In this document: piece by piece, positions 1-64,000 of the stretch
How positions within the stretch are numbered: position 1 is the first letter of the stretch
How the letters are laid out: every line of letters begins with the position of its first letter
Translations under genes and position numbers: made by a program
NCBI GenBank assembly: GCA_963715995.1
Contig: OY970283.1
Span: 2,866,411 to 2,930,410, forward strand
DNA from: an uncultured Thermoleophilaceae bacterium
Lineage (GTDB): Bacteria; Actinomycetota; Thermoleophilia; Solirubrobacterales; Thermoleophilaceae
DNA length: 64,000 bases
Direction: 5' to 3'
Notes under the pieces: model-generated
The model's database searches: none
Told to the model about the DNA's origin: nothing
Seen by the model: the letters and a program-made list of their open reading frames with translations, nothing else

Positions 1-424
1 CGGGCTCGCCGGTGGGATTCGCACTCGATTGCAGGATCGGGATCGACACGTCGGCCAGCAGCGCGAGCTTCTCGTCCAGCTTCGGCACGCGCAGGCCCAG
101 GCGCCCAGGCTCGGCCCCGCACGCCAGCGGGAAGCGCGTCGAGGGGTTCGGAAGGAGGACGGTGACGGCACCTGGCAGCAGCCTGCTGAGCGCCGCGCGC
201 GTGTTGGGCCGGATCTCGGGCAGCGCCGCCATGGCGCGCTCGAGATCGAAGAAGAGGACGGCCGCCGGGCGGTCAGGCGAGCGGCCCTTGATCCAGTACA
301 GCCGGTGGGTGCCCTCAACCGAGTCGGGGTGCGTTCCCAGGCCGTAGACCGTGTCGGTCGGGAAGATGGCGAGCCCGCCGCCCGATGCGACCTGTTCGAA
401 TGCTGCGACCTCTTCCGGCGTCAC
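1..424 (-). CDS. tsaC: L-threonylcarbamoyladenylate synthase (TsaC/Sua5/YwlC family), 5' part; gene runs off the left edge
   Basis: Not in ORF track (open at window edge). My translation from GTG 424 reads [33 protein letters not shown]...ILQSSANPTGEP, carrying the family signatures. GTGA overlap with the prmC stop. Classic prfA-prmC-ywlC synteny. Confidence 0.8.
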   Translation of the reverse strand, partial: MTPEEVAAFEQVASGGGLAIFPTDTVYGLGTHPDSVEGTHRLYWIKGRSPDRPAAVLFFDLERAMAALPEIRPNTRAALSRLLPGAVTVLLPNPSTRFPLACGAEPGRLGLRVPKLDEKLALLADVSIPILQSSANPTGEP

Positions 425-1206
425 GGGATCGACCCTAACGTCACACGGTCCCTGCCTGTCAGATCCTTCAACGTCTCACCGCCCACGAGCAGCGCGCGCA
501 CCGCCTCGGCCTGAGCCGGGGCGTGCTCGAGCGCCAGCTGCGTGCCGGCCGGCGCCGTCGCGACCAGCAGCCTGATGGCGTCCAGCCCGTCTGCGCCCGC
601 CGTCAGCGCCGAGCGCGGCTCGTAGAGCCTGATCTCGGGCTGGAGTCGGGGCCACTCGTCGTCGCGCACGTATGGCAGGTTGGCCACCACCAGCTCGACG
701 TCGTAGCGCGGCTCGGCCCCGAGCTCCACGGTCAGCCCGAGCCGCCCCGCGTTCGCGCGGGCCACGTCGAGGGCCGCGGCGGATGTGTCGGAGGCGCTCA
801 GCTTCATGTCCGGGCGCTCCTGCTTGACCGCGAGCGCGATCGCGCCCGAGCCGGTGCCGAGGTCGTGAACGCGTGCCCCCTCGTCCATCGCGACCGCGCA
901 CTCCACGAGCAGCTCCGTCTCCGGGCGCGGGATCAGCACGCGGCTGTCCACCGCCAGCTCGATGTGGCGAAACGCCTGGCGCCCGAGGATGTAGGCGACC
1001 GGCTCGCGCATCGCGCGCCGCCGGATGCGCTCGCCGATCAGGCGCGCCGCCGAGCCCGGGATCGGCAGCGACGGGTCCGCGATCACCGCCGCACGCGGCA
1101 CGCCGAGCGCGTCGGCGATCAGCAGCTCGGCGTCGAGCTTCGGCGTTTCGCACCCGGCGGCGGTGAGCGCATCGACCGCCGCGCCGACCGCGTCGCGAAC
1201 GGTCAG
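421..1206 (-). CDS. prmC: release-factor glutamine N5-methyltransferase PrmC/HemK
   Basis: ORF 421..1101 has the GTGSG SAM motif and NLPY (VVANLPYV). The in-frame upstream sequence [35 protein letters not shown] is a typical PrmC N-domain with no ATG/GTG/TTG. The start is therefore probably CTG 1206 (CTGA overlap with prfA stop, GAGGG 6 nt upstream). Confidence 0.85.
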
Positions 1207-2255
1207 CTTCCGCCCTCTGCCGCCTCGTCCATCCGCAGCCGGCGCTCCTCGTCGGAGAGCGCGGCCGTGAAGTCGTCGAGGCCGCCGGCGAGGATCGCCG
1301 GCAGATCGTTCTTCGTGACCTTCACGCGATGATCGGTCACTCGATCCTGGGGAAAGTTGTAGGTGCGGATCTTCTCGGCCCGCTCGCCGCTGCCCACCTG
1401 CGACAGCCGCGCCGCCGCCATCTCCGCGTCCTGCTCGGCGCGCGCGCGCTCCAGCAGGCGCGCGCGCAGCACGCGCATGGCCTTCTCACGGTTCTGGAGC
1501 TGTGACTTCTCGTCCTGCATCGACACCACGATCCCCGACGGCTTGTGCGTGATGCGCACCGCCGAGTCGGTCGTGTTCACCGACTGCCCGCCCGGGCCGG
1601 AGGAGCGGTAGACGTCTATCTGGAGGTCACCCTGGTCGACGTGGACGTCGACGTCCTCGGCCTCCGGCAGCACCGCGACCGTGGCCGTGGAGGTGTGGAT
1701 GCGGCCCTGCGACTCGGTCTCCGGCACGCGCTGCACGCGATGGGTCCCGCCCTCGTACTTGAAGACCGAGTACGCGCCGTTGCCCTTGATCGCGAACGTG
1801 AAGTCGCCGTCACCCACCGACAGCTCCTCGACCTTGAAGCCGCGGCGCTCGGCGTAGCGGATGAGCATCCGGTAGAGGTCGCCGGCGAACAGGCCCGCCT
1901 CGTCGCCGCCCGTGCCCGGGCGGATCTCGACGATCACGTCCTTCTCGTCGGCCGGGTCGGTCTCGACCATCGACAAGCGGATCTCCTCGGTCAGCTCGTC
2001 CAGGCGCTGCTCGGAGGTCTGGAGCAGCTGGCGCAGCTCAGGGTCGTCGCCGTCGGCCAGCAGCTCGCGCGCGCCCGCGGCGTCGTCGGCCGCGTGGAGG
2101 TACTCGTTTGCGAGCTCGTGCGCCTTCTCGAAGCGGCGGTACTCCCGGCCTGCCTCGGCGTAACGCTCGCGGTCGCCCATGACCTCGGGGTCGACCATCT
2201 GCTCCTGTAGCTCGGCGAAACGGCGTTCTATCTGCGCAACGAGGTCATCGATCAA
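1203..2255 (-). CDS. prfA: peptide chain release factor 1
   Basis: GGQ motif ([10 protein letters not shown]) and RF1-type P-x-T (RVPETESQ). Only the last 350 codons of ORF 1203..3035 are RF1-like. TTG 2255 is preceded by GGAGG, with a TTGA overlap onto the upstream stop. Confidence 0.9.
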
Positions 2256-3232
2256 GCCACGACCTCCATGCCGATCCTGTCCTCGTCGGACGCGGCCTTG
2301 GGGTTCTCGACCGCGAGCACGGCCTCGAGCGCGGCGATGGCCACCGCGAGCTGGGTCAGGTCGGGCTCGCGCGTGGTCAGCTTCTGAAGCTGCATTCCCG
2401 GCCACATCAGGATGCGCGCCCAGCGCTTCGCGCGGTTCTTGCCGAACAACTTGATCAGCTCGAATGCCAGGCCGGCGACGATCGGGATACCGACCACGCG
2501 CGAGATCAACAGGACCTCCCAGCTCGGGCGGCCGAGCGGGGCGAACACCACGATCGCGACGATCATGACGATGAGCAGGAAGCTCGTGCCGCAGCGCGGA
2601 TGAAGGCGCGAGAACTGCTGCGCGTTCTCGGGCTGGAGCTCCAGCCCGGCCTCGTAGCACGAGATGGTCTTGTGCTCGGCCCCGTGGTACTGGAACACGC
2701 GCTGGAGATCCTTCATCCGTGCGATCAGCCACAGGTAGCCGAGGAAGATCGAGATGCGCACGAGCTTCTCGATGACCACGAAGGCCAGGCCGCTCTCGTG
2801 ACCGCCGACCGCCTTCACGAGCAGGCCCGGCAGCACGAAGAAGAGGCCGACCGCGAACAGCACGGCGAAGATGACGGTGCCGGTCCAGGTGCCCTTCCCG
2901 ATCTCCTGCTCCTCCTCGGGCATCTGCGCGTTCGCGGAGATCTCGAGTGCCTTGAAGCCGATCGTGAGCGACTCCGCCAGAGCGACCACGCCGCGCACGA
3001 TCGGCAGGCGGTAGACGCGGTGCTTCTTCACCCACGAGACGAGCGGCTCGGATGTGACGGCGATCTCGCCCGTCGGGACGTCGCCGGGCTCCTGCTCCGG
3101 GGCGGGCTTGCGCACGGCGACGGCCCAGGTGGAGACGCCGCGCATCATCACGCCCTCGAGCACGGCCTGACCGCCCACGGGGGCGTCCTTCACAGCCTCC
3201 AGCTTCGGCCGCGGGGCCGCTTCGGTGCTCAC
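2252..3232 (-). CDS. DUF1385 (YqhQ-like) membrane protein
   Basis: VLEGVMMRG...[13 protein letters not shown] motif plus several hydrophobic helices. Conserved neighbour of prfA/prmC. Start placed at GTG 3232 (VSTEAAP...), uncertain. Confidence 0.75.
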
Positions 3233-3261
3233 GGGCTCAAGGCTAGCTTGACGGAGGCTCG

Positions 3262-3996
3262 CTACGGGCAGGCGAAACGCTGCGCGTTGTCGTTCTCGAA
3301 CGACTCGCCGATCGAGTTGTCCGGGTCCGCGGTCACGCGTACGCCGTGGCTGCACGGGGGCCCGGTGAACGAGACGGAACGGGTCTCCCCCGCTGCGAGT
3401 TCGTTGAGCGTGACGGTGTCGAGCACCGCCTTGTCGACGGCCAGCTGGACGTCCACCTGATCAGCCGCCACCTTGCCCTGGTTCGAGACATCCACGCGGT
3501 ACGTGCGCGTGTCGGCGGTCGGGCCGGGCTTCTGGCTCAGGTCGCCGACCACGATGTTCGGAAGCGGCCCGTGGCAGGCCGAGCTGTCGCGCGTGTCGGT
3601 GTCGAGCACCGCCCCCGACGCCGAGAGCCAGCGATAGGTCACGTGCGCGCGATAGGCGCCGCCGACGTGCAGGCCGTCGACGGTCTGGCGCCATGCGTAG
3701 CGGTTGACTCCCGCCGCCGAGGTGTGCCACTGACGCAACGAAGGCAGGTCGAGCTTGGTCCACGACGAGGTGCGGCCGAGGCGCTCGAGCACCTGGAAGC
3801 GGATCTGCATCTTCGATGCGCCGGCGATCGTGTCCATCCGCGCGAAGAAGGTCGCGGTACGGGCGCTGCCCGTGACGTCGCAGGCCACGACCTTGGTCAC
3901 AGGCCCAGGCGCCGCGGGCGCGTCGGCCCGGCGCGCGGCAAGGCCGGCGGCCGGGAAGGCGCCCAGGGCAGCGAGGATCAAGGCGATGCGCAGCAT
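3262..3996 (-). CDS. secreted protein with C-terminal CARDB-like domain
   Basis: Signal peptide MLRIALILAALGAFPAAGLAA. The C-terminal pattern VDVSNQGKVAA...VQLAVD...LAAGETRSVSF...VTADPDNSIGESFENDN is typical of CARDB folds. Confidence 0.6.
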   Translation of the reverse strand: MLRIALILAALGAFPAAGLAARRADAPAAPGPVTKVVACDVTGSARTATFFARMDTIAGASKMQIRFQVLERLGRTSSWTKLDLPSLRQWHTSAAGVNRYAWRQTVDGLHVGGAYRAHVTYRWLSASGAVLDTDTRDSSACHGPLPNIVVGDLSQKPGPTADTRTYRVDVSNQGKVAADQVDVQLAVDKAVLDTVTLNELAAGETRSVSFTGPPCSHGVRVTADPDNSIGESFENDNAQRFACP

Positions 3997-4043
3997 CAGT
4001 GCTCAAACAATCGGCACGAACGCGAGTTGCGTTGGAAAGCTGC

Positions 4044-4259
4044 TCAGCGCGCAGCGGCGCCGCGGCGCGCCTGGCGGCGGCGGAAACGCTCCACCCGGCC
4101 ACCGGTGTCCACGAGCTTCTGCTTGCCCGTGTAGAACGGGTGGCAGTTCGAGCAGATCTCGACGTGGATCTCCGCCTGCGTGGAGCGAGTCGTGAACTCG
4201 TTCCCGCACGTGCAGCGCACGTGAGCCTCTACGTAATCGGGGTGAATCTCAGCCTTCAT
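4044..4259 (-). CDS. rpmE: 50S ribosomal protein L31 (Zn-ribbon type)
   Basis: [22 protein letters not shown]...[13 protein letters not shown], 71 aa, at the 3' end of track ORF 4044..5027. The rest of that ORF is antisense to gpsA. Confidence 0.9.
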
Positions 4260-4267
4260 CGCACTAT

Positions 4268-5356
4268 TCAGGATAGCGAGGGGCGTCTCGTGCGCCTGCG
4301 CGCGCGCAGGCGTCTGAACCAGCCCGCCACGCGGCGCCAGAAGCCGCCGTTGAAGCGCGCGGGCTCGGGCTGCTTGGTGCGCACGAGCGCCACCCAGTCG
4401 TCCAGCGGGAGCGTGCCGTCGATCAGCTTCGCAAGCGCCGAGATGACGGGTGCGTCGACGTCTGCCGCCTCGCACGCGCGCGCCAGCAGCGACACGGTCT
4501 CGAGCGCCTCCGAGACCTGGCCCAGGCGCACCGGCACCTCGCTCGCAGGCACGCCCTGGGCCAGCAGCTCGCCGGCCGCCCGGTTGCGGCTGGACGGCGC
4601 AAGCGCGGTTGCCATCAGGTCGCCGATCCCGGCGCGGCCGACGAACGTCGCCGCGAGCGCGCCCTGCACCTCGGCCAGCGCGAGCACCTCGGCGAAGACG
4701 TCGCCCGCGGCCATGCCAGCCGCGTTGAAGCCCTGCTCGATCGTGGCGCCGGCCGCCAGCGCGGCGGCGTTCTTGGCCGCGCCGGCCAGCTCCACGCCAA
4801 CGGGATCGTTCGACACCTCGCACACCGTCCCCGCCTGCTGGAAGGCGTCGGCGATCCGGTGCGCGAGCCCCTCGGAGTGCGATGCGGCGACCAGGCCGGC
4901 GCCGGACTCGACCATCTCGCGCGCGTGCGCGGGGCCTCCCAGACACGCGACGCGCCCGGGCGAGAAGAGGCGCTCGAGATAGATGGTCGGCGGCAGGCCG
5001 TCGGGCGGCACGAGGCCCTTGGAGCACGACACGATCCCGGCGTGACCCGGCAGGTCCTGCGCCGCCAGCGCATCACCCGCCGAGCCGAGTGCGGCCGAGG
5101 GCACGGCCAGGAAGACGGCGTCGACGCGGCGAAACTGCCCTGCGTCCGGATCGAGCGCGCGCACGCGCAGGCCGCCGGGCAGCTCGACGCCCTCGAGGTA
5201 GTGGCTGTTGACCCGCTCCGACTCGAGCGTGGCCGCCTGCTCGCCGGTCCGCGTGTAGAGGGTCGTGCGCACGCCCGAGCGTTCGAGCAGCACCGCGATC
5301 GCCGTGCCGAAGGAGCCGGCGCCGATCACGGCCGCGCGTCGGATCGGGTGACGCAT
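4268..5356 (-). CDS. gpsA: NAD(P)H-dependent glycerol-3-phosphate dehydrogenase
   Basis: N-terminal Rossmann motif [24 protein letters not shown], and the C-terminal GpsA-like NRxxG region ([11 protein letters not shown]). Confidence 0.88.
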
Positions 5357-5384
5357 CGGTGCTGTTTCTACACGCCCGCGGCAG

Positions 5385-5750
5385 CTATGAGCGCTTCATC
5401 AGGAACGTGCCCACGGCTGCGGCCAGGCTCGCTATCACCGACACGGCCCAGATCTCCATGAACACGTCGAGCACACGCGCCGGCGTGGAGATCGGGTTGA
5501 CGATCTGCGACGACACCGTCAGGAGCTGCGTGGTGGTCCAGAAGATCGCGGAGCCGAAGGTCTTGATCTGCGTGCCCTTCTGGTCGTGCTCGAACATCAG
5601 CGCGAGCGCCGCGCAGACCAGGTCGATGCCGACCGTGTAGAGGACGATCGCCACGACGTGATCGCGCAGGCGGCCGTGCGGGCGGGTCTCGGCGCTGGCG
5701 ACCCGCCTGAGCTCAGCCCCGGTTTCGCGGAGCACGCGTGTGACGTACAT
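5385..5750 (-). CDS. small ion-channel-like membrane protein (Ion_trans_2-like pore, no canonical TVGYG)
   Basis: Two TM helices flank a pore-loop-like FGSAIFWTTTQLLTVSSQ segment. Function not established. Confidence 0.45.
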   Translation of the reverse strand: MYVTRVLRETGAELRRVASAETRPHGRLRDHVVAIVLYTVGIDLVCAALALMFEHDQKGTQIKTFGSAIFWTTTQLLTVSSQIVNPISTPARVLDVFMEIWAVSVIASLAAAVGTFLMKRS

Positions 5751-5788
5751 CGACCGGATTTGACCGGGCGCGCCCGACGGAACAGTGG

Positions 5789-7315
5789 TCAGCCGGCCTT
5801 GGCCAGGTACTGATGGCCGGCCTTCACCACGACGTTGCGCTTCTTGACCAGGTCGCGCACCGTCACCGCGCCCTTCGTCACGCGCACGAGCGTGCCGTCG
5901 CAGCGGTCGTCTGTCAGCCAGGTGGTGCCTCTGATGGTCGCGCTTGCGAAGCGGCCCTTCGTGCGGAACGGGCCGCTACCCGAGCCCCACAGGTGGCGGA
6001 TCGACTTCTTGCTGAGCTTCCTGCTCCTGGCAGCGGTCGCGACCGAGCCAGATGCGGCACAGCGCTTGAAGCTCCCACCGACCAGGGCGAGCTCAGCCAC
6101 GCCGCCGCCGTTCGCCAGCTGCGTGATCTTGAAGACGCCTTCGTAGAAATCGGAGCTGAACACCTTGCCGGTCTGGTCGGCGATCGAGATCCGCACACGC
6201 CCCGCGCGCGCATCCACCACCGCGCCCGGCTGGATCTGCGCCGGGCTCGTGAGCGGCGCCGATTTGCTCGACCCCGGTTGCTGCACGGTCACCGACCCGC
6301 CGGTCGGGCGCATGTCGATCTGCTGCGCGAACACGGGCGCAGGTGGCGGCGGAGGCGCAAGCTCGACCCGGCCGACCTTGTTGCCCGCCGCTTCGGTGAA
6401 CCAGATGTTCCCATCGGATCCGGCGCGGATTCCCTCGGGCCGGCTGGCGGCGGTCGGCACGTTGAACTCGCTGATCGCGCCACCGGGGCTGATGCGCCCG
6501 ATGCGGTTGCCCTGGAACTCCGTGAACCAGATCGCGCCGTCGGGGCCCGTGACCAGCTCGTGCGGAACCGAGCCGGCATTCGGCAGGACGAACTCGGTGA
6601 TCTGACCGGACGGCGTGATCCGCCCGACGCGGTTGCCGCTGTACTCGCTGAACCACACGTTCCCGTCTGGTCCCGGCGCGGTGATTCCCGGCTGGCTGGC
6701 GGCGGTCGGCACGGTGAACTGGGTGATCCGCCCGCTCGGCGTGACACGGCCGATGCGATTCGAGCCGGCCATTGCGACCCAGAGATTGCCGTCAGGACCC
6801 AGCGAGATCCCGTTCGGGACCGAATTCGCAGGCGACACAGGGAACTCCGTGATCCTCCCCGAGGTGGTGATCCGGCCGATCTTGTTGCCGCGGCTCTCGG
6901 TGAACCAGACGTTGCCATCAGGTCCCGCCGTGATGCCCTCCGGGCCGGCGCCGCCCGTGGGGATCGGGTACTCCGCAAGGAGCTTCCCGGCAGTGCTCAT
7001 CTTGGCGATGCCGTTGGCGCTGAACTCGGTGAACCAGATGTTCCCGTCCGGGCCCGGCGCGATCTCGTCCGGGCCGCGCCCGGCGGCGAGCCGGAACTCG
7101 CGGATCGAACCCGCGGGCGTGACGCGCGCGATCTTGTGCGCGCTGAACTCCGTGAACCAGTAGTTGCCGTCTGGCCCGAGCGCCGAGCTGTTCAGGTTCG
7201 CGGCGGACGTCGGGACCCGGAACTCGGTGATGTCGCCCACCGCCGCGCGCGCTGCGAGCGGCCCCAGAACGAGCCCGCAGCACAGCACCAGGGCGACGGC
7301 GATTCGGGCGCGCAC
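5789..7315 (-). CDS. secreted 7-bladed beta-propeller protein, virginiamycin B lyase (Vgb)-like repeats, with extra C-terminal domain
   Basis: Signal peptide, then seven ~42-aa repeats with GPDGN(I/V/L/Y)WFTE(F/S) and ITEF motifs. About 170 further residues follow a PPPPPAP linker. Confidence 0.7.
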   Translation of the reverse strand: MRARIAVALVLCCGLVLGPLAARAAVGDITEFRVPTSAANLNSSALGPDGNYWFTEFSAHKIARVTPAGSIREFRLAAGRGPDEIAPGPDGNIWFTEFSANGIAKMSTAGKLLAEYPIPTGGAGPEGITAGPDGNVWFTESRGNKIGRITTSGRITEFPVSPANSVPNGISLGPDGNLWVAMAGSNRIGRVTPSGRITQFTVPTAASQPGITAPGPDGNVWFSEYSGNRVGRITPSGQITEFVLPNAGSVPHELVTGPDGAIWFTEFQGNRIGRISPGGAISEFNVPTAASRPEGIRAGSDGNIWFTEAAGNKVGRVELAPPPPPAPVFAQQIDMRPTGGSVTVQQPGSSKSAPLTSPAQIQPGAVVDARAGRVRISIADQTGKVFSSDFYEGVFKITQLANGGGVAELALVGGSFKRCAASGSVATAARSRKLSKKSIRHLWGSGSGPFRTKGRFASATIRGTTWLTDDRCDGTLVRVTKGAVTVRDLVKKRNVVVKAGHQYLAKAG

Positions 7316-7336
7316 CCCTCGAAGGTAACCCTCGCG

Positions 7337-9058
7337 CTAGGTGATTTGGTAATTCGGCCCTTCGCCGCCCTCGGGCGGTGTCAGCCTGCCGCCCTTGGCG
7401 GTGATCGCGCCGCACTGCACGCAGTTCGACGCGTTCACGTGCACCTCGACCGGCGTGTCGTCGGCCAGGCCGCCGTTCTCCATCTGCTCGCGCACATCGT
7501 CCGAGAGCTCGTAGACCTGGGCGGGGCACATGTTCTCCCACATGTACGCCACGGCCAGCGGCACGTTCTTCTGGACCCGGATGTGCGAGGGAGCGTCGTC
7601 GCGCGAGGCGTTGCCCGTGGCGAAGACCGACGAGAGCTTGTCGAAGTACATCTTCCCGTCCGGCTTCGGATAGCGCTTGTTGCGATTGCCGATGAAGACG
7701 TCGACCGACGCGTCGTCGTGCGTGTGGAGCTTGCCGGGCGGCAGCTTGCCGCCGGAGAGCTCGGCCGCGTTGGCCAGCGCCCCGCCCATGAAGAAGCCGC
7801 GGGCGAAGACCTGACGCATGTTGCGCGAGCGGTAGATGTCCGACTCGATCTCCGAGTCCGCCACCGCGCGGTCGTACGCCGACAGGTCGTCGGTCGAGCC
7901 TTCCTTCAGCGCCTTGACGATCGCCTCGGCGGCGTGCATCCCGGCATGCATCGCCAGGTGGACGCCCTTCAGCTTCGGCACGTTGACCATGCCTGCGGAG
8001 TCGCCCGCCATGACCATGCCGGGCACCGACAGCGCCGTTGGCATCGCCCAGTAGCCGCCCGACGGCAGCGTCTTCGCGCCCCACGCGATCCGCTTCCCGC
8101 CCTCGAGGATGTCCTTGATCATCGGGTGGGTCTTGTACTCCTGGAGCACGTCGTGCACCGAGAAGGTCGCGTCGCGGTAGTCCAGGCCGGCCACGAACCC
8201 GATCAAGACCTTGTCCTCGCCCATCGGGTAGACGAACGAGCCGCCGAACTCGCGGTACTTCGCGCGCAGGCGCAGCGGCCAGCCCATCGAGTGGATCACG
8301 CGGTCGAGCGGCTTCTTGACCTCCCAGACCTCCTTGACCCCGAGCTCCCACTGCTGCGGCTCGCCCGAGCCGAGGTCGAAGTGCCGGATCGCGGCACCGG
8401 CCAGGTGCCCCTGAGTGCCCTCGGCCAGCACCGTCACGCGCGCCTGCACGTCGGAGCCCGGCTCGTAGTTGCCAAGCGGCTTGCCATCCGGGCCAAGGCC
8501 CTTGTCGCCGGTGCGCACGCCGCGCACGCGCCCGTCCTCGACCACCAGCTTGTAGGCCGCAGTCTCGGGGAGGATGTAGACGCCGGCGTCCTCGGCGTGC
8601 TGTGCGAGGAAGCGGCCCAGCTGGGCCACCGACGTGACGTGGTTGCCGTGGTTGCGGAACGGCGGCGGCGTCGGCACCAGGGGTATCGCCCGCTTCCGCG
8701 TCATGAAGTAGACGCGGTCCTTCGCCACCGGGCCGAACGTGGGCCAGTCCTTCTCGTCCATGTCCGGGAACAGCCGCTGCATCGCGGAGGGGTGCATCAT
8801 CGCCCCGCTCATCAGATGCGAGCCGGGCGTGCGCCCCTTCTCGATCAGCGCCACCGGCACCTCGCCGAGCGACTCGAGCAGGTGCTCGTCCTCGGCCAGC
8901 AGCTGCATCAGCCGGTTCGCGCACGCAAGCCCGGCAGGGCCGCCACCGACGATGGCGACCCCGACCTCGATGCGCTCGTCCTCGGCGTCCTCGAAGCCGC
9001 CGATGAACTCCTTCTCGGACTGGACCGGCGGCGGGAACTCGATCGGAGCGATACCCAT
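7337..9058 (-). CDS. electron-transfer flavoprotein:quinone oxidoreductase (ETF-QO/FixCX-like)
   Basis: FAD motif VAIVGGGPAGLACA and a C-terminal ferredoxin-like Cys cluster (CPAQVYE...ASNCVQCGAITAKG). Directly downstream of etfBA. Confidence 0.85.
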   Translation of the reverse strand: MGIAPIEFPPPVQSEKEFIGGFEDAEDERIEVGVAIVGGGPAGLACANRLMQLLAEDEHLLESLGEVPVALIEKGRTPGSHLMSGAMMHPSAMQRLFPDMDEKDWPTFGPVAKDRVYFMTRKRAIPLVPTPPPFRNHGNHVTSVAQLGRFLAQHAEDAGVYILPETAAYKLVVEDGRVRGVRTGDKGLGPDGKPLGNYEPGSDVQARVTVLAEGTQGHLAGAAIRHFDLGSGEPQQWELGVKEVWEVKKPLDRVIHSMGWPLRLRAKYREFGGSFVYPMGEDKVLIGFVAGLDYRDATFSVHDVLQEYKTHPMIKDILEGGKRIAWGAKTLPSGGYWAMPTALSVPGMVMAGDSAGMVNVPKLKGVHLAMHAGMHAAEAIVKALKEGSTDDLSAYDRAVADSEIESDIYRSRNMRQVFARGFFMGGALANAAELSGGKLPPGKLHTHDDASVDVFIGNRNKRYPKPDGKMYFDKLSSVFATGNASRDDAPSHIRVQKNVPLAVAYMWENMCPAQVYELSDDVREQMENGGLADDTPVEVHVNASNCVQCGAITAKGGRLTPPEGGEGPNYQIT

Positions 9059-10039
9059 CTACGAGCCCTTCTTGTCCTTGATCGCGGCCGTGAGCTTGGG
9101 GACGATCTTGTGCAGGTCGCCCACCACGCCGAGGTCCGCGAACTCGAAGATCGGCGCGTTCTGATCCTTGTTGATCGCGACGATGTTCTCGGAGCCCTGC
9201 ATGCCCACCTTGTGCTGGATCGCGCCCGAGATGCCCAGCGCGAGATAGAGCTTCGGCGCGACCGTCTTGCCGGTCTGGCCGATCTGCGCCGCGTACGGGT
9301 ACCAGCCGGCGTCGACCACCGCGCGGGTGGCTGCCACCGCGCCGCCAAGCGCATCGGCGAGCGGCTCGGCCAGCTCCTGGAAGCCCTCGGCCTTGCCCAG
9401 GCCGCGGCCACCGCCCACCAGCAGGTCGGCGTCCTCGATGTTCACGTCGGCGCCGCGCTGCTCGCCGCGAGTGCGCATCTTGGCCTTGGTCGACCAGGGC
9501 GAGAGCTCCACGTCGACGTCGGCGACCTCTGCATCGCCGGAGCCCGATTCGGTGAGCTCGAACGCGTTCAGCCGGCCGATGATCACGGCGGGGCCGCCCT
9601 CGCGGTAGGCCACGTCGACGATCGCCGAGTCCTGAAGGATCGGGCGCTCGGCAACGAGCTTGCCGTCCTGGGCCTTGACGCTCGTGACCTCCATCGTCAC
9701 GCCGCCGCCCAGCCGGGCGGCCAGGCCGGCACCGATCTCGAAGCCCAGCAGGCCGCCGCCGAACAGCGCGTAGTCGTAGCCGTTGTCCTCGACCAGCTTG
9801 GCCATGACGTCCACGACCGGAGCGCCGAGGCCTTCGGGCGCCTTCGCGCGCCAGACCTTCGTCGCCCCATACTTGCCGAGCGACTTCGCCAGGTCGTCGG
9901 AGACGTCCTCGCCGACGACGACGGCGTGTGCCTCCGCGCCGATCTCGCCCGCGAGCTTGGCCGCCTCGGAGACGGCGCCGAGCGAGTTCTTGTTGAACTC
10001 GCCCTCGTAGTGCAGTACGTACGTGAGGATCCCGCTCAT
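9059..10039 (-). CDS. etfA: electron transfer flavoprotein subunit alpha
   Basis: C-terminal FAD-binding signature PKLYLALGISGAIQHKVGMQGSENIVAINKDQNAPIF. Overlaps the etfB stop. Confidence 0.9.
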   Translation of the reverse strand: MSGILTYVLHYEGEFNKNSLGAVSEAAKLAGEIGAEAHAVVVGEDVSDDLAKSLGKYGATKVWRAKAPEGLGAPVVDVMAKLVEDNGYDYALFGGGLLGFEIGAGLAARLGGGVTMEVTSVKAQDGKLVAERPILQDSAIVDVAYREGGPAVIIGRLNAFELTESGSGDAEVADVDVELSPWSTKAKMRTRGEQRGADVNIEDADLLVGGGRGLGKAEGFQELAEPLADALGGAVAATRAVVDAGWYPYAAQIGQTGKTVAPKLYLALGISGAIQHKVGMQGSENIVAINKDQNAPIFEFADLGVVGDLHKIVPKLTAAIKDKKGS

Positions 10040-10830
10040 CCGAGAAGCTTCCTTTCTTCGAGCCAGGCCACGATCTGCTGGACCGTCTCGTCCGTGTCCT
10101 CGTCCTCGATGATCTTCCCGGCCGACTTCTCCGGCGGCGGGTTGATGCCGAGAACCTCAGTCTTCGAGCCGGACTCGCCGACCTTGTCGCCCTCGATGCC
10201 GACGTCCCCCGCCGACTTCGTGTCGAGCTGCTTCTTCTTCGCGCCCATGATCGCCTTGAGCGACGGGTAGCGCGGCTCGTTGATGGCGTCGCCGACCGAG
10301 ATGACTGCCGGCAGCTCCACCTCGACGGTGTCGTAGCCGTACTCGGCCTGGCGCTCGCAAACGAGCGCGCCGCCCTCGACGTCGATCTTGATGACCTGCG
10401 TGAGTGACGGCATCTTCAGGTGGTCGGCCACGATCGCGCCGATCGTGTAGCACTCGCCGTCATCCGACTGCTGGCCCAGCAGGACCAGGTCGGGCGCCTC
10501 AGACTCGAGCACCTTCGCGAGCGCGTAGCCGGTCGCGGCCACGTCCGATCCCGCCAGCGACTCGTCGGTCAGGTGCAGCGAGCGGTCGGCTCCGAGCGAG
10601 ACGGCCTTGTGCAGCGCGCGGAACGCGCTCTCGGGCCCCATCGTCACGGCGATGATCTCCTCGACCTCGACCGAGCCGCCCTCCTTGATCTGCATCGCGG
10701 CCTCGATCGCGTGCGTGTCGAAGGGGTTCAGGTTCTTTTCCCCGCTGCGGTCGAGGCGCTTGGTCCCTGGGTCCATGCGCTTCTCCACCGCGGCGTCCGG
10801 CACCTCTTTCACCAGGACGCAAATCTTCAA
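10036..10830 (-). CDS. etfB: electron transfer flavoprotein subunit beta
   Basis: MKICVLVKEVPD...NPFDTHAIEAA...VTMGP...LLGQQSDDGE. TTG start 10830 with AAGGAG 8 nt upstream. Confidence 0.9.
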   Translation of the reverse strand: MKICVLVKEVPDAAVEKRMDPGTKRLDRSGEKNLNPFDTHAIEAAMQIKEGGSVEVEEIIAVTMGPESAFRALHKAVSLGADRSLHLTDESLAGSDVAATGYALAKVLESEAPDLVLLGQQSDDGECYTIGAIVADHLKMPSLTQVIKIDVEGGALVCERQAEYGYDTVEVELPAVISVGDAINEPRYPSLKAIMGAKKKQLDTKSAGDVGIEGDKVGESGSKTEVLGINPPPEKSAGKIIEDEDTDETVQQIVAWLEERKLLG

Positions 10831-10872
10831 AGTGGTCTCCTTTGTTGGTACGGCGAGCGGGATGTTACCCCG

Positions 10873-10892
10873 CTGATTGACTCGTCAATCAG
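10873..10892. promoter_or_regulatory. perfect 9+9 bp palindrome CTGATTGAC-TC-GTCAATCAG, candidate operator in the etfB promoter region
   Basis: Seen directly, 43-62 nt upstream of the etfB start. On the etf strand it contains the -35-like TTGACG, with TAACAT 15 nt downstream. It overlaps the stop codon of the B12-binding subunit gene. Confidence 0.3.
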
Positions 10893-11299
10893 TCCGTGTT
10901 GACGTTGGTCCGCAGGAAGTCCACGATCTCCTGCGTCGGCGAGCCCGGAGTGAACACCTCGGCTACACCGAGCTCCTTCAGCTGCGGGATGTCGTCATGC
11001 GGGATCGTCCCGCCGACGACCAGCACAACCCCCTCCGCCCCCTGCTCCTTCAGGAGCGCGGCGACCTTGGGCACGAGCGTCATGTGCGCGCCCGAGAGGA
11101 TCGACAGGCCGACTGCGTCGGCGTCTTCCTGGATCACCGTGGCGGCGATCTGCTCCGGCGTCTGGTGCAGCCCGGTGTAGATCACCTCCATTCCGGCATC
11201 GCGCAGAGCGCGGGCGATGATCTTCGCCCCCCGGTCGTGCCCGTCCAAGCCCGGCTTCGCGACAACGACCCGGATCTTGCCTCTGGATGCGGCTTCCAC
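10889..11299 (-). CDS. icmB: B12-binding small subunit of acyl-CoA mutase (methylmalonyl-CoA mutase family, ICM-type partner)
   Basis: [36 protein letters not shown] carries the DxHxxG cobalamin-binding motif. Start uncertain: GTG 11299 or TTG 11338. Confidence 0.75.
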
Positions 11300-11322
11300 G
11301 GCGGGGCGGGATGCTACCCGGC

Positions 11323-12642
11323 ATGCGGCGGCGGCCAACTCCCGGGCTCATGCTGCTCGGGGTCGTGCTGCTCGGCGCCCTGGCGCTGCGGCTCGTCGCG
11401 ATCGGCGACCCGCTGTCGAACGACGAGGGCTACACCTGGGTCGTCACCTCGGCGCACGCGCCGGGCCTGCTGCTGGACCGCCTGGCGGCCTACGAGAACA
11501 CGCCGCCCCTCTACTACCTGCTCACGTGGCCGCTGCCGGACGCCGGCGTTGCGTGGCTGCGGATCGTCGCGGTGCTGGCCGGGACGGGTTGCGTGGCCGC
11601 GGTCTGGTGGGTCGCGCAGGTCACACGATCGACATTTGCGACGCATAGCGTCGTCGATGTCGATCGCGTGGCGATCTTCGCCGCCGCGGCACTCGCGGTC
11701 GCGCCGTTTGCGGTCTCGTACTCCGACTACGCGCGCGGCTTCGTGCTGGCCGATCTGGCGCTGGTGGTGGCGCTCGGGGCGGCGCTTCGCGAGCGCTGGT
11801 GGCTGTACGCGCTGGCGGCGACGGTGGCGCTCTACAGCGAGTACGACAGCGCTCTGTTCCTGATCGCGCTGGCGCTTGCGGTCGGGTGGCGCCGGCGCGC
11901 CGTCGCGCTTCGGGTGCTTGCGCCGATCGCGGCCCTTGCGCTGTGGCTGCCGGAGGCGCTCCGCGACAGCGCCACCAAGGTGTCACCCACGTATCCGGCC
12001 CCGAGCTCGGCGAGCCTGCGTGACACGCTCGTACGGCTGACGTTCGGCGAGCACGGGACCGCCCACGCCACCAGCGTCCGCTGGCTCCAGCTCCTCGTGG
12101 TCGCAGCAGTTTGCGCATGGGCATACACAAGGGCTCCGAAGGTGCTCGCGACATTGGCGGGCGGCACGCTCGCGCTCCATGCGGTCACGGCCTGGATCGG
12201 GCCGGACGTCTTCGCCCCCCGCTACCTGACCGAGCTGATCCCGCTCACGGCGCTCACCCTCGGTTACGCGCTCGCCGGCCTGCGCGCGCGCGAGCTGCGG
12301 GTGGCAGCGGCGGTTGCGATCGCGGTGCTCGGCGCCGGCGTGGCCGTCAGGCGCACGGGCGGGAGCGACGAGCCGGACGGGGCGCGGGTCGCACACGAGG
12401 TCGCACCGCTTGCGCGCGGCCGCGTCGTGCTGACCAACAGCGCGGTCGTGGACTACTACCTGCGCGACCTCCACCCGCGCCTCGACCGCCCGTTCGGGCT
12501 CGGGCCGGGGCTCGAGGCAGGCTGCGCAGGCCGCTGCCTGATCATCGACGACGCGCGCGTGGCCGGCGGCCCGCGGCGCGGCCCCGGGCCGTCACGGCAC
12601 TACGGGCCGATCTACGTGCGGGTGCTACCGGGAGCTACTTGA
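11323..12642 (+). CDS. polytopic membrane glycosyltransferase, GT-C fold (ArnT/PMT/GT39-like)
   Basis: N-terminus [29 protein letters not shown]...[10 protein letters not shown] is typical of 4-amino-arabinose/mannosyl transferase-like enzymes, with about 10 TM segments. Start is ATG 11287, 11311 or 11323. Confidence 0.55.
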
Positions 12643-12940
12643 CCTTGACGACGGTCTTCATCGACGAGTGGACCTGGCAGATGATCGTGAAGGTGCCCTT
12701 CTTCGAGAACTTGTGCGTGTAGGTCGTGCCCTTCTTCGACACGACGTGCGAAGTGAACCCGGGACCCTTCACGTTGTGCGGCTGGCCATCGCTCCACGTC
12801 CACCTGACCGAGCCGCCCTTCCTGATGGTGATCGTCTTCTTGGCACCGACATGCCACGACACGCCCGTTGCCGCGAAGGCGGAGGCGGCAAGCACGGCCA
12901 GGACGACGGAAACAGTTACGAGTGCTGCGATTCGGCGCAT
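12635..12940 (-). CDS. secreted cupredoxin (plastocyanin/azurin-family blue copper protein)
   Basis: Signal peptide. Candidate type-1 Cu ligands are H (GQPHNV) and C-x2-H-x2-M (IICQVHSSM). 101 aa. Confidence 0.65.
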   Translation of the reverse strand: MRRIAALVTVSVVLAVLAASAFAATGVSWHVGAKKTITIRKGGSVRWTWSDGQPHNVKGPGFTSHVVSKKGTTYTHKFSKKGTFTIICQVHSSMKTVVKVK

Positions 12941-12949
12941 GTGTAGAGC

Positions 12950-13594
12950 CTAACCCGAGACGAGTTCCTTGAACTCGGGTTCTTCGCGCAGGGACAACAG
13001 ATCGTCGTCGGTCGCGGCCCAGCCGCGCACCTCCGGCTCGCGCTCGATGGCGCGGCGGAGCGCGGCGAGCGCGGGCTCCGAGTTGCCCGCCACGGCCTCC
13101 CAGCAGGCCAGCTCGTAGAGGATGCTGGGACTGGTTGGCCACGCCTCGAGGCCCTCGTCCAGCAGCTTGCGCGCGGCGTCCCGATCGGTCTTCTTCAGCT
13201 GCGAGGCGCGGAAGGTCCATTCCCACGCCGACGGCTTGAACACCGGCGGCCCGCCGAAGCTCAGCACGGTCGTGCCCGGCTCCTGCGCGACCGCGTGCCG
13301 GTGAGTGGCCGTGTCCGGCACGAACACGTAGGTGCCGGCCGGCGCGTCGTGCTCCTCGCCGTCGAGGATGAAGCGGGCGCGTCCCGTCGCCACGAAGTAG
13401 AGCTCCTGGTGGCCGAGCTCGGGGCTCTCGGTGTGCGGCTCGACCACGTCCTCGCCGGCGGCCTCGGCCGTGTACGCGTTGGTGCCGAACGCCTCGATGC
13501 CCAGCGTCAGCCGCACGGGGCGCCAGGTGAGGGTGCCCGGGCCGGGCACCGCCTCGACGTCCTCCAGCCGGATGACTTTCGGGGCACGCGTCAG
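12950..13594 (-). CDS. cupin-domain protein with C-terminal helical (TPR-like) region
   Basis: Cupin core [22 protein letters not shown]...[14 protein letters not shown]. Start ambiguous: CTG 13594 (CTGA overlap with mutase stop), GTG 13549, or track start 13678. Confidence 0.5.
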
Positions 13595-15186
13595 AAGACC
13601 GGCGTCTCCGTGTAGGTGCCGAACACGCGCTGGAGCGATTCCACGATCTCGCCCTCGCTGCAGTGCGCCCGCGCGCATTCGAGCAACGGGTCCATGAGGT
13701 TGACGTCGCCCGCGGCGGCTTCGCGCAGCGTTGTCAGGGTGCTTTCCACCTTGTCGGCGGCGCGCGCAGCCTTGACCGCCTGGACGCGGTCGACCTGCTT
13801 GCGCTCGAGCCCGGGCGCGATCCGCAGGATCTCGAGCGGCGGCTCGTCCCCGACCTCGTAGCCGTTCACGCCGACGATGATGCGCTGGCCGGACTCGACC
13901 TCTTCCTGATAGCGGAACGAGGCCTCGGCGATCTCGCGCTGCGGGTAGTTCTGCTCGATCGCGGCGACCATGCCCCCGAGCTCGTCGATCGTGGCGAAGT
14001 ACTCGTAGGCCGCCGCCTCCATCCGGTCGGTGAGCGCCTCCACGAAGTACGCGCCGCCGAGCGGGTCGGTGGTGTTCACGACTCCGGTTTCCTCGGCGAT
14101 TATCTGCTGGGTGCGCAGCGCCACGCGGACGGCCTCCTCGGTAGGGAGCGCCAGCGCCTCGTCGAACGAGTTGGTGTGGAGCGACTGCGTGCCGCCGAGG
14201 ATCCCGGCAAGTGCCTCGATGGCCGTGCGCACGATGTTGTTGAGCGGCTGCTGCGCGGTCAGCGACACGCCGGCCGTCTGCGTGTGGAAGCGCATCAGCA
14301 GCGAGCGCTCGCTCTTCGCGCCATAGGTGTCGCGCAGCTCGCGTGCCCAGATGCGGCGCGCGGCCCGGTACTTGGCGATCTCCTCGAAGAAGTCGATGTG
14401 GGCGTTGAAGAAGAAGCTCAGCCTTGGAGCGAAGTCGTCAACGTCGAGGCCGCGCTCGATCGCCCGCTCGACATAGGTGAAGCCGTCCTTGAGCGTGAAC
14501 GCAAGCTCCTGCTGGGCGGTCGAGCCGGCCTCGCGGATGTGGTAGCCGGAGATCGAGATCGGGTGCCAGCGCGGCATGTGTCGCGAGCAGTACTCGACCA
14601 TGTCGGTGACCAGCCGCATGGCCGGCTCGATCGGGAAGCACCACTCCTTCTGAGCGATGTATTCCTTGAGGATGTCGGTCTGGATCGTCCCGGCCAGCTG
14701 CTCGGCCGGGACCCCCTGGCGCTCAGCCGCGACGACGTAGAACGCAAGCATCACGGCAGCCGGGGCGTTGATGGTCATAGAGGTCGATATGTCACCCATC
14801 GGAATGCCACGGAAGAGCGTCTCCATGTCGTCGAGCGTGTCGATCGCGACGCCCTCGCGGCCCACTTCGCCGAGCGAGCGCGGATGATCCGAGTCGTGAC
14901 CCATCAGGGAGGGCATGTCGAACGCTGTGGAGAGGCCGGTCTGCCCGTGGTCGAGCAGGTAGCGGAAGCGCTCGTTGGTCTCCTCGGCAGTGCCGAAGCC
15001 CGCGAACTGCCGCATGGTCCAGAGACGGCCGCGGTACATCGACTCGTAGACGCCGCGCGTGTATGGGAACTCCCCGGGCAGGCCGATCGTGTCGAGGTCG
15101 GGCAGGTCGGCCGCGGTGTAAAGCGGCTTCACCTCCTCCCCGGAGATCGTGGTGTGCAGAACATCCCTTCGCGGGGCGACAGCCAT
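13591..15186 (-). CDS. icmA: acyl-CoA mutase large (catalytic) subunit, methylmalonyl-CoA mutase family with isobutyryl-CoA-mutase-type signature
   Basis: [27 protein letters not shown] and [16 protein letters not shown] place Phe and Gln where MCM has Tyr89/Arg207. ATG 15186 (MAVAPRRDV); the upstream 81 codons of the track ORF are non-homologous. Confidence 0.85.
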
Positions 15187-15210
15187 CGGACGGCAGTCTA
15201 GGCGCGCCGG

Positions 15211-16143
15211 ATGCGGGGTATTCCAGGACAAGTGCGTGGATTGAAAAAGGCAATCGAGCGCGGCCAGTTCCAGCTCTTCTACCAGCCAAAGGCCGACCTG
15301 AGGACGGGTCGCATCGTCGGCGTTGAGGCGCTCGTGCGCTGGAACAACCCGCGCAAGGGCCTGCTCGGCCCTGCCGAGTTCGTGCCGGCCGCCGAGCGCA
15401 GCGACTCCGCCATCCGCGCCCTCACGCATTGGACGCTCGATGCCGCGTGCCAGCAGGTGCGCGCATGGCAGCTCGAGGGCCTTGACCTGACCGTGGCCGT
15501 GAACCTCTCGCCGCGCGTGCTCGACGTGGGGCTGGCCGACGAGGTCAACACGGTGCTCAAGAAGTGGGACGTGCCGCCCACGCTCGTCCAGCTCGAGCTG
15601 ACCGAGACCGCCGTGTTCGCGATGTCGGACCAGGAGCTCGTGGCGGAGAGCCTGGACCAGCTCTCGGACATCGGCCTGGTGCTGGCACTCGACGACTTCG
15701 GGACCGGCTACTCGTCACTCGCCCGCCTGCGCGACCTGCCGATCCACAAGGTGAAGATCGACCGCTCGTTCGTGTCGCAGATGGACGAGAAGCCGCAGGA
15801 CGCGCTGATCGTCCGCGGCGTCATCGCGCTCGCGAAGAGCCTCCATCTGCGGGTGGTAGCCGAGGGCGTCGAGTCAGAGCCCGTGTGGCGGCGGCTCTCA
15901 GACCTCGGCTGCGACGTGGCGCAGGGCAACTACCTGAGCCGGCCGCTGCCGCCCGCCGAGCTGGTCGCGTGGGTGCGCCAGTGGCAGGAGCTCTACGAGG
16001 AGGCCCACCGCATGGCCGACGAGCTGCTCGAGCGCCGCATGGGCCCGAACGACCGCCGCTCGGGCCCGTCTGATCGCCGCGACGAGTACACGGGCCAGGG
16101 CCGCTTCAAGCGGCGCCGGGGCGACCGCGCGCACTTCGCGTAG
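15211..16143 (+). CDS. stand-alone EAL-domain c-di-GMP phosphodiesterase
   Basis: QLFYQPK...GVEALVRW...ELTE...[10 protein letters not shown]...KIDRSF...AEGVE...QG motifs. The start could be GTG 15232. Confidence 0.8.
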
Positions 16144-16166
16144 GGAGGGCGGCGGGTGCCGCCGCC

Positions 16167-17546
16167 TCAGTCGCTGAAGCGCCCTGCCAGGACTGCCGCC
16201 GGCTCCGGTACGTCGTAGAAGTAGCCCTGGCTCACGTCGCAGCCGAGCGCTCGTGCCTGGTCTGCCTGTGCTTCGGTCTCGACGCCCTCGGCGATCGTCG
16301 TCAGGCCCAGCGTCGAGGCCATCATCGCCACCGCGCCGACGATCGCGGAGTTGCGCTCATCGTCGCCCAGGCCCGTGATGAACGAGCGGTCCACCTTGAG
16401 CGCGTGCAGCGGCAGCATCTGCTTGAGCTGCGCGAGCGAGGAGATGCCAACGCCGAAGTCGTCGACCACGACCTTGACGCCGAGCTTCTTCAGCTCGGTC
16501 AAGGTGGCCATCGTGACGGCTGGGTCGCGCGTGACCGTGGTCTCGGTGACCTCGAGGCAGAGCGCCTTCGGCGGCAGCCCGCTGTCGAGCAGCGCGCGCC
16601 TGACCACGTCGACGATGTCGGGCTGCGCCAGCTGGCCCGCCGAGATGTTCACCGCGATGTCGATGTCGGCGCCCTCGCGCCGCCAGGTTGCGACCTGATC
16701 GCAGGCCTCACGCAGGACCCACTCGCCGATCTCCATCATCAGCCCGGTCTCCTCGGCCAGCGGCACGAACTCGGCCGGCGAGAGCAGGCCACGCTCGGGG
16801 TGCTCCCAGCGAACGAGCGCCTCCAGCGCCACGACCTTGTCCTGGGCGTAGGAGACCTGCGGCTGGTAGTAGACACGCAGCTCGTCCTGTGCCAGCGCAC
16901 GGCGCAGGTCGCTTTCGAGGTCGAGCCGCGCCACGATGCGCTCGCGCAGCGCGTCGTCGAACACCTCCACGCGTCCGGGGCCGCCCTCCTTCGCGCGGTA
17001 CATCGCGGCGTCCGCATCACGTAGCAGCGTCTCGGCGGTGACATCGGGGCCGGCGCCGAGCGCCACGCCGACCGACGCGCTCACGTGCATGTCGCGGCTG
17101 CCCAGCTTGAAGGGGTCGGTGGTCGCCTCGACAACGCGCTGGCCGACCGTGACGGCATCGCGCGCCTCGCCGATGTCCTCGCAGAGGACGACGAACTCGT
17201 CGCCGCCGAAGCGGGCAATCGTGTCGCTTGGGCGCACCGCGTGCAGCAGCCGGCCGGCGAGCTCGACCAGCAGCTGGTCGCCCGCCGTGTGGCCGAGGCT
17301 GTCGTTGACGACCTTGAAGTTGTCGAGGTCGATGAACAGCACCGCCAGGCTCATGTCGCTGCGCCTGAGGCGCGCGAGAGCCAGCTCCAAGCGATTCAGG
17401 AAGAGCGTGCGATTCGGGAGATCGGTCAGCGGATCGTGGAGGACACGATGAGCAAGACCGTCATTGCCGTCAGTTGGTGGCTTCCGTGCCGTGCTCCCAT
17501 TATCTGTGAGCACGGCGCCAAATGCGAGGTCCGAGATAGCCACCAC
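16167..17546 (-). CDS. GGDEF-EAL bifunctional c-di-GMP protein
   Basis: DPLTDLPNR, RFGGDEFVV (intact GGDEF), then EALVRW, EVTE, DDFGVG, KVDRSF and EGVET. No obvious sensor domain. Confidence 0.85.
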   Translation of the reverse strand: MVAISDLAFGAVLTDNGSTARKPPTDGNDGLAHRVLHDPLTDLPNRTLFLNRLELALARLRRSDMSLAVLFIDLDNFKVVNDSLGHTAGDQLLVELAGRLLHAVRPSDTIARFGGDEFVVLCEDIGEARDAVTVGQRVVEATTDPFKLGSRDMHVSASVGVALGAGPDVTAETLLRDADAAMYRAKEGGPGRVEVFDDALRERIVARLDLESDLRRALAQDELRVYYQPQVSYAQDKVVALEALVRWEHPERGLLSPAEFVPLAEETGLMMEIGEWVLREACDQVATWRREGADIDIAVNISAGQLAQPDIVDVVRRALLDSGLPPKALCLEVTETTVTRDPAVTMATLTELKKLGVKVVVDDFGVGISSLAQLKQMLPLHALKVDRSFITGLGDDERNSAIVGAVAMMASTLGLTTIAEGVETEAQADQARALGCDVSQGYFYDVPEPAAVLAGRFSD

Positions 17547-18279
17547 CCATACCTAGCAGCCCGATGCCTGCCGCACCGCCTGCCAGCCGGAGCCGCCGGC
17601 CGAGGCGATCGAAGCGCATGATCTCCCAGCCTTCCTCGCGCGCAACCCTCGCGAGCTCCGAATCCGGGTTGACAGCGACCGGGTGGCCCACAGCCCGCAG
17701 CATCGGAAGATCCGACTCGGAATCGGAGTAGGCCCAGGACTCGGCAAGGTCGAAGCCCTCTTCCCCGGCCACCCCGCGAATCGCCTCAGCCTTGCCGTCG
17801 CGATAGGTGAACGGTCCCTCGGGCTTGCCCGTGTAGACGCCGTCGCGGACCTCTGAACGGGCCCCGATCGCGCCGTCGAACACGAGCACCCGCGCCAGCA
17901 GCTCGGCGATCTCCTGCGACGCGGCGGTGACGATGTACACGGGCCGGCCGGCGTCCTGGTGGCGATAGGCCACCTCGAGCATCTGCGGGTAGACGCGCGG
18001 CAGGATGCCCGCGAGCACCTGCGGCGTCAGCCGGGCAAGGTCGACCACGCGCCGTCCGGCTATGGCCTCGTAGACGCGGCGCCGCAACTGGTCGGTCGCC
18101 TCGTCGGTCGAGCCCTGGAGGCGGAAGCGCACGTTCGCCATGACGTCGCGCCCCATCTGGCGCTTGGACAGCTGCCCCGCGTTGTAGGACGCACGCGCGA
18201 AGTGGAAGGCCGACGAGCCCTCCATGAGCGTCTTGTCCAGGTCGAAGAAGGCTGCGCCGCGCGCAGGCTCAGCCGCCAT
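17500..18279 (-). CDS. HAD-IB family hydrolase (SerB-like) with C-terminal membrane anchor
   Basis: AAFFDLDKTLMEG (DxD motif)...YIVTAASQE...AYSDSESDLPML. ATG 18279, 11-nt overlap with the thiolase stop. Confidence 0.7.
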   Translation of the reverse strand: MAAEPARGAAFFDLDKTLMEGSSAFHFARASYNAGQLSKRQMGRDVMANVRFRLQGSTDEATDQLRRRVYEAIAGRRVVDLARLTPQVLAGILPRVYPQMLEVAYRHQDAGRPVYIVTAASQEIAELLARVLVFDGAIGARSEVRDGVYTGKPEGPFTYRDGKAEAIRGVAGEEGFDLAESWAYSDSESDLPMLRAVGHPVAVNPDSELARVAREEGWEIMRFDRLGRRLRLAGGAAGIGLLGMGGGYLGPRIWRRAHR

Positions 18280-19456
18280 TGACCTCGAGGATGATCGCGT
18301 CGCCCTGGCCTCCGCCCGAGCAGATCGCGGCAACCCCGAGTCCACCGCCCCGGCGCCGGAGCTCGTGCACGAGCGACCCGAGGATCCGCGCGCCCGACGC
18401 GCCGATCGGGTGCCCGAGCGCAATCGCGCCGCCGTTCACGTTCACCTTCGACTCGTCAACGCCGAGCATGCGCACCGAATTGAGCGCAACCGACGCGAAC
18501 GCCTCGTTGATCTCGAACAGGTCGATGTCGTCCACCGACAGGCCGGCCTTCTCGAGCGCGAGCTTGGTCGCGTTCGCGGGCGTGCGCGCGAGGTAGGGGA
18601 AGTCGTCGGCCACAGCCGCCTGAGCGACGACGGTGGCCAGCACCTCGCGCCCGTTCGACTGCGCCCACTCGTCGCTCGACACCACGAGCGCGCCGGCGCC
18701 GTCGTTCACGCCCGGCGAGTTGCCGGCCGTGTGGCTGCCGTCCTTGCCCGTCAGGCCGGGAAGCTTGGCCAGCGTCTCGAGCGTCGAGTCACGCCGGGGC
18801 GCCTCGTCGATCTCCACAACCGTCTCGCTCTTCCTCGACTTGACCGTGACGGGAACGATCTCCTCGGGCAGCCGGCCCGCATCGGTGGCCTCGACAGCCA
18901 GCTCGTGGCTGCGCAGCGCCCACTTGTCCAGGTCGGCGCGCGTGATCTCGAGCTCGTCGCCGACCTCGGTGGCCTCGACGAACATCTGCTTGCCGGTGAA
19001 CGGGTTCGTCAGCCCGTCGTGCACCATCGCGTCGAGCATCTTCGCGTCGCCCATCCGGTAGCCGAAGCGGCCCTGCGTCAGCAGGTACGGCGCGCCCGAC
19101 ATCGACTCCATGCCGCCGGCCACGATCGGGCCCGCGATGTCGCCCGCGCGCACGTATTGGTCCGCCAGGCCGACCGCGCGCAGGCTCGAGGCACACACCT
19201 TGTTGATGGTCTCCGAGGGCACTTCCTTGGGAATCCCGCCCTTGATCTGCGCCTGGCGTGAGGGCACCTGGCCCTGGCCGGCCTGAAGGACCTGGCCGAA
19301 AACGACGTGTTCGACCTGGTCGGGCGCGACGCCGGCGCGCTCGAGGGCGCCGCGGATGGCCGTGCCGCCGAGCTCGATCGCGTCGACCGAGGCGAGCGCG
19401 CCGCCCATCTTCCCGAACGGGGTGCGGGCTGTGCCGAGAATGACTGTCTTGGGCAT
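18269..19456 (-). CDS. acetyl-CoA C-acetyltransferase (thiolase II)
   Basis: MPKTVILGTARTPFGKMGG..NKVCASSLRAV...NVNGGAIALGHPIGASGAR...AAICSGGGQGDA active-site signatures. Confidence 0.9.
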   Translation of the reverse strand: MPKTVILGTARTPFGKMGGALASVDAIELGGTAIRGALERAGVAPDQVEHVVFGQVLQAGQGQVPSRQAQIKGGIPKEVPSETINKVCASSLRAVGLADQYVRAGDIAGPIVAGGMESMSGAPYLLTQGRFGYRMGDAKMLDAMVHDGLTNPFTGKQMFVEATEVGDELEITRADLDKWALRSHELAVEATDAGRLPEEIVPVTVKSRKSETVVEIDEAPRRDSTLETLAKLPGLTGKDGSHTAGNSPGVNDGAGALVVSSDEWAQSNGREVLATVVAQAAVADDFPYLARTPANATKLALEKAGLSVDDIDLFEINEAFASVALNSVRMLGVDESKVNVNGGAIALGHPIGASGARILGSLVHELRRRGGGLGVAAICSGGGQGDAIILEVNGG

Positions 19457-19509
19457 GCGGGCCAGGATAGTGACGGGCCGCAGCACGCCGCGGCCCGTCT
19501 CCTAGTCCG

Positions 19510-20157
19510 TCAACCGAGCTCGCGTACCGGCATGACGATCCGGCCGAACGTTCTGTTCGTGACGCCGGCGAACGACGCGTACCAAGCCGCCGCCGCGGTC
19601 GCGATCCCGAGCCAGCCGCCCGCCTTCACGATCGACTCGGTGCCGTTCGCCTCTCCGATCCCGAGGACGATGAACGTCGCCGCCAGGAGCAGGAACACGA
19701 GGTTGACAGCCACCGACACGCGGAACGAAGCGATCCACATGTAGGTCGTGAAGATGCCCCACGCGATCAGGTAGAGGCCGACCGACGCACCCAGGTGCGC
19801 AGCCGGGATCTTCGCCGCGTGGAACTGCTGGAGCACGAAGAACGAGATCCAGAACGCCCCGTAGGACGTGAATGCCGTTGCTCCGAACGTGTTGTTGTTG
19901 CGGAACTCCCACATGCCGGCCAGGAGCTGAGCGATCCCGCCATAGGCGAGCGCAAGCCCCAGCACGACCGGGAGGCCCTTGTCGCTGACCAGGCCCGCGT
20001 TGAAGAAGCTCAGGACGAAAGTCGTGAGCGCAAACGCGGCGAGGCCGAGAGGCGCCGGGTCACCTATCGCCGGAGCGAGCGGGACGACGCCTCGTCCTTC
20101 TGGAACGACACCTTCTCCGTTCGCCGTGTGACGAACCGTAGTGGCTTCCATGTACAT
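19510..20157 (-). CDS. GPR1/FUN34/YaaH (SatP) family acetate/succinate transporter
   Basis: DPAPLGLAAFALTTFVLS signature (NPAPLGL-type) and six TM helices. Lies next to the thiolase. Confidence 0.75.
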   Translation of the reverse strand: MYMEATTVRHTANGEGVVPEGRGVVPLAPAIGDPAPLGLAAFALTTFVLSFFNAGLVSDKGLPVVLGLALAYGGIAQLLAGMWEFRNNNTFGATAFTSYGAFWISFFVLQQFHAAKIPAAHLGASVGLYLIAWGIFTTYMWIASFRVSVAVNLVFLLLAATFIVLGIGEANGTESIVKAGGWLGIATAAAAWYASFAGVTNRTFGRIVMPVRELG

Positions 20158-20232
20158 CCCTCCTTCGTCAAGGCGGGGGTACCCGAGGTTTCCCGGACTA
20201 CACTCGCGCGCTTGGCGATCGAGGTCACGACC

Positions 20233-21603
20233 ATGACGGAGGGTGGCTCGGCGGACACGCGCGTGGTGCCCGTGTTCGAGGGCGAATCACTCGCCGGGCC
20301 GCTCCAGGCGCTCGTCGAGTCGGGCGAGGCGAAGGCCGCGCCGAAGAAGACCGCCGTCTTCCACGAGGACGGCCGGCGGGTGATTCTCGCCAGCGCCGGC
20401 AAGCGCGAAGGCGCCGACGCCGAGCGGCTCAGGGTTGCCGCTGCCGCCGCAGCGGCGCGCGCGAAGGAGATCGGGTCGACCGGTCTGGCCTGGGAGGTGC
20501 CCGACGTGCCGGGTGCCACCACCGGGATCGTGCAGGGCACGCTGCTGAGCCTGTACTCGTTCGACACCTTCAAGTCGAAGAAGGACGGCGACAACGGCAT
20601 CGCCGCGCTCGAGCTGGTGGGCGGCGCCGACGACGAGGCGGCTGAGGCGGTTGTCGAGGCCGAGGCGCAGAACGCGGCGCGCGATCTCCAGAACCTGCCC
20701 GCCAACGTGGCCACGCCCGAATTCCTGGCCGACCGCGCGCGCAAGCTCGACGGCGTCGAGGTCGAGGTGCTGGGCCGCGACCAGATCGTCGCGCGCGGCA
20801 TGGGCGCGCTCGCGGCCGTCGCGCAGGGCTCGTATGCCGAGCCGCAGCTGATCGTCATCCGCTACGACGGTGGCGGTGGTGGCCCCCACCTCGGCTTCGT
20901 CGGCAAGGCCGTGACCTTCGACTCCGGCGGCATCTCGATCAAGCCTGCGGGAAAGATGCACGAGATGAAGTTCGACATGTCGGGCGGCGCCGCCGTGATC
21001 GAAGCCATGGGCGCGATCGCCCGGCTCGGCCTCCCGGCCAAGGTCACCGCCGTGGTCGGCGCCTGCGAGAACATGCCGGGCGGCCGCTCGATGCGCCCCG
21101 GCGACATCGCCACGGCGATGAACGGCGTGACGATGGAGGTCAACAACACCGACGCCGAGGGCCGGATGGTGCTGGCCGACGCACTCGCGTTCGCGGTCGA
21201 GCAGGGCGCCGAGCGCCTGGTCGACCTCGCCACGCTCACGGGCGCGATCCTTGTCGCCCTCGGCCACACCTACTGCGGCTACTTCTCCAACGACGACGAC
21301 TGGATGGCCACGGTCGACGCCGCCGGAACGGCCACGGGCGAGATCGGCTGGCGCCTGCCGCTGCACCCCGAGTTCGAGGAGGCGACGAAGGGCCGCTATG
21401 CCGACCTCCAGAACGTCTCCGAGGCCCGCGACGCAGGCTCGATCTACGGAGCCGAGTTCCTGAAGCGCTTCGTGGACGGTCGCCCGTGGGTGCACATGGA
21501 CATAGCCGGAACCGCGTGGGGCATGAAGCGCAACTACGTGGGCAACGGAGCGTCCGGCTTCGGGGTGCGCACGCTGGTCGAGCTGGCGCGAACCGCCAGC
21601 TGA
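20233..21603 (+). CDS. pepA: leucyl aminopeptidase (M17)
   Basis: GKAVTFDSGGISIKP, MKFDMSGGAAV and NNTDAEGRMVLADAL signatures. ATG 20233; the upstream part of track ORF 19795.. is antisense to the transporter. Confidence 0.85.
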   Translation: MTEGGSADTRVVPVFEGESLAGPLQALVESGEAKAAPKKTAVFHEDGRRVILASAGKREGADAERLRVAAAAAAARAKEIGSTGLAWEVPDVPGATTGIVQGTLLSLYSFDTFKSKKDGDNGIAALELVGGADDEAAEAVVEAEAQNAARDLQNLPANVATPEFLADRARKLDGVEVEVLGRDQIVARGMGALAAVAQGSYAEPQLIVIRYDGGGGGPHLGFVGKAVTFDSGGISIKPAGKMHEMKFDMSGGAAVIEAMGAIARLGLPAKVTAVVGACENMPGGRSMRPGDIATAMNGVTMEVNNTDAEGRMVLADALAFAVEQGAERLVDLATLTGAILVALGHTYCGYFSNDDDWMATVDAAGTATGEIGWRLPLHPEFEEATKGRYADLQNVSEARDAGSIYGAEFLKRFVDGRPWVHMDIAGTAWGMKRNYVGNGASGFGVRTLVELARTAS

Positions 21604-21606
21604 GGG

Positions 21607-22209
21607 CTACGCGGGGATCTCGCCGTCGCGCATTGCGACGGCGATCGCCTGCGCACGCGTCCGCGCGCCCAGCTTGTTCATCGCGTTGCGCACGTGCGTG
21701 CGCACCGTCTCCGGTGAGATGCCGAGCTGATCTGCCGCCAGCGTGGTCGTCAGGCCCATCGCCACCAGCCGCAGCGACTCCTGCTCGCGCTGCGTGAGCT
21801 GCCCCGCGCGGCGTGGCCGTGCTGGGCGCGCGGCTCGCCTGTCCTGGCCGGGCTCGGCGAAGTAGGCGCCGACGTGGACGCCCGTGACCACGTTCGCGAA
21901 CGCGCCGTAGCGCACCGCCAGGCGCCCGCCGTCGGGACGCAGCAGCACGATCCGCGCCGTGGCCAGGCCGGCCACCCGCAGGTCGCGCCAGCGCATCTCG
22001 ATGCCGGGCCGCGATTCCGGAGCGAGGATCTCGTCGATCAGCAGGCCGGTGGCGTTCGCAGGCTCGTAGCCCGTGAGCGCGCACCAGCGGGGATTGACCC
22101 GCACGATCTTGCGGTCGTCGTCGGCGGCGAGCAGCGCGACGGGAGCGCTCGCGAAGAAGGCCCAGAGCATGTCGGCCTCGTCCTCCGGCATCCACGGCGA
22201 TGTGCTCAT
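21607..22209 (-). CDS. PAS-LuxR family transcriptional regulator
   Basis: PAS-like N-terminal half (IVRVNPRWCALTGYE) and a C-terminal LuxR HTH (LTQREQESLRLVAMGLTTTLAADQLGISPETVRTHVRNAMNKLG). ATG 22209. Confidence 0.75.
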   Translation of the reverse strand: MSTSPWMPEDEADMLWAFFASAPVALLAADDDRKIVRVNPRWCALTGYEPANATGLLIDEILAPESRPGIEMRWRDLRVAGLATARIVLLRPDGGRLAVRYGAFANVVTGVHVGAYFAEPGQDRRAARPARPRRAGQLTQREQESLRLVAMGLTTTLAADQLGISPETVRTHVRNAMNKLGARTRAQAIAVAMRDGEIPA

Positions 22210-22241
22210 GACCCGACCCGACAGCAGGTCCGGCCCTTCCA

Positions 22242-22739
22242 TCAGCTTCGCGCCGTGGCGCGCTTCGCGGGCTTCGCGCGCGTCTTGCGGGCCGCCACCG
22301 CGCCTTCGCTCTCGATGTGGCGCTTCAGGTTCTCGAGCATCGAGCGAATGTTGCCGCGCACCATCGGCGCTGACAACTGGTCGCTGAGCCAGCCGAGCAG
22401 GCCACCGGGAGCGTGGTAGCTCAGGCGGAACATCACGCTCGTGCGGTTGGGACCACGCTCGCGCAGGCGCCAGCGACCGCGCTGGTCGAGGCCCATCACG
22501 CTCGTCCAGGCCATGTCCCCCGGCTCGTCGAACTCGACGACCTCCACCAGGCCGCCAACCTGCGCCGAGCCCACGCGCATGAGCATCCGGTAGCGCGCGC
22601 CGCAGCCGCGCTTCTGCCGCCCCTCGACATCCCAGCGGGTGATGCCGCTGAAGAAGACGGTGTAGTTCGCGGGATCGGTGATGTAGGCCCACACGTTCTC
22701 GCGTGGGGCGTTGATCACGAGTTCGCGTTCGACGCGCAT
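22242..22739 (-). CDS. SRPBCC (polyketide cyclase/dehydrase-like) family protein
   Basis: MRVERELVINAPRENVWAYITDPANY is the typical START/SRPBCC N-terminus. 165 aa. Confidence 0.6.
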   Translation of the reverse strand: MRVERELVINAPRENVWAYITDPANYTVFFSGITRWDVEGRQKRGCGARYRMLMRVGSAQVGGLVEVVEFDEPGDMAWTSVMGLDQRGRWRLRERGPNRTSVMFRLSYHAPGGLLGWLSDQLSAPMVRGNIRSMLENLKRHIESEGAVAARKTRAKPAKRATARS

Positions 22740-23701
22740 CAGCCGATGAAGGGGAAGCGTCGCTCTGCGGCCAGCTCGTCGAGCTTGCCCTGCATCTCCG
22801 AGAGCACGTGGCGGTTGATCTCGCTGACGTCGGGGTCCTGCCCGAACTGGTCGCGCAGGTAGATCGGCGGCAGCACCTCGACCGTGATCTTGGCCGGCAG
22901 CGGGATGTGGCCCAGCATGTCACCGATGTTCAGCCCCCACGGGATCGCGAGCGAGATCGGCAGCACCTTCAGCCTGAACGCCCGGTCGATGCCGAGCAGG
23001 CGCGCCAGCCGCTCGCCGCGGCTCAGGAAGATCGAGGTCTCCTGGCCACCGATCGCGACCACGGGGACGATCGGCACGTCGTTGTCGAGCGCCAGGCGGA
23101 CGTAGCCCTTGCGGCCGTTGAAGTCGACCTTGTTGGCATCCCAGATCGGGCGATGAACCTCGTAGTCGCCGCCGGGATAGACGAGCAGCGCGGCGCCCGA
23201 CGCGAGCGCCTTGCGCGCGTTGTCGTGACTCGCCGCGACGGTGCCGAACTTGCGCAGCCTGCTGAGGCCCGGCATAGCGAGCACCAGGTTGTGTGCCAGC
23301 TGGTAGAAGGCACGCTCGACGCCGAAGTAGGTGTAGAAGGCCAGCGTGAAGACCGTGGTGTCCGGTGTGAGGTTGCCGCCCGAGTGGTTGCCGACGAGCA
23401 GCACCGGGCCGTCGGCGGGGATGTTGTGCAGGCCGCGAACCTCGCCGCGGAAGTAGAAGCTCGCGAGCATCCAGGCGCCGGGCAGCTGCTCGCGGATGTA
23501 GTCGGGATCGCGCTCGTCCAGATCCGCGCGCGGGATGCGCGAGACGAGGGCATTCGTGATCGCCTCGACCAGCCCTGGCCGCCGCGGCGCGGCGCGCTGG
23601 CCGCCCGAGTGATGCGCCGGGCCCGCCTTGCCGTTGGCGGAGGCGCTGCCGTTCGGCGACGAGCGCTGGGCAGCGCGGCGCGTTGTGCCCTTCTCAGCCA
23701 T
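22739..23701 (-). CDS. phospholipid/glycerol acyltransferase (PlsC/LPLAT superfamily)
   Basis: PVLLVGNHSGGNLTPD and VYPGGDYE blocks resemble LPLAT motifs I and III. Start is ATG 23701 or 23719. Confidence 0.55.
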   Translation of the reverse strand: MAEKGTTRRAAQRSSPNGSASANGKAGPAHHSGGQRAAPRRPGLVEAITNALVSRIPRADLDERDPDYIREQLPGAWMLASFYFRGEVRGLHNIPADGPVLLVGNHSGGNLTPDTTVFTLAFYTYFGVERAFYQLAHNLVLAMPGLSRLRKFGTVAASHDNARKALASGAALLVYPGGDYEVHRPIWDANKVDFNGRKGYVRLALDNDVPIVPVVAIGGQETSIFLSRGERLARLLGIDRAFRLKVLPISLAIPWGLNIGDMLGHIPLPAKITVEVLPPIYLRDQFGQDPDVSEINRHVLSEMQGKLDELAAERRFPFIG

Positions 23702-23761
23702 GGCTGAAGCATCCCACATGGGTGAACCTGCGCGGCCGAGTGAGTCCTTGGCGCCCGTGAA

Positions 23762-24826
23762 TCAGGCGGCGGCCCGGGCTGCCGGGCCGATCGGCGGCCA
23801 GGTGGCCGGATCGCCGGGCGGGCGGGCAACCTTGTGCGGCTCGCCGGGCGGCAGCCCGTCGAGCAGCGCGGCCACCTGCGGCTCGTGCAGCTGGCGCGCC
23901 ACCGTCTGGCGAGCCATCTCCAGCACGTCGTGGCGGCCCCGGCGCCGCATCAGGTTGCGGCCCATCAGCGCCAGGTCCTCGGCCAGCGGCTGCACCAGGA
24001 CCACCTCGGTGCCCTGCGCGCGCACCTTCTTCGCCTCGTAGCCCAGGCGGCGCCCGGCGGCAGAGCGCACGCTGCCCGCCACGACGTCGAGTGGGTTGAA
24101 GGACCGCGGCGACTCCAGCGACGAGGTCGGGTTCATGCAGATGACCAGGTCGAGCTCGCGGCCGGCGAGCAGGTCGAGGTTCGAAACCGAGTAGACGCCG
24201 CCGTCCACGTAGCGGCGCCCGTCGATCACGACCGGGCGGTAGAAGCCCGGGATCGCACACGACGCCGCCACCGCGTCGGCCAGCTCGGCCGTCGGCTCAT
24301 CCTCGCGGCCGAACGGCACCCGTCGCCCGCTGCCGTAGTCGCAGGCCACGACCCAGGTGCCCGGGTGGTCGCTCCAGCCGTGGGGCACGACGCGCCGGAT
24401 CACGTCCTTGATCGAGTCGTTCGACACCAGCCCGACCGGCAGCCAGGCGGCCATCGCGGCCGCCGGCGTGTAGGCATTCGGGCGCCGGAGCGCAGCGAAG
24501 CCGAGGCGCAGCGAGCCAGGGCCGAAAGGCGGCAGCCCGCGGTGCAGCTTGAAGTCGGCGCCGCCCGAGCGCGAGGCCGCCGCTGCGGGGTTGCCGTCGG
24601 CATCGACCAGCCCGTCGAACGACTCGCCGGCGGAGTGGGCGACCATGAACCACGGCGGGACGCCCGAGGCAAGCAGCGAGCCCATCACGGAGCCGGCGGA
24701 GGTGCCGACGATGTAGTCGGCGGAGCTCGGATCCCAGCCCGTCTCCTCGGCGATGGCCGCCAGGCCACCGCTCAGCCAAGCGCCCCCGAGGACGCCGCCG
24801 GCACCGAGCACGAGCCCGACTCTCAT
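23762..24826 (-). CDS. patatin-like phospholipase
   Basis: Oxyanion GAGGVLGG, nucleophile GTSAG (GxSxG) and catalytic Asp in YVDGGV. Confidence 0.8.
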   Translation of the reverse strand: MRVGLVLGAGGVLGGAWLSGGLAAIAEETGWDPSSADYIVGTSAGSVMGSLLASGVPPWFMVAHSAGESFDGLVDADGNPAAAASRSGGADFKLHRGLPPFGPGSLRLGFAALRRPNAYTPAAAMAAWLPVGLVSNDSIKDVIRRVVPHGWSDHPGTWVVACDYGSGRRVPFGREDEPTAELADAVAASCAIPGFYRPVVIDGRRYVDGGVYSVSNLDLLAGRELDLVICMNPTSSLESPRSFNPLDVVAGSVRSAAGRRLGYEAKKVRAQGTEVVLVQPLAEDLALMGRNLMRRRGRHDVLEMARQTVARQLHEPQVAALLDGLPPGEPHKVARPPGDPATWPPIGPAARAAA

Positions 24827-24845
24827 CCGTTCAGGGTAGCCGCGA

Positions 24846-25751
24846 TCAGGACGAATTCAGTGTCGGATCACGGTAGACCGGCTTCGTCCAGGGTGGCGCG
24901 ATGCCGCCTTTCTTCGGCGTGTAGGTCGAGTGCGGAAGGGTCTCGAGCGGTACGAGCGCGATCCCGGGCGCCGTGGTCGCGCGCTCGTGCAGGCCCTGCC
25001 CGGGCCGCAGCGGCTTGTAGGTCATGTGAACGCCCCAGCGCTTCAGGTGCGGTGCCGAGTCGAGCGGGACATGGCCCGCGTGGCTGCCGCGCGACACGCG
25101 CGTCCAGCCGGTGCTCGGCCCCCACTGGTTCTTGCACCAGATGTGCTTGCACCACTGCCAGTGGCCGTGGGCGGAGGCACGGACGGCCACCCGCCCGTGA
25201 CCATCGATCCGCACTTCGAAGGACTCCCAGTCGTCCGGGTGGTCGGCCGGGTCGTGGATCCCGAGTGTGTGCAGCAGCCCGTGTGAGTGCAGGAAGGTCG
25301 AGGGCGAGTCCGGGTAGTAGAGGAAGTACTCGATGTAGGTCATGCCGGCTCGGTGCACCACGCGCGTGAAGGCGGTCGCCTGCATGCCGCCGCGCGCCGA
25401 GCGGTGGACGTCGAGATCCGGGTCGTCGGGGGCGTCCGAGCAGCGGTGCGAGCGGCAGTGCCTGTAGTCGACCGGCAGCGTGAGCGTGCCCGGCTCGTAG
25501 ACGATGCTGGGCGCGTGCTCGCGCACGAGCGCGGCGTCACGCTCACCGTAGGCGTGCCGCAGCTCAGCGTCACCGGCGTGGCAGTCGCCGCGTACCGCGC
25601 AGACGAGCACCCGCGCCAGCGCGGACCCGAGCGGGCGCCCGTCGACGGCTGGGACGAACGCGATCGCGGCGGTCAGGGCAAGCGACACGAGCAGCAGCAG
25701 GCCGATCCACTCGACGCTCGCCTGCCCGCGTTCACCGCTCATGGACCGCAC
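24846..25751 (-). CDS. hypothetical His/Trp-rich protein with TadE/Flp-like N-terminal leader
   Basis: N-terminus GERGQASVEWIGLLLLVSLALTAAIAF resembles TadE/pseudopilin leaders. I do not recognise the rest. Confidence 0.5.
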   Translation of the reverse strand: MRSMSGERGQASVEWIGLLLLVSLALTAAIAFVPAVDGRPLGSALARVLVCAVRGDCHAGDAELRHAYGERDAALVREHAPSIVYEPGTLTLPVDYRHCRSHRCSDAPDDPDLDVHRSARGGMQATAFTRVVHRAGMTYIEYFLYYPDSPSTFLHSHGLLHTLGIHDPADHPDDWESFEVRIDGHGRVAVRASAHGHWQWCKHIWCKNQWGPSTGWTRVSRGSHAGHVPLDSAPHLKRWGVHMTYKPLRPGQGLHERATTAPGIALVPLETLPHSTYTPKKGGIAPPWTKPVYRDPTLNSS

Positions 25752-25807
25752 CGTAGGCGCGGCCGAGTGACGTGTGGGTTACGAGCGTTACGCTGCCGCA
25801 CCGCCTC

Positions 25808-26942
25808 ATGAACTTCGACCTCACAGACGAGCAGAAGAACATCCAGCGCCTGGCGCGCGACTTCGCGCAGGGGGAGGTGAAGCCCGTGGCCGAGGAGCTC
25901 GACCGCACGAAGAGCTTCCCCTACGAGATCGTCGCGAAGCTGGCCGAGCTGGGGCTGATGGGGATGCCGTTCCCCGAGGAGTACGGCGGCGCCGGCGCCG
26001 ACAACCTCTCCTACGCGCTCGCGCTCGAGGAGCTCGGGCGGATCGACTCGTCGGTGGCGATCACGGTCGCCGCCCACACCTCGCTCGGCACCTGGCCGAT
26101 CTACGCGTTCGGCGCCGACGACCAGAAGCGCGAGCTGCTGCCGGCGCTCTGCGCGGGCGAGCGGCTCTGGAGCTTCGGCCTGACCGAGCCGGAGGCCGGC
26201 TCCGACGCCGGCAACACGCGCACAACGGCCAAGCTCGAGGACGGCGACTGGGTGATCGACGGGGCCAAGCAGTTCATCACCAACGCCGGGACCGACATCT
26301 CCGGCGGCGTGACGATCACGGCGCGCACGGGCGACGGCGAGATCTTCGAACATCATCGTCCCGAAGGACACGCCCGGCTACGAGGTCGGCGAGCCGTATC
26401 GCAAGATGGGCTGGAACGCATCGGACACGCGGCCGCTCGCGTTCGATGGGGCGCGCGTGCCCGAGGAGAACCTGCTCGGCCCGCGCGGCATGGGTTTCAA
26501 GCAGTTCCTCCAGACGCTCGACGGCGGCCGTATCGGCGTGGCCGCGATGAGCGTCGGCCTTGCGCAGGGAGCGCTCGATGAGGCGCTGTCCTACGCCAAG
26601 GAGCGGCGGGCCTTCGGCCAGCCGATCGCGAAGTTCCAGGCGATCCAGATGAAGCTGGCCGACATGTCGACCGAGATCGAGGCGGCGCGGATGCTGACCT
26701 ACCACGCGGCATGGCTGAAGGACCAGGGGCGCAACTTCACGCTGACCGCCGCGCACGCGAAGCTCAAGTCCGGGCGACTGGCTGTGCGCGCGACCGAGGA
26801 GGCGGTGCAGATCCACGGCGGTTACGGCTACATCGAGGAGTACCCGGTGTGCCGCTTCTACCGCGACGCGAAGATCCTGACGATCGGCGAGGGCACCGAC
26901 GAGGTGCAGCAGATGGTGATCGCACGGGCGCTCGGCGCCTGA
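25808..26942 (+). pseudogene. acyl-CoA dehydrogenase with a +1 nt frame interruption near 26345
   Basis: The N-part (MNFDLTDEQ...GLTEPEAGSDAG...TARTGDGEI) is in the frame of ORF 25772..26581. The C-part (SNIIVPKDTPGYEVGEPYRKMGWNASDT...QIHGGYGYIEEYP...IGEGT) is in the +1 frame (ORF 26406..26942). Confidence 0.85.
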
Positions 26943-28309
26943 AGAGCGGCCGCGGCACGGCGCTTGCGATATGGCTGGTGCTGGCGGCGGCCTACGTGTC
27001 GACGCTCGGCATGGACTCGGTGCCGGGCCACGACTACGGCGGCGACGAGCCGCACTACCTGCTGGCGGCGCGTTCGCTGGCCAAGCAGCACAACCTCGAC
27101 GTGCGCGACGACTACGCCGCGCACGCGTTCCGCGACTTCGACGCAGCGCCGCCGAAGCCGCAGGGCGTCATCCGCGACGGTGCCCGCTACGAACCGCACT
27201 CGATCGGGCTGCCGCTGCTGGCTGCGCCGTTCTACGCGCTCGGCGGGCCGAAGGCCGTGGAGTGCCTGATCGCGGCGCTGCTCGCGGCCGCGCTTGCGCT
27301 GTCCTACCTGCTCGCGCGACGGGTCGTGCCCGACCCGTGGTGCGCGTTCGCCGCGCTGGCCCTCGGCCTCTCGCCCCCGCTGGTCGCGCATGCGACCGCC
27401 GTCCTGCCCGAGCCGGTGGCAGCCGCCGCGCTGGCCGGCGCAGCGGTGTGTGCCGCACGCCTTCGCGACGGCCCGTCGCGCGCCGCCGCGTTCACCTGCT
27501 TCGTCCTCCTTGGCTCGCTGCCCTGGCTCGGGATCGTCTTCATCCCGCCGGGGCTCGTGATCGCGGCCGCCGCGGTGCGGTCGCTGCGACGGGCCGGCCG
27601 GCGGCTGCTCGCGCTCGGCAGCACCGAGGTGGCCTTCTTCTCGCTGGCTCTGCTCGTAGGGCTGAACGAGGCTCTGTTCGGCGGGCCGACGCCGCACGCA
27701 GCCGACGCGCCGGGCGTGAGCGCGACCGGCGCGGACTCGGTGGCGGACTACCTTGGCCGCTGCTGGCGCGTGGTGGCGCTGTTCCTCGACCGTGACTACG
27801 GGCTCATCCGCTGGGCGCCCGTTACCGCGCTGATCTTCGCCGGCGGCTGGGTGCTCTACCGCTCCGCGCGTGAGCAGTTCGCGCGCGCGATCGCCGGACT
27901 TGACGAGGAGCACTGGCTCGCGCGCCTCTGCGGCCTCGCGGCGCTGACCACGCTCGTCACGGCCGCCCTGTTCGTGCCCTCGCTGCGGGCGGGCTTCCCT
28001 GGGCGCGCGCTCGTTCCGGTGCTGCCGCTGGCGCTCCCGCTCGTGGCGCTCGGGCTGCGGCAGGCGCCGCGGATCGGCGGCCTGCTGGCGCTGCTCGGCC
28101 TGGCCGGATCGGTGTGGCTGTGGATCGACACGCGCGGCGGTGGCGGCCTCATGAGCCACCGCCCCGAGGCGCCGTGGGGCCCGCTCGACCAGGTCTTCCC
28201 GGTCTTCAACGGCGGGGCCTGGCCCTACGTTCTGCTCGCAGCCGTCGTGGCGGCCCTCGCCGCGCCGGTGCTGCGCGAGGAGCTCGATCTGCGCCGCCGC
28301 CTGGGCTAG
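26939..28309 (+). CDS. polytopic membrane protein, GT-C-like glycosyltransferase candidate
   Basis: Many TM helices. N-terminal loop DYGGDEPHYLLAARSLAKQHNLDVRDDY. No canonical start near the first TM helix; possibly CTG 26939 overlapping the ACAD stop. Confidence 0.45.
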   Translation: MKSGRGTALAIWLVLAAAYVSTLGMDSVPGHDYGGDEPHYLLAARSLAKQHNLDVRDDYAAHAFRDFDAAPPKPQGVIRDGARYEPHSIGLPLLAAPFYALGGPKAVECLIAALLAAALALSYLLARRVVPDPWCAFAALALGLSPPLVAHATAVLPEPVAAAALAGAAVCAARLRDGPSRAAAFTCFVLLGSLPWLGIVFIPPGLVIAAAAVRSLRRAGRRLLALGSTEVAFFSLALLVGLNEALFGGPTPHAADAPGVSATGADSVADYLGRCWRVVALFLDRDYGLIRWAPVTALIFAGGWVLYRSAREQFARAIAGLDEEHWLARLCGLAALTTLVTAALFVPSLRAGFPGRALVPVLPLALPLVALGLRQAPRIGGLLALLGLAGSVWLWIDTRGGGGLMSHRPEAPWGPLDQVFPVFNGGAWPYVLLAAVVAALAAPVLREELDLRRRLG

Positions 28310-28357
28310 GAACCGCATCGAACGCAGGGCTCGCGTGTCTAGCCTGCTGCGCTCTTC

Positions 28358-30178
28358 GTGCCCCTTCGCACGCTCACATTCCTAACGGCACTGGTCCTCG
28401 CCCTCGGCGCGGCTGCTCCTGCCATGGCCGCGGGCAAGCCGTGGTACCAGGACGGGCCCGGCGGGCGCATCCTGCTCGGCGGCAGCTGGCTCTACCGCGC
28501 GGACCCGGCCGACCAGGGCGTGGCCGGCGGCTGGGCAGCGCAGACAGACACGGTTGGCTGGTCGGCCACAACCGTGCCGAACGCCTGGAACGCGGGCGAC
28601 GACTCGGCCGCGAGCATGGCCGGCAGCGTCGGCTGGTACCGGCGTGATTTCACGGTCCCGGCGAAGCCGGCCGGCGCGAGCTGGATCGTCCGCTTCGAGT
28701 CCGTCAACTACTACGCGACGGTGTTCCTGAACGGCCGCCAGATCGGCCAGCACGAGGCGGCCTCGATCCCGTTCGACATCCCGCTGGCCGATCTCCAGCC
28801 AGGCGTCAACCACCTTGTCATCCGCGTGGACAGCCGCCGTGACCGCAACAGCCTGCCCCCAGGCCCGACCGGCGGCTGGTTCAACTACGGCGGGATCCTG
28901 CGCGAGGTCTACCTGCGCCCCGTGACGGGGGTCGACATCTCGGAGCTGCTCACGCGGCCGATCGGCGCAGACAGGCTGCTGGTGCGAGCGACGATCACCA
29001 ACCCGGACGGCCGCCTGCGAGCCGCGCGGGTGAATGCGCTGGTGGCAGGCCTGCCGGTGTCGCTCGGCACCGTGCGCGTGGGCGCCGGGGCGAGCCGCTC
29101 GCTGTCGAAGACCGTCACGGTCAGCAACGTGCGCGAGTGGGCGCCGCGCTCGCCGTCGCTGTTCGAGGTCACGGCGGTTGCCTCGGCCAAAGGCAAGACG
29201 CTTGCCACCTACACGGTCCATACCGGGCTGCGCACCCTCGCAATCCGCGGCGACGGCCGCATGACGATGAACGGCCTGGCGCTGAACCTGCGCGGCGCGG
29301 CCATGCACGAGCAGACGCCCGCGCGCGGCGCGGCGCTGCTGCCGGCCGACCACGCGCGCCAGATCAAGCTCCTCGAGAGCGCCGGCGCCGACCTGACGCG
29401 CGTCCACTACCCACTGTCGGAGGACTTCCTCGAGCGCGCCGACCGCGCCGGGATCGCGGTCTGGGAGGAGATCCCCTTCTACCAGCTGTCCGAATCGGCG
29501 ATGCGCGACCCGCTCGTGCGCCAGAAGGGGCTGGACTACCTTGCGGCCGCCATCAAGCGCGACGAGAATCATCCGTCGGTGATCGCCTGGAGCATCGGCA
29601 ACGAGCTGCCGGCCACACCGGGGCGCGGGCAGAAGGCGTACATCCGCGACGCGGTCGCGCTCGCGCACCGGCTCGACCCGACGCGCCCGGTGGCGCTGGC
29701 GCTGGCCGGCTACCCCGTGAAGAACTACCTGCCGGCCTACGCGCCGCTCGACGCGCTCGGGATCAACGACTACTTCGGCTGGTACCCGGGCCCGACCGGG
29801 CAGATCGAGAACCGGGCGGCGCTCGGGCAGTTCCTCGACCGCGCCCATGCGAACTACCCGCGGAAGGCCTTGTTCGTGACGGAGTTCGGCGCCGAGGCCA
29901 ACCGCGCCGGGCCGCGCGACGAGAAGGGCACCTACGACTACCAGAAGGAGTTCATGCGCTTCCACCTGGCCACCTACGCGAAGCGCCCGTGGCTGAACGG
30001 GGCGATCGTGTGGACGCTCCAGGACTTCAAGGTGCGTCCCGACTGGACCGGCGGCAACCCGCAGCCGGACGCGCCCTGGCTGCGCAAGGGGCTGCTCGAC
30101 CAGAACGGCAGCCCGAAGCCTGCCTACGCCCCGACGGCGCGCACCTTCAAGCGCGCGAAGCCGCTGGTGGCGCCGTGA
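28358..30178 (+). CDS. secreted glycoside hydrolase family 2
   Basis: Signal peptide ending APAMAAG. NHPSVIAWSIGNE (acid/base region) and LFVTEFGAE (nucleophile region) are typical of GH2. Confidence 0.8.
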   Translation: MPLRTLTFLTALVLALGAAAPAMAAGKPWYQDGPGGRILLGGSWLYRADPADQGVAGGWAAQTDTVGWSATTVPNAWNAGDDSAASMAGSVGWYRRDFTVPAKPAGASWIVRFESVNYYATVFLNGRQIGQHEAASIPFDIPLADLQPGVNHLVIRVDSRRDRNSLPPGPTGGWFNYGGILREVYLRPVTGVDISELLTRPIGADRLLVRATITNPDGRLRAARVNALVAGLPVSLGTVRVGAGASRSLSKTVTVSNVREWAPRSPSLFEVTAVASAKGKTLATYTVHTGLRTLAIRGDGRMTMNGLALNLRGAAMHEQTPARGAALLPADHARQIKLLESAGADLTRVHYPLSEDFLERADRAGIAVWEEIPFYQLSESAMRDPLVRQKGLDYLAAAIKRDENHPSVIAWSIGNELPATPGRGQKAYIRDAVALAHRLDPTRPVALALAGYPVKNYLPAYAPLDALGINDYFGWYPGPTGQIENRAALGQFLDRAHANYPRKALFVTEFGAEANRAGPRDEKGTYDYQKEFMRFHLATYAKRPWLNGAIVWTLQDFKVRPDWTGGNPQPDAPWLRKGLLDQNGSPKPAYAPTARTFKRAKPLVAP

Positions 30179-31164
30179 GGCAGCGCATCGCCGCGGCGAC
30201 ACTCGCCCTCGCGGCGCTGCTCGCCGCGACCGCCGTCGCGGCGCCGCCCGCGCGCGTGACGATCGTGGCCGTCTTCGATCCCATCACCTACGGCGAGAAC
30301 GCCTTCGTGAACGGGCAGCTCGTCGACGATGGACAAGCGGGGCAGCCGGTCGCCCTCGAGCAGTCGCCTCCCCCCTACACCGACTGGGCGCCCGTGGCGC
30401 AGACCACGAGCGACGCCCAGGGCTACTACAGCTTCAAGCTGCATCCAAGCCAGACGATGCAGTACCGCACGAGCTCGCAGGGAACCCCGAGCGAGAAGAC
30501 CGTCCAGGTGAACCTGGCGCCGCGGATCGCGTTCAGCGCGGCGGCGGCCGGCAAGTCGAGCGTGCGCTTCAGCGGCACCTTCGGCCCGGCACTGCTCGGC
30601 CAGAGCGTCGCGATCCAGCGACGCGATTCGCACGGCGCGTGGACCACGATCGCCACGGCCACCCTGCGCAAGGGCGCGACTTTCGGCGGCCGCCTGCGCG
30701 CACGCCACACGATCACGCTGCGCGCGTTCTTCGCAGGCGACGTCGCACACCTGCCCGGCGCGAGCCCGGCCGCGACCGTCGCGCGGGGCAGCGCGCCGAC
30801 GAAGGCGGCGCGGGCGGCGGCGACGAGGGCTGCACGCGCCGCGGCGGCGAGTTGCCGCGCGCCACGCGTGACGAAGGTGGTCGCGACACCGCAGACGCTG
30901 CGGGCCGGAAAGAAGCTGAAGCTGCGCGTGACGGCAGCAATGCCGAGCGGGCGCATCTACGCACTCGATGTCCGCTGGGGCACGGCAGGCCAGCGCGACC
31001 ACTTCACGTTCGCGCCGGCAGCACGCAGGCCGACGTTGAGCAGCGACTTCTTCCACGTCTACGACGACGCCGGGAGCTACACCGTCACCGTCAGGGCGTA
31101 TGGACGTGCAGGCCGCTGCAAGCGAAGCTCGCCACCGCTGCGGAGGACGCTGCGGGTGGCGTAG
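30175..31164 (+). CDS. secreted protein with C-terminal PKD-like domain
   Basis: GTG 30175 (GTGA overlap with the GH2 stop). Signal peptide AALLAATAVAAPPA. The C-terminal FFHVYDDAGSYTVTVRAYG is a PKD-type motif. Confidence 0.55.
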   Translation: MRQRIAAATLALAALLAATAVAAPPARVTIVAVFDPITYGENAFVNGQLVDDGQAGQPVALEQSPPPYTDWAPVAQTTSDAQGYYSFKLHPSQTMQYRTSSQGTPSEKTVQVNLAPRIAFSAAAAGKSSVRFSGTFGPALLGQSVAIQRRDSHGAWTTIATATLRKGATFGGRLRARHTITLRAFFAGDVAHLPGASPAATVARGSAPTKAARAAATRAARAAAASCRAPRVTKVVATPQTLRAGKKLKLRVTAAMPSGRIYALDVRWGTAGQRDHFTFAPAARRPTLSSDFFHVYDDAGSYTVTVRAYGRAGRCKRSSPPLRRTLRVA

Positions 31165-31433
31165 GGCCGCGGCGCCGTGGGTCAGGGCTGCGGCGACGCG
31201 TTTCCGCGGAAACTACCCCAGGGCGGGGACATGGCGGTGCTTTCGGGTGGCGCTTTCGGGTCGCGGTGCGCTCTCCGCCCACGTGTCAGGGCTCGGGCGG
31301 CGTGGTTCGCGAGCACCGACCCTCCGTTGGGCAACCAAGAGGGATCGGTGCTCGCTCGCGAAGCCGCTTTTGGTCTCGCTGTGATCAGTTGTGGTCGCGT
31401 GGCGGACCTGAGTGACCACAGCGGCTCGGGTTT

Positions 31434-31557
31434 CGGGAGCAACCGTCAATTGGTGTCGCATAGCGACAGTTATTGACGGTTGCGGCGCGATCGAGGGGAG
31501 CAACGTTCAATTCTTCCCGCATAGCGGGAACTATTGAACGAAGCGAGCGTTCGAGGG
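31434..31557. repeat. two tandem ~62-nt units, each a 37-45 nt hairpin of identical architecture
   Basis: 31439-31483 is GCAACCGTCAAT-TGG-TGTCGC-ATA-GCGACA-GTT-ATTGACGGTTGC. 31504-31540 is CGTTCAAT-TCT-TCCCGC-ATA-GCGGGA-ACT-ATTGAACG. Confidence 0.8.
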
Positions 31558-31642
31558 ACGAAGCGGCCGGCGCGAGAGCGCAAGCGCCACTCCAGCCACC
31601 CCTTGGCCGAGGCAGTTTCCGAACCGCAGCGAGGGGACGGCC

Positions 31643-31742
31643 GGCGGCAGAGCGGGAAGGCGGGCGGCAGGGCGGGGCGGGCGGCGGCAGGGCGGGGCGG
31701 CTGGCGGCAGGGCGGGACGGCTGGCGGCAGAACGGGGCCGAC
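31643..31742. repeat. 5 x 20-bp G-rich tandem repeat (GGCGGCAG-N12)
   Basis: GGCGGCAG recurs at 31643, 31663, 31683, 31703 and 31723. The + strand meets the G3+N1-7 x4 quadruplex pattern. The - strand is strongly C>G. Confidence 0.8.
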
Positions 31743-31783
31743 GGATAGCAGAACGGCGGCAGCGCACACGCGCCGCCACACCC

Positions 31784-32734
31784 CTACACAGCGTCGTCCA
31801 GCAACCGCTGCGCCGCACTGGCCGGATCCAGGCGCCGCGCCACGACCTCGTCGAGCAGTTCCTGGAGCTGCTCGTCGCCGCGCACCGACTCCTCGAGCCG
31901 GCGCCTCAGCCTGACGGTCGCCAGCTCCATCACCTCGTTGCGCAAGTTGCGCCGCCGACGCTCGTCGAGCGTCCCCTCGGCCTCGATGTGCTCGCGGTGC
32001 TGGGCGATTCGCTCGGCCAGCTCCTCGATCCCCTCCCCTGCCGACGCCTTCGTACGCACGATCGGCACGCGCCAGCTGGTCTTCGGGCCGAGCGACAGCA
32101 CGCCGCGGATCTCGCGGACCATCGTGTCGGTGAGCGGATGCTCGGCCTTGTTGACGACGATCACGTCCGGGATCTCCATGACCCCGGCCTTGAGCGCCTG
32201 GATCGAGTCGCCGGAGCCGGGCATCAGCGCCAGCACGACCGTGTCGGCGTGATCGATGATGTCCACCTCGGCCTGGCCGACGCCGACCGTCTCCAGATAG
32301 ACCTCGTCCTTGCCGGACGCGTCCATGAGGAGCGCCGCCTGGAGCGTTGCCTCGCTCAGACCGCCGAGCGATCCGCGGCTGGCCATCGATCGGATGAAGA
32401 CGCCCGGGTCCAGGAAGTGCTCTGTCAACCGGATCCGGTCGCCCAGCAGCGCGCCCTGGGTGAACGGGGACGACGGGTCGATCGACAGGACCGCCACGTC
32501 GCGGTCGCGCTCGCGCGCGTCCGCCACCAGGCGGCCAATGATCGTCGACTTGCCCACCCCCGGCGGCCCGGTGAAGCCGATGACGGCCGCCTTTCCGGTC
32601 TTCGGATAGACCTGCCTGACGAGCTCCCAGCCCTCGGGGTCGTCGTCCTCGACCAGCGAGATCGCCCGCGCCAGCGCCCGCTTGTCGCCCGCAAGCAGCG
32701 GCCCGACGAGCTCGGATGCGGTCCGGCGAGGCAT
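31784..32734 (-). CDS. meaB: methylmalonyl-CoA-mutase-associated GTPase (MeaB/ArgK family)
   Basis: P-loop GFTGPPGVGKST and VVNKAEHP (NKxD-like). ATG 32734; the upstream 66 codons of the track ORF are antisense to csbD. Confidence 0.85.
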   Translation of the reverse strand: MPRRTASELVGPLLAGDKRALARAISLVEDDDPEGWELVRQVYPKTGKAAVIGFTGPPGVGKSTIIGRLVADARERDRDVAVLSIDPSSPFTQGALLGDRIRLTEHFLDPGVFIRSMASRGSLGGLSEATLQAALLMDASGKDEVYLETVGVGQAEVDIIDHADTVVLALMPGSGDSIQALKAGVMEIPDVIVVNKAEHPLTDTMVREIRGVLSLGPKTSWRVPIVRTKASAGEGIEELAERIAQHREHIEAEGTLDERRRRNLRNEVMELATVRLRRRLEESVRGDEQLQELLDEVVARRLDPASAAQRLLDDAV

Positions 32735-32765
32735 GGCGCGTGAATGTACGGGGTAGGCCTGGGAC

Positions 32766-32939
32766 ATGGGTGATGGAGCAGTAGACAACGCAAAGGGCAA
32801 ACTCAAAGAAGCAGCGGGCGACCTGACCGACGACAAGGACCTCAAGAACGAGGGCAAGGTCGACAAGGCATCAGGCACCGTGAAGGACAAGGTCGGAGAT
32901 GCAGCCGACGCCGCGAAGGACGTAGTCGGCAAGGACTAG
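32766..32939 (+). CDS. csbD: CsbD-family general stress protein (57 aa)
   Basis: Not in ORF track (<60 aa). My translation is MGDGAVDNAKGKLKEAAGDLTDDKDLKNEGKVDKASGTVKDKVGDAADAAKDVVGKD*, the characteristic CsbD repeat pattern. Confidence 0.8.
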   Translation: MGDGAVDNAKGKLKEAAGDLTDDKDLKNEGKVDKASGTVKDKVGDAADAAKDVVGKD

Positions 32940-32941
32940 GC

Positions 32942-35491
32942 CTACTCGTAGGCGAGCGCCTCCAGCACGTCGAGCCGCGAGGCGCGGCGTGCTGGAGGTA
33001 TCGCCGCGAGCACCCCAGCCAGCGCTGCGAGCACGAGGAACGTGAGGATCGATCCGATCGGGATCGTCAGCACGAAGCCCTCGTCCGCGATCGGTCGTGA
33101 GACGACCAGGGCGAAGAAGATCCCGAGCACCGATCCGAGGATGGCCCCGATCAGCGCGGTGATCACCGACTCGTAGCGCACGAGCCGCCGCACCTGGCGG
33201 CGCGACATGCCGACCGCGCGCAGCAGGCCGAGTTCGCGCGTGCGCTCGTGGATCGTCAAGACAAGCGTGTTGACGATGCCGAAGATCGACACGATCACGG
33301 CCAGCGACAACAGGGCGTAGATCAGCCCCAGCAGCTGGTTGAAGCCCTGGCTCTGGCGCTTCTTCAGCTCCTGCTGGTCGAGCGAGTCGACGGTCGGGAA
33401 GCTGCGGTCGAGCAGCCGCTCGATGCGCTTGCGCTCGGCCGGCGCATTCACGCCGCGGTCGAGCGTGACGACGCCGACCGAGTCCTGACGCTCACCGAAG
33501 TCACGCGTCACCTGTGCCAGCGGCACGATGATGTCCCCCAGGAAGTTCGCCTTGTCCTTGACCGTGCCAACCACGCGCAGGCTGATGTGGCGCGCGGTTG
33601 GGGTGGTCACGCGCAGCGTGGAGCCGAGCTTCAGGTGGTGCTGGCGGCCGAACTTCTCGTCGAGCACCGCCTGCCCCGGCTGGAGGCCTGTCAGCGTGCT
33701 CGGCGAGCCCTTCTGCCAGTCGAGCACGATGCCCTTCTGGGCGGTCTTCGGGTCGAGTCCGAGCACCTCCCTGTTGCCGCCGATCCCGGCGACCTTGCCC
33801 TCGCTCAAGCGCCATGGCGACACGACCGCGACGCCGGGCAGGCGCGCGACCTCGCGCGACGCTGCGGGCGGGATCGGTGAGAAGCCATCGCTGTTCTGGA
33901 GGATCACGTCACCGCGGAAGCTGCTGTCGATCGTGTTGTTGATGCCGGCCTTGAGGCCGGCTGCGAACACGGAGACGAACGTGACGAGCGCCAGGCCGAT
34001 CATCAGCGCCGATGCCGTGACGGCGGTGCGGCCGGGGTTGCGCATCGCGTTCTCGCGCGCAAGCCGGCCGGTGATCCCACGCAGGCGGACGAGCGGAGCG
34101 CTCGCCAGGCGCGCGAGCGGCGGCACCAGCCGCGGGCTGAGCATGGCCGCGCCGATGAACACCACGATGGTGCCGACGCCAACCAGCGTCAGGGCCGTGT
34201 TCGAGTCCTTCACGCCGAGCACGCCGTAGGCCATCAGCACCGCGCCGAGCAGCGCCAGAGCCGAGCCGATCGCGAAGCGGCGACCGCTGCCGGTGACGGG
34301 AGCTCCCGAACCCTCGCGCAGCGCTTCCAGCGGCGCCACGCGCGTTGCGCGGATGGCGGGAAACAGCGAGGCCGCCACGGTCAGCACGACTCCGACGACC
34401 GCGGCGGCGATGACGGTGCGTGCGAGCAGGACCGTGCCCGACGACGGCAGGTCCACGCCGATCGCCTTGAACAGGCCGTCGATGCCCTTCGCGTAGCCCA
34501 CGCCGGCGAGCAGCCCCACCGCCGAGGCGAACACGCCGATGGCGAGCGCCTCGCTGAAGACCGCCGCCAGCACCTGGCGCCGCGACGCCCCGAGCGTGCG
34601 CAGCATCGCGAACTCGCGCGTGCGCTGCGCGACCGTGATCGAGAACGTGTTGAAGATGATGAAGCCGCCCACGAACAGCGCGATGAAGCCGAACGCGAGC
34701 AGGATCGTCGTCAAGAAGCTGAAGTTCTTCTTCTGGTCGGCCGACTGCTTGGCCGCCTGCTCCTTCCCGGTGCGAACGTCGAGGAGCTTCGGAAGCACGG
34801 CGCGTATGCGCTTCTTGAGCGTCTGGTCGGAGGTGCCGGCCGAGTTGCCGACCTCGATCGACTGCAAGCGGCCGAGGTTGCCGCTCAGCACCTGCGCGTC
34901 GTGGAGGGTGACCTCGGCGATGCTGGCGCCACCGAAACTGGACACGTCGCCGTAGCGCGCGATCCCGACGAGCTTGAACGTCCTCGCCGGCACGTGGCCG
35001 GCGATCCCGATCCGGTCGCCGACGACGAACTTGTGGCGGTTGGCCGTGTACTTGTCGAGCGCGACCTCACCGTCGTGGCGCGGCGGGTGGCCCTTCACGT
35101 AGGTGAAGGGGCTCATCGAAGGCGGCACGACCGAGGTGATGAAGTTGGGCGCGCCGTGGGTGGAGATCGGCTTGTGGTTCTTGCCGAGGATCGAGCCCTG
35201 GTCGAAGATGCCGCCGACAGCCACCTTCACGCCCTCGACGTTGCGGACCTTCTGGAGCAGCTTCTCCGAGAACGGCGGCGGCTGCTCGTCCTGCGCGATC
35301 GTCTCGTGCGGCGTGACCTCGACCGCGATGCCCTTCTCGCCCTGCTCGAAGATGTGCTGGAACGAGCGGTTGATCGTGTCCGTCAGGACATAGCTGCCGG
35401 AGATCATCGCCACGCCCAGCAGCACCGCGGTCGCGGTGAGCATTGCGCGGACCTTGCGCGCGGCGAGCCCGCGCAGGACCAGCTTCGTCAT
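32942..35491 (-). CDS. ABC transporter permease, FtsX/MacB-like with duplicated module
   Basis: 849 aa. Two FtsX-type 4-TM modules with large extracytoplasmic loops. Overlaps the ATPase gene stop. Confidence 0.8.
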   Translation of the reverse strand: MTKLVLRGLAARKVRAMLTATAVLLGVAMISGSYVLTDTINRSFQHIFEQGEKGIAVEVTPHETIAQDEQPPPFSEKLLQKVRNVEGVKVAVGGIFDQGSILGKNHKPISTHGAPNFITSVVPPSMSPFTYVKGHPPRHDGEVALDKYTANRHKFVVGDRIGIAGHVPARTFKLVGIARYGDVSSFGGASIAEVTLHDAQVLSGNLGRLQSIEVGNSAGTSDQTLKKRIRAVLPKLLDVRTGKEQAAKQSADQKKNFSFLTTILLAFGFIALFVGGFIIFNTFSITVAQRTREFAMLRTLGASRRQVLAAVFSEALAIGVFASAVGLLAGVGYAKGIDGLFKAIGVDLPSSGTVLLARTVIAAAVVGVVLTVAASLFPAIRATRVAPLEALREGSGAPVTGSGRRFAIGSALALLGAVLMAYGVLGVKDSNTALTLVGVGTIVVFIGAAMLSPRLVPPLARLASAPLVRLRGITGRLARENAMRNPGRTAVTASALMIGLALVTFVSVFAAGLKAGINNTIDSSFRGDVILQNSDGFSPIPPAASREVARLPGVAVVSPWRLSEGKVAGIGGNREVLGLDPKTAQKGIVLDWQKGSPSTLTGLQPGQAVLDEKFGRQHHLKLGSTLRVTTPTARHISLRVVGTVKDKANFLGDIIVPLAQVTRDFGERQDSVGVVTLDRGVNAPAERKRIERLLDRSFPTVDSLDQQELKKRQSQGFNQLLGLIYALLSLAVIVSIFGIVNTLVLTIHERTRELGLLRAVGMSRRQVRRLVRYESVITALIGAILGSVLGIFFALVVSRPIADEGFVLTIPIGSILTFLVLAALAGVLAAIPPARRASRLDVLEALAYE

Positions 35492-36186
35492 GAGCTCTCG
35501 TCCCGCACGACGAGCCCGTCGACAAGCTCGATGCGGCGGTCGGCGAACGATGCGGCGCGGTCGTCGTGGGTGACCATCACCACGGCCTGGCCGAAGTCGT
35601 CGACCGCGGTGCGCAGGAGCTGCAGCACCTCGTCGCTGGTCTTCGAATCGAGATTGCCCGTCGGCTCGTCGGCGAAGACCACGGCCGGACGCGACACGAG
35701 CGCGCGCGCAACAGCCACGCGCTGCTGCTGGCCGCCGGAGAGCTCCGAAGGCCGGTGCTTGCGCCGGTCGGCGATGCCGACGGTCTCCATGAGCTGGTCG
35801 ACCCAGGCGCTGTCCGGCTTGCGGCCGGCGATCGACAGCGGCAGCAGCATGTTCTCCTCGGCATTCAGCACCGGCACGAGGTTGAAGAACTGGAACACGA
35901 AACCGATGCTGTCGCGGCGCAGCTGCGTGAGCTCGCCGTCGTCCATCTTGGTGATGTCGCGGCCGTCGATCACAACCGTGCCGGAGGTCGGGTTGTCGAG
36001 CCCGGCCAGGATGTGCATGAGCGTCGACTTGCCCGAGCCGGACGGGCCCATGATCGCGCTGAAGCCGCCGCGCGGGAATTCGAGGGAGACGCCGCGAAGG
36101 GCGTCGACCGCCGCGTCGCCGGTGCCGTAGCGCCTGGTGACGTCGCTCGCTGAGACGATCGCATCAGAGGACATGGATGCGAACAT
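35488..36186 (-). CDS. ABC transporter ATP-binding protein (MacB/LolD type)
   Basis: Walker A GPSGSGKST, signature LSGGQQQR, Walker B VVFADEPT. Start is ATG 36186 or 36174. Confidence 0.9.
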   Translation of the reverse strand: MFASMSSDAIVSASDVTRRYGTGDAAVDALRGVSLEFPRGGFSAIMGPSGSGKSTLMHILAGLDNPTSGTVVIDGRDITKMDDGELTQLRRDSIGFVFQFFNLVPVLNAEENMLLPLSIAGRKPDSAWVDQLMETVGIADRRKHRPSELSGGQQQRVAVARALVSRPAVVFADEPTGNLDSKTSDEVLQLLRTAVDDFGQAVVMVTHDDRAASFADRRIELVDGLVVRDESS

Positions 36187-36291
36187 AGCCACGTGGTTCA
36201 GCTCCTCGAGGCGCCGCGCACCGATGTGCCGGTCGAGATCAGGCGCGCGCCGGCCCCTTCGCACGGCGGCCTGCCCGCGTTGCTGCGCTTC

Positions 36292-36871
36292 ATGGCGGCC
36301 CACGGGATGCTCAACCTCAAGTACGGGCGGCTGCTCCTGCGGATCCTGCTGCGCAAGCTGCGGCTCCGCAGCCGGCTCGATCTGGACGGCATCGCCTTCG
36401 TCGGCCCGGGGGTCGTGCTCCAGGTCGGAAAGGGCGCAAAGCTCGAGCTCGGCCGCTGGGTGTGGATCGGGCACGGAACGAAGATCCGCGCGCACGAGGG
36501 GCTCGTGTCGATCGGGGCTAAGACCGTGATGGGCCAGGAGTGCACGATTTCGTCGTTCCAGCACGTGAAGATCGGCCGCGAGTGCGTGATCGCCGACCGC
36601 GTGATGTTCATCGACTTCGACCATGGCGTGGTCGAGGTCGAGCGGCCGATCCGGCTACAGGGCATCTACAAGCGCGACGTGAACATCGGCAACAACGTCT
36701 GGATCGGCTACGGCGCATGCATCCTGCGCGGCGTCACGGTCGGCGACAACGCGATCATCGGGACCAACTCGGTGGTGACCAAGGACGTGCCAGGCCAACG
36801 CCGTCGTTGGCGGCCTTCCCGCGCGGATCATCCGCATGCGCCCGCATCCGAACCGCATGCGCTGGGAGTAA
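36292..36871 (+). pseudogene. hexapeptide-repeat acetyltransferase with a +1 nt frame interruption near 36793-36796
   Basis: LbH repeats (VNIGNNVWIGYGACILRGVTVGDNAIIGTNSVVTKDVP) then lose frame. The +1 frame continues NAVVGGLPARIIRMRPHPNRMRWE* to TAA 36869-36871. N-terminal start uncertain (36193 or 36292). Confidence 0.75.
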
Positions 36872-36882
36872 GCCGGGCGGGC

Positions 36883-37389
36883 TCAGGCCGGCGAGACGTA
36901 CTCGCCGGACTCGCGCCGCTTGCGCGCCTCTTCCTCGTTTTGCTTCCCGGCCGCGGCGCGGCGCGTGGAATCGGACGAGCGCCGCATGAGGTCGGCCAGC
37001 AACTGCGCGATCAGGCCGTAGAGCAGCAGCGCCAGCCCGCTGTAGAGGATGCGCTTGACCCATGGCCGCGAGCCCTTGGCGATCCAGGTGAACGGGCTCA
37101 TGATCACGTCGCCAACGTCGTCGATGAACTCGCGCGCCGAGGTGTGCTGGCCCTCACGCGCCCGCTCGACTGCCTTCGGCGGATCAGGCGCCGAGATGTC
37201 GACCACCGTCACGCCCGCCGCGGCCGGCTCGCCCTTCGGGGCGACGTCGGTGGTCGCGTTCACCTTCGAGCTGTCGCGCACCTCGTCGGACAGGAACCCG
37301 ATCAGGCCGATGAAGACGAACAGCACCGCGACGATCGACGCGAGGCGGACGAGCCGCGACAGTGACTCGAGCAGAGGAAGCCTGGGCAT
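36883..37389 (-). CDS. hypothetical membrane protein
   Basis: ATG 37389. Two TM helices (LASIVAVLFVFIGLIGFL, ILYSGLALLLYGLIAQLL) and a charged C-tail. The remainder of track ORF 36883..37896 is antisense to GH57. Confidence 0.5.
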   Translation of the reverse strand: MPRLPLLESLSRLVRLASIVAVLFVFIGLIGFLSDEVRDSSKVNATTDVAPKGEPAAAGVTVVDISAPDPPKAVERAREGQHTSAREFIDDVGDVIMSPFTWIAKGSRPWVKRILYSGLALLLYGLIAQLLADLMRRSSDSTRRAAAGKQNEEEARKRRESGEYVSPA

Positions 37390-37430
37390 CCTCACGATCG
37401 TAAACCGGCGGACGGTCGCACGGCGGGCCT

Positions 37431-38867
37431 TCAGGGCAGGACGAGCGGCGAGAGGTCGAGGAACGGCTGGAGGCCGCGCACACCGGGCTCGGGCTCCGGC
37501 TCGGCCGGCGCCAGCGCTGCCGCGACCGCCGCGGCGTGGTCGCCCACCCGCCGCAGGGGATAGTCGCCCGCCTGGTCGTTGGTGACCTGGAACGCCCAGT
37601 CGCTCGACTGGAGCGCCAGCAGCTCGCGCGTGGCGCGTTCCAGGCGCTGGGAGCGGCCGAGCCTGGTGGCCGCGGCGACCACGGCCAGCTCGGCGTTGCG
37701 CTGGGCGAACGCGATCTCGGCGACGGCCGGTGAGTCCCACGTGCGCATCGTCTTCGGCGTGCCCCACGACGACGCGGCCAGCTCGCGCTCGACCGGCGCG
37801 GAGTGTTCGAGCGCATCGGAAACCGTACGCAGCGCCACGCCCTGTGCCGCCGCCTCGTCGATCACCGCCGCCAGCCAGGCCGGCCCCTCGTACCACCAGT
37901 GGCCGAGCAGCTCGGTGTCGAGCGCGCAGCAGACGAGCCCGGCGCGGCCGCGCTCGCTCTCGTAGGCGTCGAGGCGCTCGGCGACGCTGGCCACGAAGTC
38001 GCGCGCGTGCTCATGGGTGAGCGCGAGGGCATCGGCGTGGCGGTAGGACTCGCCGGCCGTGTTCCAGGGCCGCAGGTCGTAGCGCGTGCGCTGGTGGTAG
38101 TCGCGGTAGCGCGAACTTGCGGGATAGCCGTCGTCCATGTCCCAGACGAGGCAGATCGTCTGCCAGTCGATCGGCACCGCCACGACGCCCTCGGGCGTGC
38201 GCACCGGCTCGAGGTTGTCGAGCGAGCCGCGGCCGAGCTGATCGGTCTGGTCGACGCAGAAAGCGTGCACGCCGCGTTCGGCAAGGTCGCCCTCGAGCCC
38301 AGGCCGGTAGGCGCACTCGGGCAGCCAGAAGCCGCCACGCCAGCCGTCGAAGCGGCGCTGGTGGCTCTCGATCCCGGCCGCGAGCTGAAGTGCCGTGCCG
38401 ACACGCGTGGCCAGCAGCGGCAGCACCGCGTGGGTGGCAGCCGAGGTCCACAGCTCGGCGCGGCCGAGGCCTGTCAGCGCGCCGAGCAGGTCGCGCCCCG
38501 CCGCCTCGAAGGCCACAGCGGCGCGCTCGTAGTCGCCGGCCGCGCGGCGCAGCTCTGCCGCCAGCTCGGGCTCGCCCCCGGCCTCCAGCTGCTGCGCGTC
38601 CTCTGCGTGCACGAGCGGGCGAAGCTCGCGCAGGAAGGTCAGGTAGCGATCGCCCGCGTCACCGTCGCGCAGCGCCTGGAGCTGGTCTGCCAGCACGGGC
38701 GTGACCGTCAGCGTGACCGGCGCGTCGGCGAGCAGATCCAGCAGTGGCGTGTAGCTCGACGCCACCGCCTCGAACAGCCATTCCTCGCCGAACGGCCAGG
38801 TGTCGAAGCCCTCCACGTACGGCATGTGCGAGTGCAGCAGCAGGCACAGCGACCCGCTGCGACTCAC
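37431..38867 (-). CDS. glycoside hydrolase family 57 (alpha-glucan branching-enzyme-like)
   Basis: N-terminus SLCLLLHSHMPYVEGFDTWPFGEEWLFEA is the GH57 signature. GTG 38867 in a GTGA overlap with the upstream methyltransferase stop. Confidence 0.8.
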   Translation of the reverse strand: MSRSGSLCLLLHSHMPYVEGFDTWPFGEEWLFEAVASSYTPLLDLLADAPVTLTVTPVLADQLQALRDGDAGDRYLTFLRELRPLVHAEDAQQLEAGGEPELAAELRRAAGDYERAAVAFEAAGRDLLGALTGLGRAELWTSAATHAVLPLLATRVGTALQLAAGIESHQRRFDGWRGGFWLPECAYRPGLEGDLAERGVHAFCVDQTDQLGRGSLDNLEPVRTPEGVVAVPIDWQTICLVWDMDDGYPASSRYRDYHQRTRYDLRPWNTAGESYRHADALALTHEHARDFVASVAERLDAYESERGRAGLVCCALDTELLGHWWYEGPAWLAAVIDEAAAQGVALRTVSDALEHSAPVERELAASSWGTPKTMRTWDSPAVAEIAFAQRNAELAVVAAATRLGRSQRLERATRELLALQSSDWAFQVTNDQAGDYPLRRVGDHAAAVAAALAPAEPEPEPGVRGLQPFLDLSPLVLP

Positions 38868-39631
38868 GGCCGCAGTACCGCGAGGAAGTCGAGTGCGCCG
38901 TCGAGCTGGCGCCCGCCCAGGCGGAAGTCCCGCACCGAGATCGCTGGTGTGAACCAGTCGTAGAAGCGCTTCGTGATCCCGAGCTTGGGGTGAAGCGAGT
39001 CCCAGCCGGCGCGGATCGCCAGCTCGTGCGCACGCAGCTTGCGTGCGTGGAAGAGCCCGTACATCTCGACGCTGCCGAAGGCCGACTCGCACAGCCCGCG
39101 GAACTCCTCGGCGCGGTACTCGCGGATGTGCCACGGGTTGCCCGAGCGCTCGGCGCCCTTCGGCGCCAGCGTCAGCACGTTCGGCGTGGAGACGTAGGCC
39201 ACGCCGCCCGGGCGCAGCAGCGAGCGGAAGTGCTCGAGCGCGGCCTTCGGGTCCTGCAGGTGCTCGATCGTCTGGAGGAACACGATCGCGTCACACGGCT
39301 GCGAGTAGGTCTCGACCAGGTCGCGCTTGAAGGAGAGGTTCGCGCGCCGGTAGCGCAGGCGCGCGTGCTCGTGCGCCTCGGGGTTGGCGTCGACCCCGGT
39401 CACGCGGGCGGCCCGCTTGGAGAGGATGTCGCTGCCGTAGCCCTCGCCGCATGCCATGTCGACGACCTCGAGCCCGGCACAGCGGCGCGCGATCCAGTCG
39501 TAGACCACGACGTGGCGCCGGTACCAGTAGTTCTCCTCGGGCACGTCGGGCAGCGTCCGCTCACCCGTCAGCGCCAGCGGAGGCACACCGGGAGGCTGAT
39601 CGCGCTGTAGGTACTCCACGGCCGAGTCCAA
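38864..39631 (-). CDS. class I SAM-dependent methyltransferase
   Basis: Motif I VVDMACGEGYGS, then AIVFLQTIEHL and LRPGGVAYVS. Start is TTG 39631 or GTG 39619. Confidence 0.75.
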   Translation of the reverse strand: MDSAVEYLQRDQPPGVPPLALTGERTLPDVPEENYWYRRHVVVYDWIARRCAGLEVVDMACGEGYGSDILSKRAARVTGVDANPEAHEHARLRYRRANLSFKRDLVETYSQPCDAIVFLQTIEHLQDPKAALEHFRSLLRPGGVAYVSTPNVLTLAPKGAERSGNPWHIREYRAEEFRGLCESAFGSVEMYGLFHARKLRAHELAIRAGWDSLHPKLGITKRFYDWFTPAISVRDFRLGGRQLDGALDFLAVLRP

Positions 39632-39663
39632 GAGGCGGGCGACTATAGTCCGCCGCCGCCGCC

Positions 39664-40566
39664 ATGCCGGGACCGTCTGCCGAGCGCATTCTGGACGTAA
39701 ACGTCCGCTATCACGACCTCGCTTCCGAGTCCTACGACTCGAAGTGGGGCATCGACTATGGCGAGAAGGGCGCGCAGCAGGTGCTCGGCAAGATGCAGAA
39801 GGCACTGGGCCAGCCGCTGCGGCCGATGGGCCGCGGGCTGGAGATCGGCGCGGGCACCGGCTACTTCTCGCTCAACCTGCTGCGCCACGGAATCCTGAGC
39901 GAGGTCACGTGCACCGACGTGTCGCCCGGGATGCTCGATGCGCTGTCGGCGTCGGCACGGCGCATGCACCTGGACGTGGAGACCGCGGTCTGCGACGCCG
40001 AGAGCCTCCCGTTCGAGGACGGCAGCTTCGACGTGGTCTTCGGGCACGCGGTGCTGCACCACATCCCCGACCTGGAGCGCGCGTTCTCGGAGTTCCGGCG
40101 CGTGCTCAAGCCCGGCGGGCTGGTCGCGTTCTGCGGCGAGCCCTCGCGAACGGGCGACCGCCTGGCGACCTACCCCAAGCGCGCGGCGCTGGCTCTCTCC
40201 CCTCTGTGGCGCCGCGCCATGCGCGCACGTCGCCACCGCGGCAGCGACGGCAGCTGGGGCAAGGACGAGGAGGCCTCGCTCGAGCCCTACGTGGACGTCC
40301 ACGCGTTCACGCCGGAGGACCTCGAGTCGGCCGCGCGCGCGGGCGGCTTCGAGAACGTGCGCATTCGCGGTGAGGAGCTGGCCGCCTCGTGGTTCGGCTG
40401 GGCGAACAGGACGCTCGAATCGACGGCCGAGCCCGCCGACGTGCCGTGGTTGTGGCGCCGCTACGCGTTCCACGGCTACCTGGCGCTCCAGCGGGTGGAT
40501 CGCGCGCTGCTCGAGCCCTACCTGCCGCCGGCGATCTTCTACAACCTGCTGATCAGCGCTTCCTGA
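39664..40566 (+). CDS. class I SAM-dependent methyltransferase
   Basis: Motif I GLEIGAGTGYFS, then FDVVFGHAVLHH and LKPGGLVAFCGEP. Confidence 0.8.
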   Translation: MPGPSAERILDVNVRYHDLASESYDSKWGIDYGEKGAQQVLGKMQKALGQPLRPMGRGLEIGAGTGYFSLNLLRHGILSEVTCTDVSPGMLDALSASARRMHLDVETAVCDAESLPFEDGSFDVVFGHAVLHHIPDLERAFSEFRRVLKPGGLVAFCGEPSRTGDRLATYPKRAALALSPLWRRAMRARRHRGSDGSWGKDEEASLEPYVDVHAFTPEDLESAARAGGFENVRIRGEELAASWFGWANRTLESTAEPADVPWLWRRYAFHGYLALQRVDRALLEPYLPPAIFYNLLISAS

Positions 40567-40572
40567 CCGGCG

Positions 40573-41682
40573 TCAGGCCGCCGCGACCTTGGTCAGCGCG
40601 CCGGCGAACAGCTCCATCTCCTCGTCGGTGCCGACGGTGACCCGGATCGCTCCCGGTGCTCCGAATGCGCGCAGCGCGCGCACGATGAAGCCCGCGTGCA
40701 GCAGGCGGTCGGCCAGGCCGTCGCCGTCGCCGCCGGGCACGTCGGCATAGACGAAGTTCGCGTGCGAGCGGATCGGGTCGAGGCCGGCGGCCGCGAGCTG
40801 GTCGTAGAGCTCGTCGCGCGCCGCGCGGGTGTGGGCGATGCGCCGCGCGACGGCCTCGGTCTCGTGCAGCGACGCCAGCGCCGCCTCCTGCGCCGGCTGG
40901 TTCACGTTGAAGATCGGGCGCACGCGGTTGAGCGCGTCGGCGATCGCGGGCGGCGCGATCGCGTAGCCGATGCGCACCGCAGCGAGCCCGTAGACCTTCG
41001 AGAACGTGCGCAGCACGCAGACGCGCTCGTGCCCCTCGCGGATCAGCGCGACGCCGTCGGGCTCCTGCTCGGCGTACTCGGCGTAGGCCTCGTCGAGCAC
41101 GCACAGCACTCCCGCCGGCAGCGACTCGACGAGCGAGCGGACGTCCTCGCGGGAGACGAGTGTGCCGGTCGGGTTGTTCGGGTTCGCCAGGTAGACGAGC
41201 TTCGCCGCGCCCGTGCCGCGTGAGCGCCGATCCGGGCCGCAGGCGGCCAGCAGGGCGTCGAGGTCGCACGCGCGCTCGTGCATCGGCACGGTGACCGCGT
41301 CGGCAGCAGCGGCCGCAGCGGCCGTCGGATAGCTCTGGAACGACGGCCACGGGAAGACCGCGCGGTCGCCCGGGTCGAGCGTCGCCAGCGCCGTCAGCCG
41401 GATCAGCTCGTCGGCGCCGTTGCCGAGCACGATCTGCTCGGCCGCGACCCCGTAGCGCTCGGCGAGTGCCTCACGCAGGCGGGTGGCCCCGGCGTCCGGG
41501 TAGCGGTTCAGCTCGCGCGCTGAGGCCTCGAAGGCGGCAACGGCGGCGGGCAGCGGGCCGAACGGCCCCTCGTTCGACGCGAGCTTGATCATCCGCTCGA
41601 GCCCGAGCTGCTCCTGGAGCTGGCGCATGGGCGGCTGCGGCTTGTACGGCTCGACCTGCGCCAGGATGCGGCGTAGAGGCAT
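40573..41682 (-). CDS. hisC: histidinol-phosphate aminotransferase
   Basis: IKLASNEGPFGP, YPD, and FSKVYGLAAVRIGY (PLP-lysine region). ATG 41682. Confidence 0.85.
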   Translation of the reverse strand: MPLRRILAQVEPYKPQPPMRQLQEQLGLERMIKLASNEGPFGPLPAAVAAFEASARELNRYPDAGATRLREALAERYGVAAEQIVLGNGADELIRLTALATLDPGDRAVFPWPSFQSYPTAAAAAAADAVTVPMHERACDLDALLAACGPDRRSRGTGAAKLVYLANPNNPTGTLVSREDVRSLVESLPAGVLCVLDEAYAEYAEQEPDGVALIREGHERVCVLRTFSKVYGLAAVRIGYAIAPPAIADALNRVRPIFNVNQPAQEAALASLHETEAVARRIAHTRAARDELYDQLAAAGLDPIRSHANFVYADVPGGDGDGLADRLLHAGFIVRALRAFGAPGAIRVTVGTDEEMELFAGALTKVAAA

Positions 41683-41699
41683 GGGCGTAGGGTACGTGC

Positions 41700-42320
41700 G
41701 TGCCCGACGTCCTCGAGCGTTTTCCCCTCTTCCCGCTTGGGCTGGTGCTGCTCCCACAGGAGGTCGTGCCGCTTCACATCTTCGAGACGCGCTACAAGAC
41801 GATGGTCGCCGAGTGCATGGCCGGCGACAGCCGGTTCGGGATCGTGTGGCTGGCCGACGACGGCCTGCGCGACGTTGGCTGCACCGCCGAGATCACGCGC
41901 GTGATCGAGCAGTTCGACGATGGCCGCATGAACATCCTGGTCGAGGGCGTGCGCCCGTTTCGCCTGCTGCGCCGGATCGACGACATGGCGTACCCGGCCG
42001 GCGACATCGAGCTGCTCGAGGACTTCGAGAGCGAGGGCGACCCGGAACTGGCCGCCCGGGCCCGCGCCCGGTACGCCGAGCTGATCGAGAGCGCGACCGA
42101 GGAGGCGCCCGACCCCGACGAGATCGACGGGCTCGACGCATACGGCATGGCAGCCACCGTCGAGCACCCGCCGGAGGCGAAGCAGGCGCTGCTGGAGCTG
42201 CGCGCCGAGAACGACCGCCTGCGCATGGTCGACGAGATGTTCCGCACCGCGATGAAGCGCGTGGCCTACGCCGAAGAGGCCGCCGAGCGGGCGCAGACGA
42301 ACGGCTCCGTCCCGCACTGA
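41700..42320 (+). CDS. LON substrate-binding (N-terminal) domain protein
   Basis: FPLFPLGLVLLPQEVVPLHIFETRYKTMV is the LON N-domain signature. 206 aa, no ATPase or protease part. Confidence 0.75.
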   Translation: MPDVLERFPLFPLGLVLLPQEVVPLHIFETRYKTMVAECMAGDSRFGIVWLADDGLRDVGCTAEITRVIEQFDDGRMNILVEGVRPFRLLRRIDDMAYPAGDIELLEDFESEGDPELAARARARYAELIESATEEAPDPDEIDGLDAYGMAATVEHPPEAKQALLELRAENDRLRMVDEMFRTAMKRVAYAEEAAERAQTNGSVPH

Positions 42321-42541
42321 GGCGCCCCATCGTCACGGTCGATGCCCGCGGACTCGCCTGCCCCCTGCCGCTCGTGAAGACGAAGGTCGCCATGGAGGCG
42401 CTCGCTCCCGGCGACCGGCTCAGCGTGCTGGCGACCGACCCCGAGGCGCCTATCGACCTGGCGGCCTGGGCCGAGGACGAGGGCCATGCGTTCACGGAGC
42501 GCGCTCCGGGTGAGTTCGAGCTGACGAAGCGCTCGCCGTAG
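42317..42541 (+). CDS. TusA/SirA-family sulfur-carrier protein
   Basis: VDARGLACPLPLVKTK carries the CPxP active-site motif. There is no canonical start; CTG 42317 (CTGA overlap with the preceding stop) is the only nearby candidate. Confidence 0.65.
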   Translation: MRRPIVTVDARGLACPLPLVKTKVAMEALAPGDRLSVLATDPEAPIDLAAWAEDEGHAFTERAPGEFELTKRSP

Positions 42542-42550
42542 CGCCGGGTC

Positions 42551-44077
42551 CTACTCGACCACGACCGCCGCGCCGCCCCTGCGCGGGTCGCCGCCGCCCG
42601 AGAGCTCGCCGGTCTCGGGATCGCGCGCAGCAGCCTGGACGCCGCCGAAGTAGAGGTTGCGCTCGTGCCAGCGCTGAACCTTCCAGCCGCTTCGCTCGAG
42701 CGAGTCGAGTGCGCGCGGATCGACGCCTGGCTCGGCATCCACCAGGCCGCGTTCCAGGTGAAGGCGTGGCAACTCGACCGCGTTCTCGGCCTTCAGGTTG
42801 AAATCGACGATGTTCAGGATCGTCTGGAGGATCGCCGAGCGGATCCGGTTCGAGCCGGCCGAGCCCAGCACGATCTCGGGCCTGCCGTCATCGTGGAGCA
42901 CGACCGTCGGGGCCATCATGCTCGGAACCCGGGTCCCGCGCGCGTGGCGGTGATGGCCGAGCGGGTTCAGGTCCTCCTCGCCGAGCATGTTGTTCAGGTG
43001 GATACCGGTGCCGGGCACGACGACGCCGGACGACGATCCGCTCGAGCACGTCACGCTCACGCAGCAGCCGTCAGAGTCCATCGCCGAGATGTGGGTGGTC
43101 GAGCCGAGTCGCGACTCGACCTCGCCCGCCACCGAAGCGAGACCGTCCTTGGCCAGGAAGCGCTCGAGATAGCCCTGACTGTGCAGAGCGATCGAGAACT
43201 CCTCGGTACGCGCCTTGTTGGTCTCGTCCATCACCTCGACCAGCGCCCGCAGATCGCCCGGTCGTCCGACTCGCTCCAGCAGATCGAGCGAGTACGCGAT
43301 CAAGATGCCACCCGACGACGGCGGCGGATTGGTCAGGATGTCGCGACCGTGGTAGGTCGCGTGCGCCGGCGTGCGGTCGATCACCCCGTAGCTCGCCAGG
43401 TCCTCGCGCGTGATCAGGCCGCCGCGGTCAAGCACCCAGTCGCTCACGGCCACCGCGACGTCGCCCGTGTACGCGAAGCCCGGCCCCTCGCGGCCCAGCC
43501 GCGAAATCAGGTCACCGAGCTCGGGGTTGCGCATCGTCTCCCCGCTCTCGAGCAGGCGCCCATGCGGGGCGAACCAGGCGCGCCCCTCGTCGGTCGAGAG
43601 CACCATCGAGCCGAGGATCTGGATCAGATAGCCCTGAATCGGCGTGATCTCGTGCCCGTCGCGAGCCACTCGCGCCGGCTCCTCGGCCAGGTCTGCGAAC
43701 GACAGCGTCCCGAAGCGCTCGAGCGCATTCGCCACGCCGAGCGGCGTGCCGTAGACGCCGCACGAGGCCGGGCCCGCGTGGAAGGTCTGGGTCACATCGT
43801 CGGTGAAGGCGACGTCGAACGCGGTCAGCTCGCCGGCTTCGCGATCGGATCCCCGCCCGGGGGCCGCGACGAAGAAGTCCAGCAGCACGTTCTCGCCTGC
43901 GGCCGTGTGCACCAGCATGAATCCGCCGGCGCCCGGGCCTGTGAGCAGTGGCTCGCAGACCCACGACATGAGGCACGCGGCTACGGCGGCGTCAACCGCA
44001 TTGCCACCCTCGCGCAGGACGCGAGCGCCAGCCTCCGCGGTCAGCGGGTGACCGGCAGCAATGACCCCCTTCGCCAC
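42551..44077 (-). CDS. ggt: gamma-glutamyltransferase family protein
   Basis: GGNAVDAAVAA, autoprocessing/nucleophile region GSTTHISAMDSDG, and GSAGSNRI. GTG start 44077. Confidence 0.8.
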   Translation of the reverse strand: MAKGVIAAGHPLTAEAGARVLREGGNAVDAAVAACLMSWVCEPLLTGPGAGGFMLVHTAAGENVLLDFFVAAPGRGSDREAGELTAFDVAFTDDVTQTFHAGPASCGVYGTPLGVANALERFGTLSFADLAEEPARVARDGHEITPIQGYLIQILGSMVLSTDEGRAWFAPHGRLLESGETMRNPELGDLISRLGREGPGFAYTGDVAVAVSDWVLDRGGLITREDLASYGVIDRTPAHATYHGRDILTNPPPSSGGILIAYSLDLLERVGRPGDLRALVEVMDETNKARTEEFSIALHSQGYLERFLAKDGLASVAGEVESRLGSTTHISAMDSDGCCVSVTCSSGSSSGVVVPGTGIHLNNMLGEEDLNPLGHHRHARGTRVPSMMAPTVVLHDDGRPEIVLGSAGSNRIRSAILQTILNIVDFNLKAENAVELPRLHLERGLVDAEPGVDPRALDSLERSGWKVQRWHERNLYFGGVQAAARDPETGELSGGGDPRRGGAAVVVE

Positions 44078-44112
44078 GCAAGCGTTTGTAACAAAGCGGG
44101 GCCGAACTGCAC

Positions 44113-44296
44113 GGTTTCCGTCGGCTTGCCCTGGCGCCTCGATGTGGAAACTGCGGCGGCCAAGGCGTGGCTGAAGCGGCGCTTGCGCTCGTCGCGCGGC
44201 GTTTTGGTCGCTCCACCTGCGCCGACTGTGACGTTAACCCCCGATAGCGCGCATAACTTCACAGTCACCACCAAAAGCGGCAGCTAGACCGAGCAC
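44113..44296. repeat. composite intergenic repeat, copy C (inverted, truncated, no minisatellite)
   Basis: 44146-44187 equals the reverse complement of the copy A right module (37/42). Hairpin 44224-44266. 44270-44281 ACCAAAAGCGGC equals the reverse complement of 31364-31375. Confidence 0.65.
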
Positions 44297-44328
44297 AGAG
44301 CCGCTCGAGCGATGACCCGAGCGCTGCC

Positions 44329-45729
44329 CTACCGGCTCGGCGGCACGTACTCCGGGATGCGCAGGTCGCCCAGGGTTGCCGCTGGGCGGCTTGTCCTGCG
44401 CACGCGGGGCTCTGCGTCGGCCGGGATCCGCTGCGGCGTGTGCACCGCGGGGCGCTCCGTTCGGCGCACCTGGCGGTCGCCATAGCCCGTCGCCACGACC
44501 GTCACCCACACCTGGTCGACGACCTTCTCGTCGACCATGGCGCCAAAGATGATGTTGGCGTCGGGGTGCGCGGCCTCGGCCACCGCCTTCGCGGCCTCGT
44601 TGACCTCGAACAGCGAGAGGTCGCGGCCGCCGGTGATCGAGAGCAGGATCGAGCGTGCGCCTTCCACGGACGTCTCGAGCAGTGGTGACTCGACGGCGTG
44701 TCGGGCTGCATCGACCGCGCGGTGCTCGCCAACGCCCATGCCGATGCCGAGCAGCGACTGCCCGGCGTCGGACATGATCGTGCGCACGTCCGCGAAGTCG
44801 AGGTTGATCAGGCCCGGGAGCGTGATCAGGTCGGAGATCCCCTGCACGCCCTGGCGCAGCACGTCGTCGGCGAAGCGGAACGCCTCGACCATCGACGTCT
44901 TCTTGTCGAGCACCTGGAGCAGGCGAGCGTTCGGGATCGTGATGAGGGTGTCCACCGCGTTCGCAAGCTCGGCGACGCCCCGGTCGGCCTGCTCGGCACG
45001 CCGCATTCCCTCGAACGGGAACGGCTTCGTGACGACACCGACGGTGAGCGCCCCGATCTCACGCGCGATCTGCGCGACCACGGGCGCCGCGCCCGTGCCG
45101 GTGCCGCCGCCCGAGCCGGCTGCGACGAACACCATGTCCGAGCCCTTGAGCAGTGCCTTGATCTGGTCGGCGGACTCGAGCGCGGCCTCGCGTCCCAGCG
45201 ACGGGTTCGATCCCGCGCCGAGGCCCCGCGTGAGCTCGCCACCGATGTGCACGAGCTCCGAGGCGCGCGACGTCTGAAGCGACTGCATGTCCGTGTTGAG
45301 CGCGATGAACTCGACGCCCTCGATGCCAGCCTCGATCATCCGGTTGACCGCGTTCACGCCGGCGCCACCGACGCCGACCACGCGCAGGACCGGATGGGCC
45401 ACGCTGTTGGGAGTGGAGATCGCACGCGGCTCGTCACGGCCGTAGCGCGGGCGCGAGACGGGCTCGCGCTCCATCATGTTGTTCGGGATGTCCGGGCTGA
45501 AGACGTCGCGCAGGCGCTGGTCGTAGGCGCGCGGCGCAGGCGTCTCGCGCTCGACGCGCGGTGCCGGCGGCGGCGGGAGCTCGATGCGCTCCGGCTCCTC
45601 GCGTGGCGGCTCGGCAGGAGCGGCTTCGGCGCGCGGCGCCTCCGTCTGCTCCTCGTCAAGCTCGGCTGTCGACCGGAACAGGGCCGAAAGCGGGCCTTCC
45701 CGCATGCTTGCCCGCTTACCGCGATCCAT
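44329..45729 (-). CDS. ftsZ: cell division GTPase FtsZ with ~100-aa N-terminal extension
   Basis: [16 protein letters not shown]7/tubulin signature [22 protein letters not shown], and a C-terminal peptide DLRIPEYV. The ORF start ATG 45729 lies 14 nt inside parA. Confidence 0.9.
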
Positions 45730-46603
45730 TCCCCAGCACCTCCTCAGCCAGCCGTCGGTAGGCGAAGGCCGCCTTCCCGTCGGGGTCGTACTTGAGCACT
45801 GACATTCCCTTCACCGGAGCCTCCGCAAAACGAACCGTCTTGGTTATGCGCGAGGCGAACACCCGGTCTCCGAAGTTCTCCTCGAGGATCTCGATCGCCT
45901 CCTTGGCGTGCACCGTGCGCGTGTCGACGAGCGTCGGCAGGATCCCCTCGATCTCCAGGTCCGGGTTCAGGTCTTCCTTCACCATCGCAACGGTGTTCTG
46001 GAGCTGGATGAGCCCCCGCATCGACAGATACTCGCACTGCACGGGGACGATCACCTTGTTCGACGCGGTGAGCGCGTTGATCGTGATCAGCCCGAGGCTC
46101 GGCGGCGTGTCGATGCAGATGAAGTCGTAGTCCTCGAGGATCGGGGCGAACGCCTTCTGCAACGAGCGCTCACGGCCGATCTGGGTGGACATCGCGATCT
46201 CCGCCCCGGCGAGGTCGATCGAGCTGCAAGCCACGTCGATCTCGCGCTTGCGGATGACCTCACGGATCGAGACGCGGTTCACGAGCACGTCGTACATCGA
46301 CAGCTCGAGCGAGTCGGGGTCGATGCCCTGGCTCATCGTCAAGTTGGACTGTGGGTCGAGGTCGACGCACAGCACGCGGTGCCCTTTCTCGGCAAACGCC
46401 ACCGCCAGGTTGAGCGTGGTGGTGGTCTTCGCCACGCCCCCCTTCTGGTTCGCGAACGAGATCACTTGTGCCTTGGGACCGCCCGAGCCGGCGCTTGGCG
46501 CCTGATCGGGAGTCGCGCGCGGCACCGCCGAAGCGTTGATCACGGACGAAGGTGACGGCGGAAATGCCGGCGGACTGGAACTCTTTCGTTCGAACAGGCC
46601 CAT
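45716..46603 (-). CDS. parA: ParA/Soj-family ATPase (orphan, no parB in window)
   Basis: Deviant Walker [15 protein letters not shown], then DLDPQSN and CIDTPPSLG. ~45-aa Pro/Ser-rich N-extension. ATG 46603 (start uncertain). Confidence 0.85.
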
Positions 46604-46629
46604 ACGGGGGTCTCTATTCGGATGGACAG

Positions 46630-47508
46630 GTGGCTTTCCTTCTAGACAAACGGCTGGTTTTCGTGACGGGCAAGGGCGGCGTCGGCAAGACGACGGTCGC
46701 CACGTGCCTCGCACGGGTGGCCGCGGACCGTGGTCAGCGGGTGATCGTGTGCGAGATCGCGAGCGACGAGCGGGGGCACGACGAGGTCGAGATCGCGCCC
46801 GGCATCCACTCGATCGCGGTCGATCCCGAGCACGCGATGCGCGAGTACCTGAGCGACCAGGTGGGCGGCGCGCTCACCAAGGTCATGACCTCCAGCCGCA
46901 TCTTCACCTACCTGGCCGCAGCCGCTCCGGGCATGCGCGAGCTGCTCACGATCGGGAAGGTCTGGGACCTCGCGCAGCTGGACCAGCGGCGCACGGGCAA
47001 CACGCCGTACGACCTGGTCATCCTCGATGCGCCGGCCACCGGGCACGCGCTCGGGATGCTGCGCACGCCGCGCACGTTCCGCGACGTCGCGCGCGTCGGG
47101 CCCATCTCCCGCCAGGCGGGGCGCATCGACACCTTCCTCAGCAACCCCGACCTCACAGGCATCGTCGCCGTGGCCGCGCCGGAGGAGATGCCGGTGAACG
47201 AGACGATCGAGTTCATCGCCGCACTCGGCGAGGAGATGCACATGCAGCCGGACGCGGTGGTGGTGAACGGCGTCTATCCCGACCGCTTCAAGGACGCGGA
47301 GATCGCGGCGATCGAAGCGGTCGGCGTGGACACGCCGGCGCTGGCCGCGGCGCTCTCGTCGCACCGGCGCGCGCGCCACCACCGCAACCAGGTGCGGCGC
47401 CTGCGCCGCCGAGCGCGCGCGCTGACGCTGCCGTTCCTGTTCCGGCCCGAGCTCGACGACGCCGACCTGGATGAGCTGGCGCGCGTGCTCGCGCGGGGGC
47501 TCGGATGA
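46630..47508 (+). CDS. ArsA/Get3-like ATPase (first of pair)
   Basis: P-loop VTGKGGVGKTTVA and LVILDAPATGHALGML. Start placed at GTG 46630 to avoid overlap with divergent parA (track start 46552). Confidence 0.75.
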   Translation: MAFLLDKRLVFVTGKGGVGKTTVATCLARVAADRGQRVIVCEIASDERGHDEVEIAPGIHSIAVDPEHAMREYLSDQVGGALTKVMTSSRIFTYLAAAAPGMRELLTIGKVWDLAQLDQRRTGNTPYDLVILDAPATGHALGMLRTPRTFRDVARVGPISRQAGRIDTFLSNPDLTGIVAVAAPEEMPVNETIEFIAALGEEMHMQPDAVVVNGVYPDRFKDAEIAAIEAVGVDTPALAAALSSHRRARHHRNQVRRLRRRARALTLPFLFRPELDDADLDELARVLARGLG

Positions 47509-48563
47509 GCATCCAGGCGCTGATCGACGAGGTCGACATCTGCGTCTGCGCGGGCGCGGGCGGTGTCGGCAAGACCTCCACGTCGGCGGCGATCGCGCTC
47601 GGCGCGGCGCAGCGGGGGCGCAAAGCCGCGGTCCTGACGATCGACCCGGCGAAGCGCCTGGCGAATGCGCTCGGGCTGGAGCGCCTGGGCAACGAGCCGC
47701 GGCGCGTGCGCGGCGTGGAAGGTGGCGGCGAGCTCTGGGCCATGATGCTCGACCCCAAGCGCACCTTCGACGAGCTGGTCGAGCGCCACGCCTCAGACGA
47801 GCGCACGCGCGACGCCGTCCTCTCGAACCGGATCTACCAGGAGCTGTCCAGCGCAGTGTCGGGCTCGCAGGAGTACATGGCCATGGAGAAGCTCTACGAG
47901 CTGCACCAGGACGGCCGCTTCGACCTGCTCGTGCTCGACACGCCGCCCACACGCAACGCGCTCGACTTCCTGGACGCGCCCGAGCGGCTTTCGCGCTTCA
48001 TCGACTCGCGCTCGCTGCGCTTCTTCCTGTCGCCCGGGGTGAAGCTGCTCGGTCGCGGCAGCGGCCTGCTGTTCGCGGTGCTCCAGCGCGTCACGGGCAT
48101 CGACCTGCTGCGCGATCTGTCGGAGTTCTTCCAGTCGTTCGGCGACATGTCCGAGGGGTTCCGCGCGCGCGCCGTGCAGGTGCACGAGCTGCTGGCCTCG
48201 GACGCCGCCACGTTCGTGCTGGTGGCATCGCCGCGCCGGGATGCGATCGACGATGCCGTCTTCTTCCACGATCAGCTCGCGCTGCGCGCAATGCCGTTCG
48301 GCGGCGCAGTGGTGAACCGCTTCCACGACGTGCGTGGAAGCTCGGGCAAGGTCGACCTGGCCGCGGCGCTCGGCGCGGAGCTCGCGGGCAAGGTCGAAGC
48401 CGCCTACAGCGACTACAAGGCGCTCTCCGATCGTGACCGCGCCAACCTCCGGCGCCTGACCGAGCGCGTGGCGGGAGAGCCCGTGATCGTCGTGCCCGAG
48501 CTGGACGGCGACGTCCACGATCTGGACGGGCTCGCCGCCATGGTCGAGCACCTCTTCGGTTGA
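47505..48563 (+). CDS. ArsA/Get3-like ATPase (second of pair)
   Basis: P-loop CAGAGGVGKTSTS, TIDPAKRL and LVLDTPPTRNALDFL. ATGA overlap with the preceding gene. Confidence 0.8.
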   Translation: MSIQALIDEVDICVCAGAGGVGKTSTSAAIALGAAQRGRKAAVLTIDPAKRLANALGLERLGNEPRRVRGVEGGGELWAMMLDPKRTFDELVERHASDERTRDAVLSNRIYQELSSAVSGSQEYMAMEKLYELHQDGRFDLLVLDTPPTRNALDFLDAPERLSRFIDSRSLRFFLSPGVKLLGRGSGLLFAVLQRVTGIDLLRDLSEFFQSFGDMSEGFRARAVQVHELLASDAATFVLVASPRRDAIDDAVFFHDQLALRAMPFGGAVVNRFHDVRGSSGKVDLAAALGAELAGKVEAAYSDYKALSDRDRANLRRLTERVAGEPVIVVPELDGDVHDLDGLAAMVEHLFG

Positions 48564-49747
48564 TCCGCCGCCACGCAACGGCCGCCGCGCTCCTTGCGGT
48601 CGTGGCAGCCGCGGCGCTGCTGTCGCTGCGCGCGCCGCTCGGCCTCGACTACGAAGGCGGGTCGACAACCGGAACGGACTCCGCGGCCCCTCAGATCGAC
48701 GCACTGATCGCGGGCCACCTGCATCGCTTCGTCTCGCCGCAGGCCGCGCAGGGGCCGGTGTCGCTGGTGCTGCGCGCGCCGTTCGCGGCCGTCGCAGGCT
48801 CGGGCCACCAGCTCGCTCGCTACCGCCTGGGCGTCTTCGCGTGCCTGCTGGCGCTTGGGCTCGCTTCACTGCTCGTGGCCCGCGCCATGGGCCGCCGCGG
48901 CGCCGGGCGCCGCGAGCAGGTCTTCGTCGCCGGGCTCATCCTGCTCGGGCCGGCGGTGTTCGACAGCGTCAAGTTCGGCCATCCCGAGGATCTGCTGGCC
49001 ACGGCACTCCTCATCGCCGCGGCCTTCGCAGCAGCCGCGAGCTCGGTGGCGCTCGCGGCGATCGCCTGCGGTCTGGCGATCGCCACCAAGGCCACCGCGC
49101 TCCTCGCGCTCGTCCCGGTCGCACTGGCGGCGTGCTCAGCCCGCGTGCGGGTCGGCCTTGCGACGGTGGCAGTGGCGGCGGTGGCGATCGCCCCGGTGGC
49201 GCTCGCGAGCCCGGGCTCGTTCAGGCGCGCGGTGCGGTTCGCGAACGAGTCGTCACTGATCCATCCGGCTGACATCTGGTGGCCGTTGTCGTCGCGCACC
49301 CGGCTGGTCTCGGACGGAGTGACCCTGCGCCGCGTGCGGGCACCGTACGTGCCTGGCGTCGTGCACCACGCGGTGCGCCCGTTCCTGATCGCACTCGCCG
49401 CCGGCCTGGCGCTCCTGGCTGCTCGCCGCCGGGAGCTCGACCTGGCCGACGTCTTCCTCGCGCTCGCGCTGGTGATGCTGCTGCGCTGCGTGCTCGACCC
49501 TGGCGACAACCGCTACTACCACGCGCCGTTCGCGATCTTCCTCGCCTGCTGGGAGGGCCTGCGCCACGGGCGCCTGCCGGTGATCGCGCTGGCGGCGGCG
49601 GGCCTCACGGCAACGGTGCCTTCGGCGTTCGGCCCCCATCGTGACCTCGTGAGCCTGCTCTACCTCGCGTGGGCGCTGCCCGCGAGCGCGTGGATGGCCT
49701 GGGAGCTGCTCCGCAGACCCACGCGACGGGGCCTGGCCCCGTTGTGA
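48560..49747 (+). CDS. polytopic membrane protein (DUF2029/GT87-like glycosyltransferase candidate)
   Basis: About 9 TM helices with an extracytoplasmic loop after TM1. Overlaps the ArsA-like gene stop. The family call is weak. Confidence 0.45.
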   Translation: MIRRHATAAALLAVVAAAALLSLRAPLGLDYEGGSTTGTDSAAPQIDALIAGHLHRFVSPQAAQGPVSLVLRAPFAAVAGSGHQLARYRLGVFACLLALGLASLLVARAMGRRGAGRREQVFVAGLILLGPAVFDSVKFGHPEDLLATALLIAAAFAAAASSVALAAIACGLAIATKATALLALVPVALAACSARVRVGLATVAVAAVAIAPVALASPGSFRRAVRFANESSLIHPADIWWPLSSRTRLVSDGVTLRRVRAPYVPGVVHHAVRPFLIALAAGLALLAARRRELDLADVFLALALVMLLRCVLDPGDNRYYHAPFAIFLACWEGLRHGRLPVIALAAAGLTATVPSAFGPHRDLVSLLYLAWALPASAWMAWELLRRPTRRGLAPL

Positions 49748-49788
49748 GGGTCTGGTGAACTGTCGGAACCACGACTGGAGGACGTCGC

Positions 49789-50439
49789 ATGAAGATCGCA
49801 ATCCCCATCTTCGACAAGGTCACCGCGCTCGACGCAATCGGCCCGTACGAGGTTCTCTCGCGCCTGCCCGGAGCGGAGCTCAAGTTCGTCTCGTTCGAGC
49901 CCGGCCTCGTGAAGACCGACAACCGCATGCTCTCGCTTCAGGCCGAGGTGTCGCTGGAGGACTTCGCCGACCCCGACGTGCTGGTGTTCCCGGGCGGCTT
50001 CGGAACGCGCCCGCTGATGAGCGACGACCGGATCCTCGACTGGGTCCGCTCCGTGCACGAGGGGACGCAGTGGACGACGTCGGTCTGCACCGGATCGCTG
50101 GTGCTCGGCGCCGCCGGGCTGCTCGACGGGCTCGAGGCAACCACGCACTGGGCTGCGATGGACACGCTGGCGTCGACCGGCGCGCGGCCCGTCAGCCGGC
50201 GCGTGGTCGAGCAGGGCAAGATCGTGACCGCGGCAGGCGTCTCCTCCGGCATCGACATGGCGCTGATGCTGGCCGGCCGGATCGCCGGCGACACCGTGGC
50301 CCAGGCGATCCAGCTCGGCATCGAGTACGACCCGCAGCCGCCCTACGACTCGGGTTCGCCCGAGAAAGCGCCGGCTGACGTGCTGGAGCTCGTGCGCAAC
50401 ATCGAGGCCGCGCAGGACGGCGAGCCGGCCCCGGCTTAG
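49789..50439 (+). CDS. DJ-1/PfpI family protein
   Basis: Nucleophile-elbow region WTTSVCTGSLVLGAAGLL, then ATTHW and AAGVSSGIDMAL. Confidence 0.8.
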   Translation: MKIAIPIFDKVTALDAIGPYEVLSRLPGAELKFVSFEPGLVKTDNRMLSLQAEVSLEDFADPDVLVFPGGFGTRPLMSDDRILDWVRSVHEGTQWTTSVCTGSLVLGAAGLLDGLEATTHWAAMDTLASTGARPVSRRVVEQGKIVTAAGVSSGIDMALMLAGRIAGDTVAQAIQLGIEYDPQPPYDSGSPEKAPADVLELVRNIEAAQDGEPAPA

Positions 50440-52058
50440 ACGGGAGCCGAGTAGTCGCCGGGATCGTCCAGATCCCAGGCGAAGTCGTCGATCACCAGCG
50501 CCGTCTGCTCGTGCGCGCGGGTGGGCTGGGGGCTGTCGTTGATCACGTCGACCAGCCGCGTCACGCTCGGCTCGGCCTCCGGTGGCACCAGCGCGACCGG
50601 ACGCACGAACTCGCGCACCGCATGGCGCTCGCGGTGCGGCACGGCGGCAGGCGTGGGACCCGGACCGGCATCGGTGCCCGGCGAACGGTGCTCGGGCGGA
50701 AGCGACTGCTCGGTCGCCGGATCCTCGAACGTCGTGGGCGGGTCGAACGCGGGCGCGGCGACGACCCCAACCGGCTCCGGGCGCGCTTCCCGCGCGTGTA
50801 TCTGGATCGGCTCGCTGCCCAGCAGCAGCTCGTCGGCCATCGACGCCAGCCCCGGCTTCAGGTAGCCGCAGACCACGTCGCGCAGCAGCGCCCGCAGGTG
50901 CTCCTCCATCTCCGCCACCAGCTGGCGGCCGGACTGGATGCCGCGCGGCGGCGCCCAGGCGTCGATCGGGACGCCGTCGATCAACGCCAGCTCCAGCTCC
51001 AGCGCCGCTTCGACGTGCGACATCAGCAGCTCCCGGTTCGGCTCCTCGGCGCACAGCGCGGCGAGCCGTCGGGCCAGCGTCGGCTGTCCGGCCTCGTCGA
51101 CCGCGTCGAGCAGGCCGCGCAGCGCCAGCAGGTAGTCCGACAGCGCCTCCGCGTCGGATGTGCGCTCGCAGCCCATGTCGAAGCGGGCCAGCGCCCACGC
51201 CAGCGGGCCGGCCGGGTCCCAGTCGGCCACCATCGTGGCGAACTGCCTGAAGCTCTCCTCCTCCTCGGCGCCCAGCGCCCATGCGCCACCGCGCGCGGGT
51301 GGAGCAGCTTGTAAAGCAACCTGACGCCACGGACCGTCGTCGGCACGCGCCCAGCCGGTGCTGGGAAGGGCAACCGAGCCGCTGCGCCACAGGCGGAAGG
51401 CGGTGACCAGCCGCCGCAGCTGCCAGCGCGCCTCCGGGATCGGCAGCTGTGCGTCGACGGGCAGCTCGCCCTCGATCAGCGCAACCACGTTCGGCACGAC
51501 GCGCCCACGCTCGATCTCCGACGTGCTCGACGCCCATACGGCTTCAGGTGGCGCGCCCGACAGGTCGCCGCGCACCAGGACCACTCCGCCCAGCTCCACG
51601 CGGTCGCGCTCCATCACGAGCCCCGGCAGCGGCGCCGCGATCGCCGCCTGGAGCACGCCCTCGTACAGCGCCCGCTCGACCTCCTCGTAGACGCGCTCGA
51701 AGCGCTCCTCGGGGAAGGCAAAGCTCGTAGCGTCCTCCCAGATGCGCTCGAGCATTGCGAGCAGCGCGGGCTCGGCGTCCGCATCTGCGGCCAGACCCTG
51801 CACCCGCAGATACGCCGCCGAGCCCATGCCGAGCTCCTCGGCCGCCGCCCCAAAGCTGTCGAGCGTGCGAAGTTGCTGCCAGCGCTCGCTCACGAAGGTC
51901 GCGATCAGCGGGCGGTAGCGGTACAGAACGGAGCGACCCGTCGAGCGCTCGTCGAGCTCGAAGGCAACCTCGGCACCCGCCTCGATGTCGGTCGAGAGGG
52001 CGCGGGCGGAGTCGAGAGCAAACGCACGGAGCGCGTCGTGCAGGCGGCGGTTACGCAT
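50436..52058 (-). CDS. hypothetical protein (540 aa, acidic disordered C-tail)
   Basis: Long ORF with normal composition, ending in a 4-nt overlap with the convergent DJ-1 gene. I recognise no motifs. Confidence 0.6.
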   Translation of the reverse strand: MRNRRLHDALRAFALDSARALSTDIEAGAEVAFELDERSTGRSVLYRYRPLIATFVSERWQQLRTLDSFGAAAEELGMGSAAYLRVQGLAADADAEPALLAMLERIWEDATSFAFPEERFERVYEEVERALYEGVLQAAIAAPLPGLVMERDRVELGGVVLVRGDLSGAPPEAVWASSTSEIERGRVVPNVVALIEGELPVDAQLPIPEARWQLRRLVTAFRLWRSGSVALPSTGWARADDGPWRQVALQAAPPARGGAWALGAEEEESFRQFATMVADWDPAGPLAWALARFDMGCERTSDAEALSDYLLALRGLLDAVDEAGQPTLARRLAALCAEEPNRELLMSHVEAALELELALIDGVPIDAWAPPRGIQSGRQLVAEMEEHLRALLRDVVCGYLKPGLASMADELLLGSEPIQIHAREARPEPVGVVAAPAFDPPTTFEDPATEQSLPPEHRSPGTDAGPGPTPAAVPHRERHAVREFVRPVALVPPEAEPSVTRLVDVINDSPQPTRAHEQTALVIDDFAWDLDDPGDYSAPV

Positions 52059-52104
52059 GCAGGCGCATTCGCCATTTTCGAGATGGGTCCTGCTACGAGG
52101 GGGC

Positions 52105-52425
52105 TCAGGTGGCCAGGGCGGGGACGGCGTCGAGCCACTCGCGCCCGTACTGGCGCATGTCCTCGATGATCGGCACGAGCGCCCGGCCCTTCTCGGTCAG
52201 CGAGTACTCCACGCGCGGGGGAACCTCCGAGAACGTCCGGCGCTCGATCACGCCCTGCTCCTCGAGCGCGCGCAGGCGCAAGGACAACGTTCGCGGCGAG
52301 ATGCCCTCGAGCGAGCGCTCGAGCTCACCGAACCGCGAGCGACCCTCTGACAGGTCGCGGATCAGCAGGATGGTCCACTTGCCGGCAAGGATCTCGGCGC
52401 ACGCGCTGACGGGACAGCACTCCAT
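52105..52425 (-). CDS. HxlR-family (MarR-like) transcriptional regulator
   Basis: CPVSACAEILAGKWTILLIRDL...GISPRTLSLRLRALEEQGVIER...PPRVEYSLTEKG. Confidence 0.85.
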   Translation of the reverse strand: MECCPVSACAEILAGKWTILLIRDLSEGRSRFGELERSLEGISPRTLSLRLRALEEQGVIERRTFSEVPPRVEYSLTEKGRALVPIIEDMRQYGREWLDAVPALAT

Positions 52426-52445
52426 GACTTCAGAAAGTGTAGTGG

Positions 52446-52997
52446 TGGGTGGCGCGCTCGGGCAGGGCTTCCGACGTGTTAGGGCTCAGGCGGCGTGGTT
52501 CGCGAGCACCGACCCTCCGTTGGGCAACTAAGAGGGATCGGTGCTCGCTCGCGAAGCCGCTGTTGGTCTCGCTGTCTCGGTTCGCTCGTGGCGCCGCGCT
52601 TCTGGTCGCGAGTTTCACGTTAAGCCGCGTATATCGGCTCAATGTGAAACTCGGGCTTCGAGTGGCAGGTTGACCACGCGGTTCGCGGGTGAAGGTGCCA
52701 CTCGGGCATCGAGTGTGACCTCGACCACGCTATACGTGGTTAACGTCACAGTCGCCGGTCAGTGAGCGCGTTTGCGCGGGTTCGAAGGCCGGCGGGGGCG
52801 AGATGGCCGGCGAGAGAACGCAAGCGCCAGACCAGCCACCCCTTGGCCGAAGCAGTTTCCAAACCGCGGTGCCAGAGCGGGGGGCGGAGAGCGGCGAGGG
52901 GACGGCCGGCGGAGAGCGGCGAGGGGCCGGCGGGCGGCAGAGCGCCGAGGGGACGGCTGGCGGCAGAACGGGACGGCCGGCGGAGAGCAGCGACGAG
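52446..52997. repeat. composite intergenic repeat, copy B
   Basis: Same module order and orientation as copy A. Left module 52446-52578 includes a 47-nt hairpin at 52502-52548. Hairpins at 52610-52652, 52659-52704 and 52714-52750. Right module 52805-52868. Minisatellite 52883-52997. Confidence 0.8.
52883..52997. repeat. G-rich tandem repeat, units of 25/25/26/20/~19 bp (GGCGG(A/C)(G/A)AG...)
   Basis: Units start at 52883, 52908, 52933, 52959 and 52979. Related to, but with a different period from, the copy A minisatellite. It ends 6 nt from the AIM24 stop codon. Confidence 0.75.
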
Positions 52998-53002
52998 CCG
53001 AG

Positions 53003-53722
53003 CTACCCGCCCAAGCTCTTCAGCAACCCGCCCGCGCCGCCGCCGCCGCCCATCGGCGACACGCTCACGCGGCCTTCGCTCGGCTGCACGAGCACCCAGC
53101 CCGTCCCTTCGAACGCGACCTGGATCGACTCGCCCGAGCCGCGGCCTATCAGCGTCTTCACGTTGATGTCGGTCTTCATCGAGGTGCGCACCCCTGACGA
53201 CCACGTGATCGCTGCCTGCGGATCGGCGAACGTCGGCGCGTCGCCCACGTCCAGGAGCACCGGCGGCCCGTCCGAGAGCAGCGCCACGAAACCGGTTCCC
53301 TTCAGCGAGACGTTGAAGAGGCCGCCCGTCAGCAGGCCGCCGGCCCCCTCCACGCGCGTGATGTCCCAGTCGATGCCGGCGTCGAACGCCAGCAGGTTCG
53401 CCCCGTTGCACGTGATCTGGTCGTCGTCCAGGCGCAGGATGTGGATCTCCTGCGCCTGCTCGGCCAGGAACAGCTCGCCCGACCCGGTGCACTTCATGAA
53501 CTTCACGTCCTCGCCCGTGGTCATCTTCTTCACGAGCCTGGCCATCCCGCCTGCGCCGGCGTGCTCGAACTTGACCTCGCCCTGGTAGGCGACCATCGAG
53601 CCGAGCTTGGCCTGGATCGTGACGTCGCGCAGCGAGACCTTGAGCAGCTTCGAGTTCTGGAGCGCGAACGACTCCGTCGACTGGGTCTCGGCGAATTGCT
53701 GGAGCGCCGCTTCCGCAGGCAT
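53003..53722 (-). CDS. AIM24 (DUF124) family protein
   Basis: GSMVAYQGEVKFEH...FMKCTGSGELFLA...WSSGV...G-rich tail, the typical AIM24 beta-rich pattern. Confidence 0.7.
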   Translation of the reverse strand: MPAEAALQQFAETQSTESFALQNSKLLKVSLRDVTIQAKLGSMVAYQGEVKFEHAGAGGMARLVKKMTTGEDVKFMKCTGSGELFLAEQAQEIHILRLDDDQITCNGANLLAFDAGIDWDITRVEGAGGLLTGGLFNVSLKGTGFVALLSDGPPVLLDVGDAPTFADPQAAITWSSGVRTSMKTDINVKTLIGRGSGESIQVAFEGTGWVLVQPSEGRVSVSPMGGGGGAGGLLKSLGG

Positions 53723-53725
53723 CGC

Positions 53726-54844
53726 CTAGAAGACGCTCTGCTCGACGTTGTCGACCGAGCCCGACGCCGAGCCACCGGCCGCGACCATGAGCTTGAAGTC
53801 ATGTGGCGAGGTGGCCATCGACAGCGCCTCCTCCATCGTGATCCGCTCGGCCTGGAGATGCCCGAGGAGCGCCTGGTCGAAGGTCTGCATGCCGTAGTAG
53901 GCACCCTCGGCGATCGCCTCCGGAAGGTTCCCGGTCAGGTCCGGATCCATGACCATGTCCTTGATCCGCGCGGTCGCCTTCAGCACCTCGCAGACCGCAA
54001 CCCGCCCCTGGCCGTCCGCCGTCCGGGCCAGCCGCTGCGAGATGACGCCCTTGAGCGTGCCGGCCAGCATCGCTCGCGCCTGCGGCTGCATGTGGGGCTC
54101 GAAGAAGTCGATGATGCGGTTGATCGACTCCGGCGCGTCGACCGTGTGAAGCGTCGAGAGCACGAGGTGCCCGGTCTCGGCCGCCGACAGGGCGGTGCGC
54201 ACCGTCTCCTCGTCGCGCATCTCGCCCACGAGGATCGTGTCCGGGTCCTGGCGCAGCACGCGCTTGAGCGCCGCCTTGAACGAGAGCGTGTCCTGGCCGA
54301 CCTCGCGCTGGTTGATGATCGACTGCTTGTCGCGGTGCAGGAACTCGATCGGATCCTCGATCGTGACGATGTGCTTCGCCTGCGTGGTGTTCATCCGGTC
54401 GATCATCGCGGCGAGGGTGGTGGACTTGCCCGAGCCGGTGGTGCCGGTGACCAGGATGATCCCGCGCTCCTCGTCGGCCAGGTCGTTGATGACCGACGGC
54501 AGGTTGAGCTCCTCGACCGTCTTGATGTCCGAAGGGATCGCGCGGAACACGAACGAGATCGAGCCGCGCTGGTGGAACGCGTTGACGCGGAAGCGCCCCG
54601 CGCCCTGCATGCCGAACGAGAAGTCGAGCTCGCGCTCGCGCTGGAACTCGTCGCGCTTCGCTTCGTCGGTGACCATGAGCCGGAAGACGTCCTCGGTGTC
54701 GTTCGGCATGAGCTTGTCGGTGCCCGGGATCGGCTCCAGCCGCCCGTGCAGGCGGATCAGGGGCGGCGAGGGGACCTTCAGGTGCAGGTCCGAGCCACCG
54801 GTTTCGATGACTCGCTTGAGCGCAGCTTCGAGATCAAAGGCCAT
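53726..54844 (-). CDS. pilT: type IV pilus retraction ATPase PilT family
   Basis: GGSDLHL, Walker A GTTGSGKSTT, Asp box TIEDPIEF, Walker B ILVGEMRD, His box LSTLHT. Confidence 0.85.
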   Translation of the reverse strand: MAFDLEAALKRVIETGGSDLHLKVPSPPLIRLHGRLEPIPGTDKLMPNDTEDVFRLMVTDEAKRDEFQRERELDFSFGMQGAGRFRVNAFHQRGSISFVFRAIPSDIKTVEELNLPSVINDLADEERGIILVTGTTGSGKSTTLAAMIDRMNTTQAKHIVTIEDPIEFLHRDKQSIINQREVGQDTLSFKAALKRVLRQDPDTILVGEMRDEETVRTALSAAETGHLVLSTLHTVDAPESINRIIDFFEPHMQPQARAMLAGTLKGVISQRLARTADGQGRVAVCEVLKATARIKDMVMDPDLTGNLPEAIAEGAYYGMQTFDQALLGHLQAERITMEEALSMATSPHDFKLMVAAGGSASGSVDNVEQSVF

Positions 54845-54899
54845 TGCGGCCTAGGGTAACTGCGAATCCGGCCGTGCGAAAGGGCGCGGGAGGCGCTGC

Positions 54900-56006
54900 T
54901 CAGGCCACGTCGCGGAGCTTCTGAGCCTCCGCAAGCGACTGGAGCTTCTTCAGCGACTGATTCTCGATCTGGCGGATCCGCTCGCGCGTGACGTTGAAGG
55001 TGCGCCCGACCTCGTCGAGTGTGCGCGGATGCTCGCCGCCGAGCCCGTAGCGCAGCTCCAGAACGCGCCGCTCGCGGTAGCTCAGGTTCTCGAGCGCCTC
55101 GCGCAGGGCTTCCTTCGTGAGGATCTCGGCAGCACGCTCGTAGGGCGACTCGGCCCGCTCGTCGGCGATGAACTGACCGAACTCTGACTCCTCCTCGTCG
55201 CCCACCGGCTTCTCGAGCGAAACGGGGGCCTGGGCCGAGCGCTTGATCGAGTCGACCTCCTCCGGGTCGATCCCGGTGGCCTCGGAGATCTCCTCCGCCG
55301 TGGGCTCGCGACCGAGCTCGGTGACGAGCTTCCGCTCGGCGCGGCCGATCTTGTTGAGCTTCTCGACGACGTGCACCGGGATGCGGATGGTGCGCGCCTT
55401 GTCGGCAAGCGCACGCGCGATCGCCTGGCGGATCCACCAGGTGGCGTAGGTGGAGAACTTGAAGCCCTTGCGGTAGTCGAACTTCTCGGCGGCGCGCACC
55501 AGGCCGAGCGTGCCCTCCTGGATCAGATCGAGGAACGGCAGCCCCTGGTTGCGGTAGTTCTTGGCGATCGAGACCACCAGGCGCAGGTTCGACTCGACCA
55601 TCTTCTGCTTCGCGTCGAGGTCGCCGCGCTCGATGCGCTTGGCGAGGTCGACCTCCTCCTGGGCGGTGAGCAGCCGGACCTTGCCGATGTCCTTCAGGAA
55701 CAGCTGGAGCGAGTCGGTGGTCATGTCCGGCCGCAGGTCCAGCGTCGGCGAGGCCTTCTTGCGCGAACGGGACTTCGTGGGCTCGGGCGCCGCGAGCTTG
55801 GCGGCCTGTGCGAAGGGGTGGTCGTCCTCGACCAGCTCTATCTCCGCGCGCTCGAGGACCAGGTGGATCTCCTCGATGTCGCCCTCTTCGAGCTCGATCT
55901 CGGTCAAGGCCGTCGCGATCTGCCCGAAGGTCAGGAGGCCAGCCTCCTGGCCTCGTGCGACGAGCATCTTGACCTCGTCCAGTTCGTGAAGCTCTCCGAC
56001 AGTCAT
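54900..56006 (-). CDS. rpoD: RNA polymerase sigma-70 factor, group 1/2 (RpoD/SigA-like)
   Basis: Region 1.1-like N-terminus, then regions 2-4: [56 protein letters not shown] and [19 protein letters not shown]. Confidence 0.9.
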
Positions 56007-56249
56007 GTAGTTACTCGTCGCTCCTTGATGCAGTCAGCGGTCGCGCAAGGCTTCCGGGCCAGAACCTCGACGGAGGCGGGGCCTCCCCGAAAGCCTATAC
56101 AGCGGTGTCTGCGATTCGGAACATCCTGTTCCCGTTGAGAACGAACGCCCAGATGGCCGGCAGGCCTGCCTACCCCTGTGAGCACATCGTTCAAACTCGA
56201 ACATTCAACGAGGGCAGAGGACCGTTTCTTCGGTGATCGCTATATTCCT

Positions 56250-56398
56250 CGGCGCCTAAGCACTGGGGACGGTCCCAGAGCACGGGGGAACCATTGCGGT
56301 CTGTGGCCTGCCAGCCTGGACCGCGGGGGCGAATCGAGCGCATTGCCGCGCTCGTAGGGACCTTGGTCCCGAGCCCGACAGCTCACCTCGTCGGCGCC
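56250..56398 (+). promoter_or_regulatory. c-di-AMP riboswitch (ydaO-yuaA class) in the 5' leader of the RlpA-like gene
   Basis: P1 CGGCGCC (56250) pairs with GGCGCCG (56392). Conserved blocks are GAGCACGGGGGAACCA, CGCGGGGGCGAATC and GUAGGGA...CCCGAGCCCGACAGCUCACCUCGUCGGCG. They match the B. subtilis ydaO blocks as I recall them. Confidence 0.75.
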
Positions 56399-56411
56399 GA
56401 TTCAACACAAC

Positions 56412-56861
56412 ATGTTTCGACCGAGCGCGACAATCGCTGCGCTCACGGCGGCCGTTCTCGCGGCTTCCGTGACGCTCCCCGCCGCGGCGTCCACCCCGAC
56501 GTCCACCGGCGGCACCTCGCCGACCCCTGCTGCGAGCGGCGACACGAGCTCGCAGTCGGCCCAGGCCGCCTCGGCCGACTACCGCCCGGCGCGGGCCACC
56601 TGGTACGGCCCCGGCCTATACGGAAACCGCCTGGCGTGTGGCGGAAAGCTCACGCACAGCACCCTCGGCGTCGCCCACAAGAGCCTGCCATGCGGCACGA
56701 AGGTCGCGCTCAAGTACCACGGCCGGACCATCGTGGTCCCCGTGGTCGATCGCGGCCCATACGCGCGCGGGGTGAGCTATGACCTCACCGAAGCCACGGC
56801 CCGCCGCCTCGGCATGACCGAGACGAGCCGCGTGGCCGCTGCACCGCTCGACGACAACTGA
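56412..56861 (+). CDS. secreted RlpA-like double-psi beta-barrel (DPBB) cell-wall protein
   Basis: Signal peptide, Thr/Ser/Pro linker, then ATWYGPGLYGNRLACGGKL...HKSLPCGTKVAL...VVPVVDRGPY...DLTEATARRLG. Confidence 0.8.
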   Translation: MFRPSATIAALTAAVLAASVTLPAAASTPTSTGGTSPTPAASGDTSSQSAQAASADYRPARATWYGPGLYGNRLACGGKLTHSTLGVAHKSLPCGTKVALKYHGRTIVVPVVDRGPYARGVSYDLTEATARRLGMTETSRVAAAPLDDN

Positions 56862-56901
56862 GCGGGCTACTACTACCTAAAAGCGAGTATCACCCGGGCT
56901 A

Positions 56902-56931
56902 GTGACATCGTGTCCCATGAGGGGGTAGTCT
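56902..56931 (+). promoter_or_regulatory. candidate sigma-70-type promoter giving a leaderless mRNA for the response regulator
   Basis: GTGACA (56902-56907), 18 nt spacer, TAGTCT (56926-56931). The ATG at 56938 lies 6 nt after the -10, and no Shine-Dalgarno is visible. Confidence 0.3.
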
Positions 56932-56937
56932 GAACAC

Positions 56938-57558
56938 ATGGCTGCAACCACGCTTCGTGTGTTGGTGGTGGACGAGCATCCGGTTGTCCGTCAGGGCGTC
57001 CGGGCACTGCTGGAACACGGACTCGCCGGAGCCGAGGTGACCGACGCGTCGAGCCTCCAAGGAGCGCTCGACGACATGGGCGGCAGTCAGCCGGACGTGA
57101 CCATCGTCGACCCCTGGCGGGCCGGCGGTGACCTCGAATCCGTGCTCTCGACGCTGACGAGCAAGTTCGGCTCCGCGATCGTGGTCTTCACCGCCGACGG
57201 CGGCGCACGTCTGCTCTCGGACGCGCTGAAGGCGGGCGTCAAGGGCTACGTGCGCAAGGACTCGCCGGGCGAGGACCTCGTCCGCGCGATCCAGGCTGCG
57301 CGCGACGGCGACTTCTACGTCGACCCCGCGCTGTCCTCGACGATCGTGCTCGACGACGGCGACAAGACGCTCAGCGACCGCCAGCGCGAGATCCTCCAGA
57401 TGCTCGCCGACGGGATGCAGACCGACGCTGTGGCCACCAAGCTCGGCCTCTCCACCGAGACGGTGCGCACGCACACCAAGCGCATCCTGGCCAAGCTCGG
57501 GGCGGACACACGCACCCAGGCTGTGGCCATCGGCATCCGCACCGGCCTGATCGAATAA
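56938..57558 (+). CDS. orphan NarL/FixJ (LuxR-type) response regulator
   Basis: Receiver domain (VLVVDEHP, TIVD, KAGVKGYVRK) plus C-terminal HTH LSDRQREILQMLADGMQTDAVATKLGLSTETVRTHTKRILAKLG. No kinase gene adjacent. Confidence 0.85.
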   Translation: MAATTLRVLVVDEHPVVRQGVRALLEHGLAGAEVTDASSLQGALDDMGGSQPDVTIVDPWRAGGDLESVLSTLTSKFGSAIVVFTADGGARLLSDALKAGVKGYVRKDSPGEDLVRAIQAARDGDFYVDPALSSTIVLDDGDKTLSDRQREILQMLADGMQTDAVATKLGLSTETVRTHTKRILAKLGADTRTQAVAIGIRTGLIE

Positions 57559-57615
57559 GCCGGCCGGCCGACGCGTGGAGATTGAACTCCTGTGACGGGC
57601 GGGTAAGTTCCCCCC

Positions 57616-58305
57616 GTGCGCCAGCGCGACCCGCGCAAGCTGCTGCCGGCCAACCGGCCGCTGCCCGCCCGCGTGAAGATCGTGCACGTTCCGGAGCAGG
57701 GCTACGAGCCCGACGGCAGCGTCACGACACGCCAGGAGGCTGAGCTCACGCTCCCGCGTGAGACGCTCGACCGACTCTGGACATCGGTCAACCTGGAGAA
57801 CCTCGCCCGCACCTATTGGGCCTATCTCACGCGTTTCTTCCTCGGTCTGCTGAAGGTGCGCTACGGCGAGGACTGCCGCGAGATCGTCGCACTCGGCTTC
57901 ATCGTCCTGCTGCGCTTCCACAAGCCGGAGTACGAGACGAGCGAGACGCGTGGGTGCGTGACCTGGCGGATCAACAAGGGCTTCCTGGTCGCACCCGGCG
58001 GCCGTGACAAGGGCCACCTGCGCATCTGCGTCGAGCGCCAGGAGAGCAAGAGCGACTCCGACGACGTCAGCGTGCTCGTGTCCTCTGAGGTCGGCGCGTT
58101 CGTGCCGACGCTCACCTTCACCGGCTTACGCGCCCTCAGCGGCTTCGGGCGCTGGTTCTACCGCCAGACCCAGCTGCGCGTCCACGTGATCGTCACGCAC
58201 GGCTTCCTGCGCTCGCTCGGCAACCTCGAGCTCCAGGAGTCGCAGATCGGATCGCTGCGCGTGTCGCCCCCGGGCGAGCCGACGGCGACCGAGCCGGTCG
58301 CCTAG
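57616..58305 (+). CDS. hypothetical protein
   Basis: 229-aa ORF ending in a 4-nt overlap with the convergent glpX. No recognised motifs. Confidence 0.5.
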   Translation: MRQRDPRKLLPANRPLPARVKIVHVPEQGYEPDGSVTTRQEAELTLPRETLDRLWTSVNLENLARTYWAYLTRFFLGLLKVRYGEDCREIVALGFIVLLRFHKPEYETSETRGCVTWRINKGFLVAPGGRDKGHLRICVERQESKSDSDDVSVLVSSEVGAFVPTLTFTGLRALSGFGRWFYRQTQLRVHVIVTHGFLRSLGNLELQESQIGSLRVSPPGEPTATEPVA

Positions 58306-59315
58306 CCCAGGCGAAGGTCGCCGACCAGCTGGCGCAGCTTCTCGCGATCGTGGCGCGCGCTGATGCGGCGCACGGTGCCAGAGCGCGAGCGCGTCACGAG
58401 CGACTCGGTGGTGGCTCCGCGCGGGCCTTCGTAGCGCACGCCCTGGAGCAGATCACCGTCCGTCACGCCGGTGCACGCGAAGAACTGGTTCTCGCCGCCG
58501 CAGAGGCGGTGCTTGTCGAGCACCTCGTCCAGGTCGTAGCCCTGCTCGATCGCGGCGTCGCGCTCCTCGTCGTTGCGCGGCCAGAGGCGGCCGATCATGC
58601 CGCCGCCCATCGCCTTGATCGCACACGCCGAGAGCACGCCCTCGGGGGTGCCGCCCACGCCGTAGAGCAGGTCGACCGGTGAGCCCTCGGTGGCCGCCAC
58701 CAGCGCGCCGGCCACGTCGCCGTGGAGGATGAAGCGGATGCGCGCGCCGGCCTCGCGGACCTCGCGGACGGCGTCGTCGTGGCGCGGGCGGTCGAGCATC
58801 ATCACCATCACGTCGCGGATGTCAGTGCCCTTCGCGTAGGCGACCTGGCGCAGCGTGTCCTTCAGCGAGCGCTCGAACGCGCCCTCGAGCACGTGCTCGA
58901 CGGACGGCGCGCAGACCATCTTCTCCATGTAGTAGATCGGCCCGGGGTTGAACATCGTGCCGCGCTCTGACAGCGCGATCGTGGCCAGCGCGCCCGGGAA
59001 TCCCTTCGCGCACAGCTCGGTACCCTCGAGCGGGTCGACGGCGATGTCGACCTCCGGCGGCGAGCCGTCGCCGATCTTCTCGCCGTTGTAGAGCATCGGG
59101 GCCTCGTCCTTCTCCCCCTCCCCGATCACGACCAGCCCGTCCATGCGCACGGTGTCGAGCATCAGTCGCATCGCGTCGACGGCGGCCTGATCGGCGGCCT
59201 CCTTCTCGCCGCGCCCGATCCAGCGTGCCGCGGCGAGCGCCGCGTACTCGGTTGTCCGTACGAGCTCGAGCGCGAGGTTGCGGTCGACAGCCGCGCGCTG
59301 CTCGGTCGCGCTCAA
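58302..59315 (-). CDS. glpX: class II fructose-1,6-bisphosphatase
   Basis: LELVRTTEYAALAAARWIGRGEK..AVDAMR...VIGEGEKDEAPML...DIAVDPLEGT...ACTGVTDGDLL. TTG 59315 in a TTGA overlap with the upstream stop. Confidence 0.88.
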   Translation of the reverse strand: MSATEQRAAVDRNLALELVRTTEYAALAAARWIGRGEKEAADQAAVDAMRLMLDTVRMDGLVVIGEGEKDEAPMLYNGEKIGDGSPPEVDIAVDPLEGTELCAKGFPGALATIALSERGTMFNPGPIYYMEKMVCAPSVEHVLEGAFERSLKDTLRQVAYAKGTDIRDVMVMMLDRPRHDDAVREVREAGARIRFILHGDVAGALVAATEGSPVDLLYGVGGTPEGVLSACAIKAMGGGMIGRLWPRNDEERDAAIEQGYDLDEVLDKHRLCGGENQFFACTGVTDGDLLQGVRYEGPRGATTESLVTRSRSGTVRRISARHDREKLRQLVGDLRLG

Positions 59316-60211
59316 AGCACGCCCGGCGGCTTGCGGTCGCGCGCCTGCTCGGCCTGGCGCAGCACGCCGGCCGCGCAGATCCCGGCCGCGCCGAGCAAGC
59401 CGATGAACCAGCCGAGCTTGAGCGAGATCTCCGAGTCCGGCCCGCCGGGCTTCCCGAGGATGATCCCGTTCAGGAAGATCAGGACGAACGCCGTCATCCC
59501 GACGATCATCGTCACCTCGCCGGGGCGCCAGGTGAGCGCGTGGCCGCGCGCGATGATCCAGCCGAGGATGAAGGGCGCGCTGCAAGCCGCGACCAGCAGG
59601 ATGTCAAGCAGCTTGAAGGTGGCGAAGGCATCGAAGGTGCCGCGGTGGCCGTTGATGTTCGCGTTCGGGTTGGCGCTCGTGCCGTACCACTTCAGGAACA
59701 TCGAGCCGAACAGAACCGCCGAGCCGGCGAAGCCGTAGTACTCGCCCGGCAGCCAGAGCGAGAAGTCCAGCTTGAACTTCTCCGGCGGCCCCTTCTCCTC
59801 ACGCGCCGAGCGCGCACCGGCGCCGAAGGCGGCCAGGATGGCGCCGACGACGGCCGTGATCGCCACGAGCACGATCGGCGGGTTGGGCAGCTTCGCCAGC
59901 GCATGGTCGCCCGTCAGCTGGTGCATCAGGACGATGCCGCCGCCGAAGAACGCGCCGCCGATGAAGCCGCGCACCGCCCCCTCGCGCCCGCTGCGGTGCT
60001 CGAAGCCTCCGACGTAGCCGCCGATTCCGGCGACCACCTGGAGCGCGATGTAGGCCGTCTTCGAGTGTCCGAGCACGTAGCCGCAGACCAGGCCGAAGAC
60101 GCCTGGGACGAGAACTACGAGGAGAAGGCGAAGCGCAAGCGGCCGATCCAGCAGGTAGACGGGACGCGTGAAGGTGTGCCGTTCCTCTCCCTGGACGGAC
60201 GAAGCCTCCAT
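59312..60211 (-). CDS. hypothetical polytopic membrane protein
   Basis: ATG 60211 (MEASSVQGE...). About 7 TM helices. The longer track ORF 59312..61078 is antisense to the SDR gene. Confidence 0.55.
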   Translation of the reverse strand: MEASSVQGEERHTFTRPVYLLDRPLALRLLLVVLVPGVFGLVCGYVLGHSKTAYIALQVVAGIGGYVGGFEHRSGREGAVRGFIGGAFFGGGIVLMHQLTGDHALAKLPNPPIVLVAITAVVGAILAAFGAGARSAREEKGPPEKFKLDFSLWLPGEYYGFAGSAVLFGSMFLKWYGTSANPNANINGHRGTFDAFATFKLLDILLVAACSAPFILGWIIARGHALTWRPGEVTMIVGMTAFVLIFLNGIILGKPGGPDSEISLKLGWFIGLLGAAGICAAGVLRQAEQARDRKPPGVL

Positions 60212-60250
60212 CGGGCCGGAAACGTACACCGTTTCGTACTGTCTCGCCGC

Positions 60251-60997
60251 ATGAAGATCGAAGGCTTGGGTGCACTTGTCGTCGGCGGCTCCTCCGGACT
60301 CGGCGCCGCCACCGCCGCCGCGCTGCGCGAGCGCGGCGCAAACGTGGTCATCGCCGACCTGAAACCGCCGCCGGAGGACGACGGCCTGGCGTTCTTCGAA
60401 ACGGACGTGCAGGACGAGGAGAAGGTCAAGGCAACCGTCGAGGGCGCGGTCGAAGCGCTCGGTGAGATGCGCTTCTGCGTCAACTGCGCCGGGGTCGGCT
60501 GGGCCGAGCGCACGATCGGCCGCGAGGGACCGGCCAACCCGCTGCCGTTCGAGATCACGCTCGGCGTGAACCTGATCGGCATGTACCGCGTGCTGCGTCA
60601 CGCGGCATGGGCGATGTCCACCAACGACCCGGACGAGGACGGGAACCGCGGCGCGTTCGTCATGACGGCGTCGATCGCCGCCTACGACGGTCAGATCGGG
60701 CAGACGGCCTATGCGGCCTCGAAGGCCGGCATCGTCGGCCTCACGCTGCCCGCCGCCCGCGACCTCGCACGCGTGGGCATCCGCGTCTGCACGATCGCGC
60801 CGGGCACCTTCGACACGCCGCTTCTGGCGGCGCTCCCCGAGGAAGCGCGCACCGCGCTCGGCGCAGCCATCCCCCACCCCTCGCGCCTCGGCCAGCCGCG
60901 CGAGTTCGCCCAGCTGGCGATCCAGATCGCCGAGAACCAGATGCTGAACGGCGAGACGATCCGCCTCGACGGCGCACTGCGGATGCCGCCCAAGTGA
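60251..60997 (+). CDS. SDR-family oxidoreductase (3-hydroxyacyl-CoA dehydrogenase type-2-like)
   Basis: VVGGSSGLGAATA (TGxxxGxG-type) and catalytic YAASKAG. ATG 60251. Confidence 0.8.
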   Translation: MKIEGLGALVVGGSSGLGAATAAALRERGANVVIADLKPPPEDDGLAFFETDVQDEEKVKATVEGAVEALGEMRFCVNCAGVGWAERTIGREGPANPLPFEITLGVNLIGMYRVLRHAAWAMSTNDPDEDGNRGAFVMTASIAAYDGQIGQTAYAASKAGIVGLTLPAARDLARVGIRVCTIAPGTFDTPLLAALPEEARTALGAAIPHPSRLGQPREFAQLAIQIAENQMLNGETIRLDGALRMPPK

Positions 60998-61908
60998 GGG
61001 CCGCCCTGATCCAGACGATCGGCGAGCCGCCGGTTGTCGGCGACGTGCCCGAGCCCGAGCGCGGCAAGGGGCAGGCACTGATCGAGGTGACGGCCGCGGC
61101 CGTCAACCCCATTGACATCTCGATTTCCACCGGCCGCTTCTACGGCGGCTCGCCCGACGTGCCGTACGTGATGGGCCGCGAGGCCGTTGGCCGCGTGATC
61201 GAGGGCGACTCGCTCGAGCCCGGCACCGAGGTGTGGTTCCAGCCGGTCGGCGGCGCGTTCGCCGAGCGCGCGCTGGCCGACGAGCAGCAGGCGATCCCGC
61301 TGCCCGGCGGCACCGACCACGAGCTCGCGGCAGCACTCGGCATCGCCGGCCTGACCGGGTGGCTGGCCGTTGAGTGGCGCGCGAAGGTCACCGGCGGCGA
61401 GAACGTGCTCGTGCTGGGCGCCACCGGCGTGGTCGGGCTGGTCGCGGTTCAGGCGGCAAAGGCGCTCGGCGCCGCCCACATCGTCGCTGCCGGCCGTGAC
61501 GCCGACGCGCTGGAGGCGGCCCGCGAGGCGGGCGCCGACGCGGTCGCGCCGCTCGGCGACGGCTTCGCCGAAGCCGCACCGGGCCCGTTCGACGTGATCA
61601 TCGATCCGCTCTGGGGCGAGGCCCTCGAAGCGGCGATCCCTGCAGCCGCCCGCTTCGCCCGGATCGTGCAGCTGGGCCAGTCAGCCGGGCCTGAGGCGAC
61701 GCTGCGCTCGGGCGACGTCCGCGGCAAGTCGTTGTCGATTCTGGGCTTCACGCTCGGCCACGTGCCGCAGGAGGTCATGAGCGCCGCGTATCCGAGGCTG
61801 CTGGCGGACGTGAAGGTCGGTTACGAGGCGATTCCGCTCGACTCGGCAGCCGACGCTTGGCGACGCCAACAGGACTCTCCGCACAGAAAACTCGTCCTCG
61901 TCCCGTAG
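60994..61908 (+). CDS. MDR-family (quinone oxidoreductase/zinc-type ADH-like) protein
   Basis: AAAVNPIDI and NAD motif VLVLGATGVVGLVAVQ. GTG 60994 in a GTGA overlap with the SDR stop. Confidence 0.7.
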   Translation: MRAALIQTIGEPPVVGDVPEPERGKGQALIEVTAAAVNPIDISISTGRFYGGSPDVPYVMGREAVGRVIEGDSLEPGTEVWFQPVGGAFAERALADEQQAIPLPGGTDHELAAALGIAGLTGWLAVEWRAKVTGGENVLVLGATGVVGLVAVQAAKALGAAHIVAAGRDADALEAAREAGADAVAPLGDGFAEAAPGPFDVIIDPLWGEALEAAIPAAARFARIVQLGQSAGPEATLRSGDVRGKSLSILGFTLGHVPQEVMSAAYPRLLADVKVGYEAIPLDSAADAWRRQQDSPHRKLVLVP

Positions 61909-61945
61909 GCTCACGCCGCCGCCAGACCACAAGGAGACCTTTCGC

Positions 61946-63166
61946 ATGCCTGAAGCAGTCATCGTCGACGCCATCCGCAGCCCGATCGGGCGCGCCTTCA
62001 AGGGATCGCTCACCGGCATCCGCCCGGACGATCTCGGCGCGTACGTCGTGGATGCCCTGCTCGACCGCAACCCCGACGTCGACCCCGGATCGGTTGACGA
62101 CCTGATCTGCGGCTGCGGGCTTCCGCAGGGCGAGCAGAGCTACAACATCGGCCGCGCTATCTCGATGCTCTCGCGCCTGCCCGTGCACGTGACCGGCGCG
62201 ACGGTTGCGCGCTACTGCGCGTCGAGCCTGAACGCGATCGCGATCGCGGCCGATGCGATCAAGGCCGGCAACGCCGACACCTACATCGCGGCAGGCGTTG
62301 AGCACGTCTCGCGCGTGGGCATGTGGTCCGAGGACGGACTTCCCCAGCTGTTCGGCGCGCTCAAGGCGAATGCCCCGGAAGCCATGCAGGACCAGATCCC
62401 GATGCCCGACTGGAAGAACCCGAAGCTGAACGGCGAGGACGGGCGCCCCGACCTCTACATCGCGATGGGACAGACCGCCGAGAACGTGGCCGAGAAGTAC
62501 GACGTCAAGCGCGAGGACATGGACCACTACGCGCAGCGCTCACAGGAGCTGGCGGTCCAGTCGCAGGAGTCGGGCTTCTTCGACAACGAGATCGTGTCGA
62601 TCGAGGTCGGCGAGACGAACGTGTCGAAGGACGACGGCCCGCGCGCGAGCTCGACCTACGAGAAGCTGGCCGAGCTGAAGCCCGCCTTCCGCGAGAACGG
62701 CCGCGTGACCGCTGGCAACTCGTGCCCGCTGAACGACGGCGCGGCCGCAGTGCTGCTGACTTCTGACGCGCGCGCACAGGAGCTGGGGCTGAAGCCGCGG
62801 GCACGCGTTCTGGGCTGGGCCACCGGTGGCCTGGAGCCGGAGCTGATGGGCGTGGCGCCGATCGAGGCCGTGCGCAACGTGCTCAAGAAGGTCGGCATGA
62901 CGATGGCGGACATCGACGTGGTCGAGCTGAACGAGGCGTTCGCGGCCCAGGTGATCCCGATCATGGACGAGTGCGACATCCCGCTCGAGAAGCTGAACAC
63001 ACACGGCGGGGCGATCGCGCTCGGCCACCCGTTCGGCATGACCGGGGCGCGGATCATGTCGACCCTGCTGAACGTGATGCAGACCGACGACAAGCAGATT
63101 GGCCTGGAGACGATGTGCGTCGCAGGCGGCCAGGGCTTCGCCATGGTCGTCGAGCGAATCAACTGA
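61946..63166 (+). CDS. acetyl-CoA C-acyltransferase (thiolase I/FadA-like)
   Basis: IVDAIRSPIGRAFKG, active-site VARYCASSLNA, NTHGGAIALGHPFGMTGAR and MCVAGGQG. Confidence 0.9.
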   Translation: MPEAVIVDAIRSPIGRAFKGSLTGIRPDDLGAYVVDALLDRNPDVDPGSVDDLICGCGLPQGEQSYNIGRAISMLSRLPVHVTGATVARYCASSLNAIAIAADAIKAGNADTYIAAGVEHVSRVGMWSEDGLPQLFGALKANAPEAMQDQIPMPDWKNPKLNGEDGRPDLYIAMGQTAENVAEKYDVKREDMDHYAQRSQELAVQSQESGFFDNEIVSIEVGETNVSKDDGPRASSTYEKLAELKPAFRENGRVTAGNSCPLNDGAAAVLLTSDARAQELGLKPRARVLGWATGGLEPELMGVAPIEAVRNVLKKVGMTMADIDVVELNEAFAAQVIPIMDECDIPLEKLNTHGGAIALGHPFGMTGARIMSTLLNVMQTDDKQIGLETMCVAGGQGFAMVVERIN

Positions 63167-63237
63167 GAATGGCCTAGGCGGACAGCCCTCGATCTGTACC
63201 ATCCGGCGTCGCCCGTCGCGCCTGGGGGCCCCTTTCT

Positions 63238-64000
63238 GTGAACACGTCAAACACCGCCCAATCCGAGGGGCCGTCCGGCTACCCGCAAGCAGCGACACTC
63301 GAGTTCCGTGAGGTCGTGAAGCGCTATCGCGGGCAGGAGCGCCCAGCGGTGGACCACCTGTCGTTCGAGGTGCCGGCCGGCGACATCTGCGTGCTGGTCG
63401 GACCCTCCGGCTGCGGCAAGACGACGGCCATGCGGATGGTCAACCGCATGATCGAGATCACCGAGGGCGACATCCTGCTCGACGGCAAATCGGTACGCGG
63501 CCGCAAGCCGCCCGAGCTGCGGCGCGAGATCGGCTACGTGATCCAGCAGGTCGGCCTGTTCCCGCACCAGACGATCGGCGAGAACGTGGCGACGGTGCCG
63601 AAGCTGCTCGGCTGGGACAAGCACCGGATCCGCGACCGCGTCGACGAGCTGCTCGATCTGGTCGCACTCGACCCCGGTGAGTACCGCGAGCGCTACCCCG
63701 CCGAGCTCTCCGGCGGCCAGCGCCAGCGCGTCGGCGTCGCGCGTGCGCTCGCCTGCGACCCGCCGCTGATGCTGATGGACGAGCCGTTCGGCGCGATCGA
63801 CCCGATCAACCGCGGGCGCCTCCAGAACCAGTTCCTCAGGCTTCAGGAGCAGATCCGCAAGACCGTCGTGTTCGTAACGCATGACATCGACGAGGCACTG
63901 AAGATGGGTGACCGGATCGCGATCATGAAGGAGGGCGGCGTGCTGGCCCAGTACGCCACGCCGCAGGAGCTGCTCGAGTCGCCGGCCGACGAATTCGTCG
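63238..64000 (+). CDS. ABC transporter ATP-binding protein (glycine-betaine/osmoprotectant OpuA/OpuC type), 3' end beyond window
   Basis: Not in ORF track (open at edge). My translation from GTG 63238 gives ...LVGPSGCGKTT..., YVIQQVGLFPH, LSGGQRQRVGVARAL, LLMDEPFGAIDP. Confidence 0.8.
   Translation, partial: MNTSNTAQSEGPSGYPQAATLEFREVVKRYRGQERPAVDHLSFEVPAGDICVLVGPSGCGKTTAMRMVNRMIEITEGDILLDGKSVRGRKPPELRREIGYVIQQVGLFPHQTIGENVATVPKLLGWDKHRIRDRVDELLDLVALDPGEYRERYPAELSGGQRQRVGVARALACDPPLMLMDEPFGAIDPINRGRLQNQFLRLQEQIRKTVVFVTHDIDEALKMGDRIAIMKEGGVLAQYATPQELLESPADEFV

Follow-up and report, generated by a model that had tools for sequence, protein, structure and literature searches.

A candidate mosaic interspersed repeat with shape-conserved hairpins, present in three copies between genes of a Thermoleophilaceae bacterium

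Three filled spacers in one window

The window (the whole 64,000-nt stretch of Thermoleophilaceae DNA that was analysed) contains two convergent genes, 30175–31164 on the plus strand and meaB at 31784–32734 on the minus strand, separated by a gap of 619 bp. This gap (31165–31783), all of it extra DNA, is referred to here as copy A and is read on the plus strand. Five syntenic relatives (MeaB 89–92% identical) have an empty site A, where meaB and the convergent gene abut or overlap, and both proteins flanking the site are full-length orthologues in these relatives. Mechanical ORFs are numerous in the high-GC sequence of the region. Because the whole region is absent from the five syntenic relatives, copy A is considered to hold no credible ORF, which bears out what an earlier note on this DNA had stated. 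Copy A consists of a long terminator-like hairpin (module i), a middle of tandem hairpins, a conserved box (module iii), and a G-rich minisatellite (module iv).

Copy B (52426–53002, plus strand) makes up the entire spacer from the start codon of hxlR to the stop codon of an AIM24-family gene. The spacer is 577 bp long here as against 35–93 bp in five syntenic relatives, and its modules follow the order of copy A. Copy C (44078–44328, minus strand) is shortened and inverted, and fills the 251-bp spacer between ftsZ and ggt. This spacer measures 87 bp in the closest relative, and across 63 syntenic loci 5–100 bp is typical. Copy C comprises the core of module iii (44146–44187), a single middle hairpin termed C1 (44220–44264), and a marginal remnant of module i (44267–44328); it has no G-rich array. 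The remnant matches over 33 nt at 79% identity (blastn E 0.04), and nhmmer gives no match for it at E ≤ 10. The ~0.5 kb composite claimed by the earlier note thus does occur three times in 64 kb, in full in A and B and cut down and inverted in C. The recurrence of modules i and iii, in the same order at B and inverted at C, was found for B and for module iii of C, whereas module i of C is only marginal. Homology of copy C to a conserved ftsZ–ggt spacer element of distant relatives was considered and rejected, as no homology was found.

The orientation of the element with respect to the neighbouring genes varies. Copy A lies between convergent genes, copy B is tail-to-head and antisense, and copy C is co-directional. 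At all three sites the relatives have short spacers or overlapping genes, and the copies are therefore insertions. They are short (251–619 bp), non-coding, three in number in 64 kb, and missing from the orthologous sites of relatives. The annotated flanking genes include no transposase or recombinase at any copy.

Searches with modules i and iii by blastn and nhmmer --max found no match in ~1 Mb of related Thermoleophilia DNA. A scan of one genome per GTDB species with CCTTGGCCGNNGCAGTTTCC returned 53 single matches in unrelated phyla and no true copy; since none of them reaches past the seeded 20-mer, these matches are attributed to chance. The 22-base pattern of module iii had 0 matches in JGI metagenomes, viral scans had 0 matches to the element, and blastn against plasmids and phages gave no match to it. 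Full-text literature searches brought up no repeat family described for Thermoleophilia. At the Rfam gathering thresholds the only match in the whole window is a c-di-AMP riboswitch at 56243–56411, and none lies in the element; permissive Rfam scans of A, B, and C returned only noise (E > 1, far under threshold). As had been suspected, the element does not correspond to a named RNA family at the Rfam gathering threshold.

End modules and the G-rich minisatellite

Module i of copy A (31278–31382, plus strand; nhmmer E 1.6e-44) is 95% identical to that of copy B (52471–52575, plus strand; nhmmer E 1.3e-41), and a profile of the module matches these two loci only. In copy A it forms a long hairpin (31297–31367) with a core at 31309–31355 and a GCAA loop, followed by TTTT at 31368–31371. 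The core has stem segments of 11, 5, and 4 bp, parted in turn by bulges of 1 nt and 2 nt and capped by the GCAA loop, and folds as DNA with a z of −5.9 and −28.8 kcal/mol. The 47-nt hairpin that had been described as perfect is therefore real, but it carries bulges. In copy B the hairpin spans 52490–52560 (z −4.5), and a single C-to-T change has replaced one G-C pair by G-T, as read on the plus strand. The T-run is placed ~8 nt past the core stem in A and is broken in B (GTTG; GCTGTTGG). A consensus terminator scan made no call in copies A or B. Partial duplications of module i were also observed in the left flank of copy A.

Module iii lies at 31555–31647 in copy A (plus strand; core box 31579–31620; z +0.4, no local fold) and at 52795–52887 in copy B (plus strand; core box 52819–52860; nhmmer E 3.8e-22; z +1.6, no local fold). 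Copy A is 80% identical to copy B over this module, and 88% to copy C over 52 nt. The pattern CGCAAGCGCC-N4-CAGCCAC-N-CCTTGGCCG-NN-GCAGTTTCC does not vary among the three copies, and a 28-nt pattern derived from the module has 3 matches where 0.00 are expected by chance. An nhmmer profile of the module finds three loci only, at E 1e-20 to 4e-22 (copy C 3.2e-20). Hence the right module does recur, as the earlier note proposed. Its 42-nt box is the most conserved module of the element, yet it is unfolded, with z between +0.3 and +1.6 across the copies. A conserved micro-ORF across module iii was considered and dropped, since a stop at 31535–31537 closes it in copy A; the frame is similar in the three copies, but the variable positions are not at third codon positions. 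A sigma-54 or ECF-type promoter, looked for by eye, had no consistent match in the module.

The minisatellites are the two strongest tandem arrays of the window. In copy A the array (31634–31738, plus strand) has a 20-nt unit present in 4.8 copies at 31634–31730 (TRF 138–154), in agreement with the five G-rich 20-bp repeats counted earlier. Its G/C ratio is 2.3 with 3 T in 135 nt, and it is C-rich on the mRNA strand of meaB. In copy B (52878–53000, plus strand) the units are 25–26 nt long (period 25 at 52883–52971; TRF 129–143), the G/C ratio is 2.25 with 1 T in 127 nt, and the array stops 3 nt short of the stop codon of the converging AIM24-family gene. Both arrays directly follow the stop codons of meaB and of the AIM24-family gene, respectively, on the strand of those genes. 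The array of copy A contains the sole canonical G4 motif of the window; a G-quadruplex as a common feature was dropped, because the canonical motif occurs in copy A only.

The 45-nt hairpins of the middle and inside a glycosyltransferase gene

The middle of the element is built of hairpin units of 45 nt, three in A, three in B, and one in C, located between modules i and iii and always on one side of module iii, 32–64 nt off. A2 (31439–31483) has 12 bp, a 3 × 3 internal loop, 6 bp, and an ATA loop, with the apex CGCATAGCG; it folds with z −8.6 at a GC of 0.51, and 18 of 22 positions are Watson-Crick paired. A3 (31500–31544) shares its geometry and apex (z −5.9, GC 0.49). The two are identical at 31 of 45 positions, and four base pairs are altered on both sides, in a compensatory manner. 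A1 (31378–31422), which starts 61 nt before A2, is a degenerate 45-nt unit. Its own fold is not significant (z −1.3), and the covariance model R1 described below matches it on the minus strand with 21.2 bits (E 0.011). The lower-GC middle with tandem hairpins reported earlier is thus present, as two strong hairpins and a weak one. In copy B the units B1 (52609–52653), B2 (52659–52704), and B3 (52710–52754) together span 52609–52754, are 45 or 46 nt long, and fold with z of −6.5, −5.2, and −4.3. C1 folds with z −4.5 and is identical to B3 at 33 of 45 positions (73%). The start-to-start spacing is 61 and 61 nt in A, and 50 and 51 nt in B.

A-type and B-type hairpins are identical at just 6–14 of 45 positions. 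R1, which was trained without any B hairpin, nevertheless recovers B3 (E 3e-5) and B1 (E 0.01) at full length, and gives B2 an E of 0.64. It follows that the sequence of the middle varies while its fold is kept, as the earlier note had said. The middle hairpins are one structural class of two-tier 45-nt palindromes with the geometry 12-3-6-3-6-3-12, and the class is also found outside the element. Across six hairpins 92.6% of the cells are paired, and 13 of the 18 pairs have changed on both sides and none on one side only. The covariation is Watson-Crick throughout, there is no G-U pair among 100 paired cells, and 0 of 500 shuffles reach the observed covariation. Stem sequences are replaced, and the internal loop remains mismatched. 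The hairpins match R1 on both strands, and B3 and A1 fit better when inverted, which is consistent with loop flipping. Their centres are AT-rich, and the GC of the units is 0.49–0.56 in a genome of 70% GC. Among the hairpin mismatches, 5 are G-T and 2 are A-C in our own tally, a lean towards plus-strand RNA that is not significant. A parS site was considered for the GTTTCAC/GTGAAAC half-sites in the arms of B1 and dropped as a lone post-hoc 7-mer coincidence that the other units lack.

Besides copies A, B, and C, a fourth 45-nt-class hairpin (11624–11668, plus strand) lies in frame in a gene for a GT39-type glycosyltransferase (11287/11350–12642), where it spans 15 residues. It is the best match of R1 with 56.9 bits, a value for a sequence that was part of the training set, and a palindrome scan found it independently. 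In the GT39 orthologues the stems at this site differ and the apex CGC-ATA-GCG is kept. An insert at this point is present in 27 of 53 orthologous proteins, and the hairpin contributes 10–14 residues to a loop of the enzyme. The gene in the window is 42 nt longer than the shortest orthologue (L143), with the frame preserved. Some lineages have A-like hairpins at the site, others a B1-like one, and still others no hairpin. Within the hairpin, variation is faster in the three distal inner pairs and in the internal loops than in the flanks, and the apex is fixed. None of the other CGCATAGCG sites in relatives forms a hairpin apex, save the orthologous one in this gene.

A palindrome in frame, in a conserved ORF, that some orthologues lack is also the defining situation of the Rickettsia palindromic elements (RPE), palindromes found in frame inside protein genes to which they add a peptide (PMC10969869). 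RPE measure ~100–150 bp and their sequence is kept within a family; the hairpin considered here has 45 nt, variable stems, and one known intragenic site. Being well under the size of an RPE, it resembles these elements by analogy and not by membership.

Nature of the element and its possible effects

Several known systems share parts of this organization. In BOX elements, the number of ~45-nt middle units varies between conserved end modules. BOX of Streptococcus pneumoniae (boxA–boxB(n)–boxC), with which the terminator-like SPRITE repeats co-occur, is intergenic, non-coding, modular, and strongly folding, as is the present element, and an A–B(n)–C layout in which the number of middle units varies (3, 3, and 1) is found here as well, as an architectural analogy only. 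In contrast to BOX, the middle units here differ nearly wholly between copies while one geometry is kept, neither end module is an inverted repeat of the other, there is an additional G-rich minisatellite, and the host is a high-GC actinomycete. The REP/BIME sequences of enterobacteria and pseudomonads, associated with RAYT, are imperfect palindromes of ~20–65 nt that form mosaics with short motifs, after gene ends or between convergent genes, in tens to hundreds of copies per genome; their proposed roles are termination, protection of mRNA ends, and binding of DNA-structuring proteins. Palindromic units in extragenic mosaics are shared with the element described here, in which 45-nt units (z −4.3 to −8.6) lie among modules i, iii, and iv. 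However, there is no GTAG-like foot (the feet are GCAAC.., CGAGT.., and CACGA..), the arrays are tandem and direct, not alternating, and no RAYT gene is seen among the flanking genes. Integron attC sites are hairpins recognised by shape and not by sequence, in which an unpaired central spacer separates the outer from the inner stem and the loop is variable. Of their core sites RYYYAAC/GTTRRRY, an AAC...GTT foot is seen in A2 only and not in A3, B1, B3, or C1; the units are smaller than attC, there are no gene cassettes, and no integrase is found among the flanking genes. Membership in attC was therefore rejected, as the consensus is absent and the flanking genes include no integrase. We know of no report of integrons in Actinomycetota.

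Whether the element resembles a MITE was assessed by local alignment of the reverse complement of module iii to the left end, against 1000 dinucleotide shuffles. Terminal inverted repeats do not exceed chance (p 0.08 for A, 0.57 for B, and 0.48 for C). Those of copy A look plausible by eye and are insignificant, they are absent from B and C, and the 12-nt and 11-nt inverted pairs of A are not kept in B. No direct repeat is visible as a target-site duplication, in flanks that have diverged too far for the ends to be fixed with single-base precision. A canonical MITE is consequently unsupported. A MITE of Porphyromonas gingivalis with an internal minisatellite is short, non-coding, and dispersed, has a variable tandem array, and possesses terminal inverted repeats (PMC4596501); a tandem array occurs in both elements, whereas inverted repeats are not significant in the present one. 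Thus, of the alternatives raised by the earlier note, a REP/MITE-like repeat or a structured RNA, the dispersed repeat is supported by insertion, modularity, and varying orientation, the canonical MITE is not, and the RNA is the weaker choice. Terminator-like modules are themselves also known as dispersed repeats (PMC10969869).

The likeness between copies differs by module. A and B are the pair compared at 95% in module i and at 80% in module iii, A and C reach 88% in module iii, and the closest hairpins compared across copies are B3 and C1. As the most similar pair changes with the module, the element is a mosaic, and it is a new family within the familiar class of bacterial mosaic intergenic repeats. 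On balance, we consider it somewhat probable that copy A belongs to a lineage-restricted, BOX/BIME-like interspersed repeat, non-coding and present in three copies, that likely affects transcription. We infer its mobility from filled versus empty sites alone, at three copies.

Several other explanations have to be weighed against this one. The copies might be structured ncRNA genes or sources of 3'-UTR-derived RNAs transcribed from the plus strand, with module i as a terminator or 5' domain, the hairpins as protein-binding stem-loops (apex CGCAUAGCG), and module iii as a single-stranded site of interaction. Both strands fold far beyond shuffles (z −6 plus, −8 minus), the geometry of the hairpins is kept as their sequence turns over, and A2, A3, and the in-gene hairpins have a conserved apex 9-mer that reads in the same sense in every case. 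The GCAA loop of module i is of the GNRA type and is followed in A by the TTTT tail, and the one A/B difference that gives G-U on the plus strand gives a mismatch on the opposite strand, which leans towards a plus-strand RNA. Yet the hairpins match on both strands and are free of G-U pairs, the most conserved module is unstructured, no Rfam family is matched, and a consensus scan of copies A and B found no sigma-70-type promoter-like site. Moreover, the orientation is inconsistent, so that a plus-strand transcript of A or B would enter meaB or the AIM24-family gene in antisense; the trees of the modules disagree; and absence from every relative sampled is unusual for a functional RNA gene. A structured-RNA family is hence less supported than a dispersed repeat of DNA palindromes, and we regard it as rather unlikely. 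Finally, it is extremely improbable that the pattern is due to misassembly or to chance similarity. Assemblies are prone to errors at repeats, and the relatives suggest a metagenome-assembled source, but the copies differ from one another (73–95%) and lie in intact syntenic gene contexts, and the three pattern matches against 0.00 expected and profile E-values of 1e-20 to 1e-44 speak against chance. As far as sequence data allow, this explanation is already refuted.

Two further explanations concern how the hairpins and spacers arose. The 45-nt hairpins might be structure-recognised ssDNA substrates of recombination or transposition (attC/HUH-like), acting as cassettes beside module iii as a docking box, with the in-gene hairpin as a solo insertion. 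The fixed geometry with stems that turn over around a mismatched internal loop would agree with this, as would the presence of one to three units that always lie on one side of module iii and whose sequences are unrelated from copy to copy, the lineage-dependent hairpin type at the GT39 site, and the fast variation of its distal inner pairs and internal loops around a fixed apex. Set against it are the lack of an integrase, HUH, or other recombinase gene beside any copy, the inconsistent presence of the attC core sites, the lack of cargo between hairpins, and the exact 61/61-nt and 50/51-nt spacing, which tandem duplication and divergence explain equally well; we consider such cassettes very unlikely. 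It is also conceivable, though quite unlikely, that nothing moved and that the spacers lengthened locally through duplication, slippage, and template switching, with occasional ectopic gene conversion making the three loci alike and selection for terminators between genes preserving them. Tandem arrays at exact periods, the partial duplications of module i beside copy A, and the failure to detect inverted repeats or a target-site duplication are in line with growth in place. What stands against it is that relatives have no spacer at all at site A, and that sequence must in any event have passed from locus to locus, given the 95% match over 105 nt of loci separated by 21 kb and the 42-nt box that is invariant at three loci.

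If the element is a dispersed mosaic repeat, as preferred here, it would spread and exchange modules among copies at the DNA level, and its spread would need recombination or a trans-acting enzyme encoded outside the window. The palindromes would be kept complementary as DNA hairpins or cruciforms, by arm-to-arm template switching and/or by selection for a structure-recognising protein. Template switching is documented as a maker and keeper of perfect hairpins and as an inverter of spacers (PMC8794818; PMC8604942). Once inserted, the element probably ends or insulates transcription and so acts as a buffer. Module i could serve as an intrinsic-terminator-like stop on the plus strand of the element, a role favoured by the stable stem followed by TTTT in A, and against which the absence of a terminator call in A and B and the broken T-run of B have to be set. 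The C-rich complement of the minisatellite, together with the strong hairpins behind it, may form a Rho-loading and pause region for the converging gene in A and B, in line with the G/C skew of the array, its scarcity of T, and its place right behind the stop codon; as the G-rich array is missing from C, a role of the Rho type would not be general. Terminator-like repeats (SPRITE) and BOX elements are precedents for a terminator or buffer role (PMC10969869).

A further, quite doubtful idea is that the 45-nt hairpin is an undescribed recognition module read by its shape, with a fixed geometry, a CGC-AUA-GCG apex, and a variable complementary "address". The address may consist of the three fast-changing, always complementary pairs together with the internal loop, and the hairpin could be an ssDNA substrate of a recombinase or transposase, or the site of an RNA-binding protein. 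If this were true, the composite elements would be arrays of cassettes docked beside a conserved box, and the GT39 hairpin would be a solo cassette, repeatedly replaced at one site in the evolution of the Thermoleophilaceae.

Thermoleophilia are abundant soil actinomycetes whose genetics has barely been studied. Here, one genome has acquired long spacers with strong structure at sites where the genes of its relatives lie without gaps. The insertions just upstream of the hxlR regulator and between ftsZ and ggt likely alter the termination and coupling of their neighbours. The 45-nt hairpin class, in addition, offers a clean natural test of whether perfect hairpins are kept by structural selection or by template switching during replication, as its geometry and apex are kept, its stems are replaced without G-U intermediates, and one of its members is coding across many orthologues.

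Modular organization of the element

The element is present in three copies, A (31165-31783), B (52426-53002), and C (44078-44328; inverted and truncated), in a window whose G+C content is ~70% throughout. Copy A fills the 619 bp that separate the convergent genes 30175-31164(+), encoding a secreted PKD/CarboxypepD_reg-like protein, and meaB (31784-32734(-)). Repeat finding, blastn, and profile searches bear out the earlier note's claim that the left and right modules (modules i and iii) are repeated. Module i occupies 31278-31382 and, at 95% identity, also 52471-52575. Module iii (31555-31647) has an 80% identical copy at 52795-52887 and an inverted one at ~44119-44211 (88%, best over 52 nt), the versions in B and C being about 80% identical; a 28-nt pattern from this module has 3 matches in the window versus 0.00 expected. 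The G-rich repeats reported after module iii are recovered as well; no tandem repeat of the window scores higher than the arrays of A and B. Copy C had been described as carrying both modules; module iii is there, but module i is a marginal remnant (blastn E 0.04; none with nhmmer).

When each piece was folded on its own, module i formed a long stable hairpin (z -5.9 in A, -4.5 in B), followed by TTTT in A and GTTG in B. The hairpin described as perfect over 47 nt exists but has two bulges. The middle hairpins are strong (z -4.3 to -8.6), and the tandem hairpins reported in the middle of copy A hold except for a weak first one (31378-31422). Module iii is the best-conserved sequence, yet it has no local structure (z +0.4, +1.6, and +0.3 in the three copies). 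The G-rich arrays contain almost no T, and their G/C ratio is 2.3. In A and B they come right after the stop codon of the opposite-strand gene; RNA read out from meaB and from the AIM24-family gene would therefore be strongly C-rich and G-poor there. Terminal inverted repeats are plausible by eye in A, but not significant and not common to B or C. Next to module iii, hairpins B3 and C1 agree at 33/45 positions, and hairpins of A and B at 6-14/45. Because similarity between copies thus varies by module, the element is a mosaic of modules with different histories.

Elsewhere in the window, seven ~126-bp tandem repeats, 61-72% identical, lie in a minus-strand coding region (6347-7199).

Insertion sites and distribution

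At site A, meaB and the convergent gene abut or overlap in five syntenic contigs. Both flanking proteins there are full-length orthologues of those in the window (92% and 56% identity), and therefore the whole 619 bp is extra. At site B, the spacer from the AIM24-family gene stop codon to the hxlR start codon measures 577 bp in the window versus 35-93 bp in five syntenic relatives. Site C is the ftsZ-ggt spacer, where gene order is kept in 63 of 80 related loci; it measures 251 bp, compared with 87 bp in the closest relative and typically 5-100 bp. Judged by these comparisons, all three copies are insertions. The element lies between convergent genes at A, antisense between two co-directional genes at B, and co-directional with both neighbours at C.

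Local details accompany each site. In the left flank of copy A (31176-31199 and 31239-31265), a partial second copy of the module i start (GTCAGGGCT..GCGGCG) and a 13-nt unit present twice (GCTTTCGGGTCGC) suggest local duplication at insertion. The short site B spacer of relatives holds a palindrome resembling an operator (ACTTCAnnTnnTGAAGT) together with a -10-like hexamer, both just upstream of hxlR (L073 741-800, L083 4843-4895, L133 760-806, L069 5200-5294). In the window, just the promoter-proximal half of that palindrome is left (TTTCTGAAGTC; 52426-52445), and copy B starts ~20 nt upstream of the hxlR start codon; its insertion probably altered hxlR autoregulation. The ftsZ-ggt spacer of more distant Thermoleophilia-like relatives contains a conserved sequence of ~100 nt (L076 2375-2547, L081 1498-1770, L086 11428-11628, L096 11449-11652, L101 8946-9146, L084 2682-2898, L078 3163-3356). 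A long outer helix (CTGAGAG...CTCTCAG) closes it, and a conserved GTGGTATCGCT...GAGAAGGGAG stretch comes next. This spacer element has no sequence kinship with the window's element and looks like an undescribed structured element, either an ftsZ 3' UTR or a ggt leader.

MeaB is 89-92% identical to proteins from Thermoleophilaceae metagenome bins and soil metagenomes. The element itself was not found among plasmids and phages, viral contigs, or JGI metagenomes, and a search of one genome per GTDB species gave 53 single chance matches, none extending past the seeded 20-mer. Modules i and iii are absent from ~1 Mb of related Thermoleophilia DNA gathered around meaB, ftsZ, and the GT39 gene (blastn, nhmmer --max). 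None of these searches found a copy outside the window. The earlier note recognized no named RNA family, and Rfam agrees: over the element, no match passed the curated thresholds, and none was credible at E<=10. The sole curated match in the window is a c-di-AMP (ydaO/yuaA) riboswitch at 56243-56411 (+), with 57.5 bits versus a gathering score of 38.

A class of 45-nt hairpins

The middle hairpins are all 45 nt long (one is 46) and share one layout: a 3x3 internal loop separates an outer stem of 12 bp from an inner one of 6 bp, which is capped by an AT-rich loop of 3-7 nt. GC content is 0.49-0.56. Their starts are spaced by 61 and 61 nt in A and by 50 and 51 nt in B. A further member, at 11624-11668 (+), emerged when the window was scanned for palindromes, and it has the geometry and apex (CGC-ATA-GCG) of A2 and A3; the apex 9-mer has just three occurrences in the window, every one such a hairpin apex. 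This hairpin belongs to the gene 11287/11350-12642, which encodes a GT39-type glycosyltransferase; it is in frame and falls in a loop of the protein. In orthologues L140 (7308-7352), L142 (826-870), and L146 (478-522), the corresponding codon position holds a hairpin whose geometry is identical, with the apex unchanged, the inner pairs different, and in L146 the outer stem also different. Orthologue L141 (about 4472-4514) has a B1-like hairpin, one arm of which agrees with B1 at 12/14 positions by direct comparison. Without the hairpin, L143 and L145 are shorter at this point, by 42 and 30 nt, respectively. An insert occupies this site in 27 of 53 orthologous proteins; such inserts often have a central T/P-H-S, matching the apex CGCATAGCG. 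Conservation is uneven along the in-gene hairpin: it reaches 89-100% in the apex and, compared across three lineages, 96-100% in the outer stem. In most comparisons, identity at the three distal inner pairs is only 17-33%, with complementarity kept, whereas the flanks are 63-83% identical.

In an ungapped alignment of A2, A3, and four A-like in-gene hairpins (n=6), 92.6% of cells are paired, both-sided changes occur at 13 of 18 pairs and one-sided changes at none, and there are no G-U pairs; no shuffle or slid register came near this pairing. The covariance model built from these six (R1) finds full-length B3 (E 3e-5), B1 (E 0.01), and A1 (E 0.011) in the window. Thus the claim that the middle differs in sequence while keeping its fold is upheld, A and B having one geometry. 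On 0.94 Mb of relatives the model found no new member. Other low-GC two-tier palindromes of relatives, with GGGGTCAGACCCC-type arms or CCGTCCTGACTT...AAGTCAGGACAG arms and a CTATA loop (L061 13434-13482, L135 4772-4819, L083 6896-6944, L073 6317-6363, L103 5033-5081), go undetected by R1 and may be separate REP-like families in Thermoleophilia.

Nature and possible effects of the element

The element is a non-coding, modular repeat that is restricted to one lineage and was inserted at three sites; at its core is a palindrome of defined structure, which also occurs alone. Artefact or chance is excluded as far as sequence data allow. The element belongs to no Rfam family and is not a REP with a conserved foot. 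It behaves like BOX, BIME, or SPRITE-type repeats, and the in-gene unit behaves as a small-scale Rickettsia palindromic element (PMC10969869). There is also precedent in a MITE that contains an internal minisatellite (PMC4596501). The earlier note had offered a structured RNA family or a REP/MITE-like repeat. The repeat is supported, as a mosaic, but a canonical MITE is rejected by the failed terminal-inverted-repeat test. A structured-RNA gene family draws some support from the apex, whose sense is constant, from a GNRA-type loop, and from one change compatible with G-U. Against it stand the unfolded conserved box, the lack of G-U pairs, the inconsistent orientation, the absence from relatives, and a search that found no promoter-like site. 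Structure-specific recombination cassettes, attC-like or HUH-like, would also fit a geometry that stays fixed while the sequence varies, and the presence of alternative hairpins at a single genic site. Such cassettes are unlikely, as no enzyme, cargo, or core-site consensus supports them, and the element is not an attC site. Growth in place plus gene conversion is possible, but would still require sequence transfer between loci.

We infer a BOX/BIME-type mosaic repeat, spread and reshuffled at the DNA level, because covariation is Watson-Crick only, hairpins score on both strands and sometimes better inverted, their centres are AT-rich, orientation relative to transcription varies, and no sampled relative has the element. 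Template switching between arms would keep such DNA palindromes complementary; it is documented for hairpin arms, with spacers flipped too (PMC8794818; PMC8604942). A shape-reading protein selecting palindromes may act in addition or instead. The element very probably also changes local transcription. Module i would be intrinsic-terminator-like on the element's plus strand, serving the gene ending at 31164 and, in remnant form, ftsZ, and the C-rich tract followed by strong hairpins could provide a Rho loading site and pause sites for meaB and the AIM24-family gene. The part of the element most worth following is the hairpin class.

Follow-up and report, generated by a model that had tools for sequence, protein, structure and literature searches.

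Tandem hairpins in a Thermoleophilaceae genome are part of a non-coding mosaic repeat and of a candidate REP/BOX-like family of palindromes

The 64,000-nt stretch of Thermoleophilaceae DNA analysed here, referred to as the window, has a G+C content of about 70%, and its genes are recognised by their third-position G+C content (GC3 of about 0.9). A 619-nt gap separates two convergent genes encoding a secreted PKD-like protein and a MeaB GTPase (Table 1). Most of this gap is occupied by one copy, copy A, of a mosaic repeat that includes an array of tandem hairpins. The next relatives of the MeaB protein after an identical entry are metagenomic or 'Thermoleophilaceae bacterium' proteins with 88-92% identity. 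A small CsbD-family gene upstream of MeaB (32766-32939, + strand) was missed by a simple gene finder and is called in syntenic loci. Further along the window, an acyl-CoA dehydrogenase gene (25808-26942, + strand) is split at around 26344-26349 relative to an intact orthologue of 377 residues (L005), representing either a pseudogene or a sequencing error. The split is a plain 1-nt frameshift, which rules out a module insertion as its cause.

Two neighbouring hairpins in the gap, described in an earlier note made from the DNA letters, are present with the coordinates and sequence given there and fold far beyond shuffled sequence. A repeat finder returned unit 1 as an inverted repeat at 31439-31459/31463-31483 (21-nt arms, 86% complementary) and unit 2 as one at 31504-31520/31524-31540 (17-nt arms, 88% complementary), each with a 3-nt ATA loop. 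The folding calculation proposed in the note gave -68.6 kcal/mol for the RNA of the + strand (31425-31565, z = -7.8) and -63.9 kcal/mol for that of the - strand (z = -9.3), with no shuffled sequence as stable in either case. As single-stranded DNA, unit 1 (module A1) folds with -20.0 kcal/mol (z = -9.7) and unit 2 (module A2) with -15.2 kcal/mol (z = -7.1). The proposal that the fold could form in RNA of either strand or in single-stranded DNA is consequently borne out by all of these calculations. Both units had been assigned a 3+3-nt internal loop and a 6-bp inner stem, which is correct for unit 1, while the RNA fold of unit 2 has a 2+2 loop and a 7-bp inner stem. When the units are compared in a 45-nt register with no gaps, both arms have changed at four pairs (C-G to G-C, G-C to T-A, G-C to C-G and T-A to C-G), in agreement with the compensatory stem changes claimed, and the two outermost pairs of unit 2 are broken.

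The motif GGGAGCAAC precedes each unit (31434 and 31495) and TCGAGGG follows each (31490 and 31551), giving a period of 61 nt. Tandem copying, suggested previously with a period of about 62 nt, is thus correct with a spacing of 61 nt, but the number of units is three instead of two, a degenerate third lying 61 nt upstream. The two hairpins therefore do not stand alone but form the second and third members of a row of three tandem 61-nt units, in each of which an imperfect palindrome of 45 nt is joined to a linker of 16 nt. The pattern TCAATTnnTnnCGCATAGCGnnAnnTATTGA, common to both hairpins, matches the window at these two places only, with 0.00 matches expected. When the window was scanned for 21-nt arms joined by 16 or more Watson-Crick pairs, 12 sites were found, compared with 1-5 in dinucleotide shuffles, and the four sites with at least 17 arm pairs are all members of the module family defined below.

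Table 1. Coordinates of the mosaic repeat copies, their parts, the in-gene module and the genes flanking copy A within the window
Feature	Position	Strand	Observations
Solo module in gene	11624-11668	+	in frame, 15 codons; in GT39-like membrane glycosyltransferase gene 11350-12642; covariance model R1, 54 bits
Flanking gene, secreted protein (PKD-like)	30175-31164	+	weak PKD and CarboxypepD_reg Pfam matches, below curated cut-offs; GC3 frame plot
Mosaic copy A, whole	31245-31744	+	left block, three hairpin units, right block, minisatellite; similarity to copy B begins at 31245/52447
Copy A left block, long hairpin	31297-31367	+	inverted repeat 31297-31322/31342-31367; apex TTGG-GCAA-CCAA at 31327-31338
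Module A0, degenerate, first unit of array A	31378-31422	+	R1 E = 3e-4, outside training set; DNA fold z = -2.1
Module A1 (unit 1)	31439-31483	+	12-bp stem, 3+3 internal loop, 6-bp stem, ATA loop
Module A2 (unit 2, 31504-31540)	31500-31544	+	inverted repeat; DNA fold z = -7.1
Copy A right block	31566-31628	+	CGCAAGCGCC..CAGCCACnCCTTGGCCGnnGCAGTTTCC; kept in all three copies; alignment A1 (not module A1) and blastn
Copy A G-rich minisatellite	31634-31744	+	20-nt unit, about 5 copies of GGGACGGCCGGCGGCAGRGC; tandem-repeat scan; related array at same end of copy B
Flanking gene, MeaB GTPase	31784-32734	-	Pfam PF03308, E = 3e-85; P0001 100% identical
Mosaic copy C, short	44100-44328	-	linker motif, one module (C1) at 44223-44267, right block at about 44128-44213
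Mosaic copy B, whole	52447-53000	+	resembles 31245-31744
Copy B left hairpin	52490-52560	+	
Copy B modules B1, B2, B3	52609-52653, 52659-52704, 52710-52754	+	period about 50 nt
Copy B right block	about 52800-52868	+	
Copy B minisatellite	52878-53000	+	

The hairpins form the variable central part of a non-coding mosaic repeat, of which the window has three copies (at about 31.2, 44.2 and 52.5 kb). The mosaic is organised as a left hairpin block, an array of modules, a right block and a G-rich minisatellite, and its copies measure about 230-550 bp, with the full copies A and B at about 500 bp. Conserved blocks surround three, three and one modules in copies A, B and C, respectively, and copy C lacks both the left hairpin and the minisatellite. 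By blastn, 31278-31382 and 52471-52575 are 95% identical over 105 nt, the right parts of A and B are 75% identical over 190 nt, and copy C is 79% identical to the right block of A over 80 nt.

The minisatellites of A and B have units of 20 to 25 nt and contain runs such as GGGCGGCAGGGCGGGGCGGGC, which could form G-quadruplexes on the + strand or represent a C-rich tract in the transcript of the upstream gene. That of B reaches the stop codon of the minus-strand AIM24 gene, and about 40 nt separate the A array from the MeaB stop codon (31784). Several smaller repeats are found around the left end of copy A. A perfect 14-nt palindrome, GTTTCCGCGGAAAC, lies at 31200-31213 between the stop codon of the PKD-like gene and the mosaic, and a 13-nt direct repeat, GCTTTCGGGTsGC, is present in two copies (31239-31265) that reach into the first 20 nt of the mosaic. 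CGGAAACTACC (31207-31217) is complementary to GGCAGTTTCCG in the right block (31611-31621). Positions 31247-31258 and 31579-31590 match as a 12-nt inverted repeat (92%) that is not terminal. No clear terminal inverted repeat or target-site duplication was seen, and comparison of the junctions at locus B revealed no clean duplication.

Comparison with related loci indicates that mosaic DNA was inserted at loci A and B, where relatives have empty sites. In six syntenic metagenomic loci the two genes that flank copy A overlap by a few bases, which implies that the whole 619 nt is lineage-specific. At locus B, the spacer between the AIM24 and HxlR genes is 577 nt long here compared with 32 nt in two contigs that encode an AIM24 protein with 94% identity. 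The mosaic is accordingly MITE-like in being small and non-coding, in having three copies and in being missing from relatives at A and B. Mosaics fill two of the largest intergenic gaps of this compact genome and part of a third. Two gaps are larger still; one of them contains a c-di-AMP riboswitch and the other is probably due to a gene start set too late. The riboswitch, of the ydaO/yuaA type (56243-56411, + strand; RF00379, 57.5 bits), is located in a 952-nt gap after a sigma-70 gene. Relative to their neighbours, the three mosaics are differently oriented. Copy A follows a gene of the same direction and faces a convergent one, B runs antisense to the genes on either side, and C has the direction of both its neighbours. 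All three adjoin at least one gene 3' end and none occupies a divergent promoter region.

Several analyses indicate that the mosaic is non-coding. ORFs in the elements have GC3 values of 0.57-0.74 compared with about 0.9 for real genes, and the values of 0.68-0.74 in the 619-nt gap together with the lack of any Pfam match rule out a protein-coding reading of that gap. The exceptions are two long ORFs of copy B that continue into the AIM24 gene on either strand (52803-53588 with GC3 0.91 and 52746-53492 with GC3 0.58). An ORF spanning the left block had no phmmer match among 1.8 billion representative proteins. Rfam searches of all three loci at gathering and permissive thresholds identified no family, the best scores being 9.6-15.5 bits against thresholds of 49-75. 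Neither a U-tract terminator nor a sigma-70-type promoter was found on either strand of 31000-31900, and a reading of the region as a terminator or promoter was ruled out by this lack of consensus sites.

Searches beyond the window, by exact pattern or blastn, found no copies of the left block, the right block or the hairpin pattern in public genome, metagenome, viral, plasmid and phage collections, so the mosaic is known from this 64-kb window alone. Metagenomes scanned with right-block and left-block patterns, a scan of viral sequences, and blastn searches of plasmid and phage collections yielded no matches. Among 185,579 species genomes, the exact hairpin-core pattern returned four matches (three in Escherichia and one in Parasphingorhabdus), which are not hairpins; the Escherichia inspection covered two of the loci.

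The 45-nt palindrome has a constant geometry. Positions 1-12 pair with 45-34, positions 13-15 and 31-33 form a mismatch zone, positions 16-21 pair with 30-25, and the arms are joined by a 3-nt A/T loop. The apex is most often CGC-ATA-GCG. A hairpin scan found a third CGC-ATA-GCG hairpin at 11622-11670, inside a gene, and showed the hairpins of copy B to be richer in A and T. A covariance model, R1, was built from ten module sequences and run over the window with filters off. Outside its training set it recovered B1 (E = 5e-7), A0 (table), B2 (E = 2e-3) and C1 (44223-44267, E = 0.16), and nothing else in the 64 kb scored under E = 0.1. The window consequently contains eight modules confined to mosaic loci A, B and C and the one in-gene site. 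The units of array A start at 31378, 31439 and 31500, with an exact spacing of 61 nt, and array B consists of three units spaced by about 50 nt.

Modules B1, B3 and C1 have the arm consensus CGAsTkTsACGTTAA in common, and GATCGACRT is common to the in-gene module and a hairpin in relatives. On the basis of these motifs, the modules are related in sequence and not in shape alone, A1 and A2 being the most divergent. The groups A1/A2, B1/B3/C1 and B2 have in common the layout and a weak arm consensus only and are not copies of one sequence. The family reaches beyond this genome, being found at the glycosyltransferase (GT39) site in related contigs and at a GH2/PKD-like site in L006 and L007. In these two, which represent a related metagenomic lineage (L006, 7655-7699; L007, 2363-2411), a family module (GAGATCGACGTTTGCCG...) is located at the junction of a GH2 and a PKD-like gene, where the window has none. 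The loop reads ATA in A1, A2, the in-gene module and the related loci L012, L014 and L015, and TAT in B1, B3, L013, L016 and L017. This mixture, found even at the same gene site, suggests insertion in both orientations or loop flipping.

The in-gene module provides a view of the palindrome at one position in many orthologues. The peptide that it encodes falls in an indel region among 118 homologues of the glycosyltransferase, where most have a loop of 29-33 residues and about 30, approximately a quarter, one of 35-49. Inserts of 2-20 residues occur in the same loop, have very different peptides and are palindromic at the codon level. The DNA of seven insert-bearing orthologues was obtained, and in every case the corresponding codons form a hairpin; R1 matches six strongly and does not detect the seventh (L016), which is degenerate. 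The apex of these hairpins is mostly CGC-ATA-GCG and the outer stems read GATCGACAT, CCAAAGAAC, GATTCACGTTG or AAAGTCACCTT. In a codon-level test that uses protein sequence only, insert-bearing homologues have 9-12, mostly 10-12, of 14 first and second codon positions complementary. The null is about 8, and the shortest insert-less forms of 29-30 residues mostly give 6-7. Homologues with a 33-residue loop and no long insert (e.g. P0125 and P0164; RALASERAAL) also exceed the null, which may be due to a shorter palindrome of ancestral origin or to a composition rich in Ala and Arg.

To analyse covariation we used an ungapped alignment (A4) of ten modules from five sites, namely A1, A2, B3, the in-gene module of the window and six of its orthologues, instead of a MAFFT alignment (A3) in which the register was shifted. 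Standard pairs are formed by 90% of the cells of A4 compared with 25-41% when the partner is slid by 1-3 columns. Variation affects both sides in 15 of the 18 pairs, and variation on one side only is almost absent. The covariation score for these ten modules is 0.754 against 0.183 in shuffles, a value reached by none of 500. The covariation analysis of homologous units that the earlier note had called for thus supports its central claim, and together with the codon-level test these results show that structure, not sequence, has been maintained over evolutionary time. The pairing is of a particular kind. In A4, G·U accounts for 2 of 162 paired cells. In a separate tally, the cells that are not Watson-Crick comprise 8 G·T and 9 A·C, favouring neither strand. 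Given the near absence of G·U, the lack of strand bias, the roughly equal folding of both strands and the folding of the modules as DNA, the pattern is probably better explained by a palindrome constrained as DNA than by an RNA fold under selection.

Compensatory changes can also arise where no RNA fold is under selection. Template switching during replication can create and repair stems in a single multi-base step and can keep palindromes in the absence of a function (PMC8794818). Such a process would yield compensation restricted to Watson-Crick pairs, as seen in the modules. The constant length, mismatch zone and apex go beyond what template switching alone would produce, and point to common descent and possibly to recognition of shape.

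These features bear on several other readings of the modules. An RNA-level element, either stem-loops transcribed at gene 3' ends (terminators without a U-tract or mRNA stabilisers) or a multi-copy small RNA, would also produce compensation through selection on the fold. It would fit the strong RNA folds of whole elements (z = -6.9 and -6.8), the GNRA-type GCAA loop capping the left hairpin, the sole difference between the left hairpins of A and B, which changes a G-C into a G·U pair on the + strand, and the placement of every mosaic copy beside a gene 3' end. We nevertheless regard this reading as unlikely, since the scarcity of G·U and the absence of strand bias described above speak against it, as do the differing orientations of A, B and C and the lack of a U-tract terminator, a sigma-70-type promoter and an Rfam match. 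In addition, copy C folds as RNA no better than shuffles (z = -1.3), and one module lies inside an ORF, where a terminator would be harmful. A double-stranded DNA operator, in which the palindromes would be bound by a dimeric regulator or a partition protein, accounts for the palindromic symmetry and is close to refuted, because the stem sequences differ almost wholly between modules, which excludes one sequence-specific binder, and because one module is inside a gene. Module B1 (52612-52650) does contain GTTTCAC and GTGAAAC, 25 nt apart, the two halves of a canonical parS site. These half-sites occur in B1 only and no intact parS is present in the window, so they are probably a coincidence. 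Chance, or a plain strain-specific variable-number tandem repeat free of structural constraint, would be compatible with the exact 61-nt tandem period and the lineage-specific region. This reading can be considered already refuted by the shuffle controls, by the reappearance of the 45-nt layout in other species as well as at unrelated loci, and by covariation.

A true REP or REPIN system would be one in which a RAYT (Y1 HUH) enzyme encoded elsewhere in the genome binds the imperfect hairpin in single-stranded DNA and moves the module. Hairpins recognised by IS200/IS605 TnpA and RAYT enzymes are imperfect palindromes with mismatches, and the modules resemble them in their imperfect palindromes with a constant mismatch zone and in keeping structure despite sequence change; their occurrence both between and within genes also matches that of REPs (PMC3733652). 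We consider this quite improbable for the modules, however. The GTAG or CGTC tag is found beside none of them (A0-A2, B1-B3, C1 and the in-gene module), they measure 45 nt compared with 20-40 nt for REPs, and their arrangement is direct and tandem, repeating every 61 nt or about every 50 nt, where REPs would form inverted doublets. No Y1 enzyme, and no other transposase or integron integrase, was identified among the approximately 55 proteins of the window, and the diversity of stems in one genome is too great for one sequence-specific enzyme.

Several known systems resemble the mosaic or its modules in part. In layout the closest analogy is the BOX element of Streptococcus pneumoniae (boxA-boxB(n)-boxC), which has conserved ends and a variable count of tandem internal modules. 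The boxB module is about 45 nt long, the same size as the module described here. In contrast, boxB copies are near-identical while the modules have a common layout with little common stem sequence, BOX possesses terminal inverted repeats and target duplications that are not clear in the mosaic, and the mosaic carries a G-rich minisatellite tail, has no sequence relation to BOX and is found in another phylum. BOX elements are 67-637 bp in size, have predicted tight folds and are non-coding and dispersed (PMC3049150). REPs, defined by a conserved GTAG or CGTC tag, are found mostly downstream of genes between convergent or co-directional ORFs, sometimes inside genes, and in clusters with linkers (PMC3733652). 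The modules are similar to REP, REPIN and BIME sequences in being short imperfect palindromes placed 3' of genes in clusters with linkers, and occasionally inside a gene. They differ in their two-part stem, in their direct tandem arrangement as opposed to head-to-head dimers, in lacking the tag, in a much greater stem diversity per genome and in the lack of a RAYT gene in the window. The absence of a tag, of inverted doublets, of clear inverted repeats or duplications and of a transposase in the window, together with the diversity of the modules, leaves membership in the REP or BOX families unsupported.

Palindromic repeats inserted in frame within genes are known from RPE-4, RPE-6 and intragenic REPs (PMC3733652). 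The in-gene module is comparable to the Rickettsia palindromic elements (RPEs) as an in-frame palindrome in a coding gene that adds a peptide in a tolerant region. RPE-1 is 100-150 bp long; the insert here is 45 nt and differs further in that many orthologues carry it at the same codon positions with stems that are quite dissimilar, a situation that to our knowledge has not been described for RPEs. Finally, attC sites of integrons are imperfect palindromes whose identity lies in their shape and not in their sequence, and certain fixed positions in them stay unpaired. They act as folded single strands and are at least 57 nt long. The modules are likewise shape-defined with fixed unpaired positions, and may also act as folded single strands. 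Unlike attC sites, however, they are shorter than 57 nt, no cassettes lie between them and no integron integrase is encoded in the window. Assignment as attC sites was rejected, as the RYYYAAC and GTTRRRY core sites are lacking in most modules, with A1 matching 5 of 7 positions per side and the other modules lacking AAC/GTT ends.

Overall, we judge it somewhat probable that the tandem 61-nt units are the middle of a mosaic inserted in this lineage only, and that their palindrome represents a REP/BOX-like family of selfish DNA kept paired as a DNA hairpin. The best reading of the module family is that it occurs across Thermoleophilaceae and constitutes a REP/BOX-like palindromic family new to Thermoleophilia. 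The module would spread as DNA into intergenic spacers and tolerant protein loops and would be amplified locally in tandem. That its arms remain complementary would follow from the element acting, or being copied, as a single-stranded DNA hairpin. Complementarity could be kept by arm-to-arm template switching in replication, by a need for shape recognition, or by both. Points that weigh against this reading are the lack of a candidate mobilising enzyme in the window and the presence of only three mosaic copies and eight modules within 64 kb; the modules of one genome also differ far more than is usual for REP or boxB copies. Mosaic insertion may furthermore affect neighbouring transcripts, for example through strong stem-loops at the 3' ends of the MeaB gene and the PKD-like gene.

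The conserved apex, the fixed length of 45 nt and the fixed mismatch zone hint at some recogniser and are not predicted by neutral template switching alone. By analogy with integrase and attC, the module might be a shape-defined mobile cassette whose geometry is read by a putative single-stranded-DNA hairpin-binding enzyme of Thermoleophilia, a speculative idea to which we give a low probability. Such a cassette would insert repeatedly and in either orientation (ATA/TAT), into intergenic arrays as well as in frame into genes, and would represent a new type of REP-like system in a class from which none has been described.

For Proteobacteria and Firmicutes, small palindromic repeats have been well documented, and a full-text literature search on repetitive and palindromic sequence in Thermoleophilia yielded no paper. 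The mosaic repeat itself is ordinary biology; the unusual part is the set of orthologous in-frame hairpins with rewritten stems and fixed geometry. At one codon position, the stems of orthologues have been almost wholly rewritten while retaining length, mismatch zone, loop and Watson-Crick-only pairs. This constitutes an unusually clean natural test of how stems are maintained and bears on the choice between selection and template switching (PMC8794818), and flags a possible recogniser of hairpin shape. For the annotation of these genomes, the modules should be masked in covariation searches for structured RNAs. For the organism, the elements account for the largest intergenic gaps that would otherwise lack an explanation in this compact genome, and their modules add 15-residue inserts to proteins.

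Follow-up and report, generated by a model that had tools for sequence, protein, structure and literature searches.

The region under study lies in a 64,000-nucleotide stretch of DNA (referred to below, as a whole, as the window) with a G+C content of 70%. There, the genes for FtsZ and gamma-glutamyltranspeptidase (ggt) follow each other on the minus strand, an order that is kept in 75 of 80 relatives. The FtsZ of the window is 57 to 73% identical to the FtsZ of Thermoleophilia MAGs (Solirubrobacterales, Thermoleophilaceae), and none closer was found among 185,579 species genomes; as in the relatives, it is extended at the N-terminus, ahead of the tubulin-like domain, by about 110 residues with a high content of Pro, Glu, and Arg. 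The spacer between ftsZ and ggt is 251 nt long; in the relatives, it ranges from about -8 to 475 nt, except at three loci, with about 60 nt typical by eye. Within this spacer lies copy C of a composite repeat, two longer copies of which, A and B, are found elsewhere in the window (Table 1).

Table 1. Features of the composite repeat copies, their parts, and their surroundings
Feature	Position	Strand	Basis or remark
ftsZ-ggt spacer	44078-44328		251 nt, ftsZ stop to ggt start
FtsZ gene	44329-45729	minus	Pfam Tubulin and FtsZ_C
Gamma-glutamyltranspeptidase gene (ggt)	42551-44077	minus	Pfam; GTG start
Copy C	~44115-44306	minus	nhmmer and shuffle-tested left-module match
C, spacer to ftsZ stop codon	44307-44328	minus	GGCAGC pairs with GCTGCC at 44276-44281
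C, 3' part of left module	44270-44306	minus	37 nt, including GCCGCTTTTGGT
C, hairpin C1	44224-44266		single family unit in copy C
C, linker between right module and hairpin	44188-44223	minus	partly aligned to A and B (nhmmer)
C, right-module core	44146-44187	minus	minus-strand read CGCAAGCGCC....CAGCCAC.CCTTGGCCG..GCAGTTTCC
C, tail after GTTTCC	44115-44145	minus	~30 nt aligning with the pre-minisatellite stretch of B
ggt-side spacer, outside the repeat	44078-44114	minus	TTGTTACAAACGCTTGC directly before the GTG start
Copy A	31278-31751	plus	whole-window repeat search
A, left module	31278-31382	plus	
A, hairpin A0	~31376-31428	plus	
A, hairpin A1	31439-31483	plus	
A, hairpin A2	31504-31540	plus	
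A, right core	31579-31620	plus	
A, G-rich minisatellite	31634-31730	plus	
A, upstream neighbor	30148-31164	plus	CarboxypepD_reg and PKD; convergent with MeaB
A, downstream neighbor (MeaB)	31784-32932	minus	convergent
Copy B	52471-52990	plus	whole-window repeat search
B, left module	52471-52575	plus	
B, hairpin B1	52609-52653	plus	
B, hairpin B2	52658-52706	plus	
B, hairpin B3	52711-52757	plus	
B, right core	52819-52860	plus	
B, minisatellite	52883-52971	plus	
B, neighbor (HxlR)	52105-52425	minus	gene start faces B
B, neighbor (AIM24)	53003-53722	minus	gene stop faces B
Solitary family hairpin	11621-11670	plus	sliding-window fold; apex CGCATAGCG
ORFs with the 67-nt inverted match	18269-19486	minus	
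	61946-63166	plus	
Post-ftsZ element of relatives	5438-5538 of L033		also in L064, L035, L046, L066, and L071; reversed in L048

The analysis confirmed 44113-44296 as a genuine third copy, inverted relative to A and B and about 190 nt long, compared to 474 and 520 nt. The reverse complement of 44146-44187 (GGAAACTGCGGCGGCCAAGGCGTGGCTGAAGCGGCGCTTGCG) matches copy A at 31579-31620 in 37 of 42 positions, exactly the figure given in the preliminary description, and copy B at 52819-52860 in 35 of 42, whereas the best ungapped match to this 42-mer elsewhere in the 64 kb, on either strand, reaches only 26 of 42. BLAST aligned copy C with A at 88% over 52 nt (E = 1.3e-12) and with B at 79% over 63 nt (44128-44190; E = 7e-10), and a repeat search of the whole window tied A and B to 44128-44266 by inverted matches. 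In nhmmer, a profile built from the right modules of A and B recovered 44128-44196 (E = 1.8e-10), which settles the significance of the 42-nt match, and a whole-element profile recovered 44115-44273 (E = 5.3e-14), where hairpin and right module align collinearly; there were no further matches to these profiles in the window. The 12-mer ACCAAAAGCGGC occurs once in the window, at 44270-44281, and its reverse complement also occurs once, at 31363-31374, which is indeed, as first noticed, the inner end of the A left module. Extended to 44270-44306, this match covers 28 of 37 positions of the A left module (31338-31374), a score reached by 1 of 1,000 dinucleotide shuffles; against the B left module, the score was reached by 23 of 1,000, and the recognizable part is the last 37 nt only. 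Chance resemblance, which has nothing but the 70% G+C content of the window in its favor, is a negligible prospect in the face of the two nhmmer E values (1.8e-10 and 5.3e-14), a BLAST E of 1e-12, the match of 37/42 against a background maximum of 26/42, and three modules in the same order plus a unique 12-mer, and it is refuted by the 42-mer background comparison together with nhmmer. The copy extends from about 44115 on one side to about 44306 on the other, slightly past the left limit initially given for the match.

Read in its own orientation, copy C follows the ftsZ stop codon. The intervening 44307-44328 segment shows no significant similarity to the 5' half of the left module, and the left-module remnant consists of its 3' part. 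The 47-nt left hairpin had been reported missing; this holds for its 5' arm, but the 3' arm and the GCCGCTTTTGGT tail are present. The single hairpin, C1, has the structure GACTGTGA-C-GTTA-(17 nt with CGATAGCG)-TAAC-T-TCACAGTC, letter for letter as originally written: an outer stem of GACTGTGA/TCACAGTC and GTTA/TAAC, a degenerate inner stem, and an apex that contains CGATAGCG. Its predicted folding energy is -14.6 kcal/mol on the plus strand (z -2.5) and -22.5 kcal/mol on the minus strand (z -3.0), which makes it weaker than the hairpins of A and B (z -3.8 to -6.7). Its closest counterpart is B3, with 87% identity over 30 nt and, by eye, 32 of 43 positions over the full length; the outer stem of C1 is longer than that of B3, and C1 has 14 symmetric pairs versus 15 to 20 in the other hairpins. 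The following linker contains, on the plus strand, a small terminator-like hairpin, TTGCGCTCGTCGCGCGG followed by CGTTTTGGTC (one site versus 0.3 expected). The right-module core of C has no significant fold (z -0.5 and +0.9).

Missing from copy C are the left hairpin's 5' arm and loop, all hairpin units but one, and the G-rich minisatellite. The absence of the latter, noticed from the start, was borne out by TRF, which found arrays in A and B and no tandem array in 44000-44400. Judging from the parts that it retains, copy C is thus a one-unit, minisatellite-free version of the repeat with an internally deleted left module. The preliminary description called it an inverted, decayed copy. Its inversion is supported by homology; "decayed" is not, as the direction of change is unreadable from three copies, and C could equally have decayed from a long copy or have been a short one-unit variant from the start.

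On the plus strand, copies A and B share the same layout, which consists of a left module, three or four hairpin units, a right module, and a G-rich minisatellite. The left module (105 nt, 95% identical between A and B) includes a long hairpin (z -6.0), followed by GCCGCTTTTGG. The hairpin units, of about 45 nt each, have an outer and an inner stem with a small internal loop between them that is rich in A+T, as is the tip, and most of the units are preceded, by eye, by a TCGAG-like linker. In this middle part, A and B show no position-by-position homology between their hairpins and cannot be aligned. The right-module core agrees in 39 of 42 positions between A and B, with about 77 to 80% identity in the wider right-hand part, and shows no excess folding. 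The claim that the right module is the most conserved part therefore stands only for comparisons with C, as A and B are most similar in the left module. The minisatellites, with a period of 20 and 4.8 copies in A and a period of 25 and 3.5 copies in B (TRF), lie close to the stop codons of the neighboring minus-strand genes; by eye, their plus strands contain G-quadruplex-like runs. A and B thus diverge as a mosaic: the left module is 95% identical, the middle cannot be aligned, and the right module is about 80 to 93% identical. This is unlike the simple neutral decay of a transposed copy and could reflect function or gene conversion.

The three copies lie in unrelated intergenic contexts, as expected of the dispersed family to which the preliminary description had assigned them. 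Copy A is found between convergent genes, the upstream one (30148-31164) encoding a secreted-type protein; copy B is antisense to both of its neighbors, as both the AIM24 and HxlR genes are on the minus strand; and copy C is sense to both of its own. Accordingly, the orientation of the repeat relative to genes is not fixed. No terminal inverted repeats were found in A, B, or C, the comparison of the left end with the reverse-complemented right end staying within the shuffle range, and the 25-nt flanks contain no direct repeat that could be a target-site duplication, with the borders known to within a few bases. Just outside copy A, directly upstream of its left border, 31239-31265 holds a 13-nt tandem duplication (GCTTTCGGGTCGC, 2.1 copies). 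A short ORF in the left module (about 33 codons by eye) was discarded for its low third-position G+C content and its loss in B, and a promoter in the left or right module was discarded because no consistent -10 element could be seen by eye.

Covariance-model searches with A, B, and C gave no meaningful Rfam match up to E = 10. At the gathering threshold, the only Rfam match in the whole window is a c-di-AMP riboswitch of the ydaO/yuaA type (RF00379) on the plus strand at 56243-56411 (57.5 bits, E = 1e-10). The window also contains other repeated sequences. Seven diverged tandem repeats of about 126 nt (42 codons) occupy 6347-7199, within a 508-residue ORF (5789-7315, minus strand) whose product looks like a repeat-domain (propeller-type) protein. 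A 67-nt inverted match with 82% complementarity joins 18494-18560 to 62878-62944, within two long ORFs on opposite strands; since the ORF at 61946-63166 resembles an acetyl-CoA acetyltransferase at its start, the two are probably thiolase paralogues and not a repeat element.

A solitary hairpin of the family is located in frame inside the gene for a GT39/ArnT-like membrane glycosyltransferase (ORF 11287/11350-12642), where it encodes a 15-residue stretch of the protein. The 9-mer at its apex occurs three times in the window, always at a hairpin tip (A1, A2, and 11621-11670). Among homologues of this glycosyltransferase, 49 have a short form of the loop, and at least 22 carry 7 to 16 extra palindrome-encoded residues, in most cases with a central (T/P)-H-S-(G/V) motif that corresponds to xCG-CAY-AGC-Gxx in frame. 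The DNA of nine insert-bearing orthologues shows hairpins with covarying stems at the same codon position. Both apex orientations are seen at this site, and the hairpin of one orthologue resembles, by eye, B1; within the copy B array, too, B1 is sense and B3 is antisense, as judged by the apex.

An apex-centered, gapless alignment of 11 hairpins, including that of copy C, has 86% of its cells paired, with 14 of 18 pairs changed on both sides and a covariation score of 0.60; shuffles score 0.17, and slid controls no more than 0.21. All 11 hairpins share the tip bases C..A-GCG without variation, including C1, which retains the A-GCG apex; the conserved tip has the asymmetric form CGC-AYA-GCG. 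This alignment replaced a MAFFT-based covariance model, which was dropped because the register of its outer stem was inconsistent. A generic two-stem hairpin scanner, with 244 matches in 1.3 Mb, mostly due to chance, was too permissive for counting family members. As independently inserted palindromes would mimic covariation, the covariation is no proof of structural selection in place; what the alignment shows to be conserved is a palindrome with a CGC-AYA-GCG tip. In the neighbor-joining order, insert-bearing and insert-free glycosyltransferases are interleaved, and a clean block of 13 residues is the difference between two of them (P0021 and P0034). On both counts, the hairpin unit behaves as a discrete cassette of 36 to 48 nt that is gained and lost, since orthologous genes either have it or lack it at one and the same codon position.

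Outside the window, exact patterns of CAGCCACNCCTTGGCCGNNGCAGTTTCC and of a 30-nt string from the left module had no matches in 185,579 species genomes. The 53 matches of CCTTGGCCGNNGCAGTTTCC in species genomes, with unmatched flanks, and the 13 matches of a 21-base version in metagenome contigs were all due to chance, and copies A and C were absent from public sequencing runs according to the run index. BLAST revealed no similarity to copy C in the ftsZ-ggt spacers of the sampled relatives. Left-module matches about 1.1 kb downstream of ftsZ in relatives fall in the part of ggt that encodes GSGVVVPGTG and are chance hits. In soil runs with coverage of the flanking genes, depth is zero at 44210-44317 and next to none from 44102; runs matching these genes hold only the conserved cores of distant relatives. 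The lack of a similar spacer in relatives, together with the missing spacer depth in soil runs, indicates that the ftsZ-ggt spacer sequence is lineage specific. In 15 relatives, a different conserved element of about 100 nt directly follows the ftsZ stop codon, and most of its instances fold, by eye, into a long hairpin. This element, seen in many Solirubrobacterales, contains CTGCGTCCTCGGTCGCTCGTGTGCGAAGCACACTTCGCTCCCTGCGTCCTTG, had no match in Rfam, and is unrelated to the repeat of the window. Thus, a palindromic, structured element after ftsZ appears to be recurrent, with a family that differs by lineage. In the literature, we found no description of such repeats in Thermoleophilia.

Copies A, B, and C are homologous and collinear; the intergenic spacers in which they reside are unrelated, and the copies take either orientation with respect to the flanking genes. 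An interspersed repeat fits the evidence best, one that is non-coding and palindromic and has the hairpin as its basic unit and lineage-specific end modules. In the best explanation of its full form, the family comprises a left module (the long hairpin with GCCGCTTTTGG), one to four units of about 45 nt, a right module, and an optional minisatellite. Copy C is then probably an inverted, abridged member of this lineage-specific modular repeat that also serves as a terminator or insulator for ftsZ. The hairpin units would spread or be exchanged as DNA. The conserved asymmetric tip suggests recognition by a protein, and a trans-acting factor probably reads it, much as RAYT transposases recognize REPs. 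The mosaic divergence of A and B suggests recombination as the means of unit exchange. Arrays may gain or lose units through recombination or slippage between them. To give copy C, a composite element may have inserted into the ftsZ-ggt spacer or recombined with it, and C would then have lost, or never had, the left-hairpin 5' arm, the extra units, and the minisatellite. Against this explanation, the three composite copies and one solitary unit all come from a single 64-kb window, and no transposase or RAYT-like gene was identified among those of its genes that were annotated. The lack of terminal inverted repeats and target-site duplications also counts against it, as does the mosaic divergence of A and B.

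The arrangement of the spacer bears on the possible role of copy C in place. On the sense strand of ftsZ, the stop codon is directly followed by a hairpin (GGCAGC/GCTGCC, the latter at 44276-44281), then by GCUUUUGG, and then by C1; this order makes it plausible that C acts as a 3' terminator, stabilizer, or insulator for ftsZ and that it plausibly also separates the dcw cluster from ggt. The post-ftsZ hairpin, at -25.7 kcal/mol (z -0.9), is no more stable than its shuffles, GCUUUUGG supplies only 4 U, and a consensus terminator scan of copy C returned one weak site, on the antisense strand. As for ggt, it may have its own promoter at 44078-44097 and a leaderless or short-leader transcript; in relatives, by eye, TGTG(N)TATCGCT followed after 5 to 7 nt by ATG is found at the same place as TTGTTACAAACGCTTGC.

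A different proposal would be that the composite elements are not selfish repeats but cassettes dedicated to terminating or insulating transcription. The left module would then be an intrinsic-type terminator on the family-sense strand, the antisense RNA of the minisatellite a Rho-loading (rut-like) tract, the hairpins behind it pause or stabilizer elements, and copy C a one-directional version, as needed after ftsZ. Among all 78-nt windows of the entire stretch, the A and B minisatellites rank first and third in G-over-C skew (G/C of 2.7 and 2.6 versus a 99th percentile of 1.7), and they begin 13 to 50 nt past the MeaB and AIM24 stop codons, so that transcription of the opposite strand would yield C-rich, G-poor RNA there, compatible with Rho loading. 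In A and C, a hairpin with GCTTTTGG faces the 3' end of the same-strand upstream gene, and relatives have another conserved structured element right after ftsZ. However, the left-module terminator of B faces no upstream gene and has a broken U-tract (GCUGUUGG), C and B have opposite orientations with respect to their flanking genes, and the consensus scan yielded nothing beyond the weak antisense site. Nor would dedicated terminators account for the sequence-conserved but unstructured right module or for a hairpin unit in frame within a coding gene, and we regard this proposal as somewhat unlikely.

The hairpin of about 45 nt with a CGC-AYA-GCG tip might also be the substrate of a new Thermoleophilia nuclease, transposase, or recombinase of a non-GTAG type. 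Such an enzyme, reading the tip, would cut and paste or exchange single palindromic cassettes, with copy C as one of its products. This is a speculative and rather improbable idea; if true, it would explain the in-frame indels of 36 to 48 nt and both apex orientations at one site, as well as arrays in which units are swapped between conserved end modules.

It is very unlikely that A and B are plus-strand genes for a structured non-coding RNA of about 450 to 500 nt, with a conserved 5' domain (the left module), a conserved 3' domain (the right module), and a variable middle, of which C would be a pseudogene fragment. The left hairpin is very stable (z -6.0) and ends, by eye, in a GCAA (GNRA-type) loop, the tip difference CCAA to CTAA between A and B would give, by eye, a G-U pair on the plus strand and an A-C mismatch on the other, and several units fold slightly better in the family sense. 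Yet the preference for this strand is small and inconsistent, Rfam offers no match at any threshold, and there is no convincing promoter and no 3' terminator, the element running into the minisatellite and then into a convergent gene end. Besides, the right module does not fold significantly, A and B lack positional homology in their middle hairpins, and no module-carrying relatives were found for a covariation analysis.

Still less credible is the notion that the 42-nt core is a site for a nucleoid-associated or regulatory DNA-binding protein, with selection keeping the core and not the hairpins. The core is the only segment conserved in all three copies (35 to 39 of 42 positions), and its lack of excess folding indicates that it is conserved as sequence and not as structure, but neither a clear dyad nor direct-repeat half-sites are present, with three copies a recent common origin cannot be told apart from constraint, and nothing similar was found in the other genomes searched.

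As an interspersed palindromic repeat, the family can be compared with several known systems. The BOX elements of Streptococcus pneumoniae consist of boxA, a variable number of boxB copies, which are near-identical, and boxC. The window's repeat is likewise a modular intergenic element with conserved end modules and a variable number (here, one to four) of units of about 45 nt, with strong predicted secondary structure, either orientation relative to genes, and no coding capacity. The resemblance is architectural only: unlike BOX, the present repeat belongs to a different phylum (its host is an actinobacterium), its internal units are individually palindromic and differ within one array, a G-rich minisatellite is added at one end, and the end modules have no inverted-repeat relation.

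REPs, which have known roles as terminators or mRNA stabilizers, are mobilized, as are BIMEs and REPINs, by RAYT (TnpA-REP) transposases. The present family shares with them short imperfect palindromes that are arrayed in intergenic spacers in both orientations within an array and that occupy sites at gene 3' ends and between operon genes. In contrast to REPs, its stems have no GTAG or CTAC beside them (flanks inspected by eye), the conserved motif is at the tip and not at the foot, units are also found in frame within a gene, and the annotated genes of the window do not include a RAYT gene. The glycosyltransferase insert resembles the Rickettsia palindromic elements (RPEs) in being an in-frame palindromic cassette that adds a short peptide in a tolerant loop and has a patchy distribution among orthologues; it differs from them in length (36 to 48 nt versus about 100 to 150 nt), in the lack of any sequence relation, and in that the unit also forms intergenic arrays with flanking modules. 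Like MITEs such as the Correia elements of Neisseria, the repeat is small, non-coding, multicopy, and located between genes, and it may bring terminator or promoter activity; a MITE structure was rejected, as a search revealed neither terminal inverted repeats nor target-site duplications. Integron attC sites were also rejected, by eye, as GTTAACC and GCATAAC do not fit the RYYYAAC...GTTRRRY cores and there are no ORFs between the units.

The repeat kind is itself well known in bacteria; what is described here is a lineage-restricted member of putative function and mobility. The third copy mainly confirms the composite repeat of the window as a real multicopy family and reveals what a short copy retains. 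For Thermoleophilia, a group of Actinomycetota that abounds in soil, almost no non-coding repertoire has, to our knowledge, been described, and this family provides their first defined interspersed repeat, with a diagnostic apex motif that can be used in searches. As with the RPEs of Rickettsia, its in-frame units affect gene calling and protein alignments in Thermoleophilia genomes. Finally, the post-ftsZ spacer, at the end of the cell division cluster, holds palindromic elements that differ by lineage in many Thermoleophilia, and their recruitment as operon-end terminators is a testable proposition.

Follow-up and report, generated by a model that had tools for sequence, protein, structure and literature searches.

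To our knowledge Actinobacteria are without the Min and Noc systems, and the placement of the Z-ring in these bacteria is a long-standing question. The known division regulators of the ParA family (MinD, MipZ, PomZ and PldP) act via adaptors or on the globular domain of FtsZ. The locus described here raises the question of whether a ParA could act on the division ring through a peptide carried by FtsZ itself. It is located in a stretch of 64,000 nt (termed the window) from an uncultured Thermoleophilaceae bacterium (assembly GCA_963715995.1, contig OY970283.1, positions 2,866,411–2,930,410), where a parA-like gene overlaps an ftsZ gene with an N-terminal extension. No description of this parA–ftsZ module was found in the literature on Thermoleophilia, FtsZ, ParA and dcw.

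The parA–ftsZ locus

The two genes and the elements of their junction are the following.

44329..45729, minus strand: ftsZ, 466 aa with a 112-aa N-terminal extension (TIGR00065, Pfam Tubulin and FtsZ_C)
45716..46603, minus strand: parA-like gene, 295 aa from the ATG at 46603, encoding a ParA/MinD ATPase with a deviant Walker A motif
45716..45745, minus strand: translational-coupling junction with the Shine–Dalgarno sequence, the ftsZ ATG and the parA stop; 14-nt overlap
45739..45745, minus strand: Shine–Dalgarno sequence GAGGAGG of ftsZ, read from the sequence
45727..45729, minus strand: ATG of ftsZ, 14 nt inside parA
45716..45718, minus strand: stop codon TAA of parA, read from the sequence

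The sequence confirms the arrangement given in an earlier note on this DNA, in which the ftsZ ATG at 45729 sits 14 nt inside the 3′ end of a ParA/Soj-type ATPase gene. The overlap of parA and ftsZ reads ATGGATCGCGGTAA.

The best 80 loci of a contig search came from 80 different assemblies, each with one ftsZ that bears a conserved N-terminal peptide (termed the tip), and a second FtsZ search, seeded by the most divergent of these loci (L080), reached another tip-bearing lineage. The clade sampled is Thermoleophilia, comprising Solirubrobacterales and Thermoleophilales in NCBI naming; the sampling of FtsZ did not reach Gaiellales, Miltoncostaeales or Rubrobacteria. On alignment of the orthologues the extension and the tip, on which the proposal of the earlier note was built, are clade-wide, and parA is upstream of and adjoins ftsZ in all 79 of the 79 loci that extend far enough to be checked. 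The genes overlap in 70 of 77 loci (by 14 nt in 61, and by 8–17 nt in nine more) and are separated by 12–47 nt in the other seven. The upstream ATG of ftsZ is kept in 69 of 81 sequences, and AGGAGG in 63 of 81. The parA–ftsZ pair is a two-gene, translationally coupled module that is kept across Thermoleophilia.

The neighbourhood across the 79 loci comprises parA, bagAB-like genes and ggt, and at the sampled depth the local synteny is kept as a whole, with bagAB, ggt and a Lon-N gene besides parA and ftsZ. Because synteny around the pair is kept as well, the adjacency of parA and ftsZ is by itself weak evidence. The co-occurrence of tip and parA is effectively a single evolutionary event, since all the sampled genomes belong to one clade with both traits.

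This ftsZ is located outside a dcw-type neighbourhood and no parB accompanies it, as had been noted earlier for the window. Besides the ftsZ of the pair, none of the ∼45 GC3-supported open reading frames scanned with Pfam in the 64 kb was identified as a mur, fts, sepF or parB gene, and dcw genes are absent both from the 44 kb at lower coordinates and from the 17 kb at higher coordinates. Within the window ftsZ does not take the position at the 3′ end of a mur/ftsW/ftsQ(/ftsA) cluster. No parS-like site with three or fewer mismatches occurs within the 64 kb, and a scan of 43900–47000 for promoters and terminators gave no signal above chance.

FtsZ and its N-terminal extension

From the N-terminus to the C-terminus, FtsZ is divided as follows.

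45667..45714, minus strand: N-terminal tip (residues 6–21), proposed as a short linear motif for ParA docking or ATPase activation
45532..45666, minus strand: hypervariable disordered linker rich in Pro, Glu, Ala and Arg (residues 22–66; AF2 pLDDT <50)
45442..45531, minus strand: second conserved block of the extension (residues 67–96), R.Y..RLR.VFS.DIP.NMMER....RP.Y
44485..45384, minus strand: GTPase and C-terminal globular domains (residues 116–415; Pfam, AF2 fold)
44332..44373, minus strand: canonical C-terminal conserved peptide, D-[VI]-P-E-[FY] in relatives

The protein scores 418 bits against the TIGR00065 equivalog model (cut-off 295), with Pfam Tubulin matching residues 116–274 (157 bits) and FtsZ_C residues 323–415 (107 bits). 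The start of the core near residue 113, as estimated earlier by eye, agrees with the Tubulin match from 116 and an extension of 112 aa. The signatures GGGTGTG at residue 207 and NLDFADV (the T7 synergy loop) at residue 309 are both invariant in 70 homologues. The C-terminal conserved peptide comes after a variable linker; P459, E460 and P463 are invariant, and the L080 lineage has DVPEFLPG. Because the canonical peptide is kept, FtsZ still offers anchors and regulators their usual docking site. On these matches and signatures, the window protein and its relatives are bona fide FtsZ with an added N-terminal peptide, tether and second block. No public assembly has an exact match to the window FtsZ on record.

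The tip is a 16-residue peptide, R-A-S-M-R-E-G-P-L-x-x-L-F-R-x-T, whose conservation was assessed in 81 Thermoleophilia genomes and >300 metagenomic protein clusters. As protein it is essentially invariant, with R6–L14, L17, F18, R19 and T21 100% identical in the 81 genomes, which is much more than chance would give. Its codons vary freely in the same genomes, with 2–6 synonymous codons per site, including switches between AGC and TCG for Ser, CGN and AGG for Arg, and CTN and TTG for Leu. The tip is under protein-level purifying selection. It is present in 115 of 120 and in 119 of 120 homologue clusters of two separate sets. A profile of the tip alone gave 1060 hits among 1.84 billion representatives, and the tip is found in all 150 of the matches listed. 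These are N-terminal pieces of FtsZ, some of them frameshifted, plus three odd fusions; the N-terminal fragments fall into separate clusters because the hypervariable linker splits them. The three fusions are singletons on ∼1-kb contigs and are probably chimeras. No further tip-like peptide was found in 1.6 Mb of neighbouring DNA.

The extension might be an artefact of annotation, with the internal Met-Met pair (45477/45474) as the real start of translation and the upstream conservation a product of the 3′ end of parA or of an RNA element. Some gene calls in databases do begin with the second Met (MREGPL...), and a small number are shorter, but the overlap with parA covers only 14 nt, while conservation spans 21 codons together with residues 67–96 and is accompanied by synonymous change, including switches within the 6-fold-degenerate Ser, Arg and Leu sets at conserved codons. 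In addition a Shine–Dalgarno sequence precedes the first ATG, and Met85/86 lie inside the second conserved block. The start at Met-Met, named in the earlier note as the finding that would count against its proposal, is contradicted by conservation of the upstream residues, including the R-A-S before the second Met. Because the tip codons vary synonymously a mis-called start is rejected, and conservation driven by RNA or by the overlap is ruled out on the same ground; the likelihood left to an artefact is negligible.

The linker that follows the tip is 35–93 aa long in relatives. Residues 22–112 (91 aa, including the second block) contain 20% Pro, 16% Glu, 14% Arg and 12% Ala, bearing out the earlier description of a Pro/Glu-rich stretch between tip and core. 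The second block is held at a near-fixed distance of 42–55 aa from the GTPase core; R72, L73, F77 and P82 do not vary among 70 sequences, and the corresponding sequence in the L080 lineage is RLKRVFSEEP. In an AF2 model of FtsZ alone (mean pLDDT 61) a low-confidence helix is predicted at residues 15–26 and is not docked on the core. Docking of the tip on FtsZ itself was considered and rejected, there being no confident contact in this mediocre model.

The tip could also be read as a short amphipathic membrane-targeting helix, by which FtsZ would bind the membrane directly. L14, L17 and F18 would share one face with Arg and Lys on the flanks, and the AF2 helix is consistent with this. However, the hydrophobic face would comprise only three residues and is followed immediately by an acidic run rich in Glu and Asp. 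Moreover such helices tolerate substitution, whereas the tip shows no change even at its G, P, E, S and T, and FtsZ keeps its canonical C-terminal peptide for anchor proteins. Membrane targeting is thus very improbable.

The linked ParA

The features of the ATPase were located by alignment, with residue correspondences to the M. xanthus protein in 8RAY numbered from D58/D60 and the pocket defined according to PMC12462528.

46421..46444, minus strand: deviant Walker A motif K54-G-G-V-A-K59-T-T with signature Lys K54 (sequence and 8RAY alignment)
46355..46363, minus strand: catalytic Asp pair D81/D83 in D81-L-D83-P-Q-S-N (sequence and 8RAY alignment)
45968..46294, minus strand: surface corresponding to where M. 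xanthus ParA binds the ParB peptide (HMMER alignment to 8RAY)
45830..45832, minus strand: R258 in KTVRFAE, equivalent of the DNA-binding Arg R238 of M. xanthus and R189 of B. subtilis (8RAY alignment)

The protein matches Pfam AAA_31 (204 bits) and CbiA (96 bits); MipZ also matches above cut-off, at 50 bits over profile positions 2–142 of 262, far below AAA_31. Against the PDB it scores 208 bits with 4PFS, 194 bits with 8RAY and 160 bits with 1WCV. The hallmarks of the ParA/MinD family are present: xKGGxxK[ST] including the signature Lys, the Asp pair of Motif 2, and Walker B (IC-I-D165-TPP). The Arg equivalent to R238 was recovered in 69 of 77 orthologues; in M. xanthus the ParA R238E variant is deficient in DNA binding (PMC12462528). 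The core of ParA is more conserved than that of FtsZ in all 72 of 72 comparisons (median 85.5% versus 77.0%).

The hydrophobic pocket is formed by I136, L170, L172, I175, M207 and L212, the counterparts of V116, L150, L152, L155, L187 and L192 in M. xanthus ParA. The polar patch consists of Y104, D105, D130 and A137, equivalent to Y81, E82, D110 and E117. These pocket residues were found again in 74 of 77 orthologues. The last position of the patch is the divergent one, being Ala in 75 of 77 orthologues, those where the motif was read; E117 is reported to be invariant in 3800 ParA homologues, and contacts R13 of ParB (PMC12462528).

The closest solved relative is the orphan ParA at the Rv3213c position of M. 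smegmatis, with 46% identity. Identity to M. xanthus ParA and to T. thermophilus Soj is 40–41%, as against 51% between those two, in a crude measure of similarity that is not a phylogeny and in a set without an actinobacterial canonical ParA. The linked ParA thus shares with canonical Soj the Arg for non-specific DNA binding; it has neither an adjacent parB or parS (within 64 kb), nor E117, nor the expected similarity to canonical ParAs. From its sequence we class it as a non-canonical paralogue and not a canonical Soj. It is an orphan at least locally, in line with the earlier note's description.

A role in chromosome segregation would require a ParB encoded elsewhere; linkage to ftsZ would then serve to coordinate expression, with the tip either unrelated or competing with ParB. 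As would be expected for that role, ParA has lost neither a catalytic residue nor the DNA-binding Arg, and its ParB-binding pocket is intact. The greater distance from two canonical ParAs than these show to each other across phyla, the Ala at E117 and the lack of parB and parS within 64 kb argue to the contrary. Furthermore, a second parA-like gene besides ParAB is reported to be ubiquitous in a survey of 100 actinobacterial genomes, Conexibacter included (PMC4255298). We consider a segregation ATPase improbable.

Comparison of the tip with the ParB peptide

The L-x-R-x-L-x-x-L-I motif of ParB binds a hydrophobic pocket of ParA as a helix (PMC12462528). Genes for the partners of ParA/MinD ATPases adjoin that of the ATPase, and the partners bind by a positively charged, disordered N-terminus (PMC10241942). 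The invariant triad L14, L17 and F18 of the tip is in register with L15, L18 and I19 of M. xanthus ParB, and as in ParB the motif is at the extreme N-terminus of a disordered region, here the linker. At the positions of the central Arg (R13) and upstream Leu (L11) of ParB the tip has G12 and R10. Within M9-R10-E11-G12-P13-L14 the Arg is placed four residues, and a hydrophobic residue five, before L14; fitting the tip to the ParB register would need an insertion of 1–2 residues, and three of five key positions match.

The two systems are therefore alike in having basic residues with L-x-x-L-hydrophobic at the N-terminus of a disordered region, a triad that forms a helix (predicted in the tip), and a ParA with the dimer-edge pocket and the equivalents of Y81, E82 and D110 (PMC12462528). 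They differ in the carrier, which is FtsZ here and a CTPase clamp on parS in M. xanthus, and in the sequence before the triad, L-G-R-G-L there and M-R-E-G-P-L here, and the present ParA is divergent with Ala at E117. The ParB-like character ascribed to the tip in the earlier note is accordingly borne out for the L-x-x-L-F triad and the ParA pocket, and not for the register of the Arg and upstream Leu or for the contact residue E117. The tip has the features common to partner peptides of ParA/MinD ATPases, namely a position at the extreme N-terminus, basic and hydrophobic residues, and a disordered tether (PMC10241942, PMC12462528).

The partial match to the ParB motif is one reason to consider that the tip docks a different partner, such as a lineage-specific membrane anchor, a bundler, a protease adaptor, or a Ser/Thr kinase or phosphatase acting at S8/T21. 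ParA would then act, if at all, via the globular domain of FtsZ in the manner of MipZ, or would merely be co-expressed. Invariance of the non-hydrophobic residues R-A-S-M-R-E-G-P points to specific recognition by a protein, leaving the binder unspecified. FtsZ has a second conserved block as well, and with synteny so broad the adjacency of parA could be inherited baggage. Yet the conserved neighbourhood encodes no candidate besides ParA and the BagAB-like ATPases, and in position, charge and tethering the tip corresponds exactly to the partner peptides known for ParA/MinD ATPases (PMC10241942). The pocket of ParA is kept, and the extreme conservation of this ATPase suggests a constrained interaction surface. 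On this balance a different partner is unlikely, although it deserves more weight than the alternatives above.

A possible mechanism of ring placement

The points in favour of ParA as the binder of the tip include the invariance of the tip, the coupled parA, the kept pocket and DNA-binding Arg of ParA, and conservation of ParA exceeding that of the FtsZ core. They suggest that ParA may place the division ring through a direct grip on FtsZ, free of an adaptor. FtsZ itself may thus play the role of partner that ParB, MinE, McdB and PomX play for other ParA/MinD ATPases, and this reading, in our view the best explanation, is assigned a probability of about 0.45. Within the module, the real contact for ParA might instead be the second block, the globular domain, or no part of FtsZ.

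We tentatively propose, as a serious possibility, a minimal positioning system of two components, in which a dedicated nucleoid-bound ParA would read an N-terminal 'luggage tag' on FtsZ, with the filaments both cargo and multivalent activator. ATP-bound dimers of ParA would coat the nucleoid. The tip would fold as a short amphipathic helix with P13 as N-cap and L14, L17 and F18 on one face, and the flanking basic residues K5, R6, R10 and R19 would contact the acidic patch of ParA. Since filaments of FtsZ would show many tethered tips, ParA binding should be avid, and it would locally stimulate ATP hydrolysis and release of ParA from DNA. The resulting depletion zone or flux of ParA would position the assembly of FtsZ relative to the nucleoid, as in PomXYZ or McdAB; equivalently, Z-rings would be kept from maturing where the density of ParA on DNA is high. 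Membrane anchoring and recruitment of the divisome would still proceed via the normal C-terminal peptide of FtsZ.

If true, this would be the first ParA–FtsZ system to position the ring without an adaptor, and might explain how actinobacteria lacking Min and Noc choose the division site. It would extend the N-terminal luggage-tag rule of ParA/MinD cargos to the cytoskeleton, and could give a clue to the targets of the related orphan ParAs in mycobacteria and streptomycetes. As a system made up of DNA, nucleotides and two proteins, the module is very simple and directly testable. Should ParA prove not to bind, the tip and second block are still new conserved interaction motifs of FtsZ in an abundant soil lineage.

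Comparison with known systems

In MinCDE, as proposed here, an ATPase of the ParA/MinD family controls placement of the Z-ring, and MinE is a peptide activator. MinD is bound to the membrane by a C-terminal amphipathic helix, which the linked ParA is without, and works through MinC on the C-terminal peptide of FtsZ. MipZ of Caulobacter is a ParA-like ATPase that acts directly on FtsZ; it differs in capping FtsZ polymers via the globular domain, in being patterned by ParB and in not being activated by an FtsZ peptide (PMC9897490). In addition, mipZ is neither fused to nor overlapping ftsZ.

The orphan ParAs PldP/ParA2 (C. glutamicum cg1610, SCO1772 and Rv1708) and Rv3213c are from the same phylum, non-canonical and without an adjacent parB; structures of the Rv3213c type are PDB 4PFS, 5IHP and 5IF9, with the M. 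smegmatis protein being the closest solved one noted above. PldP localises to the septum and affects division. Neither PldP/ParA2 nor Rv3213c is linked to ftsZ, and they are compared here by similarity, not orthology. We know of no N-terminal extension on the FtsZ of M. tuberculosis or Streptomyces. A corresponding partner tag was looked for in M. smegmatis, where the gene downstream of the ParA at the Rv3213c position encodes a PP2C-like product with an unrelated N-terminus. The cargo of PldP is still debated, with TatA dynamics under discussion (bioRxiv 10.1101/2025.07.02.662783).

The FtsZ of heterocyst-forming cyanobacteria likewise has a clade-specific conserved N-terminal peptide, which is needed for normal division; it is unrelated in sequence, acts on polymerisation, and has no reported linkage to ParA (PMC6175996). 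The PomXYZ system of M. xanthus resembles the proposed mechanism in that a nucleoid-bound ParA/MinD ATPase positions the Z-ring and is activated by an N-terminal peptide of its partner (PMC7993993, PMC10307791). There the adaptors PomX and PomY stand between the ATPase and FtsZ (PMC7993993, PMC10307791), whereas here the conserved neighbourhood has no adaptor gene and the peptide is carried by FtsZ itself.

The parA–ftsZ gene pair and its neighbourhood

The features discussed here are as follows.

ATG 46603 to TAA 45716, − strand: parA, encoding a 295-aa ParA/MinD-type ATPase, 5′ of ftsZ
46583..46603, − strand: ParA residues 1–7, with the N-terminal motif MGLF[ED][RK]K of a Thermoleophilaceae-like subset
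ATG 45729 to the stop at 44329, − strand: ftsZ (466 aa), directly after parA
45667..45714, − strand: FtsZ residues 6–21, the invariant N-terminal peptide (the tip)
45442..45531, − strand: FtsZ residues 67–96, a second conserved segment (block 2), R..Y..RLR.VFS.DIP.NMMER....RP.Y in a 70-sequence alignment
46552..48563, + strand: BagA/BagB-like pair of Get3/ArsA-fold ATPases (134 bits to mycobacterial BagA, 363 bits to BagB)
42551..44077, − strand: gamma-glutamyltranspeptidase gene directly 3′ of ftsZ (present in nearly all loci, 47–69% identity)

FtsZ scores 418 bits with the equivalog model, whose cut-off is 295, and has the GGGTGTG and NLDFADV T7-loop signatures and the C-terminal peptide, while the ParA carries QKGGVAKTT, D-L-D-P-Q-S-N and Walker B motifs. 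The closest proteins to FtsZ in homologue searches are labelled Thermoleophilaceae or Solirubrobacterales, and the G+C content of the window is ∼70%. The ftsZ ATG lies 14 nt within the 3′ end of parA, with the overlap reading ATGGATCGCGGTAA and GAGGAGG located 5′ of it (45745–45739). A Pfam scan of ∼45 GC3-supported ORFs over all 64 kb revealed no mur, ftsW, ftsQ, sepF or parB, and no parS-like site was found in the 64-kb window. The description in the earlier note, of an ftsZ that starts inside parA, outside a dcw-type neighbourhood and with no parB in the window, was right in all checkable details. The other ORFs are ordinary metabolic and regulatory genes. An EAL-only protein (+ strand) adjoins a GGDEF-EAL protein (− strand) at 15211..17546, and other parts of the window contain methylmalonyl-CoA mutase, MeaB and ETF/ETF-QO genes; all are ordinary housekeeping context.

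In the scan for relatives each GTDB species was represented by a single genome, and the best 80 loci were taken, each from a different assembly. In a tblastn comparison with the window proteins parA is directly 5′ of ftsZ in 79/79 loci reaching far enough; L001, with just 107 nt of upstream sequence, is outside this count. The overlap is exactly 14 nt in 61/77 loci and 8–17 nt in nine more, with gaps of 12–47 nt in 7/77. The wider neighbourhood is also kept, comprising the BagA/BagB-like genes (divergent from parA in nearly all 79 loci), the downstream gamma-glutamyltranspeptidase gene, which has no obvious functional link to ftsZ, and a Lon-N-domain gene. At this depth, then, adjacency taken alone is weak evidence. 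Moreover, all the genomes belong to one clade (Solirubrobacterales and Thermoleophilales in NCBI terms), so the co-occurrence of tip and upstream parA, borne out in every informative locus, counts as a single evolutionary event. The longest bagA ORF (GTG 46552) overlaps the parA ATG; the bagA start must hence be internal to this ORF, and BagA is conserved from about residue 27–30 onwards. Almost no promoter space is left between the genes, and their transcripts may therefore be leaderless.

More striking is the constraint on ParA. Its core (45716..46603) exceeds the FtsZ GTPase core (44485..45384) in conservation in 72/72 comparisons with loci L002–L080, with median identities to the window of 85.5% and 77.0% respectively, a pattern uncommon in the ParA family.

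Conservation of the FtsZ extension

The tip is present in 115/120 of the best FtsZ homologues (64–93% identity); the remaining five are two N-terminal truncations and three proteins with a single tip substitution. The sequence that follows it varies in length and composition among these homologues. Each of the 80 loci and the window has exactly one [KR]-preceded copy, always at the FtsZ N-terminus, so that extension and tip are indeed conserved in relatives. A second search, seeded with FtsZ of the most divergent locus (L080), recovered a further large lineage in which 119/120 carry this tip too, its end reading [SA][DE]LFRST; the sole exception is one gene call lacking the tip. Compared codon by codon, R6 to L14, L17, F18, R19 and T21 are 100% identical in the 80 loci and the window, while these sites use 2–6 synonymous codons apiece (including AGC/TCG serine, CGN/AGG arginine and CTN/TTG leucine), and thus selection acts on the protein. 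The 14-nt overlap or an RNA element was considered as the cause of tip conservation, and was rejected on the synonymous variation.

The R-A-S preceding the second methionine is invariant as protein, an ATG lies eight codons 5′ of that methionine in 69/81 sequences, and AGGAGG is found in 63/81. Translation thus begins at the first ATG. A mis-called start is effectively refuted by these data, including initiation at the internal Met85/Met86, the alternative raised in the earlier note.

The matches listed in a tip-profile search are FtsZ fragments, apart from P0142, P0213 and P0270, three proteins that join the tip to tails unrelated to FtsZ (TolA-C-like, OST-HTH-like and one other). These are singletons, each on one short metagenome contig (0.9–1.5 kb), and are thus most likely assembly chimeras. 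A genuine fusion among them would make the tip a modular tag.

Block 2 is separated from the tip by a spacer of 35 to 93 aa and from the GTPase core by a near-fixed 42–55 aa. R72, L73, F77 and P82 are invariant in the 70-sequence alignment; the L080 lineage keeps RLKRVFSEEP and has lost DIP. The S-D-I-P-x-N-M-M section is vaguely like the D-I-P-x-F-L peptide of the FtsZ C-terminus. An AF2 model of FtsZ generated from the alignment is mediocre (mean pLDDT 61), with low-confidence helices at residues 15–26 and 68–76/83–87, and the extension does not dock on the core in it. Short linear motifs that take up their fold upon binding a partner are expected to behave in this way. In the same model pLDDT falls below 50 at residues 268–323 (∼44761..44928), which run from the end of the GTPase domain through H7 and the T7 loop and are highly conserved; the low values probably stem from an alignment that is shallow and of low diversity, and do not reflect a real feature.

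The ParA-type ATPase

The closest solved structures are those from M. smegmatis (4PFS/5IHP/5IF9, 208 bits) and M. xanthus ParA (8RAY, 194 bits), with the H. pylori and T. thermophilus Soj structures at ∼160 bits. The 4PFS protein was deposited as 'cobyrinic acid a,c-diamide synthase'. Its gene (8001–8807 of the M. smegmatis locus, L081) is flanked by a phosphoglycerate-mutase-like/chorismate-binding pair on one side and by a PP2C-like gene plus DEAD helicase on the other, with whiB and pdtaS-like genes nearby, which corresponds to the position of the M. tuberculosis orphan ParA Rv3213c. The protein is an orphan ParA, and the deposited name a misnomer. The product of the PP2C-like gene downstream has no tip-like N-terminus.

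The window ParA shares 46% identity with the 4PFS protein in BLASTP and 40–41% with M. xanthus ParA and T. thermophilus Soj, compared with 51% between these last two, canonical ParAs that come from different phyla. Pairwise identity is a crude measure of descent, but it points to a paralogue that does not belong with canonical Soj. Such a status fits a report of a ubiquitous second parA-like gene besides ParAB, from a survey covering 100 genomes of actinobacteria, Conexibacter and Rubrobacter among them (PMC4255298). That the protein is a segregation ATPase, linked to ftsZ for expression only, is judged improbable.

The MGLF[ED][RK]K subset comprises L002 (reading MGLLQRT), L005, L009, L010, L017, L024, L029 and L042; a variable spacer of ∼40 aa follows the motif. 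Most other ParA proteins seem to start ∼10 aa before Walker A. The motif is similar to the N-terminus of PspA/Vipp1 proteins.

Comparison of the tip with ParA partner peptides

The M. xanthus ParB motif L11-G-R13-G-L15-x-x-L18-I19 forms a helix, which binds a hydrophobic pocket of ParA (PMC12462528). The tip L14-x-x-L17-F18 is in register with L15-x-x-L18-I19, with G-P and several basic residues before the triad and an acidic run after it. The likeness to ParA-stimulating peptides claimed in the earlier note thus holds for the triad, but where ParB has R13 and L11 the tip has G12 and R10. The tip might instead be a membrane-targeting helix, although its polar residues are invariant and its flank is acidic, making this very unlikely.

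ParA residues were mapped through a HMMER alignment to 8RAY, with numbering anchored on D58/D60. The pocket equivalents are I136, L170, L172, I175, M207 and L212 (identical in 74/77 orthologues), those of the polar patch are Y104, D105, D130 and A137, and the DNA-binding arginine (R238 equivalent) is present. One canonical residue is lost, where E117, a reported contact of R13, is replaced by alanine. Since the tip has G12 here, the R13–E117 contact is altered on both sides, which is suggestive of a co-adapted variant interface but no proof of binding.

Discussion

The observation of the earlier note is confirmed and considerably strengthened; its interpretation, that FtsZ contacts ParA directly, is plausible and coherent, and only partly supported. 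We put direct interaction of tip and ParA at about 45%. That the tip binds something else, with ParA acting otherwise or only sharing expression, is less likely. Beyond the architecture, conservation, coupling and ParA paralogue status, which the data show, direct interaction suggests a mechanism in which ParA dimers with ATP would coat the nucleoid. The tips, tethered to FtsZ filaments, would then bind the pocket at the dimer edge with avidity and stimulate hydrolysis, and a gradient or depletion of ParA could position or restrict Z-ring assembly relative to the chromosome, leaving anchoring to the normal FtsZ C-terminal peptide.

According to published work, ParA/MinD genes adjoin those of cargo or partner proteins, and the partners use a disordered N-terminus of positive charge for binding (PMC10241942). 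If the mechanism is correct this principle would be extended, with FtsZ itself the carrier of the tag. No description of the parA–ftsZ module was found in the literature. Among known systems, those closest to it are the peptides of PomX and ParB, MipZ, PldP and a peptide at the N-terminus of FtsZ in Anabaena (PMC6175996), the last of which is unrelated to the tip.
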